Origin: Gemmatimonadales bacterium
GTDB lineage: Bacteria; Gemmatimonadota; Gemmatimonadetes; Gemmatimonadales; GWC2-71-9
DNA: 64,000 nucleotides
Direction of reading: 5' to 3'
Assembly (NCBI GenBank): GCA_040877595.1
Contig: JBBDNM010000053.1
Location: forward strand, 6,560-70,559
Part shown: piece after piece, positions 1 through 64,000 of the stretch
How the letters are laid out: the number at the start of each line of letters is the position of its first letter
How positions within the stretch are numbered: the first letter of the stretch is position 1
The notes under the pieces: model-generated
Told to the model about the DNA's origin: nothing
What the model saw: only the letters and a program-made list of their open reading frames with translations
Databases searched by the model: none
Position numbers and translations under genes: made by a program

Positions 1-379
1 CATCACGGACGTGTCCGGCCAGGATGGTGAGCTGGTCGAGGCGCTCTACAACCAGTTGATGGTGGCGCTGGTGCAGATTCCCGGCGCCACGGTGGCGCCG
101 CGATCCTCCATGGACGTCTATCGCACCCAGCCCAAACCGGTGGCGCAGATGGCCCAGGAGCTGAATGTCGGATCGATTCTCGAAGGCAACCTGTTCCGCG
201 CGGGCAGCCGCCTCCGCATCACGCTGCAGCTGACCAACCCGCGCACCATTGAGCAGATCTGGAGCCAGAGCTTCGATATTGACGTGAGCGGCAACCTGTT
301 CGATGCCATCGATGGCGTCGTTCCGCAGATCCGCGATGGGGTGGGGCAGGCCCTCAACGCATCTCCTTCATCGTCATGA
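1..379 (+). CDS. 3' end of a gene cut by the window edge; C-terminal TolB-N-terminal-like (COG5616-type) periplasmic module
   Basis: Frame is open from position 2. The stretch ELNVGSILEGNLFRAGSRLRITLQLTNPRTIEQIWSQSFD resembles the alpha/beta module often appended to membrane kinases and regulators. The TGA at 377-379 overlaps the next ATG (ATGA). Confidence 0.5.
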   Translation, partial: ITDVSGQDGELVEALYNQLMVALVQIPGATVAPRSSMDVYRTQPKPVAQMAQELNVGSILEGNLFRAGSRLRITLQLTNPRTIEQIWSQSFDIDVSGNLFDAIDGVVPQIRDGVGQALNASPSSS

Positions 380-2352
380 GGACACGACACATGGTTCGCT
401 CCGCCCTGACAGGCTTGACGCTCGGCATCCTGGCCTGTGGCGGGGACGCCGAACCGGCCCGCACCGTGCTGTACGAAGAGCCCGCGGCCGAGCTCATCAG
501 CAGCACCAGGCTCTCGCCAGACGGCGCCCGGTTCGCGTTCGGGGCCGAGATCGAAGGGTTGAGCGGCATCTTCGTCATGAACGTGGACGGCACGGGCCGG
601 ACCCGGCTGACCAGCGGGGTGTGGGACGTGGATCCCTACTGGTCACCGGACGGGCAGTGGCTGGCCTACTACTCCGATGAAGATAGCGACGTGTGGGTGG
701 TGCCGACGGCGGGCGGCGAGCCGCGTCAGCTGACTTCCGGAACGCCCCGTGATTTTCCGCGGGGATGGACCCCGGATGGCACGGGCGTAATCATCCAGCG
801 ATCGGCCGGCTCGGTGAACCAGACGATGATCGTGCCATTGGCCGGCGGTGTTCCACAGCCCATCGTAGAGCGCGGGGACGCTGTCGTGAATGCCGCGCTG
901 TCTCCCGACGGAAGCCAGGTCGTCTGGGTCGAGTCGCGGCAGGGACAGTCGACGCTCTGGACGCGGACGCTGCCGGACGGCGCGCCACGCCAGCTGACCA
1001 CCGACGGTAGGGAGAGCTACAACGGGGACGGGCCGTGGTCGCCGGACGGTCGGCTCTTCCTCTACACTACGGCCCGTTCGGGAACCGCGGATCTCTGGGT
1101 GGTCGAGTTGGCCACCGGCGAGCAACGCCAGCTGACCACGGACCTGCGTGATGACAATGGGGGTCGGTGGTCGCCCGATGGCGCCTGGATCGCGTTCACG
1201 TCCACGCGCGGCGGTCAGCGCGATGTGTGGGTCATGCCCTCGGCGGGCGGCGCCGCCTCGCGCGTCACCAATGACCTGACGAACGAGCACAACATCGAAT
1301 GGGCGTCGGACGGCAGCGCGATCACGTTCCACGTGTATCACTCCAGGAGTGAGCTGGTGATTCTGGCGCTGGATGGGACCGTGCGCCGCTCACTCCTGTC
1401 GTGGGAGGGCTACGGCATCTTTGGGGCCGTCGTGTCGCCGGATGGTCGCACCATTTTGTTTGCGTCCAATCGCAGCGGGGGAACCGACATCTGGGCGATC
1501 AGCGATACGGGCGGGGAACCGCGGCCGTTTGCCGCCAGCCCCACGGATGATTTCGACCCCCAATGGTCCCCCGACGGACGGCAGGTCGTGTTCGCGTCCG
1601 AACGGAACGGCGGTCGCGTCAATCTCTATGTGACGTCGGATACCGGCGGCACCGCGCGCGCGTTGACCGACTGGACCGAGGGTGCTTCCGCTGCCAAGTG
1701 GTCTCCCGATGGCCAGACTATTGCGTTCCGGTCGCCCCGCGGCGCCACACGCGGGGGCGAGATCTGGACCGTCCCTGCCGCAGGCGGCGAGGCTGTCCAG
1801 GTGACGCGGGAGGGCAATCAGCCATTCGGGCACACGTGGAGTGCGGATGGCCAGTCGCTGTACTATGGGGCCACCCGCTCGTCGAACGACGGCGAAGAGC
1901 TGTTCCGCGTCCCGGCCCGCGGCGGGAGGGCCCGGCCGCTCGGCGTTCCACCGGGCAGCAGTATCAGCGGACCCGAGGTTTCGCCGGACGGACAATGGTT
2001 GGCCTACACCGCGTATCCCGCCGGTTGGGGGTTTGTCGAGGTGATCCCGGCCCAGGGCGGGACGCCGCGGCGGTTGAGCGGGGACACGACCGGCGTGTAC
2101 CAGGTAGGGGCCGTCTGGTACCCGGATGGTTCGGGGCTGCTGTTCTCGGACTACCACTACCCCAGTTCGAGCCTCGATCTGAGCATATACACGTGGCCGG
2201 CCGGCGAACGTCGCCTAGTGACGCAGACGCCGCGGCTCAACGAGGGTGGACTTGAATGGATGCCGGATGGTCAGTCGGTGGTCGTGACCCGCAACGCGTC
2301 CAGCGGCCTGTTGGTGGCCGTGCAGATGGCAGACGTCCTGCCGAGGCCGTAA
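376..2352 (+). CDS. PD40/WD40-like beta-propeller repeat lipoprotein (TolB-like)
   Basis: 658-aa ORF with many SPDG/WSPDG PD40 repeat signatures. N-terminal lipobox LGILAC-GGD. ATGA overlap with the upstream gene. Confidence 0.8.
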   Translation: MRTRHMVRSALTGLTLGILACGGDAEPARTVLYEEPAAELISSTRLSPDGARFAFGAEIEGLSGIFVMNVDGTGRTRLTSGVWDVDPYWSPDGQWLAYYSDEDSDVWVVPTAGGEPRQLTSGTPRDFPRGWTPDGTGVIIQRSAGSVNQTMIVPLAGGVPQPIVERGDAVVNAALSPDGSQVVWVESRQGQSTLWTRTLPDGAPRQLTTDGRESYNGDGPWSPDGRLFLYTTARSGTADLWVVELATGEQRQLTTDLRDDNGGRWSPDGAWIAFTSTRGGQRDVWVMPSAGGAASRVTNDLTNEHNIEWASDGSAITFHVYHSRSELVILALDGTVRRSLLSWEGYGIFGAVVSPDGRTILFASNRSGGTDIWAISDTGGEPRPFAASPTDDFDPQWSPDGRQVVFASERNGGRVNLYVTSDTGGTARALTDWTEGASAAKWSPDGQTIAFRSPRGATRGGEIWTVPAAGGEAVQVTREGNQPFGHTWSADGQSLYYGATRSSNDGEELFRVPARGGRARPLGVPPGSSISGPEVSPDGQWLAYTAYPAGWGFVEVIPAQGGTPRRLSGDTTGVYQVGAVWYPDGSGLLFSDYHYPSSSLDLSIYTWPAGERRLVTQTPRLNEGGLEWMPDGQSVVVTRNASSGLLVAVQMADVLPRP

Positions 2353-2370
2353 CGTCAACCAGGAGCTGAC

Positions 2371-2841
2371 ATGGATATCGGCCTGCTCGTCACCCGTTTT
2401 CTCCACATCGTGCTCGGCTCCTACTGGGTCGGGGCCATCTTTTTCAACGTGCTGTTCCTGATGCCCGCCATGGTCGCTGCCGGACCGGACTCGGCCAAGG
2501 TGCAACAGGGCATCCAGCAGCGCGGCTTCATGAAGTGGACGCCCATCGCCGCCATTCTCGTCATTCTCACCGGCATCGACCTGCTCCGCCGCATCTCGGC
2601 CAACTTCCAGCCGGAATGGTTTGGGTCGTGGGTGGGGATGACCTATTCGATCGGCATGGCGGCGACGATCGTGGCGTTCATCGTCGGGTTCTTCTTCATG
2701 CGGCCGATGATGCTGAAGGCGGCCACCCTGCCGCCCGCCGAGGCGGGACCCGTGCGGATGCGCGCAATGCGGCTGAGCCAGGTGGTGGCGGTACTGCTGT
2801 TCGTGGCGGTTACGACGATGGCGGTGGCGCGCTACGTGTAA
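2371..2841 (+). CDS. Integral membrane protein of unknown function (about 4 TM helices)
   Basis: 156-aa ORF with hydrophobic helices (LGSYWVGAIFFNVLFLMPAMV, IAAILVILTGIDLL, and others). No recognisable catalytic motif. Confidence 0.55.
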   Translation: MDIGLLVTRFLHIVLGSYWVGAIFFNVLFLMPAMVAAGPDSAKVQQGIQQRGFMKWTPIAAILVILTGIDLLRRISANFQPEWFGSWVGMTYSIGMAATIVAFIVGFFFMRPMMLKAATLPPAEAGPVRMRAMRLSQVVAVLLFVAVTTMAVARYV

Positions 2842-3871
2842 GGATTCGCTCCGCCCGCGCTTTCGCCCCCTCGAGCGGTGAGACGTTCCGCGCTTTCGCC
2901 TCCGCAAAGATCTCCGTAAGCACCGCGTCATACCGCCGGATCTGCTCGCGCACCTGCTCGGGTGTGTGGCTGCCCGCGCCCAGCAACGGGATCGCGTTCG
3001 CGCCCCCGGCGTTGATCACGTAGTCCGGCGCGTACAGGATGCCGCGCTCGTGCAGCCGCGCCGCATCGGCGTCGGTCGCCAGCTGGTTGTTGGCCGAGCC
3101 TGCCACGATGGCGCAGCGCAACAGCGGAATGGTGTCGGCGTTGAGCGTGGCGCCGACGGCGCACGGGGCGTACACGTCGCATTCCGTGGTGTAGGTCTTG
3201 TCGTTCGGGACCACCCGGCCGCCGGTCGCCTTGGCCAGCCGTTCCGCCCGCCCGGCGTCGGCGTCACTCACCAGCACGGTCGCCCCTGCTTCCTTGAGCA
3301 TCACGCCGAGTGGATAGCCCACGTCGCCGGCGCCCTGGACCAAGACCGTACGGCCCGAGATCGTGTCGGATCCGAACCGGTGCCGTAGCGCCGCCTTGAT
3401 GCCTTGGAACACGCCGAGGGCGGTGTAGGGCCCGGGGTCAAGCGGACCGTGCCCGTCGCGCGCGGCGCCGTGTACGTACTTCGTGCGGCGGCCGATGACG
3501 GTCATGTCGTCGGGCGTGGTGCCCAGGTCCGGTCCGCAGGCGTAGATACCCCCCAGCGATTCGAGGATGTCGCCGTACCGCTCGAAAAGTCCTTCGCGTT
3601 CCGCGCCCTCCAGCGGACGGGGGACCGCAAGCACGCTCTTGCCGCCGCCCAACTGGAAGTCAATCGACGCCCATTTGTAGGTCATGCCTTCGGCGAGTCG
3701 CAGGGCATCCTGCAGGCCGTCGGTGGGCGTCGGGTAGGTCTTCATCCGGCATCCGCCCATGGCGGGGCCCAAGGTCAGACTATGAATGGCGATGAAGATC
3801 CAGGTACCGGTGGGCTGGTCGCGCCGGACGACCACGAATTCGCCAGGCCAATCGGCGAGCAGGGTTTCCAT
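2810..3871 (-). CDS. Leucine/valine/phenylalanine dehydrogenase (Glu/Leu/Phe/Val dehydrogenase family)
   Basis: LGPAMGGCRM and GGGKSVL catalytic-region motifs. Rossmann motif VLVQGAGDVGYPLGVML. 353 aa, typical length. Confidence 0.85.
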   Translation of the reverse strand: METLLADWPGEFVVVRRDQPTGTWIFIAIHSLTLGPAMGGCRMKTYPTPTDGLQDALRLAEGMTYKWASIDFQLGGGKSVLAVPRPLEGAEREGLFERYGDILESLGGIYACGPDLGTTPDDMTVIGRRTKYVHGAARDGHGPLDPGPYTALGVFQGIKAALRHRFGSDTISGRTVLVQGAGDVGYPLGVMLKEAGATVLVSDADAGRAERLAKATGGRVVPNDKTYTTECDVYAPCAVGATLNADTIPLLRCAIVAGSANNQLATDADAARLHERGILYAPDYVINAGGANAIPLLGAGSHTPEQVREQIRRYDAVLTEIFAEAKARNVSPLEGAKARAERILTRSAPPPSS

Positions 3872-3927
3872 GCGGGAAGCTTACAGCGGGTTCACCACGG
3901 TATGGAAGGTGATCTGGTGGAGGTCGT

Positions 3928-4149
3928 TCAGCCTTCCATCGCGCCGTAAATAGCGTCACGGTCCGCGATGTCTACAGCGGCGCGGCCCATGCGATGCACC
4001 GGGAGAGGCGGCAGGTCCGCCGCTGTCTGCGCAGCGAGCCCGCGCCGCAGGGTCTCCGCCACCACGGCGGCGAGCGTCTCGCCCCGTCGCGCGGCCTGAC
4101 GCTCCAGTTCCCGCATGATGGGGGCCGGGATGATCAGCGTCGTCTTCAT
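3928..4149 (-). CDS. Ribbon-helix-helix (CopG/VapB-like) antitoxin-type DNA-binding protein, no partner toxin
   Basis: MKTTLIIPAPIMRELERQAARRGETLAAVVAETLRRGL is a classic RHH N-terminus. Internal ATG at 4149 chosen. Only 56 nt separate its stop from the dehydrogenase start. Confidence 0.6.
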   Translation of the reverse strand: MKTTLIIPAPIMRELERQAARRGETLAAVVAETLRRGLAAQTAADLPPLPVHRMGRAAVDIADRDAIYGAMEG

Positions 4150-4214
4150 AGGATAAAGCATACAGAAGGTCACGAAAGTACGGCAAGGGCAATGCAACCA
4201 TCCTGCGGCGTACA

Positions 4215-4229
4215 GTCACTCAGTGTGAC
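4215..4229. promoter_or_regulatory. Inverted repeat GTCAC-N5-GTGAC in the RHH/secreted-protein divergent spacer (possible operator)
   Basis: GTCACTCAGTGTGAC at 4215-4229. Further GGTCAC (4168-4173) and GGTGACC (4241-4247) half-sites lie in the same 99-nt spacer. RHH proteins typically bind such repeats. Confidence 0.25.
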
Positions 4230-4248
4230 CTCACTCCAAAGGTGACCC

Positions 4249-4884
4249 ATGCGCATCGCCTTGCTTCTTCTCCCCGCCGCCCTTACGGCCCAGGGAGTCA
4301 CCGGCCCCCCGGGCCCCCGCCTCCTGCTCGAGCGCGACCACGAGATCCGCCTGGCCCGCAGCGCCGCCCCGGCCTCGGTCAGTGCCGACGCTCGGGTCTG
4401 GTTCTTCCAGAACGGGGCCTACGTGGTGGCGGATTCGGGTAGCCATGGTGTCGAGTGCTATGTGAGCCGCAGTTGGCCCGAATCGCTCGAGCCGCATTGT
4501 TTCGACCAAGAAGGCGCCCGCACCATCATGCGGCTGGAAATGCGCGGGGTGGAGCTGGCGCATGCCGGTATCGCGCGAGAAGAGGCCGCGCGACAGCTGG
4601 CCGTTGGGCTCGCGGACGGTACCTTCCGCCTGCCGCAGCGTCCGGCCATGAGCTGGATGATGTCGTCGGCTCAGGTGTTGTACAGCGATGCCGGCCAGCG
4701 GGTGGGCGCGTGGCGACCGCATCTGATGATCTACTTCCCGTATCTCACCGCCGAAGGACTGGGTATGACGGCAAACGACTTCGCGGCGGGCATCGTCGTG
4801 GACGTGGGGAAGCCGACGTCGAACCTGATGATCGTGGTGCCGACCGCCGTGGATCCCGTGCCAGCCGGGAGTGCCAGACCCTGA
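4249..4884 (+). CDS. Secreted hypothetical protein
   Basis: 211-aa ORF with signal peptide MRIALLLLPAALTAQG and a protein-like composition. Its stop overlaps the sigma-factor reading frame. Confidence 0.55.
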   Translation: MRIALLLLPAALTAQGVTGPPGPRLLLERDHEIRLARSAAPASVSADARVWFFQNGAYVVADSGSHGVECYVSRSWPESLEPHCFDQEGARTIMRLEMRGVELAHAGIAREEAARQLAVGLADGTFRLPQRPAMSWMMSSAQVLYSDAGQRVGAWRPHLMIYFPYLTAEGLGMTANDFAAGIVVDVGKPTSNLMIVVPTAVDPVPAGSARP

Positions 4885-5369
4885 CCGACCGCGAATTCTC
4901 GCTGCTGTACGACGCCCATACCCCGGCGATGTACCGGCTGGCGCTGCGCCAGCTGGGTGGTGATGCGCACGCGGCCGAAGAGGTGGTCCACGAAGCGTGG
5001 ATCCGCGGCGCGGAACGGATGGCCACGTTCCGCGGGGACGCCGCGTTGCGCACATGGTTGTGCGGCTTCGTGATTCGGGTTGCGCATGAGGCCATACGAC
5101 AAATGGGACGGGACACCGCGATGGAGACCCCCGACCCGCCGGCCGAGGATCGTCGCCTGACGGGCGTGTTCGACCGCGTGGACCTTGAACGCGCGATCGG
5201 TGCGCTCGCGCCGGGGTTCCGGCAGGTGCTGGTGTTGCACGATATCGAGGGATACACCCACGAAGAAATCGCCGGGCTGCTGGACATTGTGCCCGGGACA
5301 TCCAAGAGCCAGCTGGCGCGCGCCCGTGCGGCGTTGCGTCTGGCCCTGACCGGAGGTGCGCATGCCTGA
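4710..5369 (+). CDS. ECF-type RNA polymerase sigma-70 family factor (start uncertain)
   Basis: Region 2 (FSLLYDAHTPAMYRLALRQLG..AEEVVHEAWIR) and region 4 (VLVLHDIEGYTHEEIAGLLDIVPGTSKSQLARAR). The conserved part begins at about 4890. The nearest canonical in-frame start is GTG 4710. A CTG at 4881 overlaps the upstream TGA (see findings). Confidence 0.85.
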   Translation: MATASDDLLPVSHRRRTGYDGKRLRGGHRRGRGEADVEPDDRGADRRGSRASRECQTLTDREFSLLYDAHTPAMYRLALRQLGGDAHAAEEVVHEAWIRGAERMATFRGDAALRTWLCGFVIRVAHEAIRQMGRDTAMETPDPPAEDRRLTGVFDRVDLERAIGALAPGFRQVLVLHDIEGYTHEEIAGLLDIVPGTSKSQLARARAALRLALTGGAHA

Positions 5370-5853
5370 GGACAATCCGTTCGCCCAGCTTCCGCGGGAC
5401 GCTGATCCGCCGCCCGCGTTGAAGACGCGCGTCATGGCTGACTTGCGTCGTCGCGGGCTGATCCGTTCCGTGTGGTTGCCCCGCGTGTTGGCCTTGGCGG
5501 CCGGGCTCGCGTTGTTCGCGGCCGGCACGTGGGTCGGTGCTCGCGACGCGGGGCCGCCTGCCGGTCAGCAGTTTGCCCTTCTATTGTACGAGCCGGCCAG
5601 CTTCGACACGACGCGTCCGCACGACGAGCTGGCGGCCGAGTATGGTGCGTGGGCGCAAAGCCTCGGCACCCGATTCGTGGCGGGCGACGCCTTGGGTGAC
5701 CAGCGGGTGTTGGGTGGGACGGTGGGCAGCGAGGTGCCCACCGGTTATTTCATCGTGCGGGCCTCGAGCTGGGAAGAGGCCATGAGCATCGCAGCGGCGT
5801 GTCCGCATCTGCGGCATGGGGGGACCGTGGCGGTACAGGCCATTATGACGTAG
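5362..5853 (+). CDS. Membrane anti-sigma factor with C-terminal YCII/DGPF-like domain
   Basis: Overlaps the sigma gene by 8 nt. GGAGG lies 5 nt upstream of ATG 5362. Short cytoplasmic N-terminus, one TM (VLALAAGLALFAAGTWV), and a C-terminal FALLLYE...GYFIVRASSWEEAMSIAAACP pattern typical of the YCII-related fold. Confidence 0.6.
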   Translation: MPEDNPFAQLPRDADPPPALKTRVMADLRRRGLIRSVWLPRVLALAAGLALFAAGTWVGARDAGPPAGQQFALLLYEPASFDTTRPHDELAAEYGAWAQSLGTRFVAGDALGDQRVLGGTVGSEVPTGYFIVRASSWEEAMSIAAACPHLRHGGTVAVQAIMT

Positions 5854-5889
5854 CAGGGCACTTTCGCATATTATGGGGTAGGAGACCGA

Positions 5890-6336
5890 ATGCACCGCAT
5901 CTTGCCCCTGTTCCTGGCGCTCGCATGCAGCGACGCGATTGATGTGCACCCCGATGTGGGACTCACCGTGGAAGTGCTGGTGAGTCCGCCCGCGGGAACG
6001 ATCGGCGATCCCGTCACCATCACCGTGCGCGTGACCAATCTCAACGAAGGCCAACTGACGCTGCGGTTTCCCTCCGCGTGCGTGTTTACCTACGTGATAC
6101 TCGATGCCGAGGAGGAGTTGGTGGCGCCCTCCAACCTGTGCGGCGATGAATCCGTGACGCACACGTTCCCCGCGGGTATCTCGGAACAGAGCTTCCTGTT
6201 CACCGTTGGCGACGCGATGCATCCGCTGGGCGGTGGTACGTATCAGGTGTATGGCGGGGTGGGCTTCCCGCTGGTCATCGTGAGTGAGCCAATCATCCTG
6301 CAGATCAATACATTGGAGCTTCGTCATGCGCGCTAA
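5890..6336 (+). CDS. Lipoprotein, Ig-like/BsuPI-like fold suspected (cassette copy 1, gene A)
   Basis: Lipobox LALAC-SD. 148 aa. 116/148 residues identical to the ORF at 13176-13622 by manual alignment. Two conserved Cys. Confidence 0.7.
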   Translation: MHRILPLFLALACSDAIDVHPDVGLTVEVLVSPPAGTIGDPVTITVRVTNLNEGQLTLRFPSACVFTYVILDAEEELVAPSNLCGDESVTHTFPAGISEQSFLFTVGDAMHPLGGGTYQVYGGVGFPLVIVSEPIILQINTLELRHAR

Positions 6337-6673
6337 CGTGTTTGCCCTGTTGTTTGTTGTGGCCTGCTCTGATACGCCGACCGATCCGAACGACAACGAC
6401 AACACGCCCCCGCCGAGCGCGGCGTCGGTGACCATTGGCGACAACAACTACACGCCGAGCCGGGTGGACCTGGTGTTGGGTGGTACGGTGACGTGGACGT
6501 GGGCCGGGTTTGCGGCGCACACGCTCACGTTCGACAACCCGGATATTGCGTCGGCGTCGGCACGGACCTCGGGCAATACGTCACGCCAGTTCGGCGCGGC
6601 CGGCGAGTACACCTACTTTTGCGAGATTCATGGACGCGGGATGTCAGGGCGAGTTGTGGTGGTGGCGCCTTAA
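6326..6673 (+). CDS. Cupredoxin (plastocyanin/azurin-like type-1 copper) lipoprotein (cassette copy 1, gene B)
   Basis: Lipobox VVAC-SD. Candidate ligands AHTLTF ... YTYFCEIHGRGM (His, Cys-x2-His-x3-Met). 11-nt overlap with gene A. Confidence 0.8.
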   Translation: MRANVFALLFVVACSDTPTDPNDNDNTPPPSAASVTIGDNNYTPSRVDLVLGGTVTWTWAGFAAHTLTFDNPDIASASARTSGNTSRQFGAAGEYTYFCEIHGRGMSGRVVVVAP

Positions 6674-6675
6674 GA

Positions 6676-6771
6676 GGTGCAGGGTGCAGGGTGCAGGGTG
6701 CAAGGGTGCAAGGTGCAAGGGTGCAAGGTGCAAGGGTGCAAAGGTGCAAAGGTGCAAAGGTGCAAAGGGGG
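6676..6771 (+). repeat. Tandem array of 12 GGTGCA(R)1-3 units (7-8 nt) plus G5; G-quadruplex motif
   Basis: Read directly: (GGTGCAG)x3, GGTGCAAG/GGTGCAA alternating x5, (GGTGCAAA)x4, GGGGG. Begins 3 nt after the cupredoxin stop. Confidence 0.95.
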
Positions 6772-6787
6772 TGATCGGATTGGTGGT

Positions 6788-6880
6788 AGCCGAATTGACC
6801 GCGCCAAACCCGAACGAGTTTGACAGGATAATCTCCGGCGCCTGAACGGCATCGCCGTTGGCCTGATGCCGCCAAGCGCG
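6788..6880 (-). pseudogene. Relic of the 3' end of a beta-ketoacyl-ACP synthase gene (paralogous to 9641-9730)
   Basis: Minus-strand translation RHQANGDAVQAPEIILSNSFGFGAVNSA versus the intact KAS C-terminus RHHANGDTLPAPEIILSNSFGFGGVNAA. About 90 nt of clear nucleotide similarity. No upstream KAS body. Confidence 0.7.
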
Positions 6881-6960
6881 TGCTCCTGAGTCGCGCATCG
6901 GGGTTACCGAGAGGGCGGCCGGCCCGTATCTTCGGGGGTGGTGTTCCCCGGGAATCAGGC

Positions 6961-9615
6961 ATGAGCGAGCCGTTCGACCGACTCAAGGCGGCGATCGCGG
7001 ATCGGTACGCGATCGAACGCGAGGTGGGCAGTGGCGGCATGGCCACGGTTTACCTCGCCGACGACGCCCGACACCGCCGGAAGGTCGCGCTCAAGGTACT
7101 CCGGCCCGAGGTCGGCCAGACGCTCGGCCCCGAGCGGTTCTTCCGCGAGATTGAAATCGCGGCCCAGTTGCAGCACCCCAACATCCTGCCATTGCTCGAC
7201 TCCGGCGAGGCCGGCGGGTTCCTCTACTACGTCATGCCGTATGTGGACGGCCCGTCCCTGCGCGACCGCATCGCGCATCAGGGCGAGCTGCCGGTGCACG
7301 ACGCGGTGAAGATCCTGACCGAGGTGGTGGATGCGCTCGCCGCGGCGCACGCGCGGGGCATCGTCCACCGCGACATCAAACCCGACAACGTGATGCTCAC
7401 CGGGCGGCACGCCATGGTCACCGACTTTGGCGTGGCCAAGGCGCTGCACGAGGCCACCGGCAGGCAGAAGCTCACGACCGCCGGTGTGGCGCTCGGGACG
7501 CCGAGCTACATGGCGCCGGAACAGGCGGCGGGCGAGACCAACCTGGACGCGCGGGTGGACATCTACGCCGTCGGTTGCCTGGCGTACGAGATGCTCACCG
7601 GGCGCCCGCCGTTCACCGGCCCCACGGTTCAGGCCATTCTCGCGGCGCACATGACCGAGGAGCCCCAATCACTGCGCCAGCGGCGGGCAAGCGTGAGCCC
7701 GGCACTCGATCAGGTCGTGCTCAAGTGCCTGGCGAAACACTCGGCCGACCGGTGGCAGACCGCCGACGAACTCCTGCATCAGCTCGAGAGCCTGGTGACG
7801 CCGAGCGGCGGGGTGACCCCCACCGACACGCGGCCGGTCAAGGCAGCGACCGTGCGGGTTCCGAATACCCGCCTGCGGGTCGGCGTCGCGGTCGGTGCGC
7901 TCGTGATTGCCGTCGGCGCCTTCTATGCGCTTCAGGGCGGCGGCGGCCTGCCGCCGGTCACGTTCGGCGACACGCGGCAGATCACGCTGGACGAAGGCCT
8001 GGAGCTGGACCCGGCCCTGTCCCCGGACGGACGGTTCGTGGCGTACTCGGCCGGGCCGACCGAGCGCATGAGGGTCTTTGTGCGTTCCCTGGCGGGCGGG
8101 ACGCCGGTGCAGGTGTCCGGTACGCAACCCGGAGACCATCGCATGCCGCGGTGGTCGCCGGACGGATCGAACATCGCGTTCTCGACCCCCGCGGGCGTGT
8201 ATGTGACCCCCGCCCTTGGCGGCGCGGCCCGGTTGATAACGGACGTGGGAGCGTTCGGTACCTGGTCGCCCGACGGGCGGCGGCTGGCGTACGTGACCGG
8301 GAGCACCACGGCCTCGCGGCTCGAGGTGTCGGACGTGGGTGGGGGAGGGCGCCGGGTCATTGCCGAAGGATTCGACATCCATACGCTGTCCTGGTCGCCG
8401 GATGGGCGCTTCGTGGCCTACGTGTCGGGTAACTGGCAGTACATGTATGGCGGCACCGTGCTCGGCAATCTCGGCCCCAGCGCGATCCATGTGGTGCCGG
8501 CCGACAGCGGGACCGCCATCGCCGTCACGGATCGCGAGTTCCTGCATACGAGTCCGGTCTGGGCGCCGGACGGCCGCAGTCTCTACCTCGTCTCAACCCG
8601 CGACGGTGGCCGCGACATCTACCGCCTGCCCATCGCGGGAGACGGCAGCGCCGCCGGACCGATCGAGCGTCTCACCACCGGCCTGCACGCCGGCACGATA
8701 TCGTTTTCCGGCCACGGCGCCTTGCTGGCCTACTCGGTCTTCACCAACACGGCCAACATCTGGTCGGTGCCGGTGCCGGCGACGGGCTCCGTCTCCGTGT
8801 CGAGCGCCGTGCCCGTGACGCGCGGCAACCAGCACATCGAGGGGGTTGACCTCTCCGATGACGGCCGCTGGCTGGCGTTCGACTCGGACCGTGGCGGCAA
8901 CGTGGACATCTACCGGATGCCGGTGACCGGCGGCGACCCGATCCAGGTGACGACCCATCCGTCGGACGATTTCATCCCGGCCTGGTCACCGGACGGGCGG
9001 GAGATCGTGTTTCACTCGTGGCGCAACGGCCACCGCGATCTCTACGTCATCTCGGCCGAAGGCGGCGCCGAGGTCCGGCTGACCGACGATCCGGGCCAGG
9101 ACTTCTACGCGGATTTCACGCCGGACGGGCGCCGGATCGCGTTTCACTCCACCCGCACCGGCGTCAATGAACTCCATGTCATCGAGCGGACCGAGGTCGG
9201 ATGGGGTGAAGCGCGGTCCCTCGGAATTCGCGGCACGAACGCGCGGTGGTCACCCGACGGACAGTGGCTGCTCTACAACGTCGGGGGCGCAATCCGGCTG
9301 GTCCGACCCGACGGTACGGACCACCGGCTCCTGCTGGAACCGTTCGTGCGGGACGGCGTGCGGTGGGCCGCCTCGTATGCTCACTGGTCGCGCGACGGCC
9401 GGACGGTGCTGTTCAGGGGCAACAGCCCCGCCGGCGGACGGGCCTTCTGGAGCGTGCCCGCCTCGGGCGGAACACCGCGGATGACTGTGCGCTTCGACGA
9501 TCCGGACCGACCGAGTGGGCGTATGGAGTTCGCCACCGACGGCCGCACGCTCTATTTCACCGTGGACAACCGGCAGGCGGACATCTGGGTGGTGGCGCTG
9601 CGTTCCGGCCGCTAG
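6961..9615 (+). CDS. Ser/Thr protein kinase with TM segment and C-terminal PD40/TolB-like beta-propeller repeats
   Basis: GSGGMATVY, VALKVL, HRDIKPDNVM, DFGVAK, GTPSYMAPE kinase motifs. TM VGVAVGALVIAVGAFYAL. Many WSPDG repeats. ATG 6961 chosen over the longer ORF start. Confidence 0.9.
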   Translation: MSEPFDRLKAAIADRYAIEREVGSGGMATVYLADDARHRRKVALKVLRPEVGQTLGPERFFREIEIAAQLQHPNILPLLDSGEAGGFLYYVMPYVDGPSLRDRIAHQGELPVHDAVKILTEVVDALAAAHARGIVHRDIKPDNVMLTGRHAMVTDFGVAKALHEATGRQKLTTAGVALGTPSYMAPEQAAGETNLDARVDIYAVGCLAYEMLTGRPPFTGPTVQAILAAHMTEEPQSLRQRRASVSPALDQVVLKCLAKHSADRWQTADELLHQLESLVTPSGGVTPTDTRPVKAATVRVPNTRLRVGVAVGALVIAVGAFYALQGGGGLPPVTFGDTRQITLDEGLELDPALSPDGRFVAYSAGPTERMRVFVRSLAGGTPVQVSGTQPGDHRMPRWSPDGSNIAFSTPAGVYVTPALGGAARLITDVGAFGTWSPDGRRLAYVTGSTTASRLEVSDVGGGGRRVIAEGFDIHTLSWSPDGRFVAYVSGNWQYMYGGTVLGNLGPSAIHVVPADSGTAIAVTDREFLHTSPVWAPDGRSLYLVSTRDGGRDIYRLPIAGDGSAAGPIERLTTGLHAGTISFSGHGALLAYSVFTNTANIWSVPVPATGSVSVSSAVPVTRGNQHIEGVDLSDDGRWLAFDSDRGGNVDIYRMPVTGGDPIQVTTHPSDDFIPAWSPDGREIVFHSWRNGHRDLYVISAEGGAEVRLTDDPGQDFYADFTPDGRRIAFHSTRTGVNELHVIERTEVGWGEARSLGIRGTNARWSPDGQWLLYNVGGAIRLVRPDGTDHRLLLEPFVRDGVRWAASYAHWSRDGRTVLFRGNSPAGGRAFWSVPASGGTPRMTVRFDDPDRPSGRMEFATDGRTLYFTVDNRQADIWVVALRSGR

Positions 9616-10848
9616 TCACGCCCGCCGCAGCACCAGCGCCGCATTCACCCCGCCAAACCCGAACGAATTCGACAGGATAATCTCCGGCGCCGGCAGGGTG
9701 TCGCCGTTCGCGTGATGCCGCAAGCCGCACGCGGGATCCACATCCACCAGGTTGATAGTGGGTGGTAGCCAGTCACGCCTGAGCGCCAGTGCGCAGATGG
9801 CCGCCTCGATCGCCCCGCTCGCGCCGAGCGCGTGGCCGTAGTACCCCTTGGTGCCGCTCACCACCACGCGCGTGGCGTGCTCACCGAACACCGTCCGGAT
9901 GGCCAGGGTCTCCGTGGCATCATTGAGCGGCGTGGACGACCCGTGCGCGTTGATATATCCCACCTCATGGGGTGCCACGTGGGCGTCGGCGAGCGCCAGG
10001 CGCATCGCGCGCGCGGCCTGCGCGCCGTCGGGCCTCGGCGCAGTCATGTGATGCGCGTCGTTGGTGAGCGCATAACCCGCGAGGGTGCCGTAGATCGGTG
10101 CGCCGCGCGCCTCGGCCCGGTCGCGCCGTTCCAGCACGAGCACGGCGGCGCCTTCCCCCATGACGAAGCCGTCCCGGCCCGCATCGAATGGCCGCGACGC
10201 GGTCGCCGGATCGTCGTTCCGTGTGGACATCGCCCGAATCAGCGTGAACGACGCAAAGCACAAAGGCGACAGCGGCACCTCGGCGCCGCCCGCCAGCATC
10301 ACGTCGGCTTCGCCGCGCGTGAGCACGCGCAGCGCCTCGCCGATCGCGATCGCGCCGGACGCGCACGACATGCCGTTCGTGGCGTTCGGACCGGTGGCGC
10401 CCGTATGAATCGCGATATTGCACGACACCGCGCCGCCGAAGACACTCAGCGCAAGACTGGCATCCACGCCGCGCAGTCCGTGTGCCCCAAACACGGCCGC
10501 CTGCTCCTCCGCGAACGAGATCCCGCCCAGGGCGGAGCCCATCATGACGCCGATGCGGTCGCGATTCTCCGTAGCAGGATCGAGGTCCGCGTCGGCCAGC
10601 GCCATCTTTGCCGCCGCAACGCCCATCTGCGAGAAGCGGTCGAGCCGGCGCAGGGCGCGCCGGTCCAGGTGGTCTGCCGCGTCGAAATCGGGCACCTCGC
10701 CGGCCATGCGGCTGCGGAACGGCTCCGGATCGAACCGCGTGATGGTGCGCACGGCCGATTGCTGCGCCTGGAGGCCCCGCCACAGGCCATCCGCGCCCGT
10801 ACCGATGGGGGTGATGCAGCCGATGCCCGTGATGACGACCTCGGTCAT
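9616..10848 (-). CDS. Beta-ketoacyl-ACP synthase I/II family (FabF-like condensing enzyme)
   Basis: MTEVVITGIGCITPIG N-terminus. Active-site GMSCASGAIAIG, NDAHHMTAP and INAHGSSTP (Cys-His-His triad). C-terminal SNSFGFGGVNAALVL. ATGA overlap with the upstream gene. Confidence 0.9.
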   Translation of the reverse strand: MTEVVITGIGCITPIGTGADGLWRGLQAQQSAVRTITRFDPEPFRSRMAGEVPDFDAADHLDRRALRRLDRFSQMGVAAAKMALADADLDPATENRDRIGVMMGSALGGISFAEEQAAVFGAHGLRGVDASLALSVFGGAVSCNIAIHTGATGPNATNGMSCASGAIAIGEALRVLTRGEADVMLAGGAEVPLSPLCFASFTLIRAMSTRNDDPATASRPFDAGRDGFVMGEGAAVLVLERRDRAEARGAPIYGTLAGYALTNDAHHMTAPRPDGAQAARAMRLALADAHVAPHEVGYINAHGSSTPLNDATETLAIRTVFGEHATRVVVSGTKGYYGHALGASGAIEAAICALALRRDWLPPTINLVDVDPACGLRHHANGDTLPAPEIILSNSFGFGGVNAALVLRRA

Positions 10849-11300
10849 GCCGACTCCGCGCGCCGCTTGACCCCGGCGAGGGTACGTGAGGCAATGTGGT
10901 GGATGAACACGGGGCCGATCACCGCGTTCGCCGCGAACCGCCCAATCAGTGGCCAGCGCGGTCCCCGCCACTCGTGCACCAGTTCGATGCGGGTGCCGGT
11001 TCCGTCCGATCGGATTTTCCAGGCCACATCCATGCCGGTGGTGATACCCCCGATGTGCCGGTACAGCACCGTGTGCGTGTCGGGCACCACGTGCATCTCC
11101 GACACCCACCAGGTGGGCCACGGGAAGGGGCCGAAGTGCCGGTACGCGCTCATCTCGACGACTCCGCCGTTGGTGCGCCGGTCGAGGAACCGCACATAGC
11201 GGTAGTGCGGCAGGATCGCGGGCCAGCCTTCGACGTCGGCGGCGACCGCAAAGGCGTCCGCGGGCGTCGCCGCAACGTGGGTCGTGTCCACGGTGCGCAT
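10845..11300 (-). CDS. SRPBCC (polyketide cyclase/dehydrase, START-like) family protein
   Basis: 151 aa. The V.A.P...F....D.E.WP..LPHY pattern is typical of SRPBCC ligand-binding proteins. Stop/start overlaps on both sides. Confidence 0.65.
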   Translation of the reverse strand: MRTVDTTHVAATPADAFAVAADVEGWPAILPHYRYVRFLDRRTNGGVVEMSAYRHFGPFPWPTWWVSEMHVVPDTHTVLYRHIGGITTGMDVAWKIRSDGTGTRIELVHEWRGPRWPLIGRFAANAVIGPVFIHHIASRTLAGVKRRAESA

Positions 11301-11968
11301 CAGGTGCGCCACCAGGCGACGAGCCGCCAACCGGGACGACGTCGCACCGTGGGGTGGGCGCCGGCGCGCCGGCACAAGTGGTCCAGCTCCATACGCGAGA
11401 ACCCTTTCTCGACGGACGTGACGCTATCGACGTGGGTCACGGGGTGGAACCCCAGAAGGCGGGAGGCGATCCAGATGCCAGCCCGCGCGATTGGGGAGCG
11501 CCGAAGGTCGGCAATCACCACGCCGATCCGGGCGAACGTGCTCACGTTGCGAAGAAACGCGGGCACGGCACCGCGCGGCAGGTGGTGCAGTACCTGACTG
11601 ACGATCACCACGTCCACGGATCGCGGGGGGAGCGGGATCGCGTGCAGGTCGGCGACCACCGCAGGGACACCGCGGGCGCGACTCATGGTCGCCGCACAGT
11701 GCAAATGATCGAACGCGAGGGGCGTGACGCGCCACGGCAGGTGGCGGCGCAGGTCGTCGGCGATGTCCCCCGCGCCCGCGCCCAGATCCAGCAGCGTGAC
11801 CGGTCGATCTCGCGGGATACCGGTGAGCAGGCGGGTGACCCCCCAGCGTACTGCGTGGCGGCCACCGAACAAACGGTTGATGACCACGATGTCCCGGAGG
11901 CTGGCCGAGGCGGTGGCGGGATCGGCTGCGCGATCGTCAAGGGTCTCGAGCGTGTCGAAAGACGTCAT
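11300..11968 (-). CDS. Class I SAM-dependent methyltransferase
   Basis: Motif I VTLLDLGAGAGDIADDL and post-I/II motifs (VVIVSQVLHHL). ATGA overlap with the upstream FAD enzyme. Confidence 0.8.
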   Translation of the reverse strand: MTSFDTLETLDDRAADPATASASLRDIVVINRLFGGRHAVRWGVTRLLTGIPRDRPVTLLDLGAGAGDIADDLRRHLPWRVTPLAFDHLHCAATMSRARGVPAVVADLHAIPLPPRSVDVVIVSQVLHHLPRGAVPAFLRNVSTFARIGVVIADLRRSPIARAGIWIASRLLGFHPVTHVDSVTSVEKGFSRMELDHLCRRAGAHPTVRRRPGWRLVAWWRT

Positions 11969-13110
11969 CGGACGAGCGCTAGCAGGAACGTTGGCGAAAG
12001 CGCACGGGATGCCGGCACCACGTGGCCGGTCACGCCGACCAGCGTGTCGAGCAGGGCGGGACGGCGCGCCAGCCGGTGCGCGATGTGGTTGAACAGGCGG
12101 GGCCGCGCCACCGCCGCACTGATGGCGCGCTCGACCACCCACTTGCCGGCAAAGGCGCGTCGGCGGGCGGCGGCGTAGCCCCGCAGGTTGTCGGGGGTCA
12201 ATGCAGCAATCGCGGCGAGTTCCGCGCCTTTGAGCGCCGTCCAGATGCCGTCTCCAGTAAACGGGTCGAAAAACTCGGCGGCATCGCCCACCAGGAGAAG
12301 ACGGTCGCCAGTCACTTGTCGCGCCCGCTGGCCAAACGGACCGATCCCGCGCACGGGTTCCACGCGGCGGCCCTGCGCCAGCCGATCGGCGACGCGCGGG
12401 ACGCTCGCGATGAGCGCATCGAACCAGGCGGTGGCATCCGCGCGCGGGCGGCCCTGCCGTCGGTCCACCACCACGCTGATATTGACGAGCGATGGGCCCA
12501 CCGAGGCCAGGCCCACGTAGCCAAAATGGGTGACGTGCATTTCCCCGTCGTCACTCATGCCCGGCACGTCGGCGTAGTGGGTCACGAGGGCGATGCGATG
12601 CGACGTGCCGGGATGCACCCCCACCGTCTGGCGCGCCACGCGCGAATGCAATCCATCGGCGCCCACCAGCAAGTCGGCCGTCAGCGTTGATCCACCTGGC
12701 AGCCGAAGCGTCCACGGTGGTCCCGGCTCGTAGGCGACGACCGTTTGGCCGGGCAGGAAGACGGCGCCGCGATCGGCCGCATGCTGCGCGAGGATCTGGT
12801 CAAGGGTTTCGCGGGGCAGGGCGAAGCCCTCGTGGTTGGGAAAGCGGCCGGTGGACGCGGTGCCATCAGGCGCCACGATCCGCATACCGCGAACGGTGGC
12901 GGCACCCGAGCGACGGAGCGCTGCGCCGACACCGAGCCGATCCAGCGCATCCACGGCACCGGGCGACAGATATTCGGCGCAGGGCTTGGCGCGGGGAAAG
13001 ATCGCGCGGTCGATGAGGGCCACCCGCGCGCCGCGCACGGCCAGGTGGGCGGCGGTGGCGCTGCCGGCCGGACCCGCGCCGACAATGGCGGCGTCGAACT
13101 GCGCATGCAT
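11965..13110 (-). CDS. FAD-dependent oxidoreductase, geranylgeranyl-reductase-like family
   Basis: FDAAIVGAGPAGSATAAHLAVRGARVALIDR dinucleotide fold, CAEYLSPG, and LLVGDAAEFFDPFTGDG. ATG 13110 preferred over 13146. Confidence 0.8.
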   Translation of the reverse strand: MHAQFDAAIVGAGPAGSATAAHLAVRGARVALIDRAIFPRAKPCAEYLSPGAVDALDRLGVGAALRRSGAATVRGMRIVAPDGTASTGRFPNHEGFALPRETLDQILAQHAADRGAVFLPGQTVVAYEPGPPWTLRLPGGSTLTADLLVGADGLHSRVARQTVGVHPGTSHRIALVTHYADVPGMSDDGEMHVTHFGYVGLASVGPSLVNISVVVDRRQGRPRADATAWFDALIASVPRVADRLAQGRRVEPVRGIGPFGQRARQVTGDRLLLVGDAAEFFDPFTGDGIWTALKGAELAAIAALTPDNLRGYAAARRRAFAGKWVVERAISAAVARPRLFNHIAHRLARRPALLDTLVGVTGHVVPASRALSPTFLLALVR

Positions 13111-13175
13111 GTCGAGAATATTACCGAGTTCTCGCGGTCGTGGCACTTTCTCGTATCTTGGGGTAGGAGACCGTC

Positions 13176-13622
13176 ATGCACCGTATTCTGCCCCTGATGC
13201 TCGCGCTCGCTTGCAGCGACACCATTGACGTGTACGACGCCGTAGGGCTCGCGGCCGAGGTGCTGGTGAGCCCGCCGGCCGGTACGGTTGGCGATCCGGT
13301 CACCGTCACCGTGCGCGTGGTCAACCTCAACGAAGGCGACCTGACCCTGCGGTTCCCTTCCAACTGTGTGTTTACGTACGTCATTCTCGATACCGAGGAA
13401 GAACTCGTGGCGCCGTCTAACGCCTGCGGGGGCGGGTCGGTGACGCACACGTTCCCGGTCGGTGTGTCGGAGCAGAGCTTTACGTTCACGATTGGCGATG
13501 CCACGCATCAAATCGGCGCGGGCACGTATCAGGTCTTCGGCGGGGTGGGATTCCCGCTCGCCGTTGTCAGTGATCCGAGTACCCTTCACGTCAACACGCT
13601 GGAGCTACGTCATGCGCGGTAA
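13176..13622 (+). CDS. Lipoprotein, Ig-like/BsuPI-like fold suspected (cassette copy 2, gene A)
   Basis: Paralogue of 5890-6336 (116/148 identical). Lipobox LALAC-SD. The conserved upstream block GGCACTTTC..TAT..TGGGGTAGGAGACCG is shared with copy 1. Confidence 0.7.
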   Translation: MHRILPLMLALACSDTIDVYDAVGLAAEVLVSPPAGTVGDPVTVTVRVVNLNEGDLTLRFPSNCVFTYVILDTEEELVAPSNACGGGSVTHTFPVGVSEQSFTFTIGDATHQIGAGTYQVFGGVGFPLAVVSDPSTLHVNTLELRHAR

Positions 13623-13959
13623 GATGTTCGCTTTGTTGTTGGTAGTGGCCTGCGGAGATGCAACGACCGATCCGAATGGCAACGGGAACGGCAACAACCC
13701 GCTGCCCACCACCGCCTCGGTCACGGTGGCGGACAACAGCTTCACGCCGGGCCGCGTGGACCTGGCGGTGCACGGGACCGTGACGTGGACATGGGCGGGG
13801 TTTACCCAGCACACGCTCACGTTTGACGATGCCGATATTGCGTCGGCCGGTGCCCGCACCACGGGGAACACGTCGCGCCTGTTCTCGGCGGCGGGTGAGT
13901 ACACGTACTTCTGCGAGATCCATGGACGCGGGATGTCGGGGAGGGTTGTGGTGCAGTAA
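13612..13959 (+). CDS. Cupredoxin lipoprotein (cassette copy 2, gene B)
   Basis: Paralogue of 6326-6673. Identical YTYFCEIHGRGMSGRVVV copper-site region. Same 11-nt overlap geometry. Confidence 0.8.
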   Translation: MRGKMFALLLVVACGDATTDPNGNGNGNNPLPTTASVTVADNSFTPGRVDLAVHGTVTWTWAGFTQHTLTFDDADIASAGARTTGNTSRLFSAAGEYTYFCEIHGRGMSGRVVVQ

Positions 13960-13963
13960 CTGC

Positions 13964-14010
13964 GGGGGCAAGGGGCAGGGGGCAGGGGGCAAAGGTGCAA
14001 GGGTGCAACG
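13964..14010 (+). repeat. Degenerate GGGGCA(R)/GGTGCA(R) heptad array; G-quadruplex motif
   Basis: GGGGGCAAGGGGCAGGGGGCAGGGGGCAAAGGTGCAAGGGTGCAACGG read directly, 5 nt after the cupredoxin stop. Confidence 0.9.
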
Positions 14011-14107
14011 GAGATGGGAGAACACGTCGGCATGGCCGACAGGTCTGCCGAGCCGCGGCGTCACGCCGCGAGCTCGCGAGTTCGGGCGGCGCGGGCCAAT
14101 CCGCACG

Positions 14108-15019
14108 TTAACGGTCCGCGACGATTCGATCCGCCGGATGCACCCGGGGTCGAGTGCGGGTGGCGATCAAGAGGCCGCCGATGATGCCCAGGCCGCCCAC
14201 CAGAATCCGCCACGTAAACGCCTCGCCGAGTACGAGGTTGCCGAGGATCACGGCGATCAGGGTTGACAGCACCGGAATCAGCATTGCGCGGGTCACTTCC
14301 ATGCGCTGGATCAGCCAGTAGAGCAGCACGAACGACAACGCGCTGCCTACCATGGCGAGATAGAGCACGACGCTCACGGTCGTCAGGTTCCACGGGTACT
14401 GCAGCGGGTTGCCTTCGAGCGGAATGCCGATGGCCAGCATCGGCACGAACCCGAACACCATCTGCACCGCGGTGAGTGTCACCGGGTCAATGTGAACGAT
14501 GTCCTTCTTCACGATGATGTCGGCCAGTGCAGTGCCAAGGGCCGCGAGCACAATGGCCAGCGCGCCGAGCAGCGCGAGCGTACCGTTCACGGCGATCTGG
14601 TTATAGAAGATGAGCACCACGCCCGCCGCGGCGAGGCCCACGCCTATCACCTTGCGCTTGGTCAGCGGTTCCGCCGGTAACAGCCAATGCGCGAGCAGGA
14701 TGCCGCTGATGGGGAAGGTGGTGTAGAGAATCGCCGCGAGTCCCGACGAAATGTGGGTCTCGCCCCAGAACACCAGCGCGTAGTTCATCGAGAATGTGAG
14801 AAAGCCGGTCAGTGCCATGAGCCACCATTCGCGCGCGGTGTACGTCAACGGGCGGCGGCGCAGCAACAACCAGATCACGAGCGGGATCGAGGCCACGACA
14901 AAACGGATCCCCGCGAACGTGACCGGCGGCAGTCCCGCATCGAGTCCCACCTTGATGAAGAGCCAGGTGGAACCCCAGGTGAGGGCGAGGAAGAGCCAGA
15001 CGAAGGCGGGGAGAGACAC
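14108..15019 (-). CDS. EamA/DMT-family transporter
   Basis: Ten hydrophobic helices and two EamA-like halves (LTWGSTWLFIKVGL..., FVLLYWLIQR). GTG 15019 chosen because the longer ORF runs through the repeat array. Confidence 0.85.
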   Translation of the reverse strand: MSLPAFVWLFLALTWGSTWLFIKVGLDAGLPPVTFAGIRFVVASIPLVIWLLLRRRPLTYTAREWWLMALTGFLTFSMNYALVFWGETHISSGLAAILYTTFPISGILLAHWLLPAEPLTKRKVIGVGLAAAGVVLIFYNQIAVNGTLALLGALAIVLAALGTALADIIVKKDIVHIDPVTLTAVQMVFGFVPMLAIGIPLEGNPLQYPWNLTTVSVVLYLAMVGSALSFVLLYWLIQRMEVTRAMLIPVLSTLIAVILGNLVLGEAFTWRILVGGLGIIGGLLIATRTRPRVHPADRIVADR

Positions 15020-15034
15020 GAAGGATTCTAACAA

Positions 15035-15072
15035 GGGTGCAAGGAGCAGGGGGCAGGGTGCAGGGGACAGGG
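15035..15072 (+). repeat. Degenerate G-rich heptad array (GGGTGCAA GGAGCAG GGGGCAG GGTGCAG GGGACAG GG); G-quadruplex motif
   Basis: Read directly in the 119-nt divergent spacer between eamA (15019) and the histidine kinase (15139). Confidence 0.85.
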
Positions 15073-15138
15073 TTCCCCTAACCCAACCCTGACACCCCTC
15101 CGTTGGACCTCTGGCCCGGGCCGGCGTAGTATCCACGC

Positions 15139-16815
15139 ATGGGTTTCTTTGTTCATCTCCACCGGCGGCGGCCTCGGTCCATCCCGGTGGTGATGCTGCT
15201 CTCGGTGGCGCTGTTGCTGGCCGGCGTACTGGCCTACAACGCGCAGGACGCCGCCCGCTCCCACCGCCGCACCGCGGAGGCCGCGTTGAACGACCACGCG
15301 ACGTTCGCGGCGTGGGAGTACGCCCGCCACGCCAAGCAGGCGCTATCCATGGATTTCTGGCCGCTCATCCGGCCGGTGTTCTACCACGAGCCGCCGGCAG
15401 ACGGTACTCTGCCGAGTCCCGCGATCCTCGCGCTGGGCTACAAGCGCATGCAGCCCTGCGTCTGCCCCTACCAGCCGCGGTTCTATTTCGCGGTGGACCT
15501 CCAGGGCGAGCGCATAACCGTCTCCAATCCCGACGTGGACGCCGACCTCGCGCGCTGGGTGCGCGATACAGTGGTCGCCCAGGCCAACACCGAGTATCGG
15601 CGCGAGTGGGAATACAGCATCGTCATTGCCCCCGCGCTCGGCCAGCCCCGCGTGGTGGTGTACACCGTCCGCTACGACAGCAAGAGCAAGCCGCTGCACG
15701 CGTACGGATTTGAACTCGGCACCGGTATCGTGCGGGCCGCCCTCGAGCGCACCTACGTCAGATCGGCATTGCTGCCGCCGGAGCTCACTGGAGCACGGCC
15801 GAACGACTCCCTGATGTCCGTGCAGGTGTCTGCTGGCAACGAGCAGTTGTACGCGTCCGGCCCCCAATACGATGCGCGGTTTGCCGCCACCGACAGCGTG
15901 GGCACGCCGATGGGGCGCACCGAAGTGCATCTGGCGCTGCGACCGGAGGCGGCCGAGGCCCTGTTGATCGGCGGGTTGCCCCGCTCCCGCCTGCCGTTGT
16001 TGGTGGGCGTGCTCCTGCTCACCGCCGGGCTGATTGCGGTCGCGGTAGTCCAACTGCGGCGCGAGCAGGAACTCTCCCGCGTGCGATCGGACTTCGTGTC
16101 CGGCGTGAGCCATGAACTGCGCACGCCGCTCGCACAGATTCGGATGTTCACGGAAACACTGCTGCTGGAACGCGTGCGGAGCCCGGAAGAAAAGGACCGC
16201 GCCCTCGATATCATCAATCGCGAGTCCCAGCGCCTGACGCACCTGGTCGAGAACGTGCTGCAGTTCTCGCGCGCCGAGCGCGACGCCGTGCAGCTGGCGC
16301 CCGAAACGGTGCGGCTCGACCAATTGCTGCGTGATACAGCCGACATGTTCCAGCCGCTCGCCAAGGCCAAGCGCTGCCGGGTCGCCACGCTGATCGAAGA
16401 CCCGATGCTCATCGTGGTGGACCCGAACGCCATCCGGCAGGTGGTCTTGAACCTGCTCGACAACGCCCTCAAGTACGGTCCGGCCGACCAGACGGTGACC
16501 GTGACGCTGCGCATCGAAGAAGCGGTCGCCCGCATCACGGTGGACGATCAGGGTCCCGGCATTCCGCCCGCCGATCGCGAGCGCATCTGGGACCCGTTCT
16601 GGCGTCTGCCGCGGGAGTCCGCCTCGGCGGTGGGCGGAAGCGGCATCGGGCTCGCCGTGGTGCGCGAGCTGGTGGCGATGCAGGGCGGTACGACACGCGT
16701 GCTTGATGCGCCCGGTGGCGGTGCGCGATTTGCAATTCGATTGCCGGGCGCTCGGCCCGTCACGTCGCCCGGCGGGTTGCCGGCGGTGGCACGGCCTGCC
16801 GCAGCGGAGGTCTGA
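15139..16815 (+). CDS. Sensor histidine kinase (HisKA + HATPase_c)
   Basis: H-box SHELRTPLAQI, N-box LLDNALKYG, and G-boxes DQGPGIP and GGSGIGLAVV. Two TM segments flank a periplasmic region. Confidence 0.9.
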   Translation: MGFFVHLHRRRPRSIPVVMLLSVALLLAGVLAYNAQDAARSHRRTAEAALNDHATFAAWEYARHAKQALSMDFWPLIRPVFYHEPPADGTLPSPAILALGYKRMQPCVCPYQPRFYFAVDLQGERITVSNPDVDADLARWVRDTVVAQANTEYRREWEYSIVIAPALGQPRVVVYTVRYDSKSKPLHAYGFELGTGIVRAALERTYVRSALLPPELTGARPNDSLMSVQVSAGNEQLYASGPQYDARFAATDSVGTPMGRTEVHLALRPEAAEALLIGGLPRSRLPLLVGVLLLTAGLIAVAVVQLRREQELSRVRSDFVSGVSHELRTPLAQIRMFTETLLLERVRSPEEKDRALDIINRESQRLTHLVENVLQFSRAERDAVQLAPETVRLDQLLRDTADMFQPLAKAKRCRVATLIEDPMLIVVDPNAIRQVVLNLLDNALKYGPADQTVTVTLRIEEAVARITVDDQGPGIPPADRERIWDPFWRLPRESASAVGGSGIGLAVVRELVAMQGGTTRVLDAPGGGARFAIRLPGARPVTSPGGLPAVARPAAAEV

Positions 16816-17501
16816 TGAGTTTCCGCATCCTGCTCGTGGAAGACAACGTGGACCTGGCCTATGGTCTGCGCAACAACCTCGAAATCGAAGGCTACGAAGT
16901 CGAAGTGGCCGGGGACGGGCAGGTGGGACTCGATCGCGCCCGCGCGACGCCGCCCGATTTGATGGTGCTCGACCTGATGTTGCCCGCCCTGGACGGCTTT
17001 CGCGTCCTCAAGCATCTGCGCGAGGATGGCGCCAAGTACCCGATCCTGATCTTGACCGCGCGCGGCGAGGAAGCCGACAAGGTGCAGGGACTCAAGCTCG
17101 GTGCGGACGACTATGTCACGAAACCATTTGGCGTGCTCGAAGTACTTGCGCGCGTCGAGGCCTTGCTCCGGCGGACCGCCGGCGGCAACGGGGACGGTCA
17201 CGCCGTCACCACGTTCGGTGCTATCGAAGTAGACCACGCGACGCGCACGGTGAACCGTGCCGGCCAGGAGGTCCAGCTCACACCCAAGGAATACGACCTG
17301 CTCGCGATGCTGATCCGCCTGAACGGCGCGGTCGCGTCGCGGGTGGACTTGATGCAACAGGTCTGGGGCTACTCGGCGGCCGTACTCTCTCGCACGGTGG
17401 ACACGCATGTGGCCGAGCTGCGGCGGAAGCTGGAGCGGGACAGCGCGCATCCGGACCACATTCTGACAGTGCGGAAGGTGGGGTACCGACTGGAAAAATG
17501 A
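16815..17501 (+). CDS. OmpR/PhoB-family response regulator
   Basis: Receiver domain (LLVEDN...DLMVLDLMLP) plus winged-helix output (LTPKEYDLLAML...VRKVGYRL). 1-nt TGATG overlap with the kinase. Confidence 0.9.
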   Translation: MSFRILLVEDNVDLAYGLRNNLEIEGYEVEVAGDGQVGLDRARATPPDLMVLDLMLPALDGFRVLKHLREDGAKYPILILTARGEEADKVQGLKLGADDYVTKPFGVLEVLARVEALLRRTAGGNGDGHAVTTFGAIEVDHATRTVNRAGQEVQLTPKEYDLLAMLIRLNGAVASRVDLMQQVWGYSAAVLSRTVDTHVAELRRKLERDSAHPDHILTVRKVGYRLEK

Positions 17502-17625
17502 ATGTCGACATTCTCTGTTTGCTCACCTCCACCTGACCTTTCCCACACCGCAGCACAACCACGCTGACACCTGAAATCGGTACGATGTGGCCGGTTCATC
17601 GGTCCCCCTCGTCTCGGATGGTGTC

Positions 17626-18193
17626 ATGCGTCGTCTCGTGTCAGGTTGCGCGTTCGTGATGGCGGCCAGTGCGTCCGCCCAGCAGCAGGCCGTGGCCAAC
17701 CCGCAGCCCGCGCGGAGTGGCCGGCCACAGCTTGAAGCCGTGCGCCGCGATGCCGAAGTGCGCGTGGATGGGCGGCTTGATGAAACAGCATGGCAACGGG
17801 CCCCGGTGGCCAGTGGGTTCGTGCAATATGCGCCGACGCCCGGCGCAGCCCCAAGCCAGCGCACCGAGGTCCGTGTGCTGTATGACGACGACGCGCTCTG
17901 GATTGGCGCCCGGCTGTACGACACCGATCCCGCGGGAATCGTGGGCCGGCTGGGTCGGCGCGACTCCCACGCATGGATGACGATGAGCTCCGCGGTGGCC
18001 CGCCATCTACATGGGTGCGGAGACCGGCGGGTGGTTCTACGTCGAGACCGACCAGCGCAAGGCGATTTCGGGGTCGCTCAACATGAATGTCAACGTGGTC
18101 TTCGAGCGCGCGAACGCGATTTACTCGTTCAATCCGGCGTTGACGTTCCACGGGTCGGACCGGATCAAGGTGAGTTACTGGATCGGGCGGTGA
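17626..18193 (+). pseudogene. Internally deleted, frameshifted remnant of a CBM9-like/DUF5916-type outer-envelope protein
   Basis: Signal peptide plus an N-terminal CBM9-like block (VDGRLDETAWQRAPVASGFVQYAPTPGAAPSQRTEVRVLYDDDALWIGARLYDTDP..RLGRRD), lost at about 17970. A different frame (about 17987-18193) encodes only a barrel-like C-terminal tail ending KVSYWIGR. Full-length relatives are, from memory, about 800-900 aa. Confidence 0.5.
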
Positions 18194-18313
18194 CGCCCGC
18201 CGAGTTGCCGGGGATCGGGGGGCGGACGATGCGCCCCTTGCGGAGTCGTGGCACGCGGTTGCATATGACACCCTTCGTTTGTCGCCAATGATGCACACGA
18301 CAAGGAGAGAGGG

Positions 18314-19213
18314 ATGTCGGACCGGCGGGATCTGGACTTCACCTACTCGCTCATTGACCGGATCTTCCGCCTGAGCCTGGGGGAGACGGCCGACTACAGC
18401 GGGGCGATGTACGATGGCGATTTCTCCCTCAGCCTCGAGGAAGCACAGGCCCGGAAACACGCCTACATCGTCCGCCACCTGGGCATCGGCCCCCGAACGC
18501 GCATGCTGGACCTGAGCTGCGGGTGGGGGCCGCTGCTGCGATACGTCAGGGACCTCGGCGCCGAGGGTGCGGGCCTCAACCTCTCGCGCGCTCAGGTAGC
18601 GGCATGCCGGAAGCAGGGACTCGACGTCCACCTGATGGACTGCCGAACCATCGAACGGGACACGCTCGGCGGCTTTGACGCGGTCGCGAGCGTCGGGGGC
18701 TGCGAGCACTTCTGCTCCCCCGACGACTATCGGGCGGGAAAACAGGAGGCCATCTATCACGACCTGTTCCGGCGGGTGGCGCAGCTGCTCCCGGAGCACG
18801 GGCGCTTCTACCTTCAGACCATGGTGTTCGGCCGGAACATGGTGTCGGCGGATGAAATCGACCTCAACGCCCCGCGCGATTCGGACGGATTCTACCTGGC
18901 CCTAATGGACAAGCAGTTCCCCGGCTCCTGGCTGCCCTACGGCAAGGAGCAGCTCGAGACCGCCGCCAAACCGTACTTCCAGCTGCTCTCGGCCAGCAGT
19001 GGACGTCTCGATTACATCGAGACCATCCGGCAATGGCGCCGGCGCTTCGCGGAACCCAGCCTGCGGAAGAGGCTGCTCAAGCTGTCGCTGCTGCCGCGAT
19101 ACCTCCTGAGCCGCGACTTCCGGCTGGCGTTCGCGACCGGCATCAGTTCCAACAGCGTGTGCTTCGAGCGCGAGCTGATGGATCACTACCGGCTGGTGTT
19201 CGAAAAGCGGTAA
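18314..19213 (+). CDS. SAM-dependent methyltransferase of the cyclopropane-fatty-acyl-phospholipid/mycolic-acid synthase family
   Basis: RMLDLSCGWGPLLRYV motif I. Family-typical HF...Y..FF...LL.P.G pattern. 299 aa. Confidence 0.75.
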   Translation: MSDRRDLDFTYSLIDRIFRLSLGETADYSGAMYDGDFSLSLEEAQARKHAYIVRHLGIGPRTRMLDLSCGWGPLLRYVRDLGAEGAGLNLSRAQVAACRKQGLDVHLMDCRTIERDTLGGFDAVASVGGCEHFCSPDDYRAGKQEAIYHDLFRRVAQLLPEHGRFYLQTMVFGRNMVSADEIDLNAPRDSDGFYLALMDKQFPGSWLPYGKEQLETAAKPYFQLLSASSGRLDYIETIRQWRRRFAEPSLRKRLLKLSLLPRYLLSRDFRLAFATGISSNSVCFERELMDHYRLVFEKR

Positions 19214-19313
19214 CCGCGACCGCGCCGCACCACCCCGCCGCCCGGCCACTCCGTTGCGCCAACGCCGCGCCGCCGGATAGCTTGGTGCGCCTCCTTCCCA
19301 AGCGGCGTGCGAC

Positions 19314-20579
19314 GTGCAACTCCATAACAAGATCCTCCTCGGCCTGTTCGTCGGCGCCGTCGCCGGTGTCACGGCTAATACCTTCGCCGCTGACGCGGTC
19401 TGGCTCAATTGGATCATTGATAACGTCGCCAACCCGGTCGGGCAGGTCTTCCTGCGCATGCTGCTCATGACCGTGGTGCCGCTCGTCTTCGCCTCCATCA
19501 CGCTCGGCGTCGCGGGCATCGGGAACATCAAGCACCTGGGGGGCATCGGGGGGCGCACGCTCGCGTACTTCCTGTTCTCCACCACCGTGTCGGTGGTCAT
19601 CGGGCTCACGCTGGTCAACACCTTTCATCCCGGCGCGGGGCTCGACCCGGCCCTGCGCCAACAGTTGATGGACACGTATCAGACCCAGACCGAAGGTCTC
19701 CAGCAGCGTGAAGTGGCGCTCGACGTCTCCTTGCTCGTGAACATGGTGCCTCGCAACGCCGTCCAGGCGGCCGCCAATATGGACATGCTGGCGGTCATCT
19801 TCTTCTCGATCGTCTTCGGGGCCGCGCTGACCTTGATTTCCAAGGACCGCGCCGCGCCCATGCTGCGGTTGCTCGAGGCGTTGGGCGACGTGGTCATCAA
19901 GATCATTGACTTCGCCATGAAGCTCGCGCCGTACGGCGTGTTCGGGCTCATCTTCGTGGTGACCAGCCGGTTTGGCTGGAACGTGCTCGGCGAGCTGGGC
20001 GGATACGTGGCGATCGTGGTGGCTGGCTTGTTCATTCACGGCGCGGTCGGCCTGTCCCTGTTTGTGAAGTTCTTTGCCCGCCGGAGCCCCCTCGAGTTCT
20101 GGAAGAAAATCCGGGCTGTCATGGTCACCGCCTTCTCCACGAGCTCCAGCAACGCGACCCTCCCGACCAGCATCAAAGTGGCCGAGGAGGAGCTCGGCAT
20201 CAGCCCCAAAGTGGCCGGATTTGTGCTCCCGTTGGGCGCCACAATGAACATGAACGGGACTTCGCTGTATGAAGGCATCACGGTCCTGTTTCTGGCCCAG
20301 GTGTTCGGGGTGGACCTCAACGTCGGGCAGCAGCTGGTCGTATTGCTGCTGTCGGTGATCACGGCGGTTGGAGCGGCGGGCGTACCGGGTGGTTCGCTCC
20401 CCCTCATCATGGTCATGCTGGCGACCGTCGGTGTCCCTGCGGAGGGGATAGGCATCATTCTGGGCGTGGACCGGATTCTGGATATGTGCCGGACCACTGT
20501 GAACGTCGCGGGCGACCTCTCGGCGGCCGCATACATTGATCGCATCGAACGGCGGCCGGAGGCAACGACGGCCGCGTAG
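19314..20579 (+). CDS. Dicarboxylate/amino acid:cation symporter (DAACS, GltP/GltT-like)
   Basis: 421 aa. Motifs FSTSSSNATLPT and GATMNMNGTSLYEGI, with the TVNVAGD region typical of the SDF family. Confidence 0.9.
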   Translation: MQLHNKILLGLFVGAVAGVTANTFAADAVWLNWIIDNVANPVGQVFLRMLLMTVVPLVFASITLGVAGIGNIKHLGGIGGRTLAYFLFSTTVSVVIGLTLVNTFHPGAGLDPALRQQLMDTYQTQTEGLQQREVALDVSLLVNMVPRNAVQAAANMDMLAVIFFSIVFGAALTLISKDRAAPMLRLLEALGDVVIKIIDFAMKLAPYGVFGLIFVVTSRFGWNVLGELGGYVAIVVAGLFIHGAVGLSLFVKFFARRSPLEFWKKIRAVMVTAFSTSSSNATLPTSIKVAEEELGISPKVAGFVLPLGATMNMNGTSLYEGITVLFLAQVFGVDLNVGQQLVVLLLSVITAVGAAGVPGGSLPLIMVMLATVGVPAEGIGIILGVDRILDMCRTTVNVAGDLSAAAYIDRIERRPEATTAA

Positions 20580-20590
20580 GAGATCGCGCG

Positions 20591-22684
20591 GTGTCCGTGT
20601 TGACCATCCTGCTTGCCCTGGCCGCTCCACAAACCTGTGTGGACGACGGTCTGCAATCATTACGTGGCGTGGAGTCTCGGGCGGATACGCTTCGCCTTGG
20701 GGACGAGTGGGCAACGGCAGCCCGGGGCGGGGGCGATTGCGCTGAGTTCCTTGCCGGGTACGTCATCGCCCTCACCTCCTCGGCCTCCGAGAACGAGTGG
20801 GAACGCCGCCAGCAGGGGGCGGCCTGGCTCGAGGAAGCCCAACGCAACTTCCAGGATGAGCCCAGGACCTACCTCGGTTTGGGCCTCCTGCTGTACTACC
20901 GCCAGTCGCGCACGGACGCCCGCCGCATGTTCGGCCGGGCCATGGACCGCTCGGGGCGGGCGACCCCCCTGTCCGCGCGGGAACGCGCTCTGGTCCATTA
21001 TACCCGCGGCATGATCCACGCCGATTTCTGGCGCGACTTCCGCAGCTACGGCGAACTTGCGACCTCCAGCCGCGGCCAATGGCACTGCGGCCGGTACGAA
21101 AACCCCGTCACCGACAACTTTTCGGGCAGCTCCGCCGACCTGGGCTGGCTGGCCGACCTGAACCTGCTGTGTCCCGAACTGTTCGAACGGAACATGGCGC
21201 GGTACTTCCTGCCGCGGTCCAACCTGCGCCGGGACGATCTGGCCGGGCTGATCACCGAATTCACGCTCGCGTTCGAAACCGACACCACGTTTGCACGGCC
21301 GCTCGAGGCCCTGCTCGGCGAGCTCGTGTATCTCGAGCGGTGGGCTGAGGCGGACTCCATCGTGCAACGCCTTCAGGCGGCGTTCCCTGATGCGGCGGAG
21401 CCGCTGTTGTACTTCGGCCTGGTGCGGCATGGGTTGGGTGACGACCGCGCAGCCTCCATCGCCTTCTCGCGGGGGTTCGGCCGCATGCCCGATGAGCAGA
21501 TCCGGGGGTACGGTGACATCGGTCAGCTGCTTCCGCCGGCCCAGAGTGCCCAGTATGCCACGGCCGACACGACACAGCAGGCCCGGTTCGCGGCGGCCTA
21601 CTGGAACGCCCTGGATCCCCTGTATCTCACACCGGTCAATGAGCGGCGTGTGGCCCACTATGCGCGGGTCGTCGCCGCCGACCTGATGTTCACCGCGGCG
21701 GCGACACGCGTGCGCGGTCGGGACACGTTTGCGGGGCAGGTGTGGATTCGCTATGGGCGACCGCTGACGATGCGCGAGGTGACACTCGCCAGCGGGCGCT
21801 TGGCCTTCTGGGATTTCGGACCCGGACCGGATATCGCGATGACGCGCGCGACCGCGTACCAGGGCTATCGGCCCACGGATGCCGCGGTGGAGTATGCGGA
21901 ACGCTTGCGTCGGGCGTCGCCGCAAACGTACCAGCCCACGTTTGCGGATTCAGTCGAGCCGATGGGCCTCCAGCTGGTTCGATCCGTGGGCACCGATCGG
22001 GCGCCGTCGCTGTTGATCCTCGCCGAATGGCCCGAGCACTTGGCGGGTGGCGAGGGTGGACTGGTGTTGCTGGATCCAGGCTATCAGCCGGCCGCGCAGT
22101 GGCGCGGCCCCCGGCCCGAGTCGGGCGGCATCCGTAGTGAACTGCAGCGGATCCCGCCGGGCCTGTACAACGTGTCGGTCGAGATTCTGGATCGGACGAA
22201 TCGCCGGTTCGCCCGTGCGCGCGATACGGTGACAGCGACCGTAGCCGACACCGGGTTCGGCGTGTCCGACATCGTGTTGGCGCGTGGAGCCGGTGGCGGC
22301 AATCGCGCAGCGAGCTTTGGCGAGCTGAACCTCGATCCCCGATTCGCCCCCGTGGTGCGTCGCCGAGAGGCGCTGGTGATCGCCTGGGAAGCGTGGTTGT
22401 TCTCTGGTGCCGACGTCATCAGCTATCAAGTAGAGCTGGAACTGCAGGATGCGAGCCGCCGGCCGGTCTTGGCCCGCATTCTGGGTGGGGTCGGCATTGG
22501 TGGAGACCGTGAGCCCGCGACCCGGATCAGCTTCCCAAGCGAGCGCCCGCTGGCCAACGGCAAGACCGCCGAGTGGGTCTCGCTCGGCACCGACCTGAAC
22601 CCCGGCGACTATTTGTTGGTGATGCGATTCCGCGCAAACGGACGCCAGATTGTGCGGGAACGGGCGGTAACGATTCGGGAGTAG
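20591..22684 (+). CDS. GWxTD-domain protein
   Basis: Signal-like N-terminus, TPR-like helices, and FAAAYWNALDPLYLTPVNERRVAHYARV ... RGRDTFAGQVWIRYGRP (GWxTD-type core). Paralogue at 62277-64000. Confidence 0.65.
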   Translation: MSVLTILLALAAPQTCVDDGLQSLRGVESRADTLRLGDEWATAARGGGDCAEFLAGYVIALTSSASENEWERRQQGAAWLEEAQRNFQDEPRTYLGLGLLLYYRQSRTDARRMFGRAMDRSGRATPLSARERALVHYTRGMIHADFWRDFRSYGELATSSRGQWHCGRYENPVTDNFSGSSADLGWLADLNLLCPELFERNMARYFLPRSNLRRDDLAGLITEFTLAFETDTTFARPLEALLGELVYLERWAEADSIVQRLQAAFPDAAEPLLYFGLVRHGLGDDRAASIAFSRGFGRMPDEQIRGYGDIGQLLPPAQSAQYATADTTQQARFAAAYWNALDPLYLTPVNERRVAHYARVVAADLMFTAAATRVRGRDTFAGQVWIRYGRPLTMREVTLASGRLAFWDFGPGPDIAMTRATAYQGYRPTDAAVEYAERLRRASPQTYQPTFADSVEPMGLQLVRSVGTDRAPSLLILAEWPEHLAGGEGGLVLLDPGYQPAAQWRGPRPESGGIRSELQRIPPGLYNVSVEILDRTNRRFARARDTVTATVADTGFGVSDIVLARGAGGGNRAASFGELNLDPRFAPVVRRREALVIAWEAWLFSGADVISYQVELELQDASRRPVLARILGGVGIGGDREPATRISFPSERPLANGKTAEWVSLGTDLNPGDYLLVMRFRANGRQIVRERAVTIRE

Positions 22685-22709
22685 GTCGGAAGGAGGACGG
22701 CTCCGTCGG

Positions 22710-23714
<1,005 letters not shown>

Positions 23715-23750
23715 GGGCTGTGCGTTCACGTAGCTCCCGCCGCAGGCTAG

Positions 23751-23824
<74 letters not shown>

Positions 23825-23935
23825 CTACCCCCCAAAATGCCCGGATGTTCAATGAATTCCAACCCTGCTGACTACTTCCGGACCGCCCCCGGTTTGCTTG
23901 CGCATTTTTTCACAAGGGCTAGATTCCGGCCGCTG

Positions 23936-24178
23936 ATGGCGCAGAACGGGCAGAAAAACACAGGCCTTGGTGCCGCCTACGCTCGGGCCGCACTAGGGAT
24001 GCAGTTTGCCGGTGGGGTGATGGTGTTTACCGGCGTCGGATATGCCCTGGACCGGTGGCTCGGCATCTTGCCGTGGCTCACGGTCGCGGGCGCCCTGATT
24101 GGCGCTACCTTAAGCTTTCTGAACGTGTTCTTCCGGATTCGCGCCGAAGACGAGGCCCGCAAGCAGGCCCGTAAGTGA
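23936..24178 (+). CDS. AtpZ/AtpI-family small membrane protein of the ATP synthase operon
   Basis: 80 aa. GVGYALDRWLGILPWLTVAGALIGATLSFLNVF is typical of the AtpZ family. GTGA overlap with the next ORF. Confidence 0.6.
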   Translation: MAQNGQKNTGLGAAYARAALGMQFAGGVMVFTGVGYALDRWLGILPWLTVAGALIGATLSFLNVFFRIRAEDEARKQARK

Positions 24179-24519
24179 TCGCGGCCTTGCTGGGTGGCCT
24201 GGGCCTCACCGCCATCATGGTGGCGCTGTTGTGGGCCGTCTGGGGTGTCGATACGCTGGTCGCGGCGGTGACGTTCGGCCTGGTGGCCACGGCCATCCAG
24301 ATTGCCTCGGCGTGGCTGGTTCAGCCGGTAGCGCACGCGCCATTCCCGCTGTTGATTCGGCGGTGGAGTATCGGGATGGGGTTGCGGGTGCTGGGGATTG
24401 CCGCCTTCGGCATCGCCAGCTGGACCGTACCGGAGCTGTTCCCGCCGCTACCCGCAGCCTTCGCGTACCTGGGGGTGGTTGTCCCCCTGCTGTTTCTGGA
24501 GATCCGGTTCCTCAGATGA
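24175..24519 (+). CDS. ATP synthase protein I-like hydrophobic protein
   Basis: 114 aa with 4 hydrophobic helices. Position is immediately upstream of atpB, with an ATGA overlap. Confidence 0.5.
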   Translation: MIAALLGGLGLTAIMVALLWAVWGVDTLVAAVTFGLVATAIQIASAWLVQPVAHAPFPLLIRRWSIGMGLRVLGIAAFGIASWTVPELFPPLPAAFAYLGVVVPLLFLEIRFLR

Positions 24520-25388
24520 TGCAGCAAGAAGCGCACAACGCAGAACTGAACATCGGCGAGATGGTCATGCACCATACCGCCGACGCGTATGCCATTGGTA
24601 TCGAGCCATTCTTCTCGTATCACTGGAACCGGTGGCCCGACCTGCATCTGGGCCCCCTGACGGTCAACCTGACCCCCACCAAGCACGTCATCTTCCTGGT
24701 GCTGGCGGCGGCCCTCGTCTTCCTGACCATGTGGATGGCGGGACGCTCGCTCACGCGCCAGCGTGCCCACGAGAAAGCGCCGAAGGGGTTTGCCAACGCG
24801 ATCGAAGCCATGGTGCTGTTCGTCCGCAATGACATGGCGATTGCCAACATCGGCCACGACGGCGCCAAGTTCGCGCCCTACATCATGGCCGTGTTCTTCT
24901 TCATTCTGTACATGAACGTGCTGGGCCTGATGCCGCACGGCGCGACCGCGACGGGCAACCTCGCCGTGACCGGCGCCCTGGCCGTCATCACGATGGTCAC
25001 GGTCGAGATCGGCGGGATGCTGAAGCTCGGGCCCAAGGGGTACATGCACACCATCTTCCCGAACATCCCGGGTGTGAAAGGGCCGATGGCGGTCGTGATG
25101 TCCATCGCCATGGCGCCCATCGAGGTAATCGGCAAGCTGGTGAAGCCGTTTGCCTTGGCTGTGCGGTTGTTCGGCAACATGACGGCCGGCCATTTCGTGA
25201 TCCTGTCGCTGTTCGGCGTGGTGTTCCTGTTCGGGACGCTGGGTGTCGCGAGCTGGGGCATCGGCATCGCGACCGCCCTGCTGGTGGTCGGCATCATGCT
25301 GCTCGAGCTGTTTGTCGGGTTCTTGCAGGCGTATGTGTTCGCGCTGCTGTCGGCGGTCTTTATCGGGCTGATGCAGCACGAGCACTAG
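24516..25388 (+). CDS. atpB: F-type ATP synthase Fo subunit a
   Basis: Conserved LAVRLFGNMTAGH (essential Arg) and LQAYVFALLS motifs. 290 aa. Confidence 0.9.
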   Translation: MMQQEAHNAELNIGEMVMHHTADAYAIGIEPFFSYHWNRWPDLHLGPLTVNLTPTKHVIFLVLAAALVFLTMWMAGRSLTRQRAHEKAPKGFANAIEAMVLFVRNDMAIANIGHDGAKFAPYIMAVFFFILYMNVLGLMPHGATATGNLAVTGALAVITMVTVEIGGMLKLGPKGYMHTIFPNIPGVKGPMAVVMSIAMAPIEVIGKLVKPFALAVRLFGNMTAGHFVILSLFGVVFLFGTLGVASWGIGIATALLVVGIMLLELFVGFLQAYVFALLSAVFIGLMQHEH

Positions 25389-25392
25389 AAGA

Positions 25393-25448
25393 GTGCGTAG
25401 TGGGGGGTGCGCGGAGGCCCCCCCACCACGCACCTCCGCACCACGCAC
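25393..25448 (+). other. GC-rich element with mutually exclusive hairpins directly after atpB
   Basis: GTGCGTAGTGGGGGG (25393-25407) is complementary to CCCCCCACCACGCAC (25419-25433; 14/15). GGTGCGCGGAGG (25406-25417) pairs with CCTCCGCACC (25433-25442). CCACGCAC is duplicated (25426-33 and 25441-48). Confidence 0.5.
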
Positions 25449-25632
25449 ATTCGAGTCCGCGTCGGCGCTTCGTCGTTGACTCGATAGGTACCCAGCCACG
25501 GAGCTGGGGAAGCCCATCGCCCGCAGGGGCATTGGTGGGCCGCCAGACACACCGACCGCCGGGAGACGGTCGCCTGTGCATGGGAAGCGCAACTGACACG
25601 CAATCTCCTCAAGGATCACAGGAGCAGGACAC

Positions 25633-25926
25633 ATGTTGATGAATCTGCTGGTAGCGGTGCAGGACACGGCCCAGGCGGCCACGGAAGTGGTCCACCTGTC
25701 GGTCGGCGACGGTCTGGCCCAGCTCGGCGCCGGTATCGGCATCGGGCTCGTCATTGTCGGCGCCGGTATTGGTTTGGGCCGCATCGGTGGCCAGACGGCC
25801 GAAGCCATGGCGCGTCAGCCGGAAGCCGGTGCCGACATTCGCGGCGCCACCCTGATTCTCGCGGTGCTGCTCGAAGGCGCCACGATCATCGCGCTCGTGT
25901 TCGCGCTGCTCTTCAAGCTGGCGTAA
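25633..25926 (+). CDS. atpE: F-type ATP synthase Fo subunit c
   Basis: GAGIGIGLVIVGAGIGLGRIGG glycine-rich helix 1, ARQPE loop, and carboxylate helix LLEGATIIALVFALL. Confidence 0.9.
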   Translation: MLMNLLVAVQDTAQAATEVVHLSVGDGLAQLGAGIGIGLVIVGAGIGLGRIGGQTAEAMARQPEAGADIRGATLILAVLLEGATIIALVFALLFKLA

Positions 25927-25935
25927 GGACAACCC

Positions 25936-26481
25936 ATGCTGACGGTATTCCTGGCCGCTCTTGCGGCTGCTCAGGGCGGCGGGTTCAGCTCGCCGTTCGA
26001 GGTGAACTTCGGCCTGTTCTTCTGGACCTGGGTCGTGTTCATCATCCTGTTCTTTGCGCTCAAGCGGTTTGCGTGGCCGGCCATTCTCCAGGCCACCGAG
26101 GCGCGCGAGCGGAAAATTGCGCAGCAGTTGGCCGAAGCGGAGCAGGCCGCCGTTGAGGCCAAGGCCGCCCTGGAAGAGCATCGCAAGTTGCTGCAGGGAG
26201 CGCGCCAGGAAGCCGTCCAGCTGGTGCAGGACGCCCGCGCGGTGGGTGAGAAGGAACGCGAGGGCTTGTTGGCCAAGGCACGCGCCGAGCAGGAGCAGTT
26301 GATCGAGCGGGCCAAGCGGGAAATTGCGACGGAGCGGGACCGGGCCATCGCAGACCTGCGCAAGGAAGCGGTCGAGATCTCGTTGGCCGCCGCCTCGCGT
26401 CTGATCGAGCAGCGGCTCACCGCTGACGCCGATCGCAAGATTGTCACCGAGTATCTCGCCTCGATCGGGAAGGGCGCGTGA
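25936..26481 (+). CDS. atpF: F-type ATP synthase Fo subunit b
   Basis: N-terminal TM (FWTWVVFIILFFAL) followed by a long charged coiled coil rich in A/E/R/K. Operon position fits. Confidence 0.85.
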   Translation: MLTVFLAALAAAQGGGFSSPFEVNFGLFFWTWVVFIILFFALKRFAWPAILQATEARERKIAQQLAEAEQAAVEAKAALEEHRKLLQGARQEAVQLVQDARAVGEKEREGLLAKARAEQEQLIERAKREIATERDRAIADLRKEAVEISLAAASRLIEQRLTADADRKIVTEYLASIGKGA

Positions 26482-27014
26482 GAGAAGGCACGATCGCCCG
26501 GAACTACGCCGGGGCGCTGTACGAGCTCGGGGAGCGCGACGGCGGCACGGAAGCGTACGCCAACGTGCTTGAGGTGCTGGCCGGTGTCATTGCCGTGGAT
26601 CCGACCGTGCGCCTGATGCTCGAGTCGCCGCGGGTCCCGAAAGAGACCAAGGCCGACCTGCTGGCGCGCGCGCTGACCGGTCGCACGTCCGAGGTGCTCA
26701 TCAAGTTTCTCCGGGCCGTCGTGAAGCGCGGCCGCCAGAACCTGCTGGGGGTGATCAGCCGGGAATACAGCGCGCTGGTGGACATCAAGTTCAACCGCGT
26801 CCACGCCGGCGTCACGATGGCGCGCGTGCCCGATGCGACGCTCCAGAACGCGGTGCGTGAAGCGCTCACCAATGCCATTGGCAAGGAAGTCATCCCGCAC
26901 TTCCGCGAGGACCCGACCATTCTCGGCGGCGTGCTGGTCCGGGTGGACGACCGCATCATGGACGGCTCGGTGCGGCGACGGTTGGCCCGGCTCCGGAGAC
27001 AGATGCTCTCTTGA
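26478..27014 (+). CDS. atpH: F-type ATP synthase F1 subunit delta (OSCP)
   Basis: ARNYAGALYELG N-terminus and C-terminal ILGGVLVRVDDRIMDGSVRRRL, typical of OSCP. GTGA overlap with atpF. Confidence 0.85.
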   Translation: MREGTIARNYAGALYELGERDGGTEAYANVLEVLAGVIAVDPTVRLMLESPRVPKETKADLLARALTGRTSEVLIKFLRAVVKRGRQNLLGVISREYSALVDIKFNRVHAGVTMARVPDATLQNAVREALTNAIGKEVIPHFREDPTILGGVLVRVDDRIMDGSVRRRLARLRRQMLS

Positions 27015-27886
27015 TCGGGTTCATCGGGCTCGGTGCCATCGGCACGCCGATGGCGAAGCATGTCGCGCAGGCGTTTCCCACCACAGTCTGGAATCGCACC
27101 ACCGCCAAAGCCACGGCGTTTGCCGCGGCGCACGGCGCCACGGCGGCGCCGGATGTCGCGTCCCTCGTGGCCGCCTGCGATATCGTGATCACGTGTCTGC
27201 CCGTTTCGTCGGATGTCGCGAGCGTGATCGCCTCGGCGGGCACGGCGTGGCATGCGGGCCAACTGCTGGTGGACTGCACGTCAGGCGATCCGGCCGGCTC
27301 CCGCGCGAATGCCGCCACGCTCGCCACCTTCGGTGTGGGATTTGTGGATGCGCCGGTCTCGGGCGGTGTGGGTGGCGCGGAGCAGGGGACGCTCACCGTC
27401 ATGCTTGGTGGGGAGGAACCGTGGATCACCAGGGCACGTGCCGTCGTAGCGCCCTTTGCGGCCAAGGTGGTGCATGTGGGCCCGGTAGGGTGTGGCCACG
27501 CCCTCAAGGCGGTCAACAACGCCCTGCTGGCCCTCAACGTGATTGCGGCCGGGGAAGGACTCGCTGCGCTGGTCAAGCTGGGGGTGCCCGCCGCCCAGGC
27601 CGTTGAGGTGATCAATGCGTCGAGTGGCCGGTCGAATGTCACCGAGAATCTGATCCCCGAACGCGTGCTCACCGGCGCGTGGCCCCGCACGTTTTCACTC
27701 GCGTTGCTTGACAAGGATGTGGGTGTGGCGCTTGACGTGTTGGCCGATGCCGGGGTTGATTCGGAGCTGTACCCGGCGTTGAAACAGGCGTTGGCCGAGG
27801 CACGGAAGGCATTGGATCCCGGTGCCGATCACGTCGAGGCCATCCGCGTGATCGAACAGCGCAGCGGCACGACTATCCGACGGTAG
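27011..27886 (+). CDS. NAD(P)-dependent beta-hydroxyacid dehydrogenase (3-hydroxyisobutyrate dehydrogenase family)
   Basis: [16 protein letters not shown] Rossmann motif, DAPVSGG, and [11 protein letters not shown] family motifs. TTG start in a TTGA overlap with the atpH stop. Confidence 0.85.
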
Positions 27887-29216
27887 CGGTCTCCACGCGG
27901 TTGCGGCCGTTCTGCTTCGCGCGATAGAGCGCGCGATCCGCGGCCGCCACGAGGTCTTCGGGGCGGTCGGTCAATTCGGGCTTGAGCGTGGCGACACCGA
28001 TACTGATGGTCACCGGGCCGGTCCCGCGCGCGTTCACGATGCCCAGCCCTTCGACGCTCTTGCGTAGTGCTTCGGCCACGCCCCGCGCGCCGTCCACGGT
28101 GGTGCGTGGCAAGACAATGGCAAACTCCTCGCCTCCATAACGGGCCACGAAGTCGGCCGGTCGCGCCACGGCATCCTCGAGCGCGGCCGCGATGCGCTGC
28201 AAGCACACATCGCCGGCCTGGTGACCGTAGGCGTCGTTGTACGGCTTGAAGTGATCAATGTCGGCCATGAGCAGGGCGATCTCGTCATGTTCACGCTGGC
28301 CACGGCGCCACTCGTCATCCATGCGCTGGTCGAACGCGCGCCGGTTGGCGATGCCGGTCAGCGCGTCCTGCGTCGAGATGGCTTTCAGGCGTTCCCACGC
28401 GTCGGCGCGCAGGCGTTGTTCCCGAGCCAGCTGCCGGAGCGCCGGACCGAACATGCCGAACCCGATGACCAGAAGCACCGCCACCATCCCGGCAAGCATC
28501 ACGCGCGTCGCGCGTTCCGCGCGCGCAATGGACGCGTCAGCTTCGGCGGTTAGGCGGTCTACCAGGGCGTTGAGGGTGGCCGATGGGCCCCCGCCGGCCG
28601 CGTTGATGACGATGCGTACGGGCCGCGCGCCGCGCGTGAGAAGGCTGTCGGCGCCGCCCGCCACGTCGCGCAGGGCCTCCAGATACAAGTGAATGTTCCG
28701 ATCGAGCTGCAGCGGGTCCTCGAAGAACGCCCGTTGCTGCTCGGAGGTAAGCTGCGCCTCGTGCACGTAGGCGTTGTGCCACGTGTCCACGGAATCGACA
28801 ATGGCGAGCAGGCGGTGTCGCAGCGAGTCGCGCTGGAGCGGTGCCGCATCGAGCAGTTCGTGGGTCACCACGGCGGCCTGTTGCACCAGCACGCGTTGCC
28901 GAGCGGCGCGCTCAATCAGTTCGGCGCGGTCCTGGGCCCGGGACATCAGCACCCGCGTGGCCACGTATTCGCCGCCCGCGATCATGGCGACCAGGGCGAG
29001 GGCGCCAAGAAATCGGTAGCGCAGGGTCGCCGGGGACGGCCCCGGCGGCAGGTCGGGTATCGGGTCGGAGCGACGGTTCAGAAGCTGAACCCCGCAGCCA
29101 CGTTGATATGGTTGGCCAGGCGGCGCCCGACCGGAATCGGGTAGTCCGTGGTGATCCGGCGGAACGTCAGCGCGAGGACCATCGGCGCCGGTCGCCAATG
29201 CACGTGGGCTTCCCAT
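27873..29216 (-). CDS. Membrane-anchored diguanylate cyclase (GGDEF); start uncertain
   Basis: [17 protein letters not shown] motif, [16 protein letters not shown], and an N-terminal TM/helical sensor region. The canonical ATG 29216 overlaps the porin gene by 139 nt. CTG 29081 sits in a CTGA overlap (see findings). Confidence 0.85.
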
Positions 29217-30322
29217 GTCCTGTTGTGGAGCCGGCCCGTGGCCGGGTCCACGTCCGCATCGTCCGGGTCGTCAAACCCGATGCCGCCACCCCACTCCCAG
29301 GCGGGCGCCGGGAAAAGATTCAACTGGGCCCACCCGCCGCGGGTACGCACCGGAATGTCGCCGGGTCCGAGGGTCTGGCCCGCGCCGCCACCGCCCAGTA
29401 CACCCAGCGCCTGGCCGGCAAACGCCTCGCCCCGCAGCTCGAGGAAGCGTCCAAACCGCATTCGAGCCGAGCCGGCCACGGCGCTGGAGACCAGGGAGGA
29501 ATCCTCGCTCACCGCGATCCAGCCGTAGTGTCCTCCAAGACTGATCTCGCCCTCGGAGTTGCCCATCCAGCGCACCAGCGTGCGGCCTTGCACGAACGGG
29601 CGTCCGGTGCGCTCGGCGCGGTCGGGCTGCGTGAGGAACGTGCCCTGCGCGCTGCCATCGGTGGGCGCGATCGCAGCCACTTCGAGTCCCACGTGTACCC
29701 GGTCACCGGCGCCGAGCCCGGCGCGCACCTGTGGCAGCCACAGCCAGAGGTTGCCGGCCAGCGTGAACTCCGGTAGTCCGTCGGCGGCGAGGGAGGACGG
29801 GTTCAGCTCCAGGATGGGCGGCGCGTCCTGGCCCACCATGATCCAGGCGTTGGTCCATGCCAGGTCGGCGCGCAGGCGGCGCAACCGCGCGAGCGGGAAG
29901 TACCGCGAACCGGCCAGCTGGCCGCCAAAGAAGTCAAGATCGACCTCACCGGTGAACGCCGCGCCGAGCACGTCGGGATGCGCGGCGAGCAGCGCGATGC
30001 GGGTCTGGCGGGCGGTTGCCCCGGCATGCGGTACCGGCAGACCGCCCGGCGGGTCGGGCGGAACGACGACCTGGGGTGTCTCACTGGTGTTGACCTTCGC
30101 GTTGTTGAAGAACGCGTTGACCAGCACCGTCCCCGTGAGTTGGAGCTGCAGGCCGCTCCGGCTGGTGACGGCTTGGCCGGCCTGCTCAGCCAGCTGTTGT
30201 TGTAGAATTGCCACCACGGCTTCGAGCCGGCGGACGCGGTCGGCCAGCACCGAATCCGGCTCCTGGGCGCCAAGTGTTGCGGCGCACAGTGGGAACCAGG
30301 CCAACAGGTATCTGTACCTCAC
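29078..30322 (-). CDS. Outer-membrane beta-barrel porin-like protein with N-terminal coiled coil
   Basis: Signal peptide [20 protein letters not shown] from GTG 30322. Coiled segment ([19 protein letters not shown]). Alternating barrel-like strands with terminal AAGFSF. Confidence 0.6.
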
Positions 30323-30386
30323 GTGGGACCTCGCATTGCCATTTGACGCCCTCTGGGGCTCAACGGTAACCTTGCCGGAGATATCC

Positions 30387-31064
30387 ATGCTACTCCCTTG
30401 GCGATTTGTGGCCGTAATGGCCGTCACATCGGTTGGCCTGCCCCTCACGGCCCAGCAACCCGTGCGCGGCTCAGTCGTGGTGCTCGACCGCGACCAGCGG
30501 CCGGCCCGCGATGTGGACGAAGCGGTCGTCTGGCTGGTACGGGAACGTGCTGCGCGTGCCGCCAGGCCCGACACAGCGGAGATCCTCACGCGGCGCCGGG
30601 AGTTCGTGCCGCGGGTAGCCGTTGTCACGCCGGGGAGCGCCGTGCGTTTTCCCAACCACGACAGCTTCAATCACAACGTCTTTTCGCTTTCCGAGGAGGC
30701 GCCGTTCGACCTGGGTCTGTACGGCCGCAACGAAGTCCGGGCGACGGCCTTTACCCGACCGGGTGTCATTCGCGTGTACTGCAATGTGCATGCGACCATG
30801 AGCGCGTTTGTCGTGGTCGTGCCGGAGCAACTCTTCGCGCGCCCTGCCGCCGATGGCAGTTTCAGTATCGTTAATGTACCGCCGGGCCGGTACACCCTGC
30901 GAGCGTGGCACGAACGCGCGGCGCAGGTCATTGAGCGCGAGATCACGGTCACGGCGCAGGGCACCGATCTTGTGGCCCTCACCCTTGATGCGAGTGGTTT
31001 CCGTCCCGAACCCCACCTGAACAAGTATGGCCAGCCGTATCGCGCGGCAGGCCGACGGTACTAG
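30387..31064 (+). CDS. Secreted cupredoxin-like protein with C-terminal carboxypeptidase-regulatory-like beta-sandwich (often annotated 'methylamine utilization protein')
   Basis: Signal peptide MLLPWRFVAVMAVTSVGLPLTAQQ. FPNHDSFNHNVF ... VYCNVHATM (His ... Cys-x2-His-x2-Met). DGSFSIVNVPPGRYTLRAW motif. Confidence 0.6.
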   Translation: MLLPWRFVAVMAVTSVGLPLTAQQPVRGSVVVLDRDQRPARDVDEAVVWLVRERAARAARPDTAEILTRRREFVPRVAVVTPGSAVRFPNHDSFNHNVFSLSEEAPFDLGLYGRNEVRATAFTRPGVIRVYCNVHATMSAFVVVVPEQLFARPAADGSFSIVNVPPGRYTLRAWHERAAQVIEREITVTAQGTDLVALTLDASGFRPEPHLNKYGQPYRAAGRRY

Positions 31065-31065
31065 C

Positions 31066-33081
31066 ATGCGCATCGGCCTCGGTGCCAGAATCTTCCTTGC
31101 CACCACGTTGATTGTTGTTGTCGTGCTCGGTGGAGCGCTGCTCCTCACCGGACGGCAGGCGGGACGCGCCGCGGACCAGTCACTGATTGCCGCACTGGAG
31201 GCCGCCGGATCGTCGGTGCGGGACGCCTTGCAGGCGCGGGAAGACCGCCTGCGGCAGGTCACCGCGACGATCGCGCGCGTGCCTGCCAACGTTTCGTATG
31301 TCGAAACGGCCGTGCGCCAGGGCGATCGCTCGTCCCTCGTGGGGCAGGCACAAGAGTTTGCCGATCAGATCGGGGCCGACTGGGTGCTGATCACCGATGC
31401 TGACGGCATCCTCCAGGCCTCGACGCTCGACCCCAACGCCGAAGGCGAACCACTCGGCGAGGGTGCCTTGATCGGTATTCCGCTCAGCGAAGGGCGTAGC
31501 GCTGACGGCCTGTGGATCGAGGTAGGACCCGACGGCGCCGACATGCCGTACCAGGCAGTGGCGGTCCCGTTGCTGGCGCCCGGCGGAACCGCCCTCTACG
31601 GCGTGATTGTCGCGGCAATTGCCATTGATGAGGGTGTGGCGCAGGTGCTCAAGGAAAACACCGCCGCCGAGATTCTCTTCTTTACGCTGGACACGCTTGG
31701 TGTTGCGCGGCCGGTGGTGAGTACACGCCCCGAGCAGGCGGTGGACTCGGTGCTGGCGTCGTTCGGCGCGGACAGCCTGTTCACGGCGATGGGCTATACG
31801 TGGCTGTCGGCGCCGGTGGCCGGCGATCGCCTGGTAGGCGCCGTTGGTCCGCTCCTCTCGGCCGCGGACGAGCCCCTGGGCGGCTTCGTGGCCATGCGCT
31901 CGCGCGCCGCGGAGATGGCCACATTCAGCCTCCTGCGCCAGACATTGTTCATCGCCTTTGGCGCGGGGCTTGTGCTGGCGCTGGTGGCCTCGTTCATCTT
32001 GGCGCGCACGGTCACCCGGCCGGTGCGCGCGCTGGTGGATGTCACGCGCCGCGTGCGCGAAGGGCAGTTCTCGGGGGACATCCCGACCGGCGGCAAGGAC
32101 GAAGTGGGCGAACTCGCGACGGCGTTCCAGGCCATGGTGCAGGAACTGCGCGACAAGCAGGCGCTGGTGGACTACTTGAGCCAGGCGGGTGGCGCGACGG
32201 TCCAGCTCGCAACCCCCGACCAAGGCACGATGTCGAGCCGGCTCGATGTGGGGGGCGTGTTCGCCGGGCGCTACGAGATCACGAAGGTGCTGGGACGGGG
32301 CGGTATGGGCGTGGTGTACCGTGCGCGTGACCGCGAGCTCGACGAGGTGGTGGCCATCAAGACCCTGCTGCCCGAGGCGCTGGATCCCACCGGTACGTCC
32401 CTCGAGCGGTTCAAGCAGGAAGTCCGGCTGGCCCGGCGCATCTCGCACCGGAACGTCGTCCGCCTGCACGACTTCGGCGAAGTGGATGGGACGTACTACA
32501 TCACCATGGAGTACGTCGAAGGCACCAATCTCAAGGATCTGATCCGCCGTCGCGGGCGCTTGCCCGTGGGCGCGGCCCTGGCGATTGGCAAGCAGTTGTG
32601 CCGCGCACTCGAAGTGGCGCATGACGAGGGGGTCATCCATCGCGATATCAAGCCGCAGAACATCGCGGTGGACCCAGGCGGCGTGGTGAAGGTGATGGAC
32701 TTCGGGATTGCGCGGTTGGCCAAGGCGCCCGCCGTGGGTGAGGGTCTTACCGCCATGGGGATGACCGTGGGCACACCCGAGTACATGGCGCCCGAGCAAC
32801 TGATGGGCGACGAAGTGGACGCGCGGGCGGACCTGTATGCGGCAGGCGTCGTGCTGTTTGAGTGTGTGACCGGTCGCATGGTGTTCGAAGCGACCAGCTT
32901 GCCCGCGCTGGTGGCCAAGCACCTGGAGGAGGCGCCGACCGACCCGCGTTCCCTCAATCCCGCAGTGCCCGAAGCTCTGGCGCAGATCATCCTCCGTGCC
33001 CTGGCCAAGGATCGTGCAACGCGCTGGCCGTCGGCCACCGAGCTGGCGCTGGCGCTCGACGCGCTGGGGCGGGACTCCTGA
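31066..33081 (+). CDS. Sensor Ser/Thr protein kinase: periplasmic sensor domain - TM - HAMP - C-terminal kinase
   Basis: TM1 IFLATTLIVVVVLGGALLL, about 260-aa extracytoplasmic region, TM2 LFIAFGAGLVLALVASFIL. HAMP (RPVRALVDVTRRVREGQFSGDIP...ELATAFQAMVQEL). Kinase motifs GRGGMGVVY, VAIKTL, HRDIKPQNI, DFGIAR, GTPEYMAPE. Confidence 0.85.
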   Translation: MRIGLGARIFLATTLIVVVVLGGALLLTGRQAGRAADQSLIAALEAAGSSVRDALQAREDRLRQVTATIARVPANVSYVETAVRQGDRSSLVGQAQEFADQIGADWVLITDADGILQASTLDPNAEGEPLGEGALIGIPLSEGRSADGLWIEVGPDGADMPYQAVAVPLLAPGGTALYGVIVAAIAIDEGVAQVLKENTAAEILFFTLDTLGVARPVVSTRPEQAVDSVLASFGADSLFTAMGYTWLSAPVAGDRLVGAVGPLLSAADEPLGGFVAMRSRAAEMATFSLLRQTLFIAFGAGLVLALVASFILARTVTRPVRALVDVTRRVREGQFSGDIPTGGKDEVGELATAFQAMVQELRDKQALVDYLSQAGGATVQLATPDQGTMSSRLDVGGVFAGRYEITKVLGRGGMGVVYRARDRELDEVVAIKTLLPEALDPTGTSLERFKQEVRLARRISHRNVVRLHDFGEVDGTYYITMEYVEGTNLKDLIRRRGRLPVGAALAIGKQLCRALEVAHDEGVIHRDIKPQNIAVDPGGVVKVMDFGIARLAKAPAVGEGLTAMGMTVGTPEYMAPEQLMGDEVDARADLYAAGVVLFECVTGRMVFEATSLPALVAKHLEEAPTDPRSLNPAVPEALAQIILRALAKDRATRWPSATELALALDALGRDS

Positions 33082-33650
33082 TGCTCGGCGACGGCGACCG
33101 CCGGGCCTTCTTCCGCGACACGCTGGGCCGCGCCGCCCGCGCGCTGGCGGAACACGCCGAGCAGCGGGTGGTCTCGCAGCACTACTTCCGGCCGCCTGGC
33201 GCGGTGGCGGAAGTCGCGTTCCTGACCCTGTGCACGCGGTGCGGCGAATGCGAGCGGGTCTGCCCGCCCCAGGCGCTGGTGCCGTTGCCTCCATCGGCGG
33301 GGCTCGCGGCTGGCACGCCGACGTTTGACCCCAAGGTGCAACCCTGCACGGTCTGTGACGATATTCCGTGTGCCCGCGTGTGCCCCACCGGCGCGTTGGT
33401 GGTGCCGTCCAAGGGGTGGGACGGCTACCGGATGGCGACGCTCACCTTGGTCTCCGAAACGTGTATCGTGTTTCACGGAGTCGCGTGTGGCGTCTGCGCG
33501 CGGGTCTGCCCGGTGGGCGACGAGGCGCTGAGCCTGGATGACGAAGGCCGTCCAGTGATCAAGATGGAAGGCTGTGTGGGATGCGGTGTGTGCGTGCGGG
33601 CGTGCGTGTCGTCGCCGCGATCCCTGATCCTTGAACCGTTGGAGAGTTGA
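33081..33650 (+). CDS. Tat-exported 4x[4Fe-4S] ferredoxin-type protein (MauM/NapG-like)
   Basis: Twin-arginine motif DRRAFFRD. Four cluster motifs CTRCGECERVCP, CTVCDDIPCARVCP, C..ACGVCARVCP and CVGCGVCVRAC. 1-nt TGATG overlap with the kinase. Confidence 0.8.
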   Translation: MLGDGDRRAFFRDTLGRAARALAEHAEQRVVSQHYFRPPGAVAEVAFLTLCTRCGECERVCPPQALVPLPPSAGLAAGTPTFDPKVQPCTVCDDIPCARVCPTGALVVPSKGWDGYRMATLTLVSETCIVFHGVACGVCARVCPVGDEALSLDDEGRPVIKMEGCVGCGVCVRACVSSPRSLILEPLES

Positions 33651-34001
33651 ATGCCGGACGTTCCGTACACCGTAGAGAAACCGTGGGGCCACGAGTTGAT
33701 CTGGGCCCGCACGGACCGCTACGTAGGGAAGATCCTCCATATCGAACCCGGACACGTGTTGAGCCTGCAGTATCACAACAAGAAGGACGAGACCATCCAC
33801 GTCCTCAAGGGCGAGATCATCTTCCGCGTGAAAGTGGGCGACGAGCTCACGGAGCGCCAGATGCACGAGGGCGAGAGCTATCACATCACGCCGCTCACCG
33901 TGCACCAGATGGAGGCGGTCGTGGCGTCGGATCTCATGGAAGTCTCCACGCCGGAGATTGATGACGTGGTGCGGCTGCAGGACCGCTACGGGCGGACCTG
34001 A
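33651..34001 (+). CDS. Cupin-domain protein (type II phosphomannose-isomerase-like)
   Basis: KPWGHELIWA...LSLQYHNKKDETIHVLKGE...HQMEA cupin motifs. 116 aa. Abuts both neighbours with 0-nt gaps. Confidence 0.75.
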   Translation: MPDVPYTVEKPWGHELIWARTDRYVGKILHIEPGHVLSLQYHNKKDETIHVLKGEIIFRVKVGDELTERQMHEGESYHITPLTVHQMEAVVASDLMEVSTPEIDDVVRLQDRYGRT

Positions 34002-34985
34002 GTGAAAGTCATCATTCCACTGGCGGGGAAGGGCACGCGCCTCCTTCCCCTCACGCGTCACGTCCCCAAACCATTGCTCAAGGTGGCCGGCCGGCCCGTG
34101 CTCGATTGGGTGATGGACAGCCTGAGCCCGCTCGACCTGGACGAACTCATCTTCATCACGGGGCACCTCAAGGAAGACGTCGAAGCGCATGTCCGCCACC
34201 GCTACGACATCCCGTCGCGCTTTGTGGAGCAAAAGGTGCAGGACGGTACTGCGGGCGCCGTGGCGCTCGCGCGCGACTACGTCGACGGACCGGTATTGAT
34301 CGTGTTTGTGGACACGTTGTTCGATGCGGACCTGACGCTGGTCAACCGGCTGGACGCTGACGGCATCATCTGGGCCAAGGAAGTGGAGGACTACCAGCGG
34401 TTTGGCGTGGTGGTGACAGACGAGCAGGGCTACATGCGCCGCATCGTGGAAAAGCCCAGTGAGCCTGTTTCGAAGCTCGCCAATATCGGATTGTACTACA
34501 TCCGGGACTGGCAGACGCTCTATGCCGGCATTGCCGACACCATGGCCCGTCCGCAACAGAAGGGCGAGTGGTATCTCACCGACGCGTTCCAGTACATGAT
34601 TGATCAGGGCCGCCGCATCTATACGGCGGAAGTGGCGGGCTGGTACGACTGCGGCAAGGTGGAGACGGTGCTCGCCACCAACCAGCACCTGCTCGAGCAC
34701 GGGCACGCGCGCCGGCCGGCCGCCGTCCCGGACGGGGTCACCATCGTCGATCCGGTTCACATCGAGGATGGCGTCAGCCTGAGCCGGTGCCAGATCGGGC
34801 CGAACGTGACGATCGAAGCCGGTGCGACGATCGACTGTGCCACGGTGGCGCACACGATCGTGGGCGCCGGCGCCACCGTACATTACGGCAACGTGGTGGG
34901 CTCCCTGATAGGGGACGGTGTGGTGGTCAGGGGCGACCTGACGGGCATGGTGGTGACGCGGGACGAGGCGGCGAAAGCGCGTTAG
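34002..34985 (+). CDS. Sugar-phosphate nucleotidyltransferase with C-terminal left-handed beta-helix
   Basis: IIPLAGKGTRLLPLTRHVPKPLLKVAGRP signature. Hexapeptide-like repeats at the C-terminus. GTG start. Confidence 0.85.
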   Translation: MKVIIPLAGKGTRLLPLTRHVPKPLLKVAGRPVLDWVMDSLSPLDLDELIFITGHLKEDVEAHVRHRYDIPSRFVEQKVQDGTAGAVALARDYVDGPVLIVFVDTLFDADLTLVNRLDADGIIWAKEVEDYQRFGVVVTDEQGYMRRIVEKPSEPVSKLANIGLYYIRDWQTLYAGIADTMARPQQKGEWYLTDAFQYMIDQGRRIYTAEVAGWYDCGKVETVLATNQHLLEHGHARRPAAVPDGVTIVDPVHIEDGVSLSRCQIGPNVTIEAGATIDCATVAHTIVGAGATVHYGNVVGSLIGDGVVVRGDLTGMVVTRDEAAKAR

Positions 34986-36445
34986 CCCACCCGGAACACC
35001 CTGACCAGCGGCACGCTGCGCCTAGGATCGCGCGGGTGGAACCCGCGCACCTCCAGAATGTGCTCCCCGGCGTGCGCGACGCCCGCGTCCACCGCAATCT
35101 GCGGGACGGCGGCCGCATCTTCTTCCGGCACTTCCTCGGCGATCAGGATCGGAATCACGCCCCAGAACAGGCAGAGCTTGCGCACCGTCTCGGGCCGTGC
35201 GGAGACGCCAAGCACAGGCGCCTGCGGCCGCCAAGTGCTGATGAGCTGGGCCGTGCTGCCGCTGCGGGTGAGCACCACGATGGCGTGCACCATGAGGTCG
35301 CGTGAGAGCTGGGAGGTGGCCCGCGCGATCGCGTCTTCCAGACGCAGCGGTGGTGTGGGGACGTTCGCCGCGGGCGTCAAGCCGCCGAAGGCGCCGCGCT
35401 CCCACATGTAGACCTCGGTGTCCCGCGCGATGCGGTCCATCATCTCCACGGCTTCGACGGGAAACTTTCCGGCCGCGCTTTCCCCCGACAGCATGATCGC
35501 GTCCGTTCCGCTGCGTACGGCGCTTGAGACGTCCGAGACTTCCGCGCGCGTGGGCCGGGCGTGGTCCATCATGCTTTCCAGCATCTGCGTGGCGACGATC
35601 ACCGGTTTCCCGGCCTGGCGGGCGAGATCCACCAGCTGGCTCTGGGCCAGCGGCACCTGTTCGGGCGGGAGCTCGACGCCCAGATCGCCGCGGGCCACCA
35701 TGATGCCGTCGGCGGCCACCAGAATGTTCTCGATGTCCTGGAGGGCTTCGGGTTTCTCGATCTTGGCGATGATGTCGGCCTCGTGTCCCGAGGCTTCGAC
35801 GAGTTCCCGGAGGGCGTGGACATCGGCGGCGCGCCGGACAAACGACAGCGCCAGATAGTCCACCTTCTCGGCCAGGGCGAACGCGGCATCCTCGCGGTCC
35901 TTGGGCGTCAACGACGGCGCGGAGACCGCGACGCCGGGGAGGTTCATGCCCTTGCGGTCGGACAGGTGGCCGCCGTGCACCACGCGGCACACCACGTCGG
36001 TGCCGTCGGTGGACTCGACCTTGAGCTCCAGGTTGCCGTCGTCCAGCAGAATGCGGTCGCCCGCGCGCACGTCACGCGCCAAGGCTTCGTACTGCGACGG
36101 AATAAGGCCCGGCTTGCCCTCGACCGCGCGGGTGGTAACGGTCACTGTGTCGCCGTCGGCGAGCGCAATGCCGCCGCCCGCGAACGTGCCGGTACGGATC
36201 TTGGGTCCACTCAGGTCGGCCAGGATAGCGACATGCTTCTTGGCCGCCGCCGCGACCTCGCGTACCAGGTGGATGCGGGCCCGTTGGCCGGCGTGATCGC
36301 TGTGCGACATGTTGACGCGAAAGACATCCACGCCGGCGGCGATCATCCGTTCGACGACCGGGCGGCTGCTGGAAGAGGGACCGATGGTGGCGACAATCTT
36401 GGTGCGGCGGCGCAGCAGGCGCTGGCCGCCCGTTGTGATGGGCAT
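34982..36445 (-). CDS. pyk: Pyruvate kinase
   Basis: RRTKIVATIGPSS, VFRVNMSHS, DLSGPKIRTG and MVARGDLGVE motifs. ATG 36445 chosen (487 aa) instead of the 742-aa ORF extension. Confidence 0.92.
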   Translation of the reverse strand: MPITTGGQRLLRRRTKIVATIGPSSSSRPVVERMIAAGVDVFRVNMSHSDHAGQRARIHLVREVAAAAKKHVAILADLSGPKIRTGTFAGGGIALADGDTVTVTTRAVEGKPGLIPSQYEALARDVRAGDRILLDDGNLELKVESTDGTDVVCRVVHGGHLSDRKGMNLPGVAVSAPSLTPKDREDAAFALAEKVDYLALSFVRRAADVHALRELVEASGHEADIIAKIEKPEALQDIENILVAADGIMVARGDLGVELPPEQVPLAQSQLVDLARQAGKPVIVATQMLESMMDHARPTRAEVSDVSSAVRSGTDAIMLSGESAAGKFPVEAVEMMDRIARDTEVYMWERGAFGGLTPAANVPTPPLRLEDAIARATSQLSRDLMVHAIVVLTRSGSTAQLISTWRPQAPVLGVSARPETVRKLCLFWGVIPILIAEEVPEEDAAAVPQIAVDAGVAHAGEHILEVRGFHPRDPRRSVPLVRVFRVG

Positions 36446-36497
36446 GCCGGAATGTCCACAGGTTGGCCGAATCCCGCCAGTATGGATAAACTGGTGT

Positions 36498-37742
36498 ATG
36501 CAGGAAGCCGACCTGATCCACGATTGGAACGCCGTGGGCGCCCCATTTGACTGGGCCAGCGCCAGGGTGGACCTGAACGACGAAACCCTGCGGGACGGTC
36601 TCCAGTCGCCTTCGGCGATTGATCCCTCCCTTGAGGTCAAGAAGCAGTTTCTGCACCTGATGGCCGATGTGGGCATCGTCGCCGCGGATATTGGCCTGCC
36701 CGGGGCCGGCCCCCGCGTGGTGGACACCGTGCGGGCGCTCGCTCGCGAGATCGCGGACCAACGGCTGCCCCTCGCGCCCAACTGTGCCGCGCGCACGGTG
36801 ATCAAGGATGTCGAGCCGATCGTGGCGGTGAGCCAGGAGGTGGGCATCCCGATCGAGGCGGCCACGTTCATTGGCTCTTCGCCGATTCGGCAGTACGCGG
36901 AAGATTGGACTCTGGACCGGATGCTCAAGGCCAGCGAAGAGGCGGTCACGTTCGCGGTCCGTGAAGGCCTGCCGGTCATGTTCGTCACCGAAGACACGAC
37001 CCGCGCCCATCCCGATACGCTCAAGGCGCTGTACAGCAACGCCATTCGCTGGGGTGCCCGACGCCTGTGCATCGCGGACACGGTCGGCCACGCCACGCCC
37101 GATGGCGTGCGCGCGCTGGTCCGGTTCATCAAGGACGAGATCATCGCACCCTCGGGCGAGACCGTGGCCCTGGATTGGCACGGCCATCGCGACCGCGGGC
37201 TCGGGCTCATGAACTGCCTCGCCGCGATTCAGGCGGGCGTGGATCGGGTGCATGCGACGGCGCTCGGCGTCGGTGAGCGGGTGGGAAATGCCGAGATGGA
37301 TCTGTTGATCGTTAACCTGCATCTCCTAGGAACACATCGGCACGACGTGTCGCGGTTGCGCGCCTACTGCGAGCTGGCCGCCGAGACGATGGGCGTGCCG
37401 CTGCCGGCCAACTATCCGGTGATGGGCACAGACGCCTTCCGTACCGGGACGGGCGTGCATGCCGCCGCCATCGTCAAGGCACGCAAGAAAGGTGACGACT
37501 GGCTGGCCGACCGCGTGTACTCGGGCGTGCCGGCCGCGACGTTCGGCGCGCGGCAACGCATCGAGATCACGCCGATGTCCGGATTGTCCAACGTAAAGTG
37601 CTGGCTCGAAGAGCACGGGTATGGCGATGACGCGGCGGCGGTGGAACGCCTCTTTGCGGCTGCCAAGACCGCCGACCGAGCCCTCACTGACCAGGAGTGC
37701 CACGGGATGCTGGCGGAGTTGGGTCTTGCCCGGACCGGCTGA
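36498..37742 (+). CDS. HMGL-like pyruvate carboxyltransferase domain protein (2-isopropylmalate/homocitrate synthase family, no LeuA regulatory domain)
   Basis: LNDETLRDGLQSP, CIADTVGHATP, HGHRDRGLGLMNCLAAIQAG and GERVGNAEMD motifs. 414 aa. Confidence 0.8.
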   Translation: MQEADLIHDWNAVGAPFDWASARVDLNDETLRDGLQSPSAIDPSLEVKKQFLHLMADVGIVAADIGLPGAGPRVVDTVRALAREIADQRLPLAPNCAARTVIKDVEPIVAVSQEVGIPIEAATFIGSSPIRQYAEDWTLDRMLKASEEAVTFAVREGLPVMFVTEDTTRAHPDTLKALYSNAIRWGARRLCIADTVGHATPDGVRALVRFIKDEIIAPSGETVALDWHGHRDRGLGLMNCLAAIQAGVDRVHATALGVGERVGNAEMDLLIVNLHLLGTHRHDVSRLRAYCELAAETMGVPLPANYPVMGTDAFRTGTGVHAAAIVKARKKGDDWLADRVYSGVPAATFGARQRIEITPMSGLSNVKCWLEEHGYGDDAAAVERLFAAAKTADRALTDQECHGMLAELGLARTG

Positions 37743-39306
37743 ACTTCAGGCGCTCGTCGCCTCGACCCTCGATCAACGCTGGCACTTCGATCCGGTCGAG
37801 GCCACGGCCCAGGGCCTGCGGGAGCACGACCATCGGTTGGGGGACTTTTCGGCCGAGTCGCTGCGGCAGCACGTGGCAGGTCTCAAGGCCTTGGCGCATG
37901 CCCTCGAGGAATGCGCGGTGGACGACCTCGACGACGAGATTGATCGCACCGCCCTCCTGAACGATCTCCGCGTCCAACACTATGTCTGGACCCGCGAGCG
38001 CCCTCACGCGCGTGATCCCGGGTTCTGGGTCAATCATGTCTTGGAAGGCCTGTATCACTTGATGGCCTCGCGCCAGGCCGACTCGGCCCGTCGCCATGCG
38101 GTACAGGCGCGGCTCGAGGCGGCCCCCGGCCTGCTGGCGGCTGCCGAGGCGACGCTGGCCAAGTGCCCGCGACCCTTTGTGGAGACGGCCTGCGCGATGC
38201 TCGTGGGCGGCAGGCAGCTGGTGGATGAGCTGAGCGTGCTGAGCGGCGACGAGGCCTTCGCCCAGGCGCAGGGCCGGGCACGCTCGGCGCTCGGGCGGTT
38301 CCATGCCCACCTGCAAGGCGAGTTAATGGATGGCGCCCAGGAACACTTTGCTATCGGCCTCGATGGGTTCAACTATCGTCTGGCGTTCCAGCATGCGTTG
38401 CGCTGGACCACGCCCGAGGTGCTGCGCTACGGCGCCACCCTGATTGATCAGGTCTCGTCGGACCTCGATGCCTTGGCCGCGCAGTTGAGGCCGGGCACCG
38501 CGTGGCCCGACCTGCTCGACCGGTTGCGTGCGGACCATCCCGCACCGGAAGGCTTGGTGGCCGCGTATGCGGCCGCCATGGAGCGTGGTCGCGCGTTCGT
38601 GGCGGAGCGCGGTCTGGTATCGCTCGCGGAGACCCCGCTGGAAGTCGTGGCCACCCCCGGCTTCCTGGCGCCCGTCATCCCGTTTGCCGCCTACCAACCC
38701 CCCGGGGCGTTTGCGCCGGACGGCGTCGGGAGGTTCTACGTGACCGAGGCCCAGGATGGCGCGTTGCGCGATCACGCGCGCCACGAGATTCCCGTGACCG
38801 CCCTGCACGAGGGGTGGCCGGGTCACCACCTGCAGTTCGCGAGAGCGAGCCGCCTCGAACGCGTTGTGCGTCGCGTGATCTCAACCCCGGTCACCGTGGA
38901 AGGCTGGGCGTTGTACTGCGAGGATCTTCTGGCCGAACAGGGGTTCCTCGCATCAGGCGAGGAAAGGTTCTTTCAGCACGTGGCCCTGCTGCTCAGGGCG
39001 CTGCGTATCGTCCTGGATGTGGGTCTGCACACGCAGGACCTGCCCCGGGCCAAGGCCGTGGATTTGCTGGTGGACCGTGTGCACATGGATCGGTGCCACG
39101 CGGAGGCCGAGGTACGGCGATACGCGGCGACACCCTCGTATCAGTTGGCCTATGCGGTGGGACGGCGGGAGATCCGTGGGTTACGCGCGGATGTCGAACG
39201 GCGTCAGGGTGCGTCGTTCGAGTTGCGCGGCTTCCACGACGCAGTGCTCGAGTACGGCGGGCTGCCGGTCAGTCTTATTCGCTGGGGGATGGGCTTCGAT
39301 GCCTGA
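37726..39306 (+). CDS. DUF885-family protein
   Basis: Family-typical TALHEGWPGHHLQ and RYAATPSYQLAYAVG motifs. TTG 37726 is the tentative start. Confidence 0.7.
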   Translation: MPGPAELQALVASTLDQRWHFDPVEATAQGLREHDHRLGDFSAESLRQHVAGLKALAHALEECAVDDLDDEIDRTALLNDLRVQHYVWTRERPHARDPGFWVNHVLEGLYHLMASRQADSARRHAVQARLEAAPGLLAAAEATLAKCPRPFVETACAMLVGGRQLVDELSVLSGDEAFAQAQGRARSALGRFHAHLQGELMDGAQEHFAIGLDGFNYRLAFQHALRWTTPEVLRYGATLIDQVSSDLDALAAQLRPGTAWPDLLDRLRADHPAPEGLVAAYAAAMERGRAFVAERGLVSLAETPLEVVATPGFLAPVIPFAAYQPPGAFAPDGVGRFYVTEAQDGALRDHARHEIPVTALHEGWPGHHLQFARASRLERVVRRVISTPVTVEGWALYCEDLLAEQGFLASGEERFFQHVALLLRALRIVLDVGLHTQDLPRAKAVDLLVDRVHMDRCHAEAEVRRYAATPSYQLAYAVGRREIRGLRADVERRQGASFELRGFHDAVLEYGGLPVSLIRWGMGFDA

Positions 39307-39309
39307 TGG

Positions 39310-39789
39310 CTACCGCCCCGAAGGGGTCATGTAGCGCACCCGGCCGCTGTCGCCCAGCAGCACCAGCGACGGCAATCCGTCCATGGGCAGCCCCATCACG
39401 GCACGAACGGCTCCAGTCTGGTCAGCAAAGTAGAGGGTCGGGACGCCGTTGGTGGTGAGGCGAAGGGCCGCCCGCACACTGCCGCCGGCATCGCTGAACA
39501 CGAGGTCGGGTGAGCCGTCGGCGCGCATGGACAGGTTGGCGCGCACATGACCGGAATCGTCGAACAGGGTCAGCGCCGGGATACCGTCCGCCGAAGCCCG
39601 CAACGTTGCTCGCACGGTGCCGCCCGACTTCACCGCAAACGTCTCGGCGGCGATCTCCTGCCGGAGGAACGGCATGACAAATCCGACGAACAGCACGAGG
39701 ACACCGATCGCCAGCAGAATCGTCTGCGTGCGGCGTTCAGCGCGTTCGAGTCGGTCCAGCCGGGTTTCCAGCGTTGCGGGCGTACTCAC
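39310..39789 (-). CDS. Single-pass membrane protein with 4.5 tandem ~23-aa repeats (xDxxGxVRAxLxxxxDGxPxLxF)
   Basis: GTG 39789 is preceded by GGGAGG. The longer ORF N-terminus has many A/T-ending codons. TM ILLAIGVLVLFVGFVMPF. Repeats are visible in the translation. Confidence 0.55.
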   Translation of the reverse strand: MSTPATLETRLDRLERAERRTQTILLAIGVLVLFVGFVMPFLRQEIAAETFAVKSGGTVRATLRASADGIPALTLFDDSGHVRANLSMRADGSPDLVFSDAGGSVRAALRLTTNGVPTLYFADQTGAVRAVMGLPMDGLPSLVLLGDSGRVRYMTPSGR

Positions 39790-39861
39790 AGGGCCTCCCA
39801 CGGAGCAGTGGAGCGTGCGGGTTGGTGCGGATATAGGGCTTGGGCGTCCGGAGAGCAAGCC

Positions 39862-40104
39862 GTGAGCTTCTGGAGCGTGTATCGGGACCTGTTTTTCCGT
39901 CCCTTTCAGCTCCACGCGGCCCGCGCTCGGCGCGCGGAACAGGAGCGGTTGTTCCTGTTACTGGGGCCAGAACTGCTCGGCCTGCCGTTTCCGTTACATC
40001 CCCTGGCGCTGGAACTGCTGCCCGAGCTTTTGGCGCAGTATCACGAATGGCACCGGCGCTTGGGGCACGAGCGGGCGCCGGAGGGCGGGTTTCGGTGTTG
40101 TTAG
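39862..40104 (+). CDS. Candidate 80-aa small protein ending ...EGGFRCC
   Basis: GTG 39862 with GGAGAG 8 nt upstream. Protein-like sequence (VSFWSVYRDLFFRPF...LLAQYHEWHRRLGHERAPEGGFRCC). Convergent with dacB across the hairpin element. No confident family assignment. Confidence 0.3.
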   Translation: MSFWSVYRDLFFRPFQLHAARARRAEQERLFLLLGPELLGLPFPLHPLALELLPELLAQYHEWHRRLGHERAPEGGFRCC

Positions 40105-40120
40105 TGTACAAGAGCAAGAG

Positions 40121-40205
40121 AATGACGATTGATGATTGATGATTGATGAATTTCGAAGTGCTCCCGTTCGTCATTCGTCATTCATCAATCGTCATTCGTG
40201 ATTCG
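40121..40205. repeat. AT-rich inverted arrays of heptads, (ATGACGA/TTGATGA)x4 facing (TCGTCAT-like)x5; probable bidirectional terminator hairpin
   Basis: GAATGACGATTGATGA (40120-40135) is perfectly complementary to TCATCAATCGTCATTC (40182-40197). Inner heptads pair partly. Lies between convergent stops at 40104 and 40212. Confidence 0.6.
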
Positions 40206-40211
40206 CCCCTC

Positions 40212-41684
40212 CTACCGTCCGAGCTCAACCACCACCGAATCAATCTGCGCCAGCGCCTGCGCGTAGCCCGCCACGCGGTTGTTGACCATCACAGAATAGA
40301 CCAGCGGGCCGCCGCGCTCGCGCTCGATGTAGCCCGTCAGGGTGTTCACGTGACTGATGTATCCGGGCTTGCCCAGCACACGACCCTCCATCGGCGTCCC
40401 GAGGAACCGCGAGCGCAGTGACCCCACCGCCCCGGACCGCGGGATGCCGGCCAGAAAGGCATCGCGGTTCTGGTGGCGCCACATGTAGGTGAGCAACTGC
40501 GCGAACGCGCGCGGCGTGACGAGGTTGCCGGTCGAGAGTCCGGATCCATCGCTCAAGTCGAACGCGGTGGAATCAATCCCCACCGAGTCAATCAGAAACC
40601 GTCGCTCAACCGCCAATCCGTCTCGCCAGCTCCCCGCTCCCCGCATTCCCGCTCCCAGGTGCTTCAGCACCATCTCGGCGTACCAGTTCTGGCTCGTGTT
40701 CAGGATCGGAAAAATCCAGTCACGCACCGGTCGGGAAGGGAACCGCACGAGTGGCGGGCAGATGGTGCGGCACGCGGCGTAGCGTGCGGGATCGGTGGTG
40801 CTCAGCGTGGGGCCGCGCACCGCGACGCCCCGTTCCGCGAGCGCCGCGCGCAGTGCCAGGGCGAAGTAGAGGTCGGGGTCCGGCATCGCGACGTAGCGCG
40901 TGCGAAACGCGCTGTCCACCGGCATCACACCCTCCGCCACGATCAGGTGCGCCGCGTCGTCGCGCCACAGCGCGAACGTCATGGTATCCGTCGCCGCCCC
41001 CGTGACCGCACGATTCTCGAACCGGAAATGCCCGAGGTCGGGCGCGAACGTCACGACCGGTGGTGCGCCCACCCGGGACGGGCCGTACCGCACATTGACA
41101 CTGTTGTCGTTGAAGCCCAGGGCCGACACGGGCGACGCATACCACCACGTCAGGTCGGCGACCTCCCACACGGGGTGGATCTGGCGTGACTCGAACGCCG
41201 ATCCGTCGCCGACGATGGCGCCGTTCACGGTGCGAATCCCGCGGGCTGCGATGCTGTCGGCCAGCGCGCCCATCCGGCTCCACATCCACTCGCATGCGCC
41301 GAGCGCCAGCGTGTCCACCGCGTAGCACCGTGCGCCGAAGGTGGGGTCGCCGGCGCCGTGAATGACGAGTGCGCCTTCGAGCACGCCCTGCACGATCGGG
41401 CCCGTCCCGTACACATCGGTCGTCGCCGTGAAGTCCGGTGGGAACAACGCCGCCGCGGTGGCGCTCACAATAAGCTTGGTGCTCGACGCCGGAATGAACA
41501 GGCGGTCGGCATTGCGTTGGTACAGGACACGACCCGCCGTATCCATCAACACCACGCCCCAGTTGGCGCGGTCAAACGGCGCTTGGTCGAGCACGCGGTC
41601 CACCCGTCCAGCAAGGCCGCGCTGGGCCGCAAGGGGTGTACAGAATGCGAACAGCGCGAAGAGGACAAGCGTGCGGACGGGCAA
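40212..41684 (-). CDS. dacB: D-alanyl-D-alanine carboxypeptidase/endopeptidase (PBP4, peptidase S13)
   Basis: Signal peptide, SxxK motif PASSTKL, and the family-typical LSDGSGLS and GKPGYI (KTG-like) regions. 490 aa. Confidence 0.85.
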   Translation of the reverse strand: MPVRTLVLFALFAFCTPLAAQRGLAGRVDRVLDQAPFDRANWGVVLMDTAGRVLYQRNADRLFIPASSTKLIVSATAAALFPPDFTATTDVYGTGPIVQGVLEGALVIHGAGDPTFGARCYAVDTLALGACEWMWSRMGALADSIAARGIRTVNGAIVGDGSAFESRQIHPVWEVADLTWWYASPVSALGFNDNSVNVRYGPSRVGAPPVVTFAPDLGHFRFENRAVTGAATDTMTFALWRDDAAHLIVAEGVMPVDSAFRTRYVAMPDPDLYFALALRAALAERGVAVRGPTLSTTDPARYAACRTICPPLVRFPSRPVRDWIFPILNTSQNWYAEMVLKHLGAGMRGAGSWRDGLAVERRFLIDSVGIDSTAFDLSDGSGLSTGNLVTPRAFAQLLTYMWRHQNRDAFLAGIPRSGAVGSLRSRFLGTPMEGRVLGKPGYISHVNTLTGYIERERGGPLVYSVMVNNRVAGYAQALAQIDSVVVELGR

Positions 41685-41727
41685 GAGTGGCCTCCAGGTT
41701 GAACGCTAGCTAACTTGCCCAACGTAA

Positions 41728-43875
41728 ATGACTTACGTGGCCCGGTCAATCGCGTTCGCTGCCCTGATCACGCTGGCCGCCGGATCCACGAGTGCCCAGG
41801 ATCTGGACGCGCCCGCGCGGCTGGTGGTCCGGTCGGTGAAGTTCCAAGGCAACAGCGCGCTCGACGATCTGCGTCTTTCCACTTCCATTGCGACCACGCA
41901 GTCCACCTGGTTTGCCCGCTTCTGGGTGACTCGATGGCTCGGCGTCGGGCAGAAGCGGTTTTTGGACGAACGGGAGTTCCGACGCGACGTGTTGCGCTTG
42001 CGCCTGCTGTACAACCAGAGCGGCTTCATGGCTGCGCAAGTGGACACCATTGTTCGACGCACCAATGGCGTAGTGCACATTCGGTTCCTGATTCACGAGG
42101 GCGAACCGGTGCGTGTCGAGCGGGTAGCGGTGGAGGGTCTCGGCGACATCATCACCGAACGCGACGCCCTCGCCGCGATTCCGCTGCGCGTAGGCGATCC
42201 GTTCAATCGGTTTCTCCTGCAAGTCGCGTCCGACACACTGAGCCGGATGCTGCGGGACCGGGGATATCCCTTCGTAGAAGTGTTCCGCAACTTCACCGTG
42301 AATGACGCGCGCGGCAGGGTCGATGTGAGTTTCCAGGTGGATCCCGGGCCGCGATCACGCATCGGGCGTATCGAGGTGGATGGAGCCGACCAGCTCGGCG
42401 AGGGGTCGGTGCGCCGACTCATTCCGTTGCGCGAAGGGGAACTGTTCCGCCAGCGCGACCTGGATCAAAGTCAGCGGGACTTGTACCGGCTGGAGGCATT
42501 TAACTATGTGCGCGTAGGACTGCTCGACTCGGTTCCCGATGGACCGGGCGACACCTTGGTAGGCGTCCTCGTGCGCGTGGCCGAAGGCGACCTGTACGGA
42601 ATCCGGGCCAGCCTGGGCTACGGCTCGGTGGACTGCCTGCGCGGGCTGATCGGGTGGCGCGCGCGCAACTTTTTCGGGGGCGGACGCCAGCTTGATATGA
42701 CCGGCCGGGTCTCAAAGGTCGGCACCGGCCGTCCCTTTGCCTGGGGCATGCAGAGCCGATTCCCGTGCGGCACCGTGCCAGGCGCGTTGTCGGCCGAGGA
42801 CGATCCCGAGCGACTCGACCTGAACTGGGAACTGTCGAGCACGTTCTCGCAGCCCTATTTCCTGGGGTCGCGTAACACCCTGAACGTGACCTTGACCGGG
42901 GAGGAACGCGCCGAGTTCAAGGCGTACCTGCGGCGCAGCGTGGGCGGCGAGGTTGGGGTGACGCATCTGGCGGCTGCGAGTGTGCCGATCACGTTGTCGT
43001 GGACCGCAACGTGGGGGTCAACCAGCGCGGAGCCAGCGATCTTCTGCTCATTCCTGAACGTGTGTCGAGTCGAAGACACGGAGCTCTTCAGCCAGCGCCG
43101 TGTGGAGTCGCGACTCGGGTTCCGGGTGCTGCGCGACCGGCGCAACAACGCGCTCGATCCCGCCGAGGGCAGTTTCTTTTCGCTGGAAGGGCGATTCGCC
43201 GCGCGCGCGATTGGGTCGGACTCCCTGATCCAATTCTCGCGCGGTGTCGCGGAGGTCGCCGTGTACCGCAGACTCGGGCGCTCCGGCGTCCTGGCGTTCC
43301 GGGTGCGGACGGGCGCGATCGTGCCGCCGAGCATTGACCTGTCCGGACAGAACGTGCAGTTCGTGCCGCCCGAACACCGTTTCTACGCCGGGGGTCCCAC
43401 GACGGTGCGTGGCTATGGGCAGAATCAGCTGGGCCCCGTGGTGCGCGTGGTGGACCCCACCCGTGGCGACAGCGTGACGCTCCCCGACAGTACGCGCGCG
43501 TTCGTCCCGGACACGATCACGTCCCCCACCGGGGGGAACAGCTACATCGTGGCCAACGTCGAGCTGCGGGTGCCCCTGACCGCCCGGATCCAGGGCGCCC
43601 TGTTCGTGGATGCGGGACAGCTGATCGAGCGCGGCAACGAGTTGTTTCCGGTGCGGGAGATCGCCGTCACGCCCGGGCTCGGCATCCGGTTTGTGTCGCC
43701 GCTGGGGCCGGTGCGGCTCGACTTCGCCTACAATCCTCGTGATCCGCAGGCCGGCCCGCTCTATGAGCGACAGGGTCAGGACCTCGTACTGCTCGATAGC
43801 GCGTTCCAGCCCGCGGCTCCCAGCGGGTTCTTCCGGCGCCTGCAGATTCACTTCTCCGTGGGTCAGGCGTTCTGA
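41728..43875 (+). CDS. tamA: BamA/TamA-family outer-membrane protein (POTRA repeats + surface-antigen barrel)
   Basis: Signal peptide, POTRA-like repeats (VRSVKFQGNSAL..., IGRIEVDG...), barrel motifs FYAGGPTTVRGY, C-terminal aromatic residue. Followed by tamB with a 1-nt overlap. Confidence 0.75.
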   Translation: MTYVARSIAFAALITLAAGSTSAQDLDAPARLVVRSVKFQGNSALDDLRLSTSIATTQSTWFARFWVTRWLGVGQKRFLDEREFRRDVLRLRLLYNQSGFMAAQVDTIVRRTNGVVHIRFLIHEGEPVRVERVAVEGLGDIITERDALAAIPLRVGDPFNRFLLQVASDTLSRMLRDRGYPFVEVFRNFTVNDARGRVDVSFQVDPGPRSRIGRIEVDGADQLGEGSVRRLIPLREGELFRQRDLDQSQRDLYRLEAFNYVRVGLLDSVPDGPGDTLVGVLVRVAEGDLYGIRASLGYGSVDCLRGLIGWRARNFFGGGRQLDMTGRVSKVGTGRPFAWGMQSRFPCGTVPGALSAEDDPERLDLNWELSSTFSQPYFLGSRNTLNVTLTGEERAEFKAYLRRSVGGEVGVTHLAAASVPITLSWTATWGSTSAEPAIFCSFLNVCRVEDTELFSQRRVESRLGFRVLRDRRNNALDPAEGSFFSLEGRFAARAIGSDSLIQFSRGVAEVAVYRRLGRSGVLAFRVRTGAIVPPSIDLSGQNVQFVPPEHRFYAGGPTTVRGYGQNQLGPVVRVVDPTRGDSVTLPDSTRAFVPDTITSPTGGNSYIVANVELRVPLTARIQGALFVDAGQLIERGNELFPVREIAVTPGLGIRFVSPLGPVRLDFAYNPRDPQAGPLYERQGQDLVLLDSAFQPAAPSGFFRRLQIHFSVGQAF

Positions 43876-46800
43876 TGACGGGCCTGATCCTGCGCGGCGC
43901 GTTGTGGTCCTTGCTGACGGGTGGCGGGGTCGTGATGGGTGTGACCGGTGCGGCCGTCGGCACCGATGCGGGTCGGGCGGCCCTCATCGAGTATGGCCTG
44001 GGGGTTGCGAATGAGGGGTTGCGTGGGACGGTCACCATTGGGAGCAGCGAAGGTCGTCCGCTCCGCGGGCTCACGCTGTACGATGTCGCGGTTGCCGATA
44101 CGGGAGGTCGGCCGGTCGTCACGGCCGACGCGATCAACGTACGCTACCGCGTGCGGGACCTGCTGAGCGGACGCATTGTGCTGGGCCAGCTGACACTCAC
44201 GCAGCCCGTGGTCCACCTGGCCCGGACGCCCGACGGCCGGTGGAATATCCAGGAAGTCCTCAAGTTGGGTGAGGGTGACGGGAGCGGATCCAGCCTGCTC
44301 GTCGCGTTCCGGGATGTACGCCTGGATAGCGCGACCATCACGATCACCGAGGCCTCCACGCGCACGATCACCGTGGTGGCGGCGCGCCTGCCCTACCTGC
44401 GGTTGAACTCTCCCCTGCCGGGCCAGGGTGCCGTCCGCATCGAGGTGGCCGACGTGGGTGCCCGGCTGTCGGAGCCCGAACTCGGCGTGACCGATGCGGA
44501 GGGATCGGTCGAGCTGCATGGCGACTCACTGGTTTTCGATCTCGCATCGCTCGAGCTGGCGGGGACATCGATGTCCCTGCGAGGCTGGTTGCATCTGGGC
44601 GATACCGTGCGTTTCGACCTTCGCGCGAACGCCGACCAGTTCGCCGCCGCAGATTTCGCCGCCTTCACCGCTTCGCTGCCGGCGGGATTGCGCAGCGCCG
44701 AGGGACGCGCCCGGGTGCGGATGGTCAGGCGCGCGCCGCAAACGCTCACCGTCGAGCTCGACCAGCTGGACGCGACACCGGGGGACGGCGGTAGCGTGAC
44801 GGGTCGTATCAGCGTGTCACTGGCCCCCGACGCGCGATGGGCATTGGCGGACACGGACCTGCGCACCGACGCGGTATCCCTCGACCTGCTCCATGCCCTT
44901 GTCGACTCGGTTCCGCTCCAAGGCCGCCTGTCCGGACGCATGCGCGCGGCGGGACCGGGCGAATCCCTGGCCGTGCAGGTGGACTGGCGATTCGTCGATG
45001 CGGCCGTAGACGGCCGGCCGGTCAGCACGGTAGTGGCGGAGGGGGCGTTGCGCTTTGGCGGGGATGACGGCGTGCGCTTTCTCGACGTGGGCGTGACGCG
45101 GAGTTCCATTGCGCTCGCGACCATCGAACAGCAGGTGCCGGCCGTTGCCCTGCACGGCACGCTGGACGCCGCGGGCACGCTTACGGGTCCCTTTCGCGAT
45201 GTCACCTTCAGCGGCACCATGCGTCACCGCGACCAGACGCACCACGCCACGCTGGCGCGCGGGGTCGTCCGCCTCGATACGCGCGGCGACACCGCCGCCG
45301 TGGCACTCGACCTCGCCTTCGATTCCCTGGCCATCGATGGCCTGTTGCCGAGCTATCCGGGGTTGCCGCTGGTCGGGTCGTTTGCCGGTGACGTTCGCGC
45401 CACCGGTCCGGTGACCAGCCTCGACGTCGGCGTGGACCTGCGCGGCCCGGGTGGCGCATTTCGCGGTGAGGCGCGGGTGGTCTCTGAGACGCTGCGGCGC
45501 ATCGAGGCGCTGGATCTGACCTTCGAGGGCGCGACGCTCGTCGTCCTGGAGGAGCGTCTCCCGGACACGCGTCTCACGGGCCGGGTGGCGGGCGCCGTGG
45601 CGTTCGACTCCGCCGTGCGGTTCGTGGATCTGGGCGTGCGGCTGGATCGCTCGACCGTTGCGGCGGTGCCATTGGACAGCATGGTCGCCACCCTGCGGAC
45701 GGCCAACGATCGTGTGCAGGTAGAAGCCCTGACGGTGTGGGCGGCCCAACTCAGCGCCACCGGTCGCGGCGCCCTGGGCCTGACGGCGGGCCGGCGCGAC
45801 ACGGCGCGACTGGACGTTGCGGTGGGCGACGTGGAGGAACTGCGCCCCCTGCTGGATCGACTTGCGGGCCCCGACGCGGAATCGTGGCTGCCGGATACGG
45901 TGACCGGTTCGCTCAACCTGACGGTTGCGGCCATCGGCGCGCTGGATCAGATGGACCTGCGCGTCACCGCGACCGTGGCCGATCTTCGATGGGGTCAGTA
46001 TCAGGTGCCGAGCGGAACAGCGTCGTTGGCGTTGACAGACGACACGACGATCGGCGTAACGGTTCGTGTGGACTCTCTGGTCATCGGGAGCAGGGGCTTC
46101 AGCGGTATTCGACTGGTAACCGACGGTGACCGCCAGCGCCAGCGGTTTACGCTGCGCGGTCGTCTGGGCGAACATGCCGCCGTGCTGGTGGGCGGCTTCG
46201 TTGATCGTGACACCGTACAGACGGCGGTGCGGCTGGACTCGGTGGCCATGCTGGCCGGCGACGTGGTGTGGTTTCTCGAGCGATCAGGCACCGTGACGCT
46301 TGCCGACAGCGCCGTACGCTTTGATTCCCTGTCGTTTGCGCCGACATCCGGCGCGAGTCGCATATCCATTGCCGGTACGCTCCCTCGGCTCGGTCGCGGG
46401 GCGGTGGCGGTCCGCATCGAGGCGTTGCAACTCGAGGAACTGTGGGCCGCGCTGCAACGCGACCCCGACCTGGTCCGCGGGGAGCTGAGCGGCTCGCTGA
46501 CGCTGAGCGGCACGGCCCGTGCCCCGGTGATGGAGGCGGCTATCGCACTGCGAGACGCGGTCTTCGGTGAGTTCCACGCGCCGTACGCGGAAACCAACGC
46601 GACATACGCCGACCAGAGCCTCAGTGCCACGATCCGGCTGTTCCGCCTCGGCGACGAGATCCTTGGCGTCGAGGTTGTCCTCCCGCTGGAACTGGCGCTG
46701 ATGGACGTCGAGCGGCGTCGACTCGATGGACCCATTTCGATCCGGGCGGTCGCCTCAGAAGTGGACCTTGCCTTGCTGGACGCCTTGAGTCCGGCCGTGC

Positions 46801-48164
46801 GGCGGACCGCTGGACAGTTCTCCGCCGACTTCGGGGTCACCGGCACGTGGGAACGTCCAGCGCTCACCGGGTTCATCAGCGTCACGGACGGCGCCGCGAG
46901 CTTCCCGGCGCTGGGTGTCCGTCACGAGCGCATGAACGGTCGGGTCGTTCTTGCCGGTGACTCACTGCGCGTGGAGCGCCTGTCCGTTGCGAGCGGCGGG
47001 GGGACGGCGACGGTGACAGGTTCCATCCGACTCGAGCAACTGACTGCGGCGCACCTGAACCTGGGTATTCGCTCTACCGACTTCCGCGCGATTGACGTTC
47101 CGGAATTCGTGACCGCGACGGTGTCCGGTGACGTTCAGCTCCGCGGCCCGGTGACCGGTGCGGTACTGACCGGACGGGGGACCGTGACGCGCGGCGTCGT
47201 CTGGTTCGCCGACATCGTCGAGAAGGACATCATCAACCTCGAGGACACCGCCTACGCGGGCCTGGTGGACCGCGCGCTCCTCCTCGAGGAGGGACTCGGC
47301 GCGGGATTCGAGAACCGGTTCCTGGACTCCCTGACCATCACCAACTTGGCCCTGACCATGGGGTCGGACGTGTGGTTGCGGTCGAACGAAGCCAACATCG
47401 CCCTGACTGGCGATGTTACCTTGGCCAAGACCGGGCAGAACTATCGTCTCGACGGCATGTTGAGCGCGCCGCGTGGCACATACCGCCTGCAGCTTATTCC
47501 CCTGGTGGAAGGATTCGAACGGGAGTTCACGGTGACGCGGGGTCAGGTGCAGTACTTCGGGACGACGGACCTGGATGCGTCGCTCGACATTGACGCACGC
47601 CATGTTGTGCGAGCGCGGCGGGGGGATAACGTGACCATCTTCGTGCACGTCGGCGGTACGATCTACAACCCGACGCTCACGCTGAGCAGCGATCACCGGC
47701 CGGCCTTATCTGATACCGAAATCATTTCGTACCTGTTGAGCGGCGCGCCCAGCGTGGGCAGTGAGGGACTGGGGCAGCAGGGTTTGCAGCAGGGTTTGGG
47801 GGTCGCGGAAGCCATTGCGGGCCGCATTACCGGACGGATCGTCGGGGGCGTGATTACGGATCTCGGCGTACCCATCGACTACTTCGAGTTCCGACCGCAG
47901 TTCGCAGGCGGTAGCGTGACCGGTACGGTCAGCGTCGGACGGCGCATCACCGACCGCGTGTTCGTGACCGTCAACCCGAGGATCTGTGGCCGGGACCAAT
48001 GGGAGTTGTACAACCTGGGCTTCGGGCTGGAGTACCGCTTGAGCCGTGCCTGGCGGCTGGCGATGGCCGCCGACCCGCTGGGCTCGTGCAGCTTGCTTGG
48101 CGCGGATCCGTCCACGTTGCGGTATCAGCTCGGTCTTGACCTGTGGTGGGAGACCACCTACTGA
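43875..48164 (+). CDS. tamB: Translocation and assembly module protein TamB (AsmA-like, DUF490 C-terminus)
   Basis: 1429 aa with an N-terminal anchor and long beta-rich repetitive body. C-terminal LSSDHRPALSDTEIISYLLSG...EYRLSR is typical of DUF490. Confidence 0.85.
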   Translation: MTGLILRGALWSLLTGGGVVMGVTGAAVGTDAGRAALIEYGLGVANEGLRGTVTIGSSEGRPLRGLTLYDVAVADTGGRPVVTADAINVRYRVRDLLSGRIVLGQLTLTQPVVHLARTPDGRWNIQEVLKLGEGDGSGSSLLVAFRDVRLDSATITITEASTRTITVVAARLPYLRLNSPLPGQGAVRIEVADVGARLSEPELGVTDAEGSVELHGDSLVFDLASLELAGTSMSLRGWLHLGDTVRFDLRANADQFAAADFAAFTASLPAGLRSAEGRARVRMVRRAPQTLTVELDQLDATPGDGGSVTGRISVSLAPDARWALADTDLRTDAVSLDLLHALVDSVPLQGRLSGRMRAAGPGESLAVQVDWRFVDAAVDGRPVSTVVAEGALRFGGDDGVRFLDVGVTRSSIALATIEQQVPAVALHGTLDAAGTLTGPFRDVTFSGTMRHRDQTHHATLARGVVRLDTRGDTAAVALDLAFDSLAIDGLLPSYPGLPLVGSFAGDVRATGPVTSLDVGVDLRGPGGAFRGEARVVSETLRRIEALDLTFEGATLVVLEERLPDTRLTGRVAGAVAFDSAVRFVDLGVRLDRSTVAAVPLDSMVATLRTANDRVQVEALTVWAAQLSATGRGALGLTAGRRDTARLDVAVGDVEELRPLLDRLAGPDAESWLPDTVTGSLNLTVAAIGALDQMDLRVTATVADLRWGQYQVPSGTASLALTDDTTIGVTVRVDSLVIGSRGFSGIRLVTDGDRQRQRFTLRGRLGEHAAVLVGGFVDRDTVQTAVRLDSVAMLAGDVVWFLERSGTVTLADSAVRFDSLSFAPTSGASRISIAGTLPRLGRGAVAVRIEALQLEELWAALQRDPDLVRGELSGSLTLSGTARAPVMEAAIALRDAVFGEFHAPYAETNATYADQSLSATIRLFRLGDEILGVEVVLPLELALMDVERRRLDGPISIRAVASEVDLALLDALSPAVRRTAGQFSADFGVTGTWERPALTGFISVTDGAASFPALGVRHERMNGRVVLAGDSLRVERLSVASGGGTATVTGSIRLEQLTAAHLNLGIRSTDFRAIDVPEFVTATVSGDVQLRGPVTGAVLTGRGTVTRGVVWFADIVEKDIINLEDTAYAGLVDRALLLEEGLGAGFENRFLDSLTITNLALTMGSDVWLRSNEANIALTGDVTLAKTGQNYRLDGMLSAPRGTYRLQLIPLVEGFEREFTVTRGQVQYFGTTDLDASLDIDARHVVRARRGDNVTIFVHVGGTIYNPTLTLSSDHRPALSDTEIISYLLSGAPSVGSEGLGQQGLQQGLGVAEAIAGRITGRIVGGVITDLGVPIDYFEFRPQFAGGSVTGTVSVGRRITDRVFVTVNPRICGRDQWELYNLGFGLEYRLSRAWRLAMAADPLGSCSLLGADPSTLRYQLGLDLWWETTY

Positions 48165-49066
48165 TGGCTCGCGTCTGGATGATCTTCAATCCGGTAGCGT
48201 CACGGCACAATCCCACTGCCATGCGCGAGTGTACGGCGGTGTTTACCCGCGCAGGGTGGGAGGTCGAGGTGGTCGGGACGACGCGCCCCGACCACGCCGG
48301 TGAGCTTGCCAAGTCCGCCGTGGCCGAGGGGGCCGACGTGGTGGCCGTGTACGGCGGTGATGGTACGGTCCTGCAAGCGGCGGGCGGCGTTATGGATCCT
48401 CGAGTTCCAATGGCCTTGCTGCCGGGCGGCACCGGGAACCAGTTGGCGCGCAACCTCGGCATACCGTTCAATCCGGTCCAAGCCGCCCAGCTCATGCTCG
48501 ATGGTGCGTCGCGTGCGATTGACATCGGGCGCTGGACACCCGATGGCGGTACGAGTCGGTCGTTCGGCGTCGCCTGCGGCGCGGGCTACGACGCCGCCAT
48601 CATGAACAGCACCACGCGCGCGTTGAAACGCTGGCTCAAGACCGGCGCGTATCTCCTGCAGACGGTGCGGTCGCTCAAGCATCTCACGCCCATGCCGTAT
48701 CGCGTGACGGTAGACGGCAGGATGTACGAAGGGGACGCGGCCACGGTCCTGATCGCCAATTGTGCCAGGATGTTCCCGCCATACTTCCCGCTGCGCCCGA
48801 ACATTGCCCTGGATGATGGATTGCTGGATATGCTGGCCTTGAAGGCGGATGGCCTGCTCGACGGCCTGCGCGTGGTGCGCTCGATGAAGCGGGATGCCGT
48901 GGACCCGGCCAAGGTGCTCCATGTGCAGGGTCGGCACATCCGGGTCGAAATGGAGCCGGTACGGCCGGCACAGTACGATGGCGAGAACGGAGGGGTCACG
49001 CCGTTCACCGCGGAGGTGTTGCCCGGAGCCCTCACGCTGTTCGTCCCCGAGGGAGGCCGCCCATGA
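48164..49066 (+). CDS. Diacylglycerol-kinase-catalytic-domain lipid kinase (YegS/BmrU family)
   Basis: IFNPVASRH, VVAVYGGDGTV and LLPGGTGNQLARNLG motifs. ATG 48164 in a TGATG overlap with the tamB stop. Confidence 0.85.
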   Translation: MARVWMIFNPVASRHNPTAMRECTAVFTRAGWEVEVVGTTRPDHAGELAKSAVAEGADVVAVYGGDGTVLQAAGGVMDPRVPMALLPGGTGNQLARNLGIPFNPVQAAQLMLDGASRAIDIGRWTPDGGTSRSFGVACGAGYDAAIMNSTTRALKRWLKTGAYLLQTVRSLKHLTPMPYRVTVDGRMYEGDAATVLIANCARMFPPYFPLRPNIALDDGLLDMLALKADGLLDGLRVVRSMKRDAVDPAKVLHVQGRHIRVEMEPVRPAQYDGENGGVTPFTAEVLPGALTLFVPEGGRP

Positions 49067-49167
49067 GTGTGTCGTTGCCGTGAGGTGCGGAGTGGGCGCG
49101 AACGGGCTATGATCAAGGTGGCAGGATCGGAGAAGGTTCGCGAGTTCGGACTCGAGCGGGAGGCACG

Positions 49168-49371
49168 ATGACCGAAAAGAAGGCAGCCCAGGAGACCGAC
49201 TCGATGCAGTGCCGTGCGTGCGGCAATCAAGATCGCGCGTCCGAAGGGTATCCCTGCGCCGATTGCGGTACCTTTCTCTGCCTGATCTGTTCGTTCCGCG
49301 GTGTGACCCTCTGTACGGCCTGCGCTGAAAAGCGCGGACAGCCGGAGCTGGCCAAGCCCCACCGCAAGTGA
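49168..49371 (+). CDS. 67-aa protein with four CxxC pairs (double zinc-ribbon-like)
   Basis: CRAC-x11-CADC-x4-CLIC-x7-CTAC. GTGA overlap with the downstream HAD gene supports translation. Confidence 0.55.
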   Translation: MTEKKAAQETDSMQCRACGNQDRASEGYPCADCGTFLCLICSFRGVTLCTACAEKRGQPELAKPHRK

Positions 49372-50060
49372 AGCTGATCCTCTTCGACATTGACGGCACC
49401 ATCCTGAACAGCGATGGCGCCGGTCGCACGGCGGTGCACGCCGCCGTTCGTGAGTACCTGCAACTGCCGCACGACCCTCCCGCCATCCGCTTCGACGGCA
49501 AGACCGATCCGCAGATCATTCGGGAGCTGTTCGAAGCGGCCGGCGCGAACGGTCACGACCTCGATGCGGCCATTACGGAGGTTGGCGGACGGTACGTACG
49601 CCACCTCGAACGCGCGCTCGCCGCCGATGCGCACGAGGTCCGGCTGTTACCCGGGGTTTCCACCCTGCTCGATGCCGTGGAGGCACGGGCGGACGCCGTA
49701 CTCGGACTGCTGACCGGGAACGTGGTGGACGGCGCCCGGCTCAAGCTGCAAGCGGCCGGGATCACGTTTGATCGATTCCGCGTCGGTGCCTTTGGTTCCG
49801 ATCACGCCGACCGCACGGCCCTCCCACCGATCGCTGCCGAGCGCGCGGCGCCGCACATGGGTCGTCGGCCGCACGGCGACGACATCGTCATTGTCGGCGA
49901 CACGCCGGCCGACATGACCTGCGGCCGGGCGTTGGGCGCCCGCGCTATCGGTGTCGCCACGGGCCGCTACAGTGCCGCCGATCTCGCCGCGGCCGGGGCC
50001 TGGGCGGTGTTCCCAACCTTCGAAGACACGCACGCCGTGCTGGATGCGGTGTGGGGATGA
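49368..50060 (+). CDS. HAD-superfamily hydrolase (phosphoglycolate-phosphatase-like)
   Basis: Motif I LILFDIDGTIL, motif II LTGN, and motif IV VIVGDTPADM. Confidence 0.85.
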   Translation: MKLILFDIDGTILNSDGAGRTAVHAAVREYLQLPHDPPAIRFDGKTDPQIIRELFEAAGANGHDLDAAITEVGGRYVRHLERALAADAHEVRLLPGVSTLLDAVEARADAVLGLLTGNVVDGARLKLQAAGITFDRFRVGAFGSDHADRTALPPIAAERAAPHMGRRPHGDDIVIVGDTPADMTCGRALGARAIGVATGRYSAADLAAAGAWAVFPTFEDTHAVLDAVWG

Positions 50061-50791
50061 CCGAGAAACTCCTCCTGCCGGTGCGCGTCCCCGAGCTGGG
50101 ACCGGCGCTCGGGCGCCTGCCCAACCGACCCGACCCAGCCGAGCAGGATCCGCTGGCGCCCATTCGCCTGCGCCTGGTCACGCGCCTCCTGGACGCCGCG
50201 GGTGAAGCGCGGCGGCGCGCCGCCCAGGGCGACCGCCGCGGTGCGCTGGATGCCACGGGTGCCCCAATCTGGCTCGCCGCGTGGGATGAAGCCACGAGCG
50301 CGGTCGCCGACACCCTGCTCACGGGAGTGACCACCGGCGTGGACGAAGCGGCGCGTGCCTCGCGCATGCCGAACCGCCGTCGCCGCCGGCTCCTGCCCTC
50401 CGAAGAAGAACGCCGCGGCATCGCCACACGGTTGGGTGTGACCGGTGCCGGGCTCGTGTCCGCGCTGGACCGCCTCGCCGTCGCCACCGAAGCCGCCGCC
50501 CATGCAACGGCCCGCGACCGCCAAGCTATGGACGTCTGGCGCGAGGCCCTGCTCGGCGCCGCCCGGCGACTGGAATCCGCGTGGGAACGTCTCGTGGAGG
50601 AATACCATCGCGAGCGCGCCACGTGGGACCGCGAGATGAGCGCCGCCCGTTCCTGGCGCGCCCCGTGGTGGCCGGTGATGACGATCGGCGCGGCCGTGAT
50701 CGCTGCCGCAACCTGGATCGGGCTCATCACCGGAGGGTACCTGACGCCGCCCGCCTGGTTCGTACGCATCTGGCAAGCGGTCGTGCGGTGA
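50057..50791 (+). CDS. Hypothetical protein with C-terminal membrane anchor
   Basis: ATG 50057 in an ATGA overlap with the HAD stop. Helical Ala/Arg-rich body and C-terminal TM WWPVMTIGAAVIAAATWIGLI. No family recognised. Confidence 0.45.
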   Translation: MTEKLLLPVRVPELGPALGRLPNRPDPAEQDPLAPIRLRLVTRLLDAAGEARRRAAQGDRRGALDATGAPIWLAAWDEATSAVADTLLTGVTTGVDEAARASRMPNRRRRRLLPSEEERRGIATRLGVTGAGLVSALDRLAVATEAAAHATARDRQAMDVWREALLGAARRLESAWERLVEEYHRERATWDREMSAARSWRAPWWPVMTIGAAVIAAATWIGLITGGYLTPPAWFVRIWQAVVR

Positions 50792-51192
50792 GCGAACACG
50801 TCCTCGCTGTCGGGATTGACGTGGTTACGGTTGCCCGCGTGGCCGCCATGGTGGATCGCAAGGGCGACCGCGCGATCCACCGGTTGCTTTCCGAGAATGA
50901 AGCGGCCTACTGTCGGTCCCAAGCGGTGCCGGCGCGTCACATCGCCGCGCGCATCGCCGCCAAGGAAGCCGTCTACAAGGCCTTGCAGGGCGCACCCGAG
51001 GCCCGTGCCATCGGGTGGCGTGAGATCGAAGTGATTCGGGATTGGGACGGACGGCCTGCGGCGCTCCTGACCGGGCGGGCCGCCACCCGGGCCGATCAGC
51101 TCCACGTGGGTCAGGTACTGCTGTCACTCACCCACAGTGCGGAGACCGCGGCGGCGGTGGCGGTGCTGCTCAGGCGGGCGCCGGGGGCTTGA
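50788..51192 (+). CDS. acpS: Holo-[acyl-carrier-protein] synthase
   Basis: VGIDVVTVARV, AARIAAKEAVYKAL and SLTHS motifs. GTG in a GTGA overlap. Confidence 0.85.
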   Translation: MSEHVLAVGIDVVTVARVAAMVDRKGDRAIHRLLSENEAAYCRSQAVPARHIAARIAAKEAVYKALQGAPEARAIGWREIEVIRDWDGRPAALLTGRAATRADQLHVGQVLLSLTHSAETAAAVAVLLRRAPGA

Positions 51193-52009
51193 GCGCCCCC
51201 TCGGCGCGCACCGTCGTGCCGTCCGGCTTCCACCACAGCGTCATCAACCACGCGCCGAACGCGATCAACCCCACGCTCGTGAGCTGGGCGACCGTAAAGC
51301 CCGCCAGGAACCGATCATCCTTGGCGCGAAGGAACTCGATCAGGAACCGCTCGACCCCCGCGAACATCAGGTAACAACCGAACAGCCAGCCCAGGCCGTG
51401 CTGGTGCGAGCGCCAGCGCCACAACAGCCAGAACACGAACAGCATGACCGCGACCTCGTACAGCTGCGTGGGGTGCACGGCCAGCACCTCGGTCGCCGGG
51501 ACGTCCGCCGGAATGTCTGCGCCAAGCGCCCGAAGATTGCCGGCAGTGGTCGGCGGCAGACCCTCGGGGAACTTCATGCCCCATGGCAGCGTGGTGGGCA
51601 TGCCGTAATCGTCCTGCACCAGAAAGCATCCAACGCGACCGAGTCCGTAGCCCAGCGCCAACGCGGGCGCCACCAGGTCCATCGTGAAACGTGTGGGAAT
51701 CTTCTTCCATACGCCCTGCAGATAGACCAGCGCACATCCACCGAGGAACCCGCCGTACCACACCATGCCGCCGCGCGAGAACAAGGCGCCGAAGTCGCCT
51801 ACCAACACGGCATACCAGATCTTGGCACCCAGAATGCCGCCAATGAGTCCGGCAAACACGATATCGCTGCCGTACTCCCCATTCAGCGACCGCCGTTTGA
51901 GTTCCCTCTGCATGACAAAGCCGGCCGCAAGGAACCCCACCATCATCATGAGGCCGTAGCCAGTGATGGGGAATCCAAACACGTTGATGATGAACGGCTT
52001 GAGTGTCAT
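51170..52009 (-). CDS. lgt: Prolipoprotein diacylglyceryl transferase
   Basis: GYGLMMMVGFLAA, GGILGAKIWY, GRVGCFL and HPTQLYE motifs. Confidence 0.9.
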   Translation of the reverse strand: MTLKPFIINVFGFPITGYGLMMMVGFLAAGFVMQRELKRRSLNGEYGSDIVFAGLIGGILGAKIWYAVLVGDFGALFSRGGMVWYGGFLGGCALVYLQGVWKKIPTRFTMDLVAPALALGYGLGRVGCFLVQDDYGMPTTLPWGMKFPEGLPPTTAGNLRALGADIPADVPATEVLAVHPTQLYEVAVMLFVFWLLWRWRSHQHGLGWLFGCYLMFAGVERFLIEFLRAKDDRFLAGFTVAQLTSVGLIAFGAWLMTLWWKPDGTTVRAEGALKPPAPA

Positions 52010-52015
52010 CGCGGT

Positions 52016-53050
52016 CTATCGGGGCAGGGGGACGCCCACCGGAGCCACCAGCCCCGGCAGAGGGAACGAGGCATCGGCATCGAGCCACGCATCAGGCACG
52101 GTACCGCGCCGCCAGTGGAACCATCCCGCACGGGCGATCATCGCGGCATTGTCTACATTGAACCGCGGTCGCGCGACGGCAACCCGCGCGTGCGGCGCGA
52201 CCCGCTCGCCGATACGGGCAACAAGCGCCCGGTTACACGCCACACCGCCGCCCAGCACGACGGTGCGGCGGTCGGTCAGGTCCACCGCACGCGCCACCTT
52301 CTCGGCGAGGACCTCGAGTACCGCGGCCTGGAAGCTGGCGGCAAGGTCGGCGGCATCGCGGTTCAGGTCGCCGGCGCGCACGGCATACAGCACGGCGGTC
52401 TTGAGACCGCTGAACGAGAAATCGAACCCATCCTTGATCATCGGGCGCGGAAACGCGAACCGATCGGTACCCGTCGCCGCGAGCCGTTCGATGGCCGGCC
52501 CTCCCGGATACCCGAGGTTGAGCAGCGATCCCACCTTATCGAACGCTTCTCCCGCGGCATCGTCACGCGTCTGGCCGAGCAGGTGGTAGTGGCCCCACGC
52601 CGCCACGTCGAGCAGCAACGTGTGGCCGCCGGAAACGAGCAGGGCAACGAACGGTGGCTGGAGGTCCGGGTCTTCGAGCGTAGGCGCGAACAGATGGCCT
52701 TCGAGGTGGTGCACGCCGAGCACCGGTACGCCGAGTCCCGCACCGAGCGCCTTGGCATAGGACGTGCCGACCAGCAGCGCGCCAACAAGGCCGGGTCCGC
52801 GCGTGACGGCGATGGCATCCACTGCGCTGAGCGGCACGCCCGCTTCCTCGAGTGCACGTCGCACGACGGTGTCCAGCGTTTCCAGATGTGCCCGGCTCGC
52901 GAGTTCCGGCACCACGCCGCCGAACACGGCGTGGACGTCCTGCGACAGGATGACGAGGCCGGCGAGTTCCGGTCGGTCACCGTCACCCACGAGCACGGCC
53001 GCCGACGTTTCGTCGCACGACGTTTCCATGCCGAGCAGCACGTCAGCCAC
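52016..53050 (-). CDS. tsaD: tRNA N6-adenosine threonylcarbamoyltransferase
   Basis: LLGMETSCDETSAAV, VTRGPGLVGALLVG, HHLEGH and GGGVACN motifs. Confidence 0.92.
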   Translation of the reverse strand: MADVLLGMETSCDETSAAVLVGDGDRPELAGLVILSQDVHAVFGGVVPELASRAHLETLDTVVRRALEEAGVPLSAVDAIAVTRGPGLVGALLVGTSYAKALGAGLGVPVLGVHHLEGHLFAPTLEDPDLQPPFVALLVSGGHTLLLDVAAWGHYHLLGQTRDDAAGEAFDKVGSLLNLGYPGGPAIERLAATGTDRFAFPRPMIKDGFDFSFSGLKTAVLYAVRAGDLNRDAADLAASFQAAVLEVLAEKVARAVDLTDRRTVVLGGGVACNRALVARIGERVAPHARVAVARPRFNVDNAAMIARAGWFHWRRGTVPDAWLDADASFPLPGLVAPVGVPLPR

Positions 53051-53444
53051 GGGGCGGGGCGATCAGTCGCACGGAGTCGGGAAGGACGGAGGTTTCGATA
53101 CCCAGCGGGGCACGGACCATGACAGGCAGATACTGGCCGGTGGCGACCGCGCGGTCGGGCAGCGTCGCCTGGAGGCTGTCCGCCGTGAGCTGCCGCACGC
53201 GATCTATGGGGCCGCGCACGGTGATGACCACGCGGCCGGGTTCCGGCGCGAGGTCGGCCAGGCGCGTGGGTAGCAGCACCGGAATGCCCGTGAACACGCG
53301 TTCCGTGACGCCCGGCGTCTCGCGCGACATCCGCATCTCAACGGCGGCCCAGAGCACCGTGGCCAAGACCAGCGCCGTGAGCTTGGCCGGCCAGTTGGTC
53401 AACACGGTGCGTTGGAACCAGCCCGGCGGCGCGGTCTCGGTCAC
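53043..53444 (-). CDS. YbbR-like domain membrane protein
   Basis: N-terminal TM, then a V.V.G....L..L....L.A.L...... pattern (VVITVRGPIDRVRQLTADSLQATLPD) resembling a single YbbR repeat. Confidence 0.45.
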   Translation of the reverse strand: MTETAPPGWFQRTVLTNWPAKLTALVLATVLWAAVEMRMSRETPGVTERVFTGIPVLLPTRLADLAPEPGRVVITVRGPIDRVRQLTADSLQATLPDRAVATGQYLPVMVRAPLGIETSVLPDSVRLIAPPRG

Positions 53445-53974
53445 GGCGCGAGCAGTCGGCGAAAGAGCTGTTGCGATGCCGGCGCGTCCCAGTCTTCCGC
53501 GCCGATGGACTTGCGAATGATGACGCCCTCGCGGTCAATCACAAAGCTTTCAGGTACGCCGGTGGCTTGGTACGTGCGCTCGATACGTCCGGTCGGGTCG
53601 TGCAGCACGTCGAACGTGAGCTCCCGGTCAGCAATCCACCGCGCCACCTGATCGCGGCTTCCCTGGTCGACACTGACCGCCACGATACGCAGGCCGCTGT
53701 CACCCAGCGCCTCGTGCAACCGTTGCATGGATGGCATTTCTGCCTCACAGGGCGCGCACCAGGTCGCCCAGATATTGAGCAGCACGACCTGACCGGCATA
53801 GCGGTCGAGGCGCACGGTGTCCCCAGTCGCAATATCGATCGCACGAAAATCGGGCGCGCGTTCTCCAGGAGTGACGCGGCCAATGTCCGGCGTCAGCAAC
53901 AGCGCGGCACCCACTGCAAACGCGATGCCCGCGAGAATGCCACTCACCGCAATCCATTGTCCTCGAGCCGCCAT
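53441..53974 (-). CDS. TlpA/ResA-family thiol:disulfide oxidoreductase
   Basis: Membrane anchor plus thioredoxin fold with the WATWCAPCEAEMP active site. Confidence 0.85.
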   Translation of the reverse strand: MAARGQWIAVSGILAGIAFAVGAALLLTPDIGRVTPGERAPDFRAIDIATGDTVRLDRYAGQVVLLNIWATWCAPCEAEMPSMQRLHEALGDSGLRIVAVSVDQGSRDQVARWIADRELTFDVLHDPTGRIERTYQATGVPESFVIDREGVIIRKSIGAEDWDAPASQQLFRRLLAP

Positions 53975-53977
53975 GAC

Positions 53978-54646
53978 CTAGACCTCCGTCCCGCAACGTG
54001 CCTTGAGTGTGCGAATGGCCGCAACAGGATCCTTGGTACCGAACACGGCGGATCCGGCCACAAACACTTGGGCGCCTGCCCGCCATGCGCGCCCGATCGT
54101 GTCGGGTGTGATGCCCCCATCTACCTGCAGGTACGCCTGACTCTGGCGACGGTCGAGCAGGGCGCGCGCGCGCGCAATCTTGTCATCGGACGACGCGATG
54201 TAGGACTGGCCGCTGTAACCCGGGTTCACCGTCATAATAAGCAACAGGTCCATATCGGCGACCAATTCCTCCGCATGCGCGAGCGGCGTGCCCGGGTTGA
54301 GCGCAAGGCCGGCCAGCAGACCGCGCTCACGGGCCGCCGCCAGCAATCGCTGCGGGTGGCGTGTCGCCTCCGGGTGAAACGTGAAGACGTTGGCCCCCGC
54401 CTCGACGAACGGCTCGAGATACCGCTCCGGCTCCTCCACCATGAGGTGCACGTCCACCGGCTTGTCCGTCGCGCGGCGCGCCGTGGCAATCACATCGGCG
54501 CCAAAGCTCAGGTTGGGCACGAAGCGCCCATCCATGACGTCCACATGAATCCAGTCGGCGCCACCGTTGGCCACTATCGTGATCGCCTCGGTGAGATCCC
54601 CAAAGTCGGCGCTCAGGATGCTCGGCGCGATGAGGGGGGCGGTCAT
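53978..54646 (-). CDS. rpe: Ribulose-phosphate 3-epimerase
   Basis: IAPSILSADFG, HVDVMDGRFVPN, TVNPGYSGQ and VDGGI motifs. Confidence 0.92.
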   Translation of the reverse strand: MTAPLIAPSILSADFGDLTEAITIVANGGADWIHVDVMDGRFVPNLSFGADVIATARRATDKPVDVHLMVEEPERYLEPFVEAGANVFTFHPEATRHPQRLLAAARERGLLAGLALNPGTPLAHAEELVADMDLLLIMTVNPGYSGQSYIASSDDKIARARALLDRRQSQAYLQVDGGITPDTIGRAWRAGAQVFVAGSAVFGTKDPVAAIRTLKARCGTEV

Positions 54647-55485
54647 GGGTTCTCCCGTCGCGCTATGCGGACTTCCACGGCGGCTCCCGGCGGCGCGAGC
54701 GTGCCGGGATCGGGGCGCTGATAGATAATCGTGCCAGGGGTCACTGTGGGGTCCGTCCGCATGAAGTAGGCACCGAGCGCGAGGTTCAGCGAATCCAGCA
54801 CGTAGCGTGCGTCATCCAGCGTCCGGCCCCGCAGGTCGGGGATGCGGATGGTGGCGCGGCCCACGCTCACCACGAGCGTGATGTTGGCACCGGGGGGTAG
54901 CGTGGCCCCAGCGGGCGGACGCGTGTTGACCGCCACGTTCGCCGGGGTTGGCGCGGGCGCGGTTTCCACGCTGCCCACGTTGAGCCCTGCGGACTCCAGC
55001 AGCATGCGCGCAATCTGCACGTCATACCCGGCCACGTCAGGCACCGCGACACGCTGCGGTCCGGCACTCGTGCGCACCATTACGGACGTGCCTTCCGGGG
55101 CCACGAGGTCCGGCGGCGGATCCTGCCAGGCCACCACGCCGGCCGGCAGATCGGGGTGCTGCATACGGCCTTCTTCGATGATCCGGAACCCGCGTTGCGT
55201 GAGCCGTTCGGTGGCCTGCTCGGTTGAGAGGCCGCGCAGGTTGGGAATCTCGGTGCTGGCCGCAAAAATGGGCGCAGGAAACAGGACCAACGCCGCGACG
55301 AGATAGCCCACGATACTCGTCCCCACGAGAATCCCCAGGGCCACCATCCCGAACCGACGGTCGGCATTCCTGAACAGGCCCTTCACCCATGCGGGCATGG
55401 CCAGCCGCATCGTGCGCGGCCACCGAGGCGCTGGCGTGCCAGACGACGTGCGACGACCGGTCGCGAATCGGCGCGGGATCTTCAC
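54643..55485 (-). CDS. Membrane-anchored protein with three PASTA domains and no kinase or transpeptidase domain
   Basis: TM MVALGILVGTSIVGYLVAALVLF, then three repeats of the PASTA pattern (IPNLRGLSTEQATERL..., VAVPDVAGYDVQIARMLLESAGL..., IRIPDLRGRTLDDARYVLDSLNL...). GTG 55485 in a GTGA overlap with rsmB. Confidence 0.8.
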   Translation of the reverse strand: MKIPRRFATGRRTSSGTPAPRWPRTMRLAMPAWVKGLFRNADRRFGMVALGILVGTSIVGYLVAALVLFPAPIFAASTEIPNLRGLSTEQATERLTQRGFRIIEEGRMQHPDLPAGVVAWQDPPPDLVAPEGTSVMVRTSAGPQRVAVPDVAGYDVQIARMLLESAGLNVGSVETAPAPTPANVAVNTRPPAGATLPPGANITLVVSVGRATIRIPDLRGRTLDDARYVLDSLNLALGAYFMRTDPTVTPGTIIYQRPDPGTLAPPGAAVEVRIARRENP

Positions 55486-56714
55486 GCGACGCGCTCCATG
55501 CGCGCAGCGTACGCCCCATCCGTGCCCGCGTCAGGCGGGAACACGACAAGGTCGTCTACGGTGCGGCAAAACCGCGGGTCCTGGCCCAGGAAGTCGTTGA
55601 CCTGCATGCCGTTCTCTTCGGGTTCAAGCGAGCACGTTATGTATACCAGCAGTCCCCCCTCCCGGACAGTCTCGGCCGCCCCCCTGAGCAAGCCCCCCTG
55701 CCGCTCGGCTAATCGGGCAATATCCCCTTCCTCGATCCGCCACCGGGCATCGGCATGCTTGGCGAACGTCCCGGTCGCACTGCAGGGCACATCCAGCAAC
55801 ACCGCATCGAACTGTCCCAACCCGAACGGCGGGCGCGTCGCGTCGGCGGCCACTACGGCCACCGAAGGTGCGGCCCTTCGCACGGTACCCACCAACCGCG
55901 GCAAACGTGCCCGCGCCCGCTCGCCGGCTACCACGCGTCGCCCCGCGGCCAGCGCCGCCGCCTTGCCGCCCGGCGCCGCACACGCATCCCAGATCAGGGT
56001 TCCTTCGGGAATCGCCGCGAATGCGACTACCGACCCCTGCGCGGGGTCCTGCACAATGAACCCGCCCTCGGCGAATCCCGGCAGGTCTGTGACGCGGCAC
56101 CCGCGCACCGCGAGGCCGTAGTCCGTCTCGTGAAACGGAATGTCCGCCTCGGCGAACGCCGTCACCAGTTGCTGGTGCGTCCACCGGGTCGGCCGCACAT
56201 GGACCGCGGGCGCCCGGTTGTTGTGCTCGAGCAGGCGGGACGTGCTGGCCGGACCATATCGCGCGACCCACCGGGCGACGAGCCACGACGGGTGCGAAAA
56301 CCGTGTCGCCAGATCCGCGCCTGGTGGCAGCGGAGGCACCCCCTCCCGCACAAGCCGCCGCAACACCGCGTTGACCAAGCCCGACACCTTGGTGCCCACG
56401 GTCTGTTTCGCCACCTCGACCGTGTCGTTGACCACGGCGTACTCCGGCACGCGATCCAAACCGATCACCTGCCACGCGCCGAGGCGCAGGAGATCTTTCG
56501 TGTCGTCCCCCACCCGCATCCACGGCGCCGTGACCAGCGGTACGAGGGCGGCATCAAGCCGACTGCGGTTGCGGAGCACGCCGGCCGCCAGTTCATGCGC
56601 GAGGCCGCGGTCCACCGGGGGCAGATCACCAAGATGAGCGTCCAGGGCTTCGTCGAAATGCGCGCCCGCCCGTACCGCCCGCAGTATGGCAAACGCCGCG
56701 GCGCGCGCGGTCAG
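55482..56714 (-). CDS. rsmB: 16S rRNA (cytosine-C5)-methyltransferase RsmB/Sun; proposed CTG start
   Basis: NusB-like N-domain plus methyltransferase motifs (DACAAPGGKAAAL, LLDVPCSATG, YITCSLEPEENG). The first canonical start (GTG 56615) would delete the conserved first helices. CTG 56714 overlaps the thiG TGA. Confidence 0.85.
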   Translation of the reverse strand: MTARAAAFAILRAVRAGAHFDEALDAHLGDLPPVDRGLAHELAAGVLRNRSRLDAALVPLVTAPWMRVGDDTKDLLRLGAWQVIGLDRVPEYAVVNDTVEVAKQTVGTKVSGLVNAVLRRLVREGVPPLPPGADLATRFSHPSWLVARWVARYGPASTSRLLEHNNRAPAVHVRPTRWTHQQLVTAFAEADIPFHETDYGLAVRGCRVTDLPGFAEGGFIVQDPAQGSVVAFAAIPEGTLIWDACAAPGGKAAALAAGRRVVAGERARARLPRLVGTVRRAAPSVAVVAADATRPPFGLGQFDAVLLDVPCSATGTFAKHADARWRIEEGDIARLAERQGGLLRGAAETVREGGLLVYITCSLEPEENGMQVNDFLGQDPRFCRTVDDLVVFPPDAGTDGAYAARMERVA

Positions 56715-57478
56715 TCGAGCATCCCGGTGGTGGGTGACGACGGCACCGCCACCTCGCGCCGTGGCATGCGGCCCGCCAGGTACGCGGCGCGTCCCGCCTC
56801 AACTGCCAGCCTCATGGCCGCTGCCATCCCGACCGGATCCTGCGCCGACGCAATGGCCGTGTTCATAAGAATGCCGTCCACGCCCTGTTCCATCGTGATG
56901 CACGCGTCCGACGCCGTGCCCACGCCCGCATCCACGAGGACCGGCACCGACAGGCGCGCCTTGATGGTACGGATGGCATACGGATTCAGGAGGCCGAGTC
57001 CGCTGCCGATCGGCGAGGCGAGCGGCATCACCGCCGCGGCACCGGCATCTTCCAGTCGCAGGGCCGTGACCAGATCGTCGTTAGTGTAGGCCATTACCTG
57101 AAAGCCTTCGGCGGCCAGGGTCTTCGTGGCTTCGATCAACCCCTGGACATCAGGCAGCAGGGTCGCTTCGTCGCCGATCACTTCGAGCTTCACGAAATCG
57201 TTGAACCCGGCTTCACGCCCGAGCCGCGCGTACCGCATGGCATCGTCCGCCGTGTAGCACCCCGCGGTGTTGGCAAGCAGGAAATACTTCGCGGGGTCCA
57301 CATGGTAGAGAATGCCTTCCTGTTTGGTGCGATCCAGATCCACGCGGCGTACCGCCACTGTCACGATGTCGGCGCCCGACGCTTCGTGGGCGCGGACCAT
57401 CGTGGGCATGTCCGGATACTTGCCGGTGCCCACCAACAAACGGGAGCGGAACGTGCGGCCGCCGACGGTGAGCGGCAT
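56711..57478 (-). CDS. thiG: Thiazole synthase
   Basis: SRLLVGTGKY, VTVAVRR, NTAGC and MPLASPIGSGLG motifs. Confidence 0.92.
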   Translation of the reverse strand: MPLTVGGRTFRSRLLVGTGKYPDMPTMVRAHEASGADIVTVAVRRVDLDRTKQEGILYHVDPAKYFLLANTAGCYTADDAMRYARLGREAGFNDFVKLEVIGDEATLLPDVQGLIEATKTLAAEGFQVMAYTNDDLVTALRLEDAGAAAVMPLASPIGSGLGLLNPYAIRTIKARLSVPVLVDAGVGTASDACITMEQGVDGILMNTAIASAQDPVGMAAAMRLAVEAGRAAYLAGRMPRREVAVPSSPTTGMLD

Positions 57479-57687
57479 CAGCCGCCTCCCACAAAGTGCA
57501 CGACCTCGACCGAATCCCCATCGCGCACCGGCGTGGACGCGAGCGCCTCCCGCCGCACGATGTGGCGGTTGATCTCCACTACGACCGAGCGCGGGTCCAG
57601 GTCCAGGGCCTCAAGCAGGGCCTGTGCGTGGGGGACCGCCGGGACCGTCCGAGCCGAGCCATTGAGCGTGAGCGACAGCGTACTCAT
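57478..57687 (-). CDS. thiS: Sulfur-carrier protein ThiS
   Basis: 69 aa from ATG 57687. LNG...V.R........L..GD.VE..H.VGGG with the terminal Gly-Gly. Overlaps thiE and thiG. Confidence 0.8.
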   Translation of the reverse strand: MSTLSLTLNGSARTVPAVPHAQALLEALDLDPRSVVVEINRHIVRREALASTPVRDGDSVEVVHFVGGG

Positions 57688-58277
57688 GGGTCGAAAGATA
57701 GCAGGAACGCGTGGGCCGCAGCCCCGGCGTCCGGGGCATCCCACAGGGCGGAAACAGCCGCAATGCCGATGGCGCCGGCTTGAACGGCTTCGCGGGCGCG
57801 CACGGGCGTCAGCCCGCCGATCGCGACCACCCGCGGTCCGGCCCCGCGCAGGGCCTCGGCTCCCAGCGCAGGGCGGTCAGCATGCGAGGCCGTGGGCCAG
57901 ATCGGTCCGAGGAATGCCCAGTCGGCGGTGGACGCCAAGGCGGACATCGCGGTGTGGGTGGATTGACCGACCCACCACGGCGTCGGCCCGGCCTCCCGCG
58001 CCGCATGCACCGGCATCCCGTTCGCAGGGAGGTGGACGCCCGCGGCCCCCACGAGCGCGGCCACGTCGGCACGGTCGTTCACAATGACTTGAGTGCCGGA
58101 CTCGGCGGCCAGGGCCACCAGTCGGTCGGTGATCTTGAGCGCGAACGCGCCGTCGCGTCGAGTGCGGACATGCAGGGCGACCGCTGGGCCCAGCGCCATG
58201 GCGCGGGCGCGGTCGAGAAAGTCCGGCAGGGCGAGCACGCGGTCGTCGGTCACCGCGTGCAGGCGGGGGAGGGTCAT
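57684..58277 (-). CDS. thiE: Thiamine-phosphate synthase
   Basis: LHAVTD, VNDRADVA, LGPIWPT and AIGGL motifs. ATGA overlaps on both sides. Confidence 0.85.
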   Translation of the reverse strand: MTLPRLHAVTDDRVLALPDFLDRARAMALGPAVALHVRTRRDGAFALKITDRLVALAAESGTQVIVNDRADVAALVGAAGVHLPANGMPVHAAREAGPTPWWVGQSTHTAMSALASTADWAFLGPIWPTASHADRPALGAEALRGAGPRVVAIGGLTPVRAREAVQAGAIGIAAVSALWDAPDAGAAAHAFLLSFDP

Positions 58278-59206
58278 CCCAGGCGGGCGCCGGGCGTGAT
58301 CGCGCGGCCGCGGGCCCAGTCGGGCGCGCCCATGCGGCCTTTGCCTTCCGGCTGCACGTCGAGCACCTGCAGCGCGTCCTGGCCGGTGGCGATGATCAGT
58401 CCCGGCTTCACCTCGAGTACGGTGCCCGGTGCCGCGTCGGTCGGGCCGCCCTCGCGGGCGCCGAACAGCTTGAGCCGCTTGCCCTCGTAGGTGGTCCACG
58501 CGCCCGGCCTGGGATCGAGCGCGCGCAGCTGTCGGGCAATGCGATCCGCGGGCTCTTCCCACCGCACCCGCGCCTGTTCCTGATCAATCTTGGGAGCGTA
58601 GGTCGCGCGCTCGTGATCCTGCGGCGCGGGGCGCAGTTCGCCCACCGAATGCAACGCCAGCGCCTCGATCAGAGCCATCGCGCCCAGCTCCGCCAAGCGC
58701 TCGGTGAGTTCGCCCGCCGTCTCATCAGGCGCGATCGGCGTGGGGGCGGTCAGTAGCACCGGGCCCGTGTCCATGCCTTCGTCCAACTGCATGATGGAAA
58801 CGCCGGTCGTCTCCAAGCCCTGCAACAGCGCGTGTTGAATGGGGGCAGCGCCACGCAGCGCGGGCAGGAGGGACGCGTGCACGTTCACCATGCCGCGGGT
58901 CGGCAGGGCGAGCAGGTCCGGTTTGAGGATATGTCCGTAGGCCACCACCACGCCCAAGTCGGGCGCGTAGGCGCGCAGGGCGTCCATCGCGTCGGGCGTG
59001 CTGGGCGTATCGGGCTGCAGGACAGGGAGCCCGTGTTCGCGCGCCACTTCCTTGACGGGCGGTGGCACGAGCTGGGAGCGGGAACGCCCTTGGGGTCGGT
59101 CGGGTTGGGTCACCACCACCGCCACATCAAATCCCTCGCCGAGCAGGGCGCGAAGCGAGGGCACCGCAAAATCCGGCGTTCCGAAAAACGCGATGCGGAG
59201 ACTCAT
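58274..59206 (-). CDS. fmt: Methionyl-tRNA formyltransferase
   Basis: IAFFGTPDFAVPSL, VVTQPDRPQGR and NVHASLLPALRGAAPI motifs. Confidence 0.92.
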   Translation of the reverse strand: MSLRIAFFGTPDFAVPSLRALLGEGFDVAVVVTQPDRPQGRSRSQLVPPPVKEVAREHGLPVLQPDTPSTPDAMDALRAYAPDLGVVVAYGHILKPDLLALPTRGMVNVHASLLPALRGAAPIQHALLQGLETTGVSIMQLDEGMDTGPVLLTAPTPIAPDETAGELTERLAELGAMALIEALALHSVGELRPAPQDHERATYAPKIDQEQARVRWEEPADRIARQLRALDPRPGAWTTYEGKRLKLFGAREGGPTDAAPGTVLEVKPGLIIATGQDALQVLDVQPEGKGRMGAPDWARGRAITPGARLG

Positions 59207-59730
59207 CCGCCCTTCGGTACCACCTCGCGCGTGTGGCCCACGCTTCCGGCACGCATCTTCTGCCACTTCCGCGTGAGGATGCGGCGCTTGAGTGGGCTCA
59301 GGCGGTCGAAAAAGAGAATGCCATCCAGGTGGTCAATCTCGTGCTGGATCGCGCGGGCCTTGAACCCTTCGGCCTCGACTCGCGTACGCGCGCCGTCCAG
59401 GGTCGTGGTCTCGATCAGTACGCGCTGAGCCCGTTCCACGTCGGCGAACACCTCGGGAATGGAGAGGCATCCTTCTTCCTCCACCTGGCTGCCCGACCGT
59501 TCGAGGATCACCGGGTTGATGAGGATTAACGGATCGTTCCCCGTGTCCACCACGGCGACCCGTTCCGCCACCCCCACTTGGTTGGCCGCGAGCCCGACGC
59601 CCCCGTCGGCGCGCATCGTGTGGAACAAGTCGTCCACGAAGTGGCGCACCTGATCGGTGACCTCAGGGATCGCGCGCGCCCGCTCACGCAACACGGGCGA
59701 GCCGAGCAGGTGGATGGGCAACAACGTCAC
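59203..59730 (-). CDS. def: Peptide deformylase
   Basis: GVGLAANQVG, EGCLSIP and QHEIDHLDG motifs. Confidence 0.92.
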   Translation of the reverse strand: MTLLPIHLLGSPVLRERARAIPEVTDQVRHFVDDLFHTMRADGGVGLAANQVGVAERVAVVDTGNDPLILINPVILERSGSQVEEEGCLSIPEVFADVERAQRVLIETTTLDGARTRVEAEGFKARAIQHEIDHLDGILFFDRLSPLKRRILTRKWQKMRAGSVGHTREVVPKGG

Positions 59731-60077
59731 GTCGTGCTGGCTCCAGCGCTGGCTCCGGGTGCTTCCACGTTGCCGACGCGGGAAATCCGGCCGCGCAGCA
59801 CGATGATCCGGGTCTCGCCCGACTTGATGGTGATGTGGTCGTCCTTCAAATGCACCACTTCGCCGACGATGCCGCCGGCCGTCACCACCTGGTCACCCTT
59901 CTTGAGCTGGGTGATCATCTCCTCGTGCTGCTTCTGCTGCTTGCGCTGGGGCCGAATGAAGAAGAAATAGAAAATGAAGCCGAACCCGATGATGTACCAC
60001 AGGGTGATCATCAGGCCCCGGCCGCCGGCGTTGGGCGGTGGGGCGGCCTGAAACAACAGGGGCAGCAGCGTGTTCAC
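59727..60077 (-). CDS. yajC: Preprotein translocase subunit YajC
   Basis: TM followed by IRPQRKQQKQHEEM...L.KGD.V.T.GGI.G.V. GTG 60077 in a GTGA overlap with tgt. Confidence 0.8.
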   Translation of the reverse strand: MNTLLPLLFQAAPPPNAGGRGLMITLWYIIGFGFIFYFFFIRPQRKQQKQHEEMITQLKKGDQVVTAGGIVGEVVHLKDDHITIKSGETRIIVLRGRISRVGNVEAPGASAGASTT

Positions 60078-61210
60078 GCGGTTCTCCGTGCGGTGTAGCG
60101 GGCGAGCCATTCGGCGCGCCACGCGTCAAAGGTGCCGTCCATGATACGGGCGCGCGCGTCCGTCGCGAGCCGGATCAGGTACCGGACGTTGTGCAGCGAC
60201 AAGAGGCGCAGGCCCAGCAGCTCGTCTGCGTGGAACAAGTGCCGCAGATAGCCCCGGCTGTACGTCGTGCACGCCTCGCAGTCACAGTCGGCATCCAGCG
60301 ATCCGGTATCCGTGCGGAATCCGGCGTTCCGGATGTTGATGGGACCATCCGGTGTATAGGCCGACCCGTTCCGCCCATTGCGGGTGGGAGCGACGCAGTC
60401 AAACAGGTCCACTCCGTGCGCCACCGCCGCCACCAGATCTTCAGGGAACCCGACGCCCATAAGATAACGGGGCAGGGGCGGGGGCATATCTGGCACCAAG
60501 GCGTCGAGCGTCTCGTACATCGCCTGACGCGATTCGCCTACGGCGAGCCCGCCAATCGCGAGTCCGGTCCAGTCCCCGGTGTCGAGCACCTGCCGGAGGG
60601 CCGCGTTCCGGAGATCGGGATAGGTGACTCCTTGGATGATGGGCCACAGGGCCTGACGTAGCGGTTCAGCCGCGCCCAGCGAGGCATGGTGGGTCCGGCA
60701 GCGCGCGAGCCAGCGAGTGGTGCGCGCCAAGGCGTCTTCCGCGGCGGACCGGTCGGCCGTGCCGGGGACCACATGGTCCAGCGCCATGGCAATGTCCGGA
60801 CCCAGCGTCCACTGAATGTCCATCGCGCGCTCAGGGGTCAGCCGCCGACGGGCGCCGTCCACGTGCGACGTGAACTCCACCCCGTCGTCATCCACCTTGC
60901 GGAACCCTTCGAGCGAGAACACCTGGAACCCGCCCGAGTCGGTGAGCAGTGGGCGGTCCCACGCCATGAACCGATGCAACCCGCCGAGCGCCTGGACCAC
61001 GTCTTCACCCGGGCGCACATGCAGGTGGTAGGTGTTGGCCAGTACCATCGTGGCACCCGTCGCCCGGAGATCAAACGGCGAGAGCGCGCGCACGGTGCCC
61101 TGCGTGCCCACCGGCATGAAGCACGGGGTCATGACCGGCCCGTGCGGCGTCGCGAGCGATCCCGCACGAGCGGATCCGGCGGTTGCACTGATGGTGAACT
61201 CGAAGCTCAT
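60074..61210 (-). CDS. tgt: Queuine tRNA-ribosyltransferase
   Basis: TPCFMPVGT, LANTYHL, TDSGGFQ and the zinc site CDCEAC...H. Confidence 0.92.
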   Translation of the reverse strand: MSFEFTISATAGSARAGSLATPHGPVMTPCFMPVGTQGTVRALSPFDLRATGATMVLANTYHLHVRPGEDVVQALGGLHRFMAWDRPLLTDSGGFQVFSLEGFRKVDDDGVEFTSHVDGARRRLTPERAMDIQWTLGPDIAMALDHVVPGTADRSAAEDALARTTRWLARCRTHHASLGAAEPLRQALWPIIQGVTYPDLRNAALRQVLDTGDWTGLAIGGLAVGESRQAMYETLDALVPDMPPPLPRYLMGVGFPEDLVAAVAHGVDLFDCVAPTRNGRNGSAYTPDGPINIRNAGFRTDTGSLDADCDCEACTTYSRGYLRHLFHADELLGLRLLSLHNVRYLIRLATDARARIMDGTFDAWRAEWLARYTARRTA

Positions 61211-62280
61211 CGAATGACCATGGCGTCACCGTAACTGTAGAGCCGATACCCCGCCGCCACCGCCTCGCGATACCCCCGTATCGTCAGGTCATATCCGGCG
61301 AACGCGGCCACCAGCATCAGCAAGGTGGAGCGGGGAAGATGGAAGTTGGTGAGCAATCCGTCCACCACGGTGAACTGGTACGGCGGGTAAATGAACAGGT
61401 CCGTCCAGTCTGCAACGCGTCCACGCGTCCACGCATCAACGCGTCCACGGGCTTCCAGCACGCGACATGCCGTCGTCCCCACCGCCCACACCCGACCACC
61501 GGCGGCTTTGGTGGCTCGCACCGTTTCAGCGGTCTCGGCGGGGATCTCGTACCATTCCGCATGCATCACGTGCTCCGCGGGATCGTCCACGTCCACGGGC
61601 TTGAACGTTCCGGGCCCCACGTGCAGCGTGAGCGGCGCGATCGTGATGCCCAGGGCACGAATGGCGTCGAGTACGCCGGGAGTGAAGTGGAGACCCGCGG
61701 TTGGTGCCGCCACCGAACCCTCGGCGCGGGCATATACGGTCTGGTAGCGCTCCGTATCGGACGCTTCGGGGGCGCGATGGATATACGGTGGGAGCGGGAC
61801 CGCACCGTACTGTCCCATGATGGCCCGCGCATCGGCGCCGTGAAACCGCACGCGCCGGAGCCCGCTGCCGAGCACTTCCACGATCTCCGCCCACGGGACA
61901 GGGGGTGAGGTCTCCGCGGAGCGGAGGCCATGGGGAGAAGAGAACTTCAGCCGCCGTCCCGCCTTGAGCTTCCCCCCGGGATGCACCATGGCCCGCCACG
62001 TACCATCGGGTTCTTCGTGCACCAGGAGCAGTTCCGCTGGGCGCCCGTTCTCGCGCGTCGCATGCAACCGGGCGGGGATGACCCGGCTTTCGTTCACCAC
62101 GAGGCAGTCGCCCGGGGCCAACAACGAAGGGAAATCGGTGAACGTGCCGTGTGTGACCTGCTGCTGGGCGCGGTCCACCACGAGCAGACGGCTGCTGCCG
62201 CGCTCGGCCGGTGGGTGCTGGGCGATCAGTTCGGGCGGGTAGTTGTAGTTGAAATCGGCCGCCCGGTACCCTCCGCTCAC
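61207..62280 (-). CDS. queA: S-adenosylmethionine:tRNA ribosyltransferase-isomerase
   Basis: FNYNYPPELIAQHP..RGSSRLLVV, GAVPLPPYI, VAAPTAGLHFT and LTLHVGPGTF motifs. Confidence 0.92.
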   Translation of the reverse strand: MSGGYRAADFNYNYPPELIAQHPPAERGSSRLLVVDRAQQQVTHGTFTDFPSLLAPGDCLVVNESRVIPARLHATRENGRPAELLLVHEEPDGTWRAMVHPGGKLKAGRRLKFSSPHGLRSAETSPPVPWAEIVEVLGSGLRRVRFHGADARAIMGQYGAVPLPPYIHRAPEASDTERYQTVYARAEGSVAAPTAGLHFTPGVLDAIRALGITIAPLTLHVGPGTFKPVDVDDPAEHVMHAEWYEIPAETAETVRATKAAGGRVWAVGTTACRVLEARGRVDAWTRGRVADWTDLFIYPPYQFTVVDGLLTNFHLPRSTLLMLVAAFAGYDLTIRGYREAVAAGYRLYSYGDAMVIR

Positions 62281-64000
62281 CGCACCAGCTCGCCGCGGGT
62301 CACGCGCACGGACCGAAGTTGAGTGGTCGTGCGGCCGCTCACCCGATCCGTGACGGTCACAGCGATGGTGTAGAGGCCTTCCGTGGCGTCATCCAGGCCG
62401 ACCGACAGCCAGTCCACTTGGCGCTCCGCGTGCTGCGCGCTGCGCTCATATTGCAGCGCGACCTGTTCATCGCCTCGCGCTGAAAGGCCGACGGCATCAC
62501 CGATGCCGCCGAGGATACGCGCGGCGAATCCTCGGCGCTCGACTTCACGCACGGTGAACGTGAGTTCAATCGTATAGCGGACCGCCCCGGTGGAATCGGG
62601 CTGGAGGCCGTACGTTTCCCAGAGCAGGGCCACGGGGTCACCGGGCGCGAAGCGGCCGGCGCTCGGTTGAATGAAGAAGTCGCGCCAAGAGAGATAGCTC
62701 GAGTCCCGTGGAGCCGCGGCGTCGGCTACGAGCACGTCCGACATGCGCAGCGAGTCGAACGGATACGAGCGCATGGCGAGGAGCGAGCTGGAGCGGGCGT
62801 GCCGGTCCACACCTCCCAGGGTCGCCTCCACCCGCATGAAGTACTGGCCCGCCGGAAGGTTGAACCGCCACGTGCGCATCTCCACCTGCTGCGGGTTGTT
62901 CGGCAGCACTGAGCTCGTATCCACCGACCGGTGCACGTCGTTGAACTGGGCGTCCTTGAGGATGGCGCCGGTCCGCAGCGGTAGTGGCCCTGCCTCGGCG
63001 CCGCGCGCCATGCGCCCCAGCGGCATGAAGGCGAACACACCAAGGTCGCTTGTCCCCGGCCGGGCGCCGCGGAACTGTGCAAGCTGCACGAGTACCGTGT
63101 CCATATCAGCTACCAGCGAGAGGTTGTCATAACGCGCTGGGAAGATATCCTGCGAGCGACGGTACACCTCGCGGAAGTTCGAGCCGAAATTATCGCGCGC
63201 GAACTGCGCGTTGAGCGAGAAGAGGAAGCGAAGCTCCGAACGCTCATAGAGCCACACCACCGGCGTGCGCTGCGTTTCCAACATTGCGGCGGCGTCGAGG
63301 ACGGGATCGGCGGCGTCTGGGTCGAGTTCGGACAGCCGGCCCCCCTCAAAGCTCGCCCAAGTGTCCGGCGGGCCATACCGCATGTACACCCGGCCCCGTT
63401 CCGTGTCGCGACCGCTCATGTTGCGCAGGGGGTCCCGCCAGCGATGGTCCACGTACACGGCGCGGGCCAAGTGCTCCACCCGTATATGGTTGATCGAATC
63501 GAGGTACAGCGGTTGCGCGGCCGCCCAGTAGAGGCGTTCCAGTTCGGTGCGCGCGGCGGGTGTGAGACTTCCCCAGCGGGCTTCGTCGCGCGGGCGCAGT
63601 ACCGGTTGCAGGCTCCGGAGTGTCGCCGCGTCGTCTGGCGGGAGAAGCGACAGCGCCCGGTCCAAGGCCTGTTGCGCCGCTCCGGTTCGGCTCGTGCGTG
63701 AAAGGGCGAGTCCGCGCAACGCCCAGGCGCCTCCGCTGTCCGGGGCTTGCCGCACGAGCTGTTGCGTGAGCTCAAGGGCCTCTTCCCAGCGCCCGCGTTC
63801 ACCGAGAAGCACGGTCAGGAGGCCTGCCGTGGGCAGGTGGACGGGATTGAGGCGCAGCGCCGAGCGCAGGCGATCCTCCGCGGCATCGAGGTCTTCGCTG
63901 CCCGGGTTGCCCGGATCGCGACGAACCTGTCGGGCGAAGAAGTCCTGCACCTCTCGCCAATCACCCAGCAACACCTCAGGCGACAACGTTCGCGCATCGA
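62277..64000 (-). CDS. TPR + GWxTD-domain protein (5' end probably beyond the window)
   Basis: LERLYWAAAQPLYLDSINHIRVEHLARAVYVDHRW...SGRDTERGRVYMRYGPPD GWxTD-type core. The frame is still open upstream of the TTG at 63986. Paralogue of 20591-22684. Confidence 0.65.
   Translation of the reverse strand, partial: DARTLSPEVLLGDWREVQDFFARQVRRDPGNPGSEDLDAAEDRLRSALRLNPVHLPTAGLLTVLLGERGRWEEALELTQQLVRQAPDSGGAWALRGLALSRTSRTGAAQQALDRALSLLPPDDAATLRSLQPVLRPRDEARWGSLTPAARTELERLYWAAAQPLYLDSINHIRVEHLARAVYVDHRWRDPLRNMSGRDTERGRVYMRYGPPDTWASFEGGRLSELDPDAADPVLDAAAMLETQRTPVVWLYERSELRFLFSLNAQFARDNFGSNFREVYRRSQDIFPARYDNLSLVADMDTVLVQLAQFRGARPGTSDLGVFAFMPLGRMARGAEAGPLPLRTGAILKDAQFNDVHRSVDTSSVLPNNPQQVEMRTWRFNLPAGQYFMRVEATLGGVDRHARSSSLLAMRSYPFDSLRMSDVLVADAAAPRDSSYLSWRDFFIQPSAGRFAPGDPVALLWETYGLQPDSTGAVRYTIELTFTVREVERRGFAARILGGIGDAVGLSARGDEQVALQYERSAQHAERQVDWLSVGLDDATEGLYTIAVTVTDRVSGRTTTQLRSVRVTRGELVR

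Follow-up and report, generated by a model that had tools for sequence, protein, structure and literature searches.

A secreted cupredoxin encoded beside Cache-HAMP Ser/Thr kinases of Gemmatimonadales as a candidate periplasmic co-sensor

Receptors with periplasmic partners and the locus in Gemmatimonadales

The LuxP-LuxQ and NspS-MbaA systems each contain a periplasmic partner that is read by the tandem PAS/Cache domain of an inner-membrane signalling enzyme. YfiBNR (TpbB) combines the outer-membrane YfiB, the redox-sensitive periplasmic YfiR, and the inner-membrane HAMP-GGDEF protein YfiN, and the haem co-sensors H-NOX and NosP are encoded beside histidine kinases or GGDEF/EAL enzymes. Bacterial receptor kinases of the Hanks type include PknB, which carries PASTA domains, and PknD, which carries a β-propeller. 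The dCache domains usually bind small ligands directly. To our knowledge, the signal is not known for most extracytoplasmic Cache receptors, and no receptor is known to have a cupredoxin as its input partner; our search of the literature found no description of a cupredoxin-Cache receptor module.

We analysed a stretch of 64,000 nucleotides (the window) from a genome of the Gemmatimonadales, an order of soil and sediment bacteria that is represented mostly by metagenome-assembled genomes. Genes A and B of this locus (Table 1) recall LuxP-LuxQ and NspS-MbaA in that the gene of a putative partner adjoins that of a two-TM receptor with a double PAS/Cache domain and a cytoplasmic enzyme output, in that this adjacency is kept whatever the output domain (see the counts below), and, by analogy, in that the partner may be read rather than, or besides, a free ligand. 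Unlike in those systems, the partner is a predicted type-1 copper cupredoxin and not a solute-binding protein, the two kinds of partner having no sequence relationship, and the output of B is a Hanks kinase reached via a HAMP domain; the contact between A and B is at the stage of prediction. With YfiBNR the locus shares an outer-membrane component, a candidate periplasmic modulator, and a HAMP-linked inner-membrane enzyme, but there is no homology. YfiB is a Pal-like lipoprotein instead of a barrel, YfiR contains no metal centre, and the locus has no YfiR-like gene. Like H-NOX and NosP, A would be a small redox- or gas-reactive metalloprotein encoded with signalling enzymes whose outputs are interchangeable. 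Unlike these haem proteins, which are mostly cytoplasmic, it is a predicted copper protein of the periplasm, paired with a Cache domain.

The original prediction had placed these genes in tightly packed order, and their positions and spacings were confirmed from the ORFs: a 1-nt gap separates the stop of A from the start of B, C overlaps the stop of B by 1 nt at TGATG, and the C/cupin and cupin/NTP-transferase junctions have 0-nt gaps. The porin-like ORF lies about 61-64 nt from A. No terminator-like sites were found on the plus strand between the five plus-strand genes, which, together with the tight packing, makes their read-through co-transcription plausible. We found no RNA runs holding the sequence; the DNA runs that hold it are sediment and soil metagenomes.

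Table 1. Genes of the locus and their positions in the window
Gene	Position	Strand	Product	Remarks
GGDEF gene	27873-29216	-	Membrane GGDEF diguanylate cyclase	Downstream of the porin; GGEEF and RxxD I-site
Porin-like gene	29078-30325	-	Porin-like outer-membrane protein (predicted)	Divergent from A; ORF and sequence
Gene A	30387-31064	+	Secreted cupredoxin (predicted)	ATG to TAG
Gene B	31066-33081	+	Receptor Ser/Thr kinase	
Gene C	33081-33650	+	NapG/NapF/MauM-like 4x[4Fe-4S] ferredoxin	
Cupin gene	33651-34001	+	Cupin, PMI C-terminal-like	Pfam, NCBIfam
NTP-transferase gene	34002-34985	+	Sugar-1-phosphate nucleotidyltransferase (NTP-transferase)	Pfam, NCBIfam

The products of genes A, B, and C

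From its sequence and structural model, the product of gene A is a predicted Sec-exported protein made of a type-1 (blue) copper cupredoxin (residues ~60-145) and a CarboxypepD_reg-like β-sandwich (~147-200). AF2 (pLDDT 89.5, pTM 0.84) and Foldseek give the cupredoxin part a Greek-key β-sandwich fold, with structural matches to pseudoazurin, amicyanin, and plastocyanin (E~1e-6, TM score on the target 0.55-0.80, rmsd ~2 Å) and also to the cupredoxin domain of NirK, and a phmmer search of the PDB matched plastocyanin 1iuz (E=0.004). The motif VYCNVHATM is present. Alignment of the copper ligands had been named beforehand as a possible refutation; in 20 Gemmatimonadota homologues all four putative ligands (H96, C132, H135, and M138) are invariant, and the same His, Cys-x2-His-x2-Met set is invariant in homologues from Alpha- and Betaproteobacteria and from metagenomes. 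Fold, structural neighbours, plastocyanin match, and ligands thus bear out the initial description of a secreted cupredoxin-like protein with these residues. The Pfam cupredoxin models Copper-bind and Cupredoxin_1 did not match A at E<=0.01, many of its homologues have a precomputed match to PF00127 or PF13473, and CarboxypepD_reg of Pfam matches A weakly.

The fold and the ligand set of A are those of amicyanin, pseudoazurin, and plastocyanin, and its ligand loop is short as in amicyanin. It differs from amicyanin-type cupredoxins in the additional β-sandwich, in a conserved C-terminal tail (HLNKxGxPY..GRRY) found only in kinase-linked Gemmatimonadota members, and in having a receptor as genomic partner. 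The family is large, with more than 3,600 relatives found, and its proteobacterial members bear the PGAP product name 'methylamine utilization protein'. As this name suggests, A may be related to MauL; no NCBIfam model matched in the search bearing on MauL membership. Unlike in the setting of MauL, no methylamine dehydrogenase genes lie near A, as had been noted at first: its neighbours are the porin-like, GGDEF, kinase, ferredoxin, cupin, and NTP-transferase genes. None of the surveyed loci with A or an A-like gene contains mau genes. The analogy once drawn with the amicyanin/MauM electron-transfer pair therefore survives for the fold of A and for nothing else.

The product of gene B, a predicted inner-membrane protein, begins with TM1 (~5-30), followed by a periplasmic double-Cache domain (~40-285), TM2 (~290-312), a HAMP domain (312-363), a linker, and a Hanks kinase (403-654), the TM segments being assigned by hydropathy. 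The Pfam scores are 58 bits for HAMP and 176.6 bits for Pkinase. The dCache_3 model is weak against B itself (20.8 bits, cutoff 25.7) and is matched at E<=1e-5 by 47 of 62 relatives (best 8e-18). Residues 1-370 were modelled by AF2 with a pLDDT of 92.2. Hydropathy, domain scores, model, and structural matches together fit a dCache sensor, in which two TM helices flank a long helix and two PAS-like modules, with a HAMP domain after them. Foldseek matches the modelled part to dCache ligand-binding domains, with DctB, PctA, Tlp3, and LuxQ among the matches, the last being regulated by a periplasmic partner protein. The catalytic motifs are intact (GRGGMG, VAIK, HRDIKPQN, DFG, and APE). Domain matches, motifs, and fold agree with the membrane sensor-HAMP-Ser/Thr kinase that had been proposed. 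PknB and PknD likewise have all canonical motifs, but B differs from them by its two TM segments and by a periplasmic double-Cache domain with a HAMP relay, a design that it shares with histidine kinases and chemoreceptors. The same architecture occurs in at least 52 clusters at 50% identity. The alignment of the sensor contains no conserved Cys, His, or Met able to bind metal.

The product of gene C has 16 Cys conserved relative to E. coli NapG, enough for four [4Fe-4S] clusters, and the RPPGA motif common to NapG/NapF/MauM polyferredoxins. It is 42% identical to E. coli NapG and 33% to NapF, and unlike these proteins it stays below the NCBIfam cutoffs (109 bits against 178.85 for TIGR00397, and 131 against 269 for NapG, NF007012). 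DRRAFFRD is present, and no hydrophobic h-region follows the RR: uncharged runs there reach at most 5-7 residues, and the maximal 13-residue Kyte-Doolittle hydropathy is <=0.7, as against 19 residues and 1.95 in E. coli NapG. On this ground we reject Tat export and consider a periplasmic C unlikely; from its sequence, the protein is probably cytoplasmic, like NapF. The original prediction of a twin-arginine MauM/NapG ferredoxin with four [4Fe-4S] motifs is thus retained for the motifs and the family likeness and dropped for the export. A Nap-type complex nearby was also considered and rejected, as tblastn with E. coli NapA, B, C, D, and H gave no match in the 64-kb window. There are no NapH/MauN or NapA genes in the window, and no NapH/MauN or NapA/MADH genes in eight other ferredoxin contexts. 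The gene partners of C are instead those of a cupin and a sugar-nucleotidyltransferase.

Gene neighbourhoods across lineages

We surveyed the neighbourhood in 80 Gemmatimonadales species representatives, counting over evaluable loci only. Gene A is followed by the sensor gene in 77/77 loci and by the kinase gene in 66/66, with mostly -7 to +31 nt between the A stop and the B start. Because it recurs in all evaluable species-level loci, this adjacency is more than chance, and the gene order supports a functional tie between the predicted secreted cupredoxin and the Cache-HAMP-Ser/Thr kinase.

A homologue of the porin-like gene is divergently adjacent to A in 62 of 72 evaluable Gemmatimonadales loci. 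Its product has an N-terminal signal-like segment, a helical stretch, and a C-terminal end ...AAGFSF, from which we infer a β-barrel; it has no match in Pfam, NCBIfam, or the PDB, even with a 17-sequence profile. An outer-membrane-type gene lies beside A in every lineage, and as far as they were compared these genes are not homologous. The others encode a DUF3034 protein, a protein of 418 aa with YWF at its end, and one of ~310 aa that matches OMP_b-brl weakly. Homology between the Gemmatimonadales porin and the 418-aa protein (locus L098) was sought by BLASTP and hhalign and rejected, and DUF3034 had no Pfam match to the porin at E<=10.

Alpha- and Betaproteobacteria and metagenomes also contain the cassette of an A-like gene and a dCache_3 sensor, joined there to other outputs. 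In Caballeronia, Burkholderia, Comamonas, and Novosphingobium the A-like gene accompanies a dCache_3-HAMP-GGDEF-EAL receptor whose sensor and HAMP domain are homologous to those of B (26% identity over 394 aa, E=5e-24). Elsewhere it accompanies either a dCache_3-HisKA-HATPase protein with a sigma54 response regulator or a dCache_3-HAMP-class III cyclase; these two versions were reached through a word search with the sensor domain, which gave 23 matches amid HAMP-like candidates. Four outputs are thus paired with the cassette (Ser/Thr kinase, GGDEF-EAL, class III cyclase, and histidine kinase), and the constancy of A and dCache_3 while the outputs vary is what one would expect to see if the two were an input module. 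In all lineages surveyed the A-like gene is tightly coupled to the receptor gene. On plasmids, the sensor domain has an A-like gene as its immediate neighbour in 16/16 records. The metagenome scan, which used a closer sequence set because the diverse alignment had no usable conserved stretch, found the A-like gene and a sensor gene no more than 2.5 kb apart in 52 of 64 evaluable loci. The remaining 12 have no sensor gene, and neither does the rhizobial plasmid subfamily that adjoins SCO and cbb3 oxidase genes, so the A family also has sensor-independent roles.

The pair of A-like gene and GGDEF-EAL receptor is joined, in Beta- and Alphaproteobacteria as well as at many metagenome loci, by genes for a secreted group-1 truncated haemoglobin and DUF3034. 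The module of Gemmatimonadales has no haemoglobin gene with it, nor do the versions linked to a cyclase or a histidine kinase, which makes the haemoglobin an accessory and not a core part.

A candidate co-sensor and its alternatives

These observations incline us, by a modest degree, towards an envelope-spanning sensory module of three genes (the porin-like gene, A, and B), with A as periplasmic co-sensor of the Cache receptor. The gene linkage suggests that A probably reports redox state or copper. In the periplasm, it would hold one type-1 copper by H96, C132, H135, and M138, and the double-Cache domain of B would read its state by contact between the two proteins, much as LuxQ reads LuxP. 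Our first choice for the state that may be read is the Cu(I)/Cu(II) redox state, the second being copper occupancy. TM2 and the HAMP domain would then pass the change to the kinase domain, resulting in phosphorylation of cytoplasmic targets, and the outer-membrane protein might let the stimulus in or anchor A. The conserved adjacency of A and B would also fit A as a regulated or co-functioning periplasmic component and not an input.

The model proposed earlier, in which periplasmic Cu and Fe-S carriers both feed the HAMP-linked kinase and the GGDEF enzyme completes a redox/metal node, draws on the tight packing of five plus-strand genes with no terminator-like site between them and on the order of kinase, then ferredoxin, which locus L068 shares with the window. 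Yet the ferredoxin is downstream of the kinase in only 2 of 59 evaluable Gemmatimonadales loci, so that of the trio thought to be conserved as neighbours the cupredoxin and the kinase remain and the ferredoxin does not. In locus L013 it lies 3 kb from the kinase and directly upstream of the cupin, and in ferredoxin-centred contexts on other contigs it heads the series ferredoxin, cupin, NTP-transferase in 7 of 8 cases, with a kinase or cupredoxin beside it in 0 of 8. On the 80-locus survey and these eight contexts we reject C as part of the sensor module: as far as gene order tells, C, the cupin, and the NTP-transferase are a separate conserved unit that in this lineage stands immediately downstream of B. 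The missing h-region adds to the case against a periplasmic Fe-S carrier. A GGDEF gene was seen beside the porin in just 1 of 80 loci (L013); judged by this distribution it is a lineage-specific neighbour outside the conserved module, and the suggestion that the adjacent c-di-GMP enzyme belongs to a combined sensing node is not supported. The dual-carrier model is largely refuted by the neighbourhood survey, and we hold it to be highly improbable.

Two other explanations keep the conserved genes and assign A a different role. A and the outer-membrane protein could be a working pair that, for instance, handles or takes up copper, or carries electrons through the periplasm to an acceptor outside the cell or in the outer membrane. 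In that case the Cache domain would sense a small ligand alone, A would not be an input, and the receptor gene would adjoin A because the receptor responds to, or is co-regulated with, the process of the pair. This would account for the pairing of A-like genes with an outer-membrane-type gene also at loci that lack a sensor, for the rhizobial plasmid subfamily of A-like genes that adjoins SCO, hemA, and cbb3 oxidase genes, and for the common binding of small molecules by dCache domains (the Foldseek neighbours PctA, Tlp3, and DctB). We nevertheless regard it as unlikely, since it sits poorly with the constancy of A and dCache_3 across the four outputs, with the invariable association seen from the sensor side, and with the tight translational coupling in all lineages. 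Alternatively, A could act in the periplasm as a redox enzyme or mediator by which the actual carrier of the signal is produced, removed, or reduced again, the Cache domain reading the carrier or its product; in Proteobacteria, A would donate electrons to the secreted truncated haemoglobin encoded with it, and this haemoglobin would sense O2/NO. The co-occurrence of haemoglobin, DUF3034, A-like gene, and GGDEF-EAL receptor speaks for this explanation, but the haemoglobin gene is lacking in three versions of the module (Gemmatimonadales, cyclase-linked, and HK-linked), and we give this explanation only a slim chance.

The co-sensor reading has a broader form, which we put forward tentatively and with less than even confidence: the cupredoxin may be a dedicated redox- or copper-state co-receptor for dCache_3(-HAMP) receptors, with outputs interchangeable across phyla, usually working together with an outer-membrane barrel, to which Proteobacteria add a secreted truncated haemoglobin. 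The GGDEF-EAL version is found in culturable genera (Caballeronia, Burkholderia, Comamonas, and Novosphingobium), which makes it testable. For annotation, the locus is also a trap, as a NapG-like ferredoxin gene that abuts a kinase gene in a single genome can belong to another unit that merely lies alongside. If the co-sensor model is true, it would be a new bacterial way of reading periplasmic redox or copper status, and the co-receptor system would correspond, with copper and in the periplasm, to the haem co-sensor systems of H-NOX and NosP. Two groups of proteins would also gain a function, the widespread 'methylamine utilization protein' family and the unstudied two-TM Cache-HAMP Hanks kinases that are conserved across the surveyed Gemmatimonadales.

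Gene layout and the predicted proteins

The original prediction joined a cupredoxin (A), a receptor Ser/Thr kinase (B) and a ferredoxin (C) in a redox-sensing operon with a GGDEF neighbour. An ORF check confirmed its gene coordinates, 1-nt gap, 1-nt overlap and 0-nt gaps (see the table), and the ORF positions together with domain searches confirmed its description of the genes. No terminator-like sites were found on the plus strand between the five genes running from A to the nucleotidyltransferase (NTP-transferase). With its putative ATG at 29216, the GGDEF ORF would overlap the porin gene's 3' end by 139 nt (29078-29216); no ATG, GTG or TTG occurs in frame from residue 43 to residue 77, and the following ATG is inside the first transmembrane helix.

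Features of the window discussed in the text
Feature	Position	Strand	Remarks
Second Hanks-type kinase domain	6946-7794	+	~40% identical to kinase domain of B
F-type ATP synthase a, c, b, delta run	24175-27014 (~24.2-27.0 kb)		
HIBADH-like dehydrogenase	27011-27886		After ATP synthase run
GGDEF ORF	27873-29216	-	Next after porin-like ORF, same strand; GGEEF with RxxD I-site
Porin-like ORF	29078-30325	-	Start ~61-64 nt from A, divergent
A (cupredoxin)	30387-31064	+	ORF
B (receptor kinase)	31066-33081	+	ORF; 1 base between TAG of A and ATG of B
C (ferredoxin)	33081-33650	+	ORF; TGATG overlap with stop of B
Cupin	33651-34001	+	ORF; no gap to C
NTP-transferase	34002-34985	+	ORF; no gap to cupin

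Domain searches with A returned weak CarboxypepD_reg-type matches and nothing else, and phmmer against the PDB gave weak matches to plastocyanin and pseudoazurin. The AlphaFold2 model is confident (pLDDT 89.5, pTM 0.84), and Foldseek places its first domain near pseudoazurin, amicyanin, plastocyanin and the cupredoxin domain of NirK; the second domain is a CarboxypepD_reg-like β-sandwich. The copper ligands passed the check by alignment: H96, C132, H135 and M138, which by their pattern match the His, Cys-x2-His-x2-Met ligands of type-1 copper sites, are all invariant in 20 Gemmatimonadota relatives. The C-terminal tail HLNKxGxPY..GRRY is also invariant in these 20 sequences and, among A-like proteins, is limited to kinase-linked Gemmatimonadota members. 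The N-terminus (MLLPWRFVAVMAVTSVGLPLTAQQ) looks like a putative Sec signal. A has 3,698 relatives in the protein database, the top ones all from Gemmatimonadota and often named 'plastocyanin' by JGI; the family may be akin to MauL, as the PGAP product name suggests.

Hydropathy gives B two transmembrane segments (~1-33 and 287-320), and domain searches place HAMP at residues 312-363 and the kinase domain at 403-654, with a weak dCache_3 match; all Hanks motifs are intact. Residues 1-370 are modelled confidently (pLDDT 92.2) in a double-Cache architecture, a long helix with two PAS-like modules, whose Foldseek neighbours are the chemoreceptor dCache domains of PctA, Tlp3 and TlpA and, further, DctB, HK1S-Z8 and the periplasmic domain of LuxQ. 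This sensor family is small (379 representatives at E<=0.001 among 1.84 billion), and a scan of its 62 closest full-length relatives found 52 with Pkinase, 3 cyclases and 1 GGDEF-EAL protein.

The cupredoxin gene and a linked sensor gene across lineages

One genome per species (GTDB) was scanned with an alignment of A, which gave 292 relatives, the best 80 of them all in Gemmatimonadales. Searching these best 80 of 292 loci with the window proteins (tblastn, evaluable loci as denominator) revealed a B-type sensor directly downstream of A in 77/77 loci, the kinase domain in 66/66, a divergent porin homologue in 62/72 and a cupin in 11/59, the distance from the stop of A to the start of B being mostly -7 to +31 nt. 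The link between cupredoxin and kinase is real, and more general than originally proposed. The same cannot be said of the GGDEF enzyme as part of a sensing node, since such a gene adjoins the porin in a single locus of the 80 (L013). In the clade that has the cupin and NTP-transferase genes after the kinase gene, a Pkinase gene lies after the porin and on its strand (loci L003, L004, L007, L011, L030, L051 and L080, with a PEGA domain too in L003). It lies where the window has its GGDEF gene, as does a second Pkinase-PEGA gene in several close relatives; the position after the porin seems to be filled by a second signalling enzyme that varies.

Beyond the Gemmatimonadota, a tblastn search of plasmids with A found 56 records, many of the hits being named 'methylamine utilization protein' by PGAP. 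Seen from the sensor, an A-like gene directly adjoins it in every plasmid record that has the sensor domain (16/16). In Caballeronia, Burkholderia, Comamonas and Novosphingobium, the A-like gene is followed 5-35 nt on by the gene of a dCache_3-HAMP-GGDEF-EAL protein of ~780 aa, whose sensor and HAMP are homologous to B (26% identity, 394 aa, E=5e-24). This pair usually comes with genes for a DUF3034 protein and a group-1 truncated haemoglobin, which are present in proteobacterial and metagenome versions of the cassette (loci L091, L095, L096, L097, L139, L151, L157, L159, L168, L178 and L180); both products have signal peptides. The last residue of DUF3034 proteins is aromatic, a trait of outer-membrane barrels, and they are probably such barrels. 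That a secreted truncated haemoglobin is encoded alongside a cupredoxin and a c-di-GMP enzyme may point to sensing of O2 or NO. Two loci have local duplications of the cassette: in L159 (894-6353) one A-like gene is flanked by two tandem dCache-HAMP-GGDEF-EAL genes, and in L136 (428-2524) a DUF3034 gene lies between two A-like genes.

Other outputs occur as well. One metagenome contig encodes, in this order, a 418-aa protein ending in YWF, an A-like protein, a dCache_3-HisKA-HATPase and a sigma54 response regulator, and on other contigs a dCache_3-HAMP-class III cyclase gene precedes the A-like gene with a 4-nt overlap. The copper ligands are invariant in the GGDEF-EAL, histidine-kinase and cyclase versions. 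A metagenome scan that started from the members outside Gemmatimonadota gave 80 loci, 64 of them evaluable, and in 52 of these 64 a sensor gene lies no more than 2.5 kb from the A-like one; the output was a cyclase in 19, GGDEF-EAL in 15 and a histidine kinase in 1, and was off the contig in 14. At sensor-free loci a ~310-aa gene precedes the A-like gene, one with a weak OMP_b-brl match. A rhizobial plasmid subfamily occurs with SCO, metallophosphoesterase, hemA and cbb3 oxidase genes and no sensor. Its members on S. meliloti pSymA (L093) and a Phyllobacterium plasmid (L094) are diverged, with an N-terminal extension and the same copper ligands; they lie between the SCO copper chaperone and the metallophosphoesterase genes, near hemA, groL and cbb3 oxidase, and are probably tied to oxidase or copper handling.

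The ferredoxin and its own unit

C scores 131 bits with NapG, 109 with MauM/NapG and 59 with NapF, all below curated cutoffs; it shares 42% identity with E. coli NapG and 33% with NapF. Its characterisation as a twin-arginine, four-cluster ferredoxin stands in part: alignment with NapG shows all 16 Cys kept, and Tat export is unlikely. After the RR motif, the family of C has a charged amphipathic stretch whose longest uncharged run is 5-7 residues, versus 19 in NapG; since this stretch resembles that of NapF, which is cytoplasmic, export appears improbable. No NapA, B, C, D or H genes were found in the 64-kb window.

Nor does C belong to the cupredoxin-kinase module. A ferredoxin occurs in just 2 of the 59 evaluable A loci, and in one of these (L013) it lies 3 kb past the kinase, directly upstream of the cupin. 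Members of its family are found widely across Gemmatimonadota, with 60-70% identity. In eight contexts of such genes on other contigs, neither a cupredoxin nor a related kinase lies next to the ferredoxin; seven show the order ferredoxin, cupin, NTP-transferase (L088, L089, L090, L183, L184 with L185 and L186, and L187), and L087 has the ferredoxin alone. In L089, L183 and L184 the backbone runs from ATP synthase a-c-b-delta, HIBADH and a LemA cluster to ferredoxin, cupin and NTP-transferase, then HMGL and/or DUF885. The window matches this backbone, but GGDEF, porin, A and B occupy the position of the LemA cluster, and the contact between ferredoxin and kinase is therefore a juxtaposition of two units. 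The ATP synthase-HIBADH run offers a syntenic anchor for comparing inserts before the ferredoxin unit. That unit, at 33081-34985 in the window and in L088, L089, L090, L183, L184 and L187, comprises a NapF/NapG-like polyferredoxin with a vestigial RR motif, conserved across Gemmatimonadales, and directly downstream a split phosphomannose-isomerase-like cupin and a sugar-1-phosphate nucleotidyltransferase.

A proposed partner protein as receptor input

For A and B, folds, ligands, topology, coupling and linkage are established. Because A and the double-Cache domain stay constant while the cytoplasmic enzyme varies, A is most simply seen as part of the receptor input. There are rival views: A and the outer-membrane protein could be the working pair, with the receptor merely alongside, or A could serve another carrier, e.g. 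the haemoglobin. A third is the original model, in which copper and Fe-S carriers together feed the kinase; its cupredoxin-kinase part is supported, its ferredoxin and GGDEF links are not.

With A as input, its copper site would report the periplasmic redox state or, as a second choice, copper occupancy; redox state is preferred because the ligand set is that of an electron-transfer site and because a secreted haemoglobin comes with the proteobacterial version. The Cache domain of B would read A through contact, as LuxQ does LuxP, and HAMP would pass the change on to the kinase domain. The outer-membrane protein, whose family differs from lineage to lineage, may admit the stimulus or anchor A, and the kinase-linked C-terminal tail may be a docking element.

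Full-text literature searches found no published description of a cupredoxin and Cache-receptor module. LuxPQ, NspS-MbaA, YfiBNR and the H-NOX and NosP co-sensors follow a similar logic, but none is known to use a cupredoxin, and they share no homology with A-B. The A-B module would be a kind of partner-protein-dependent receptor.
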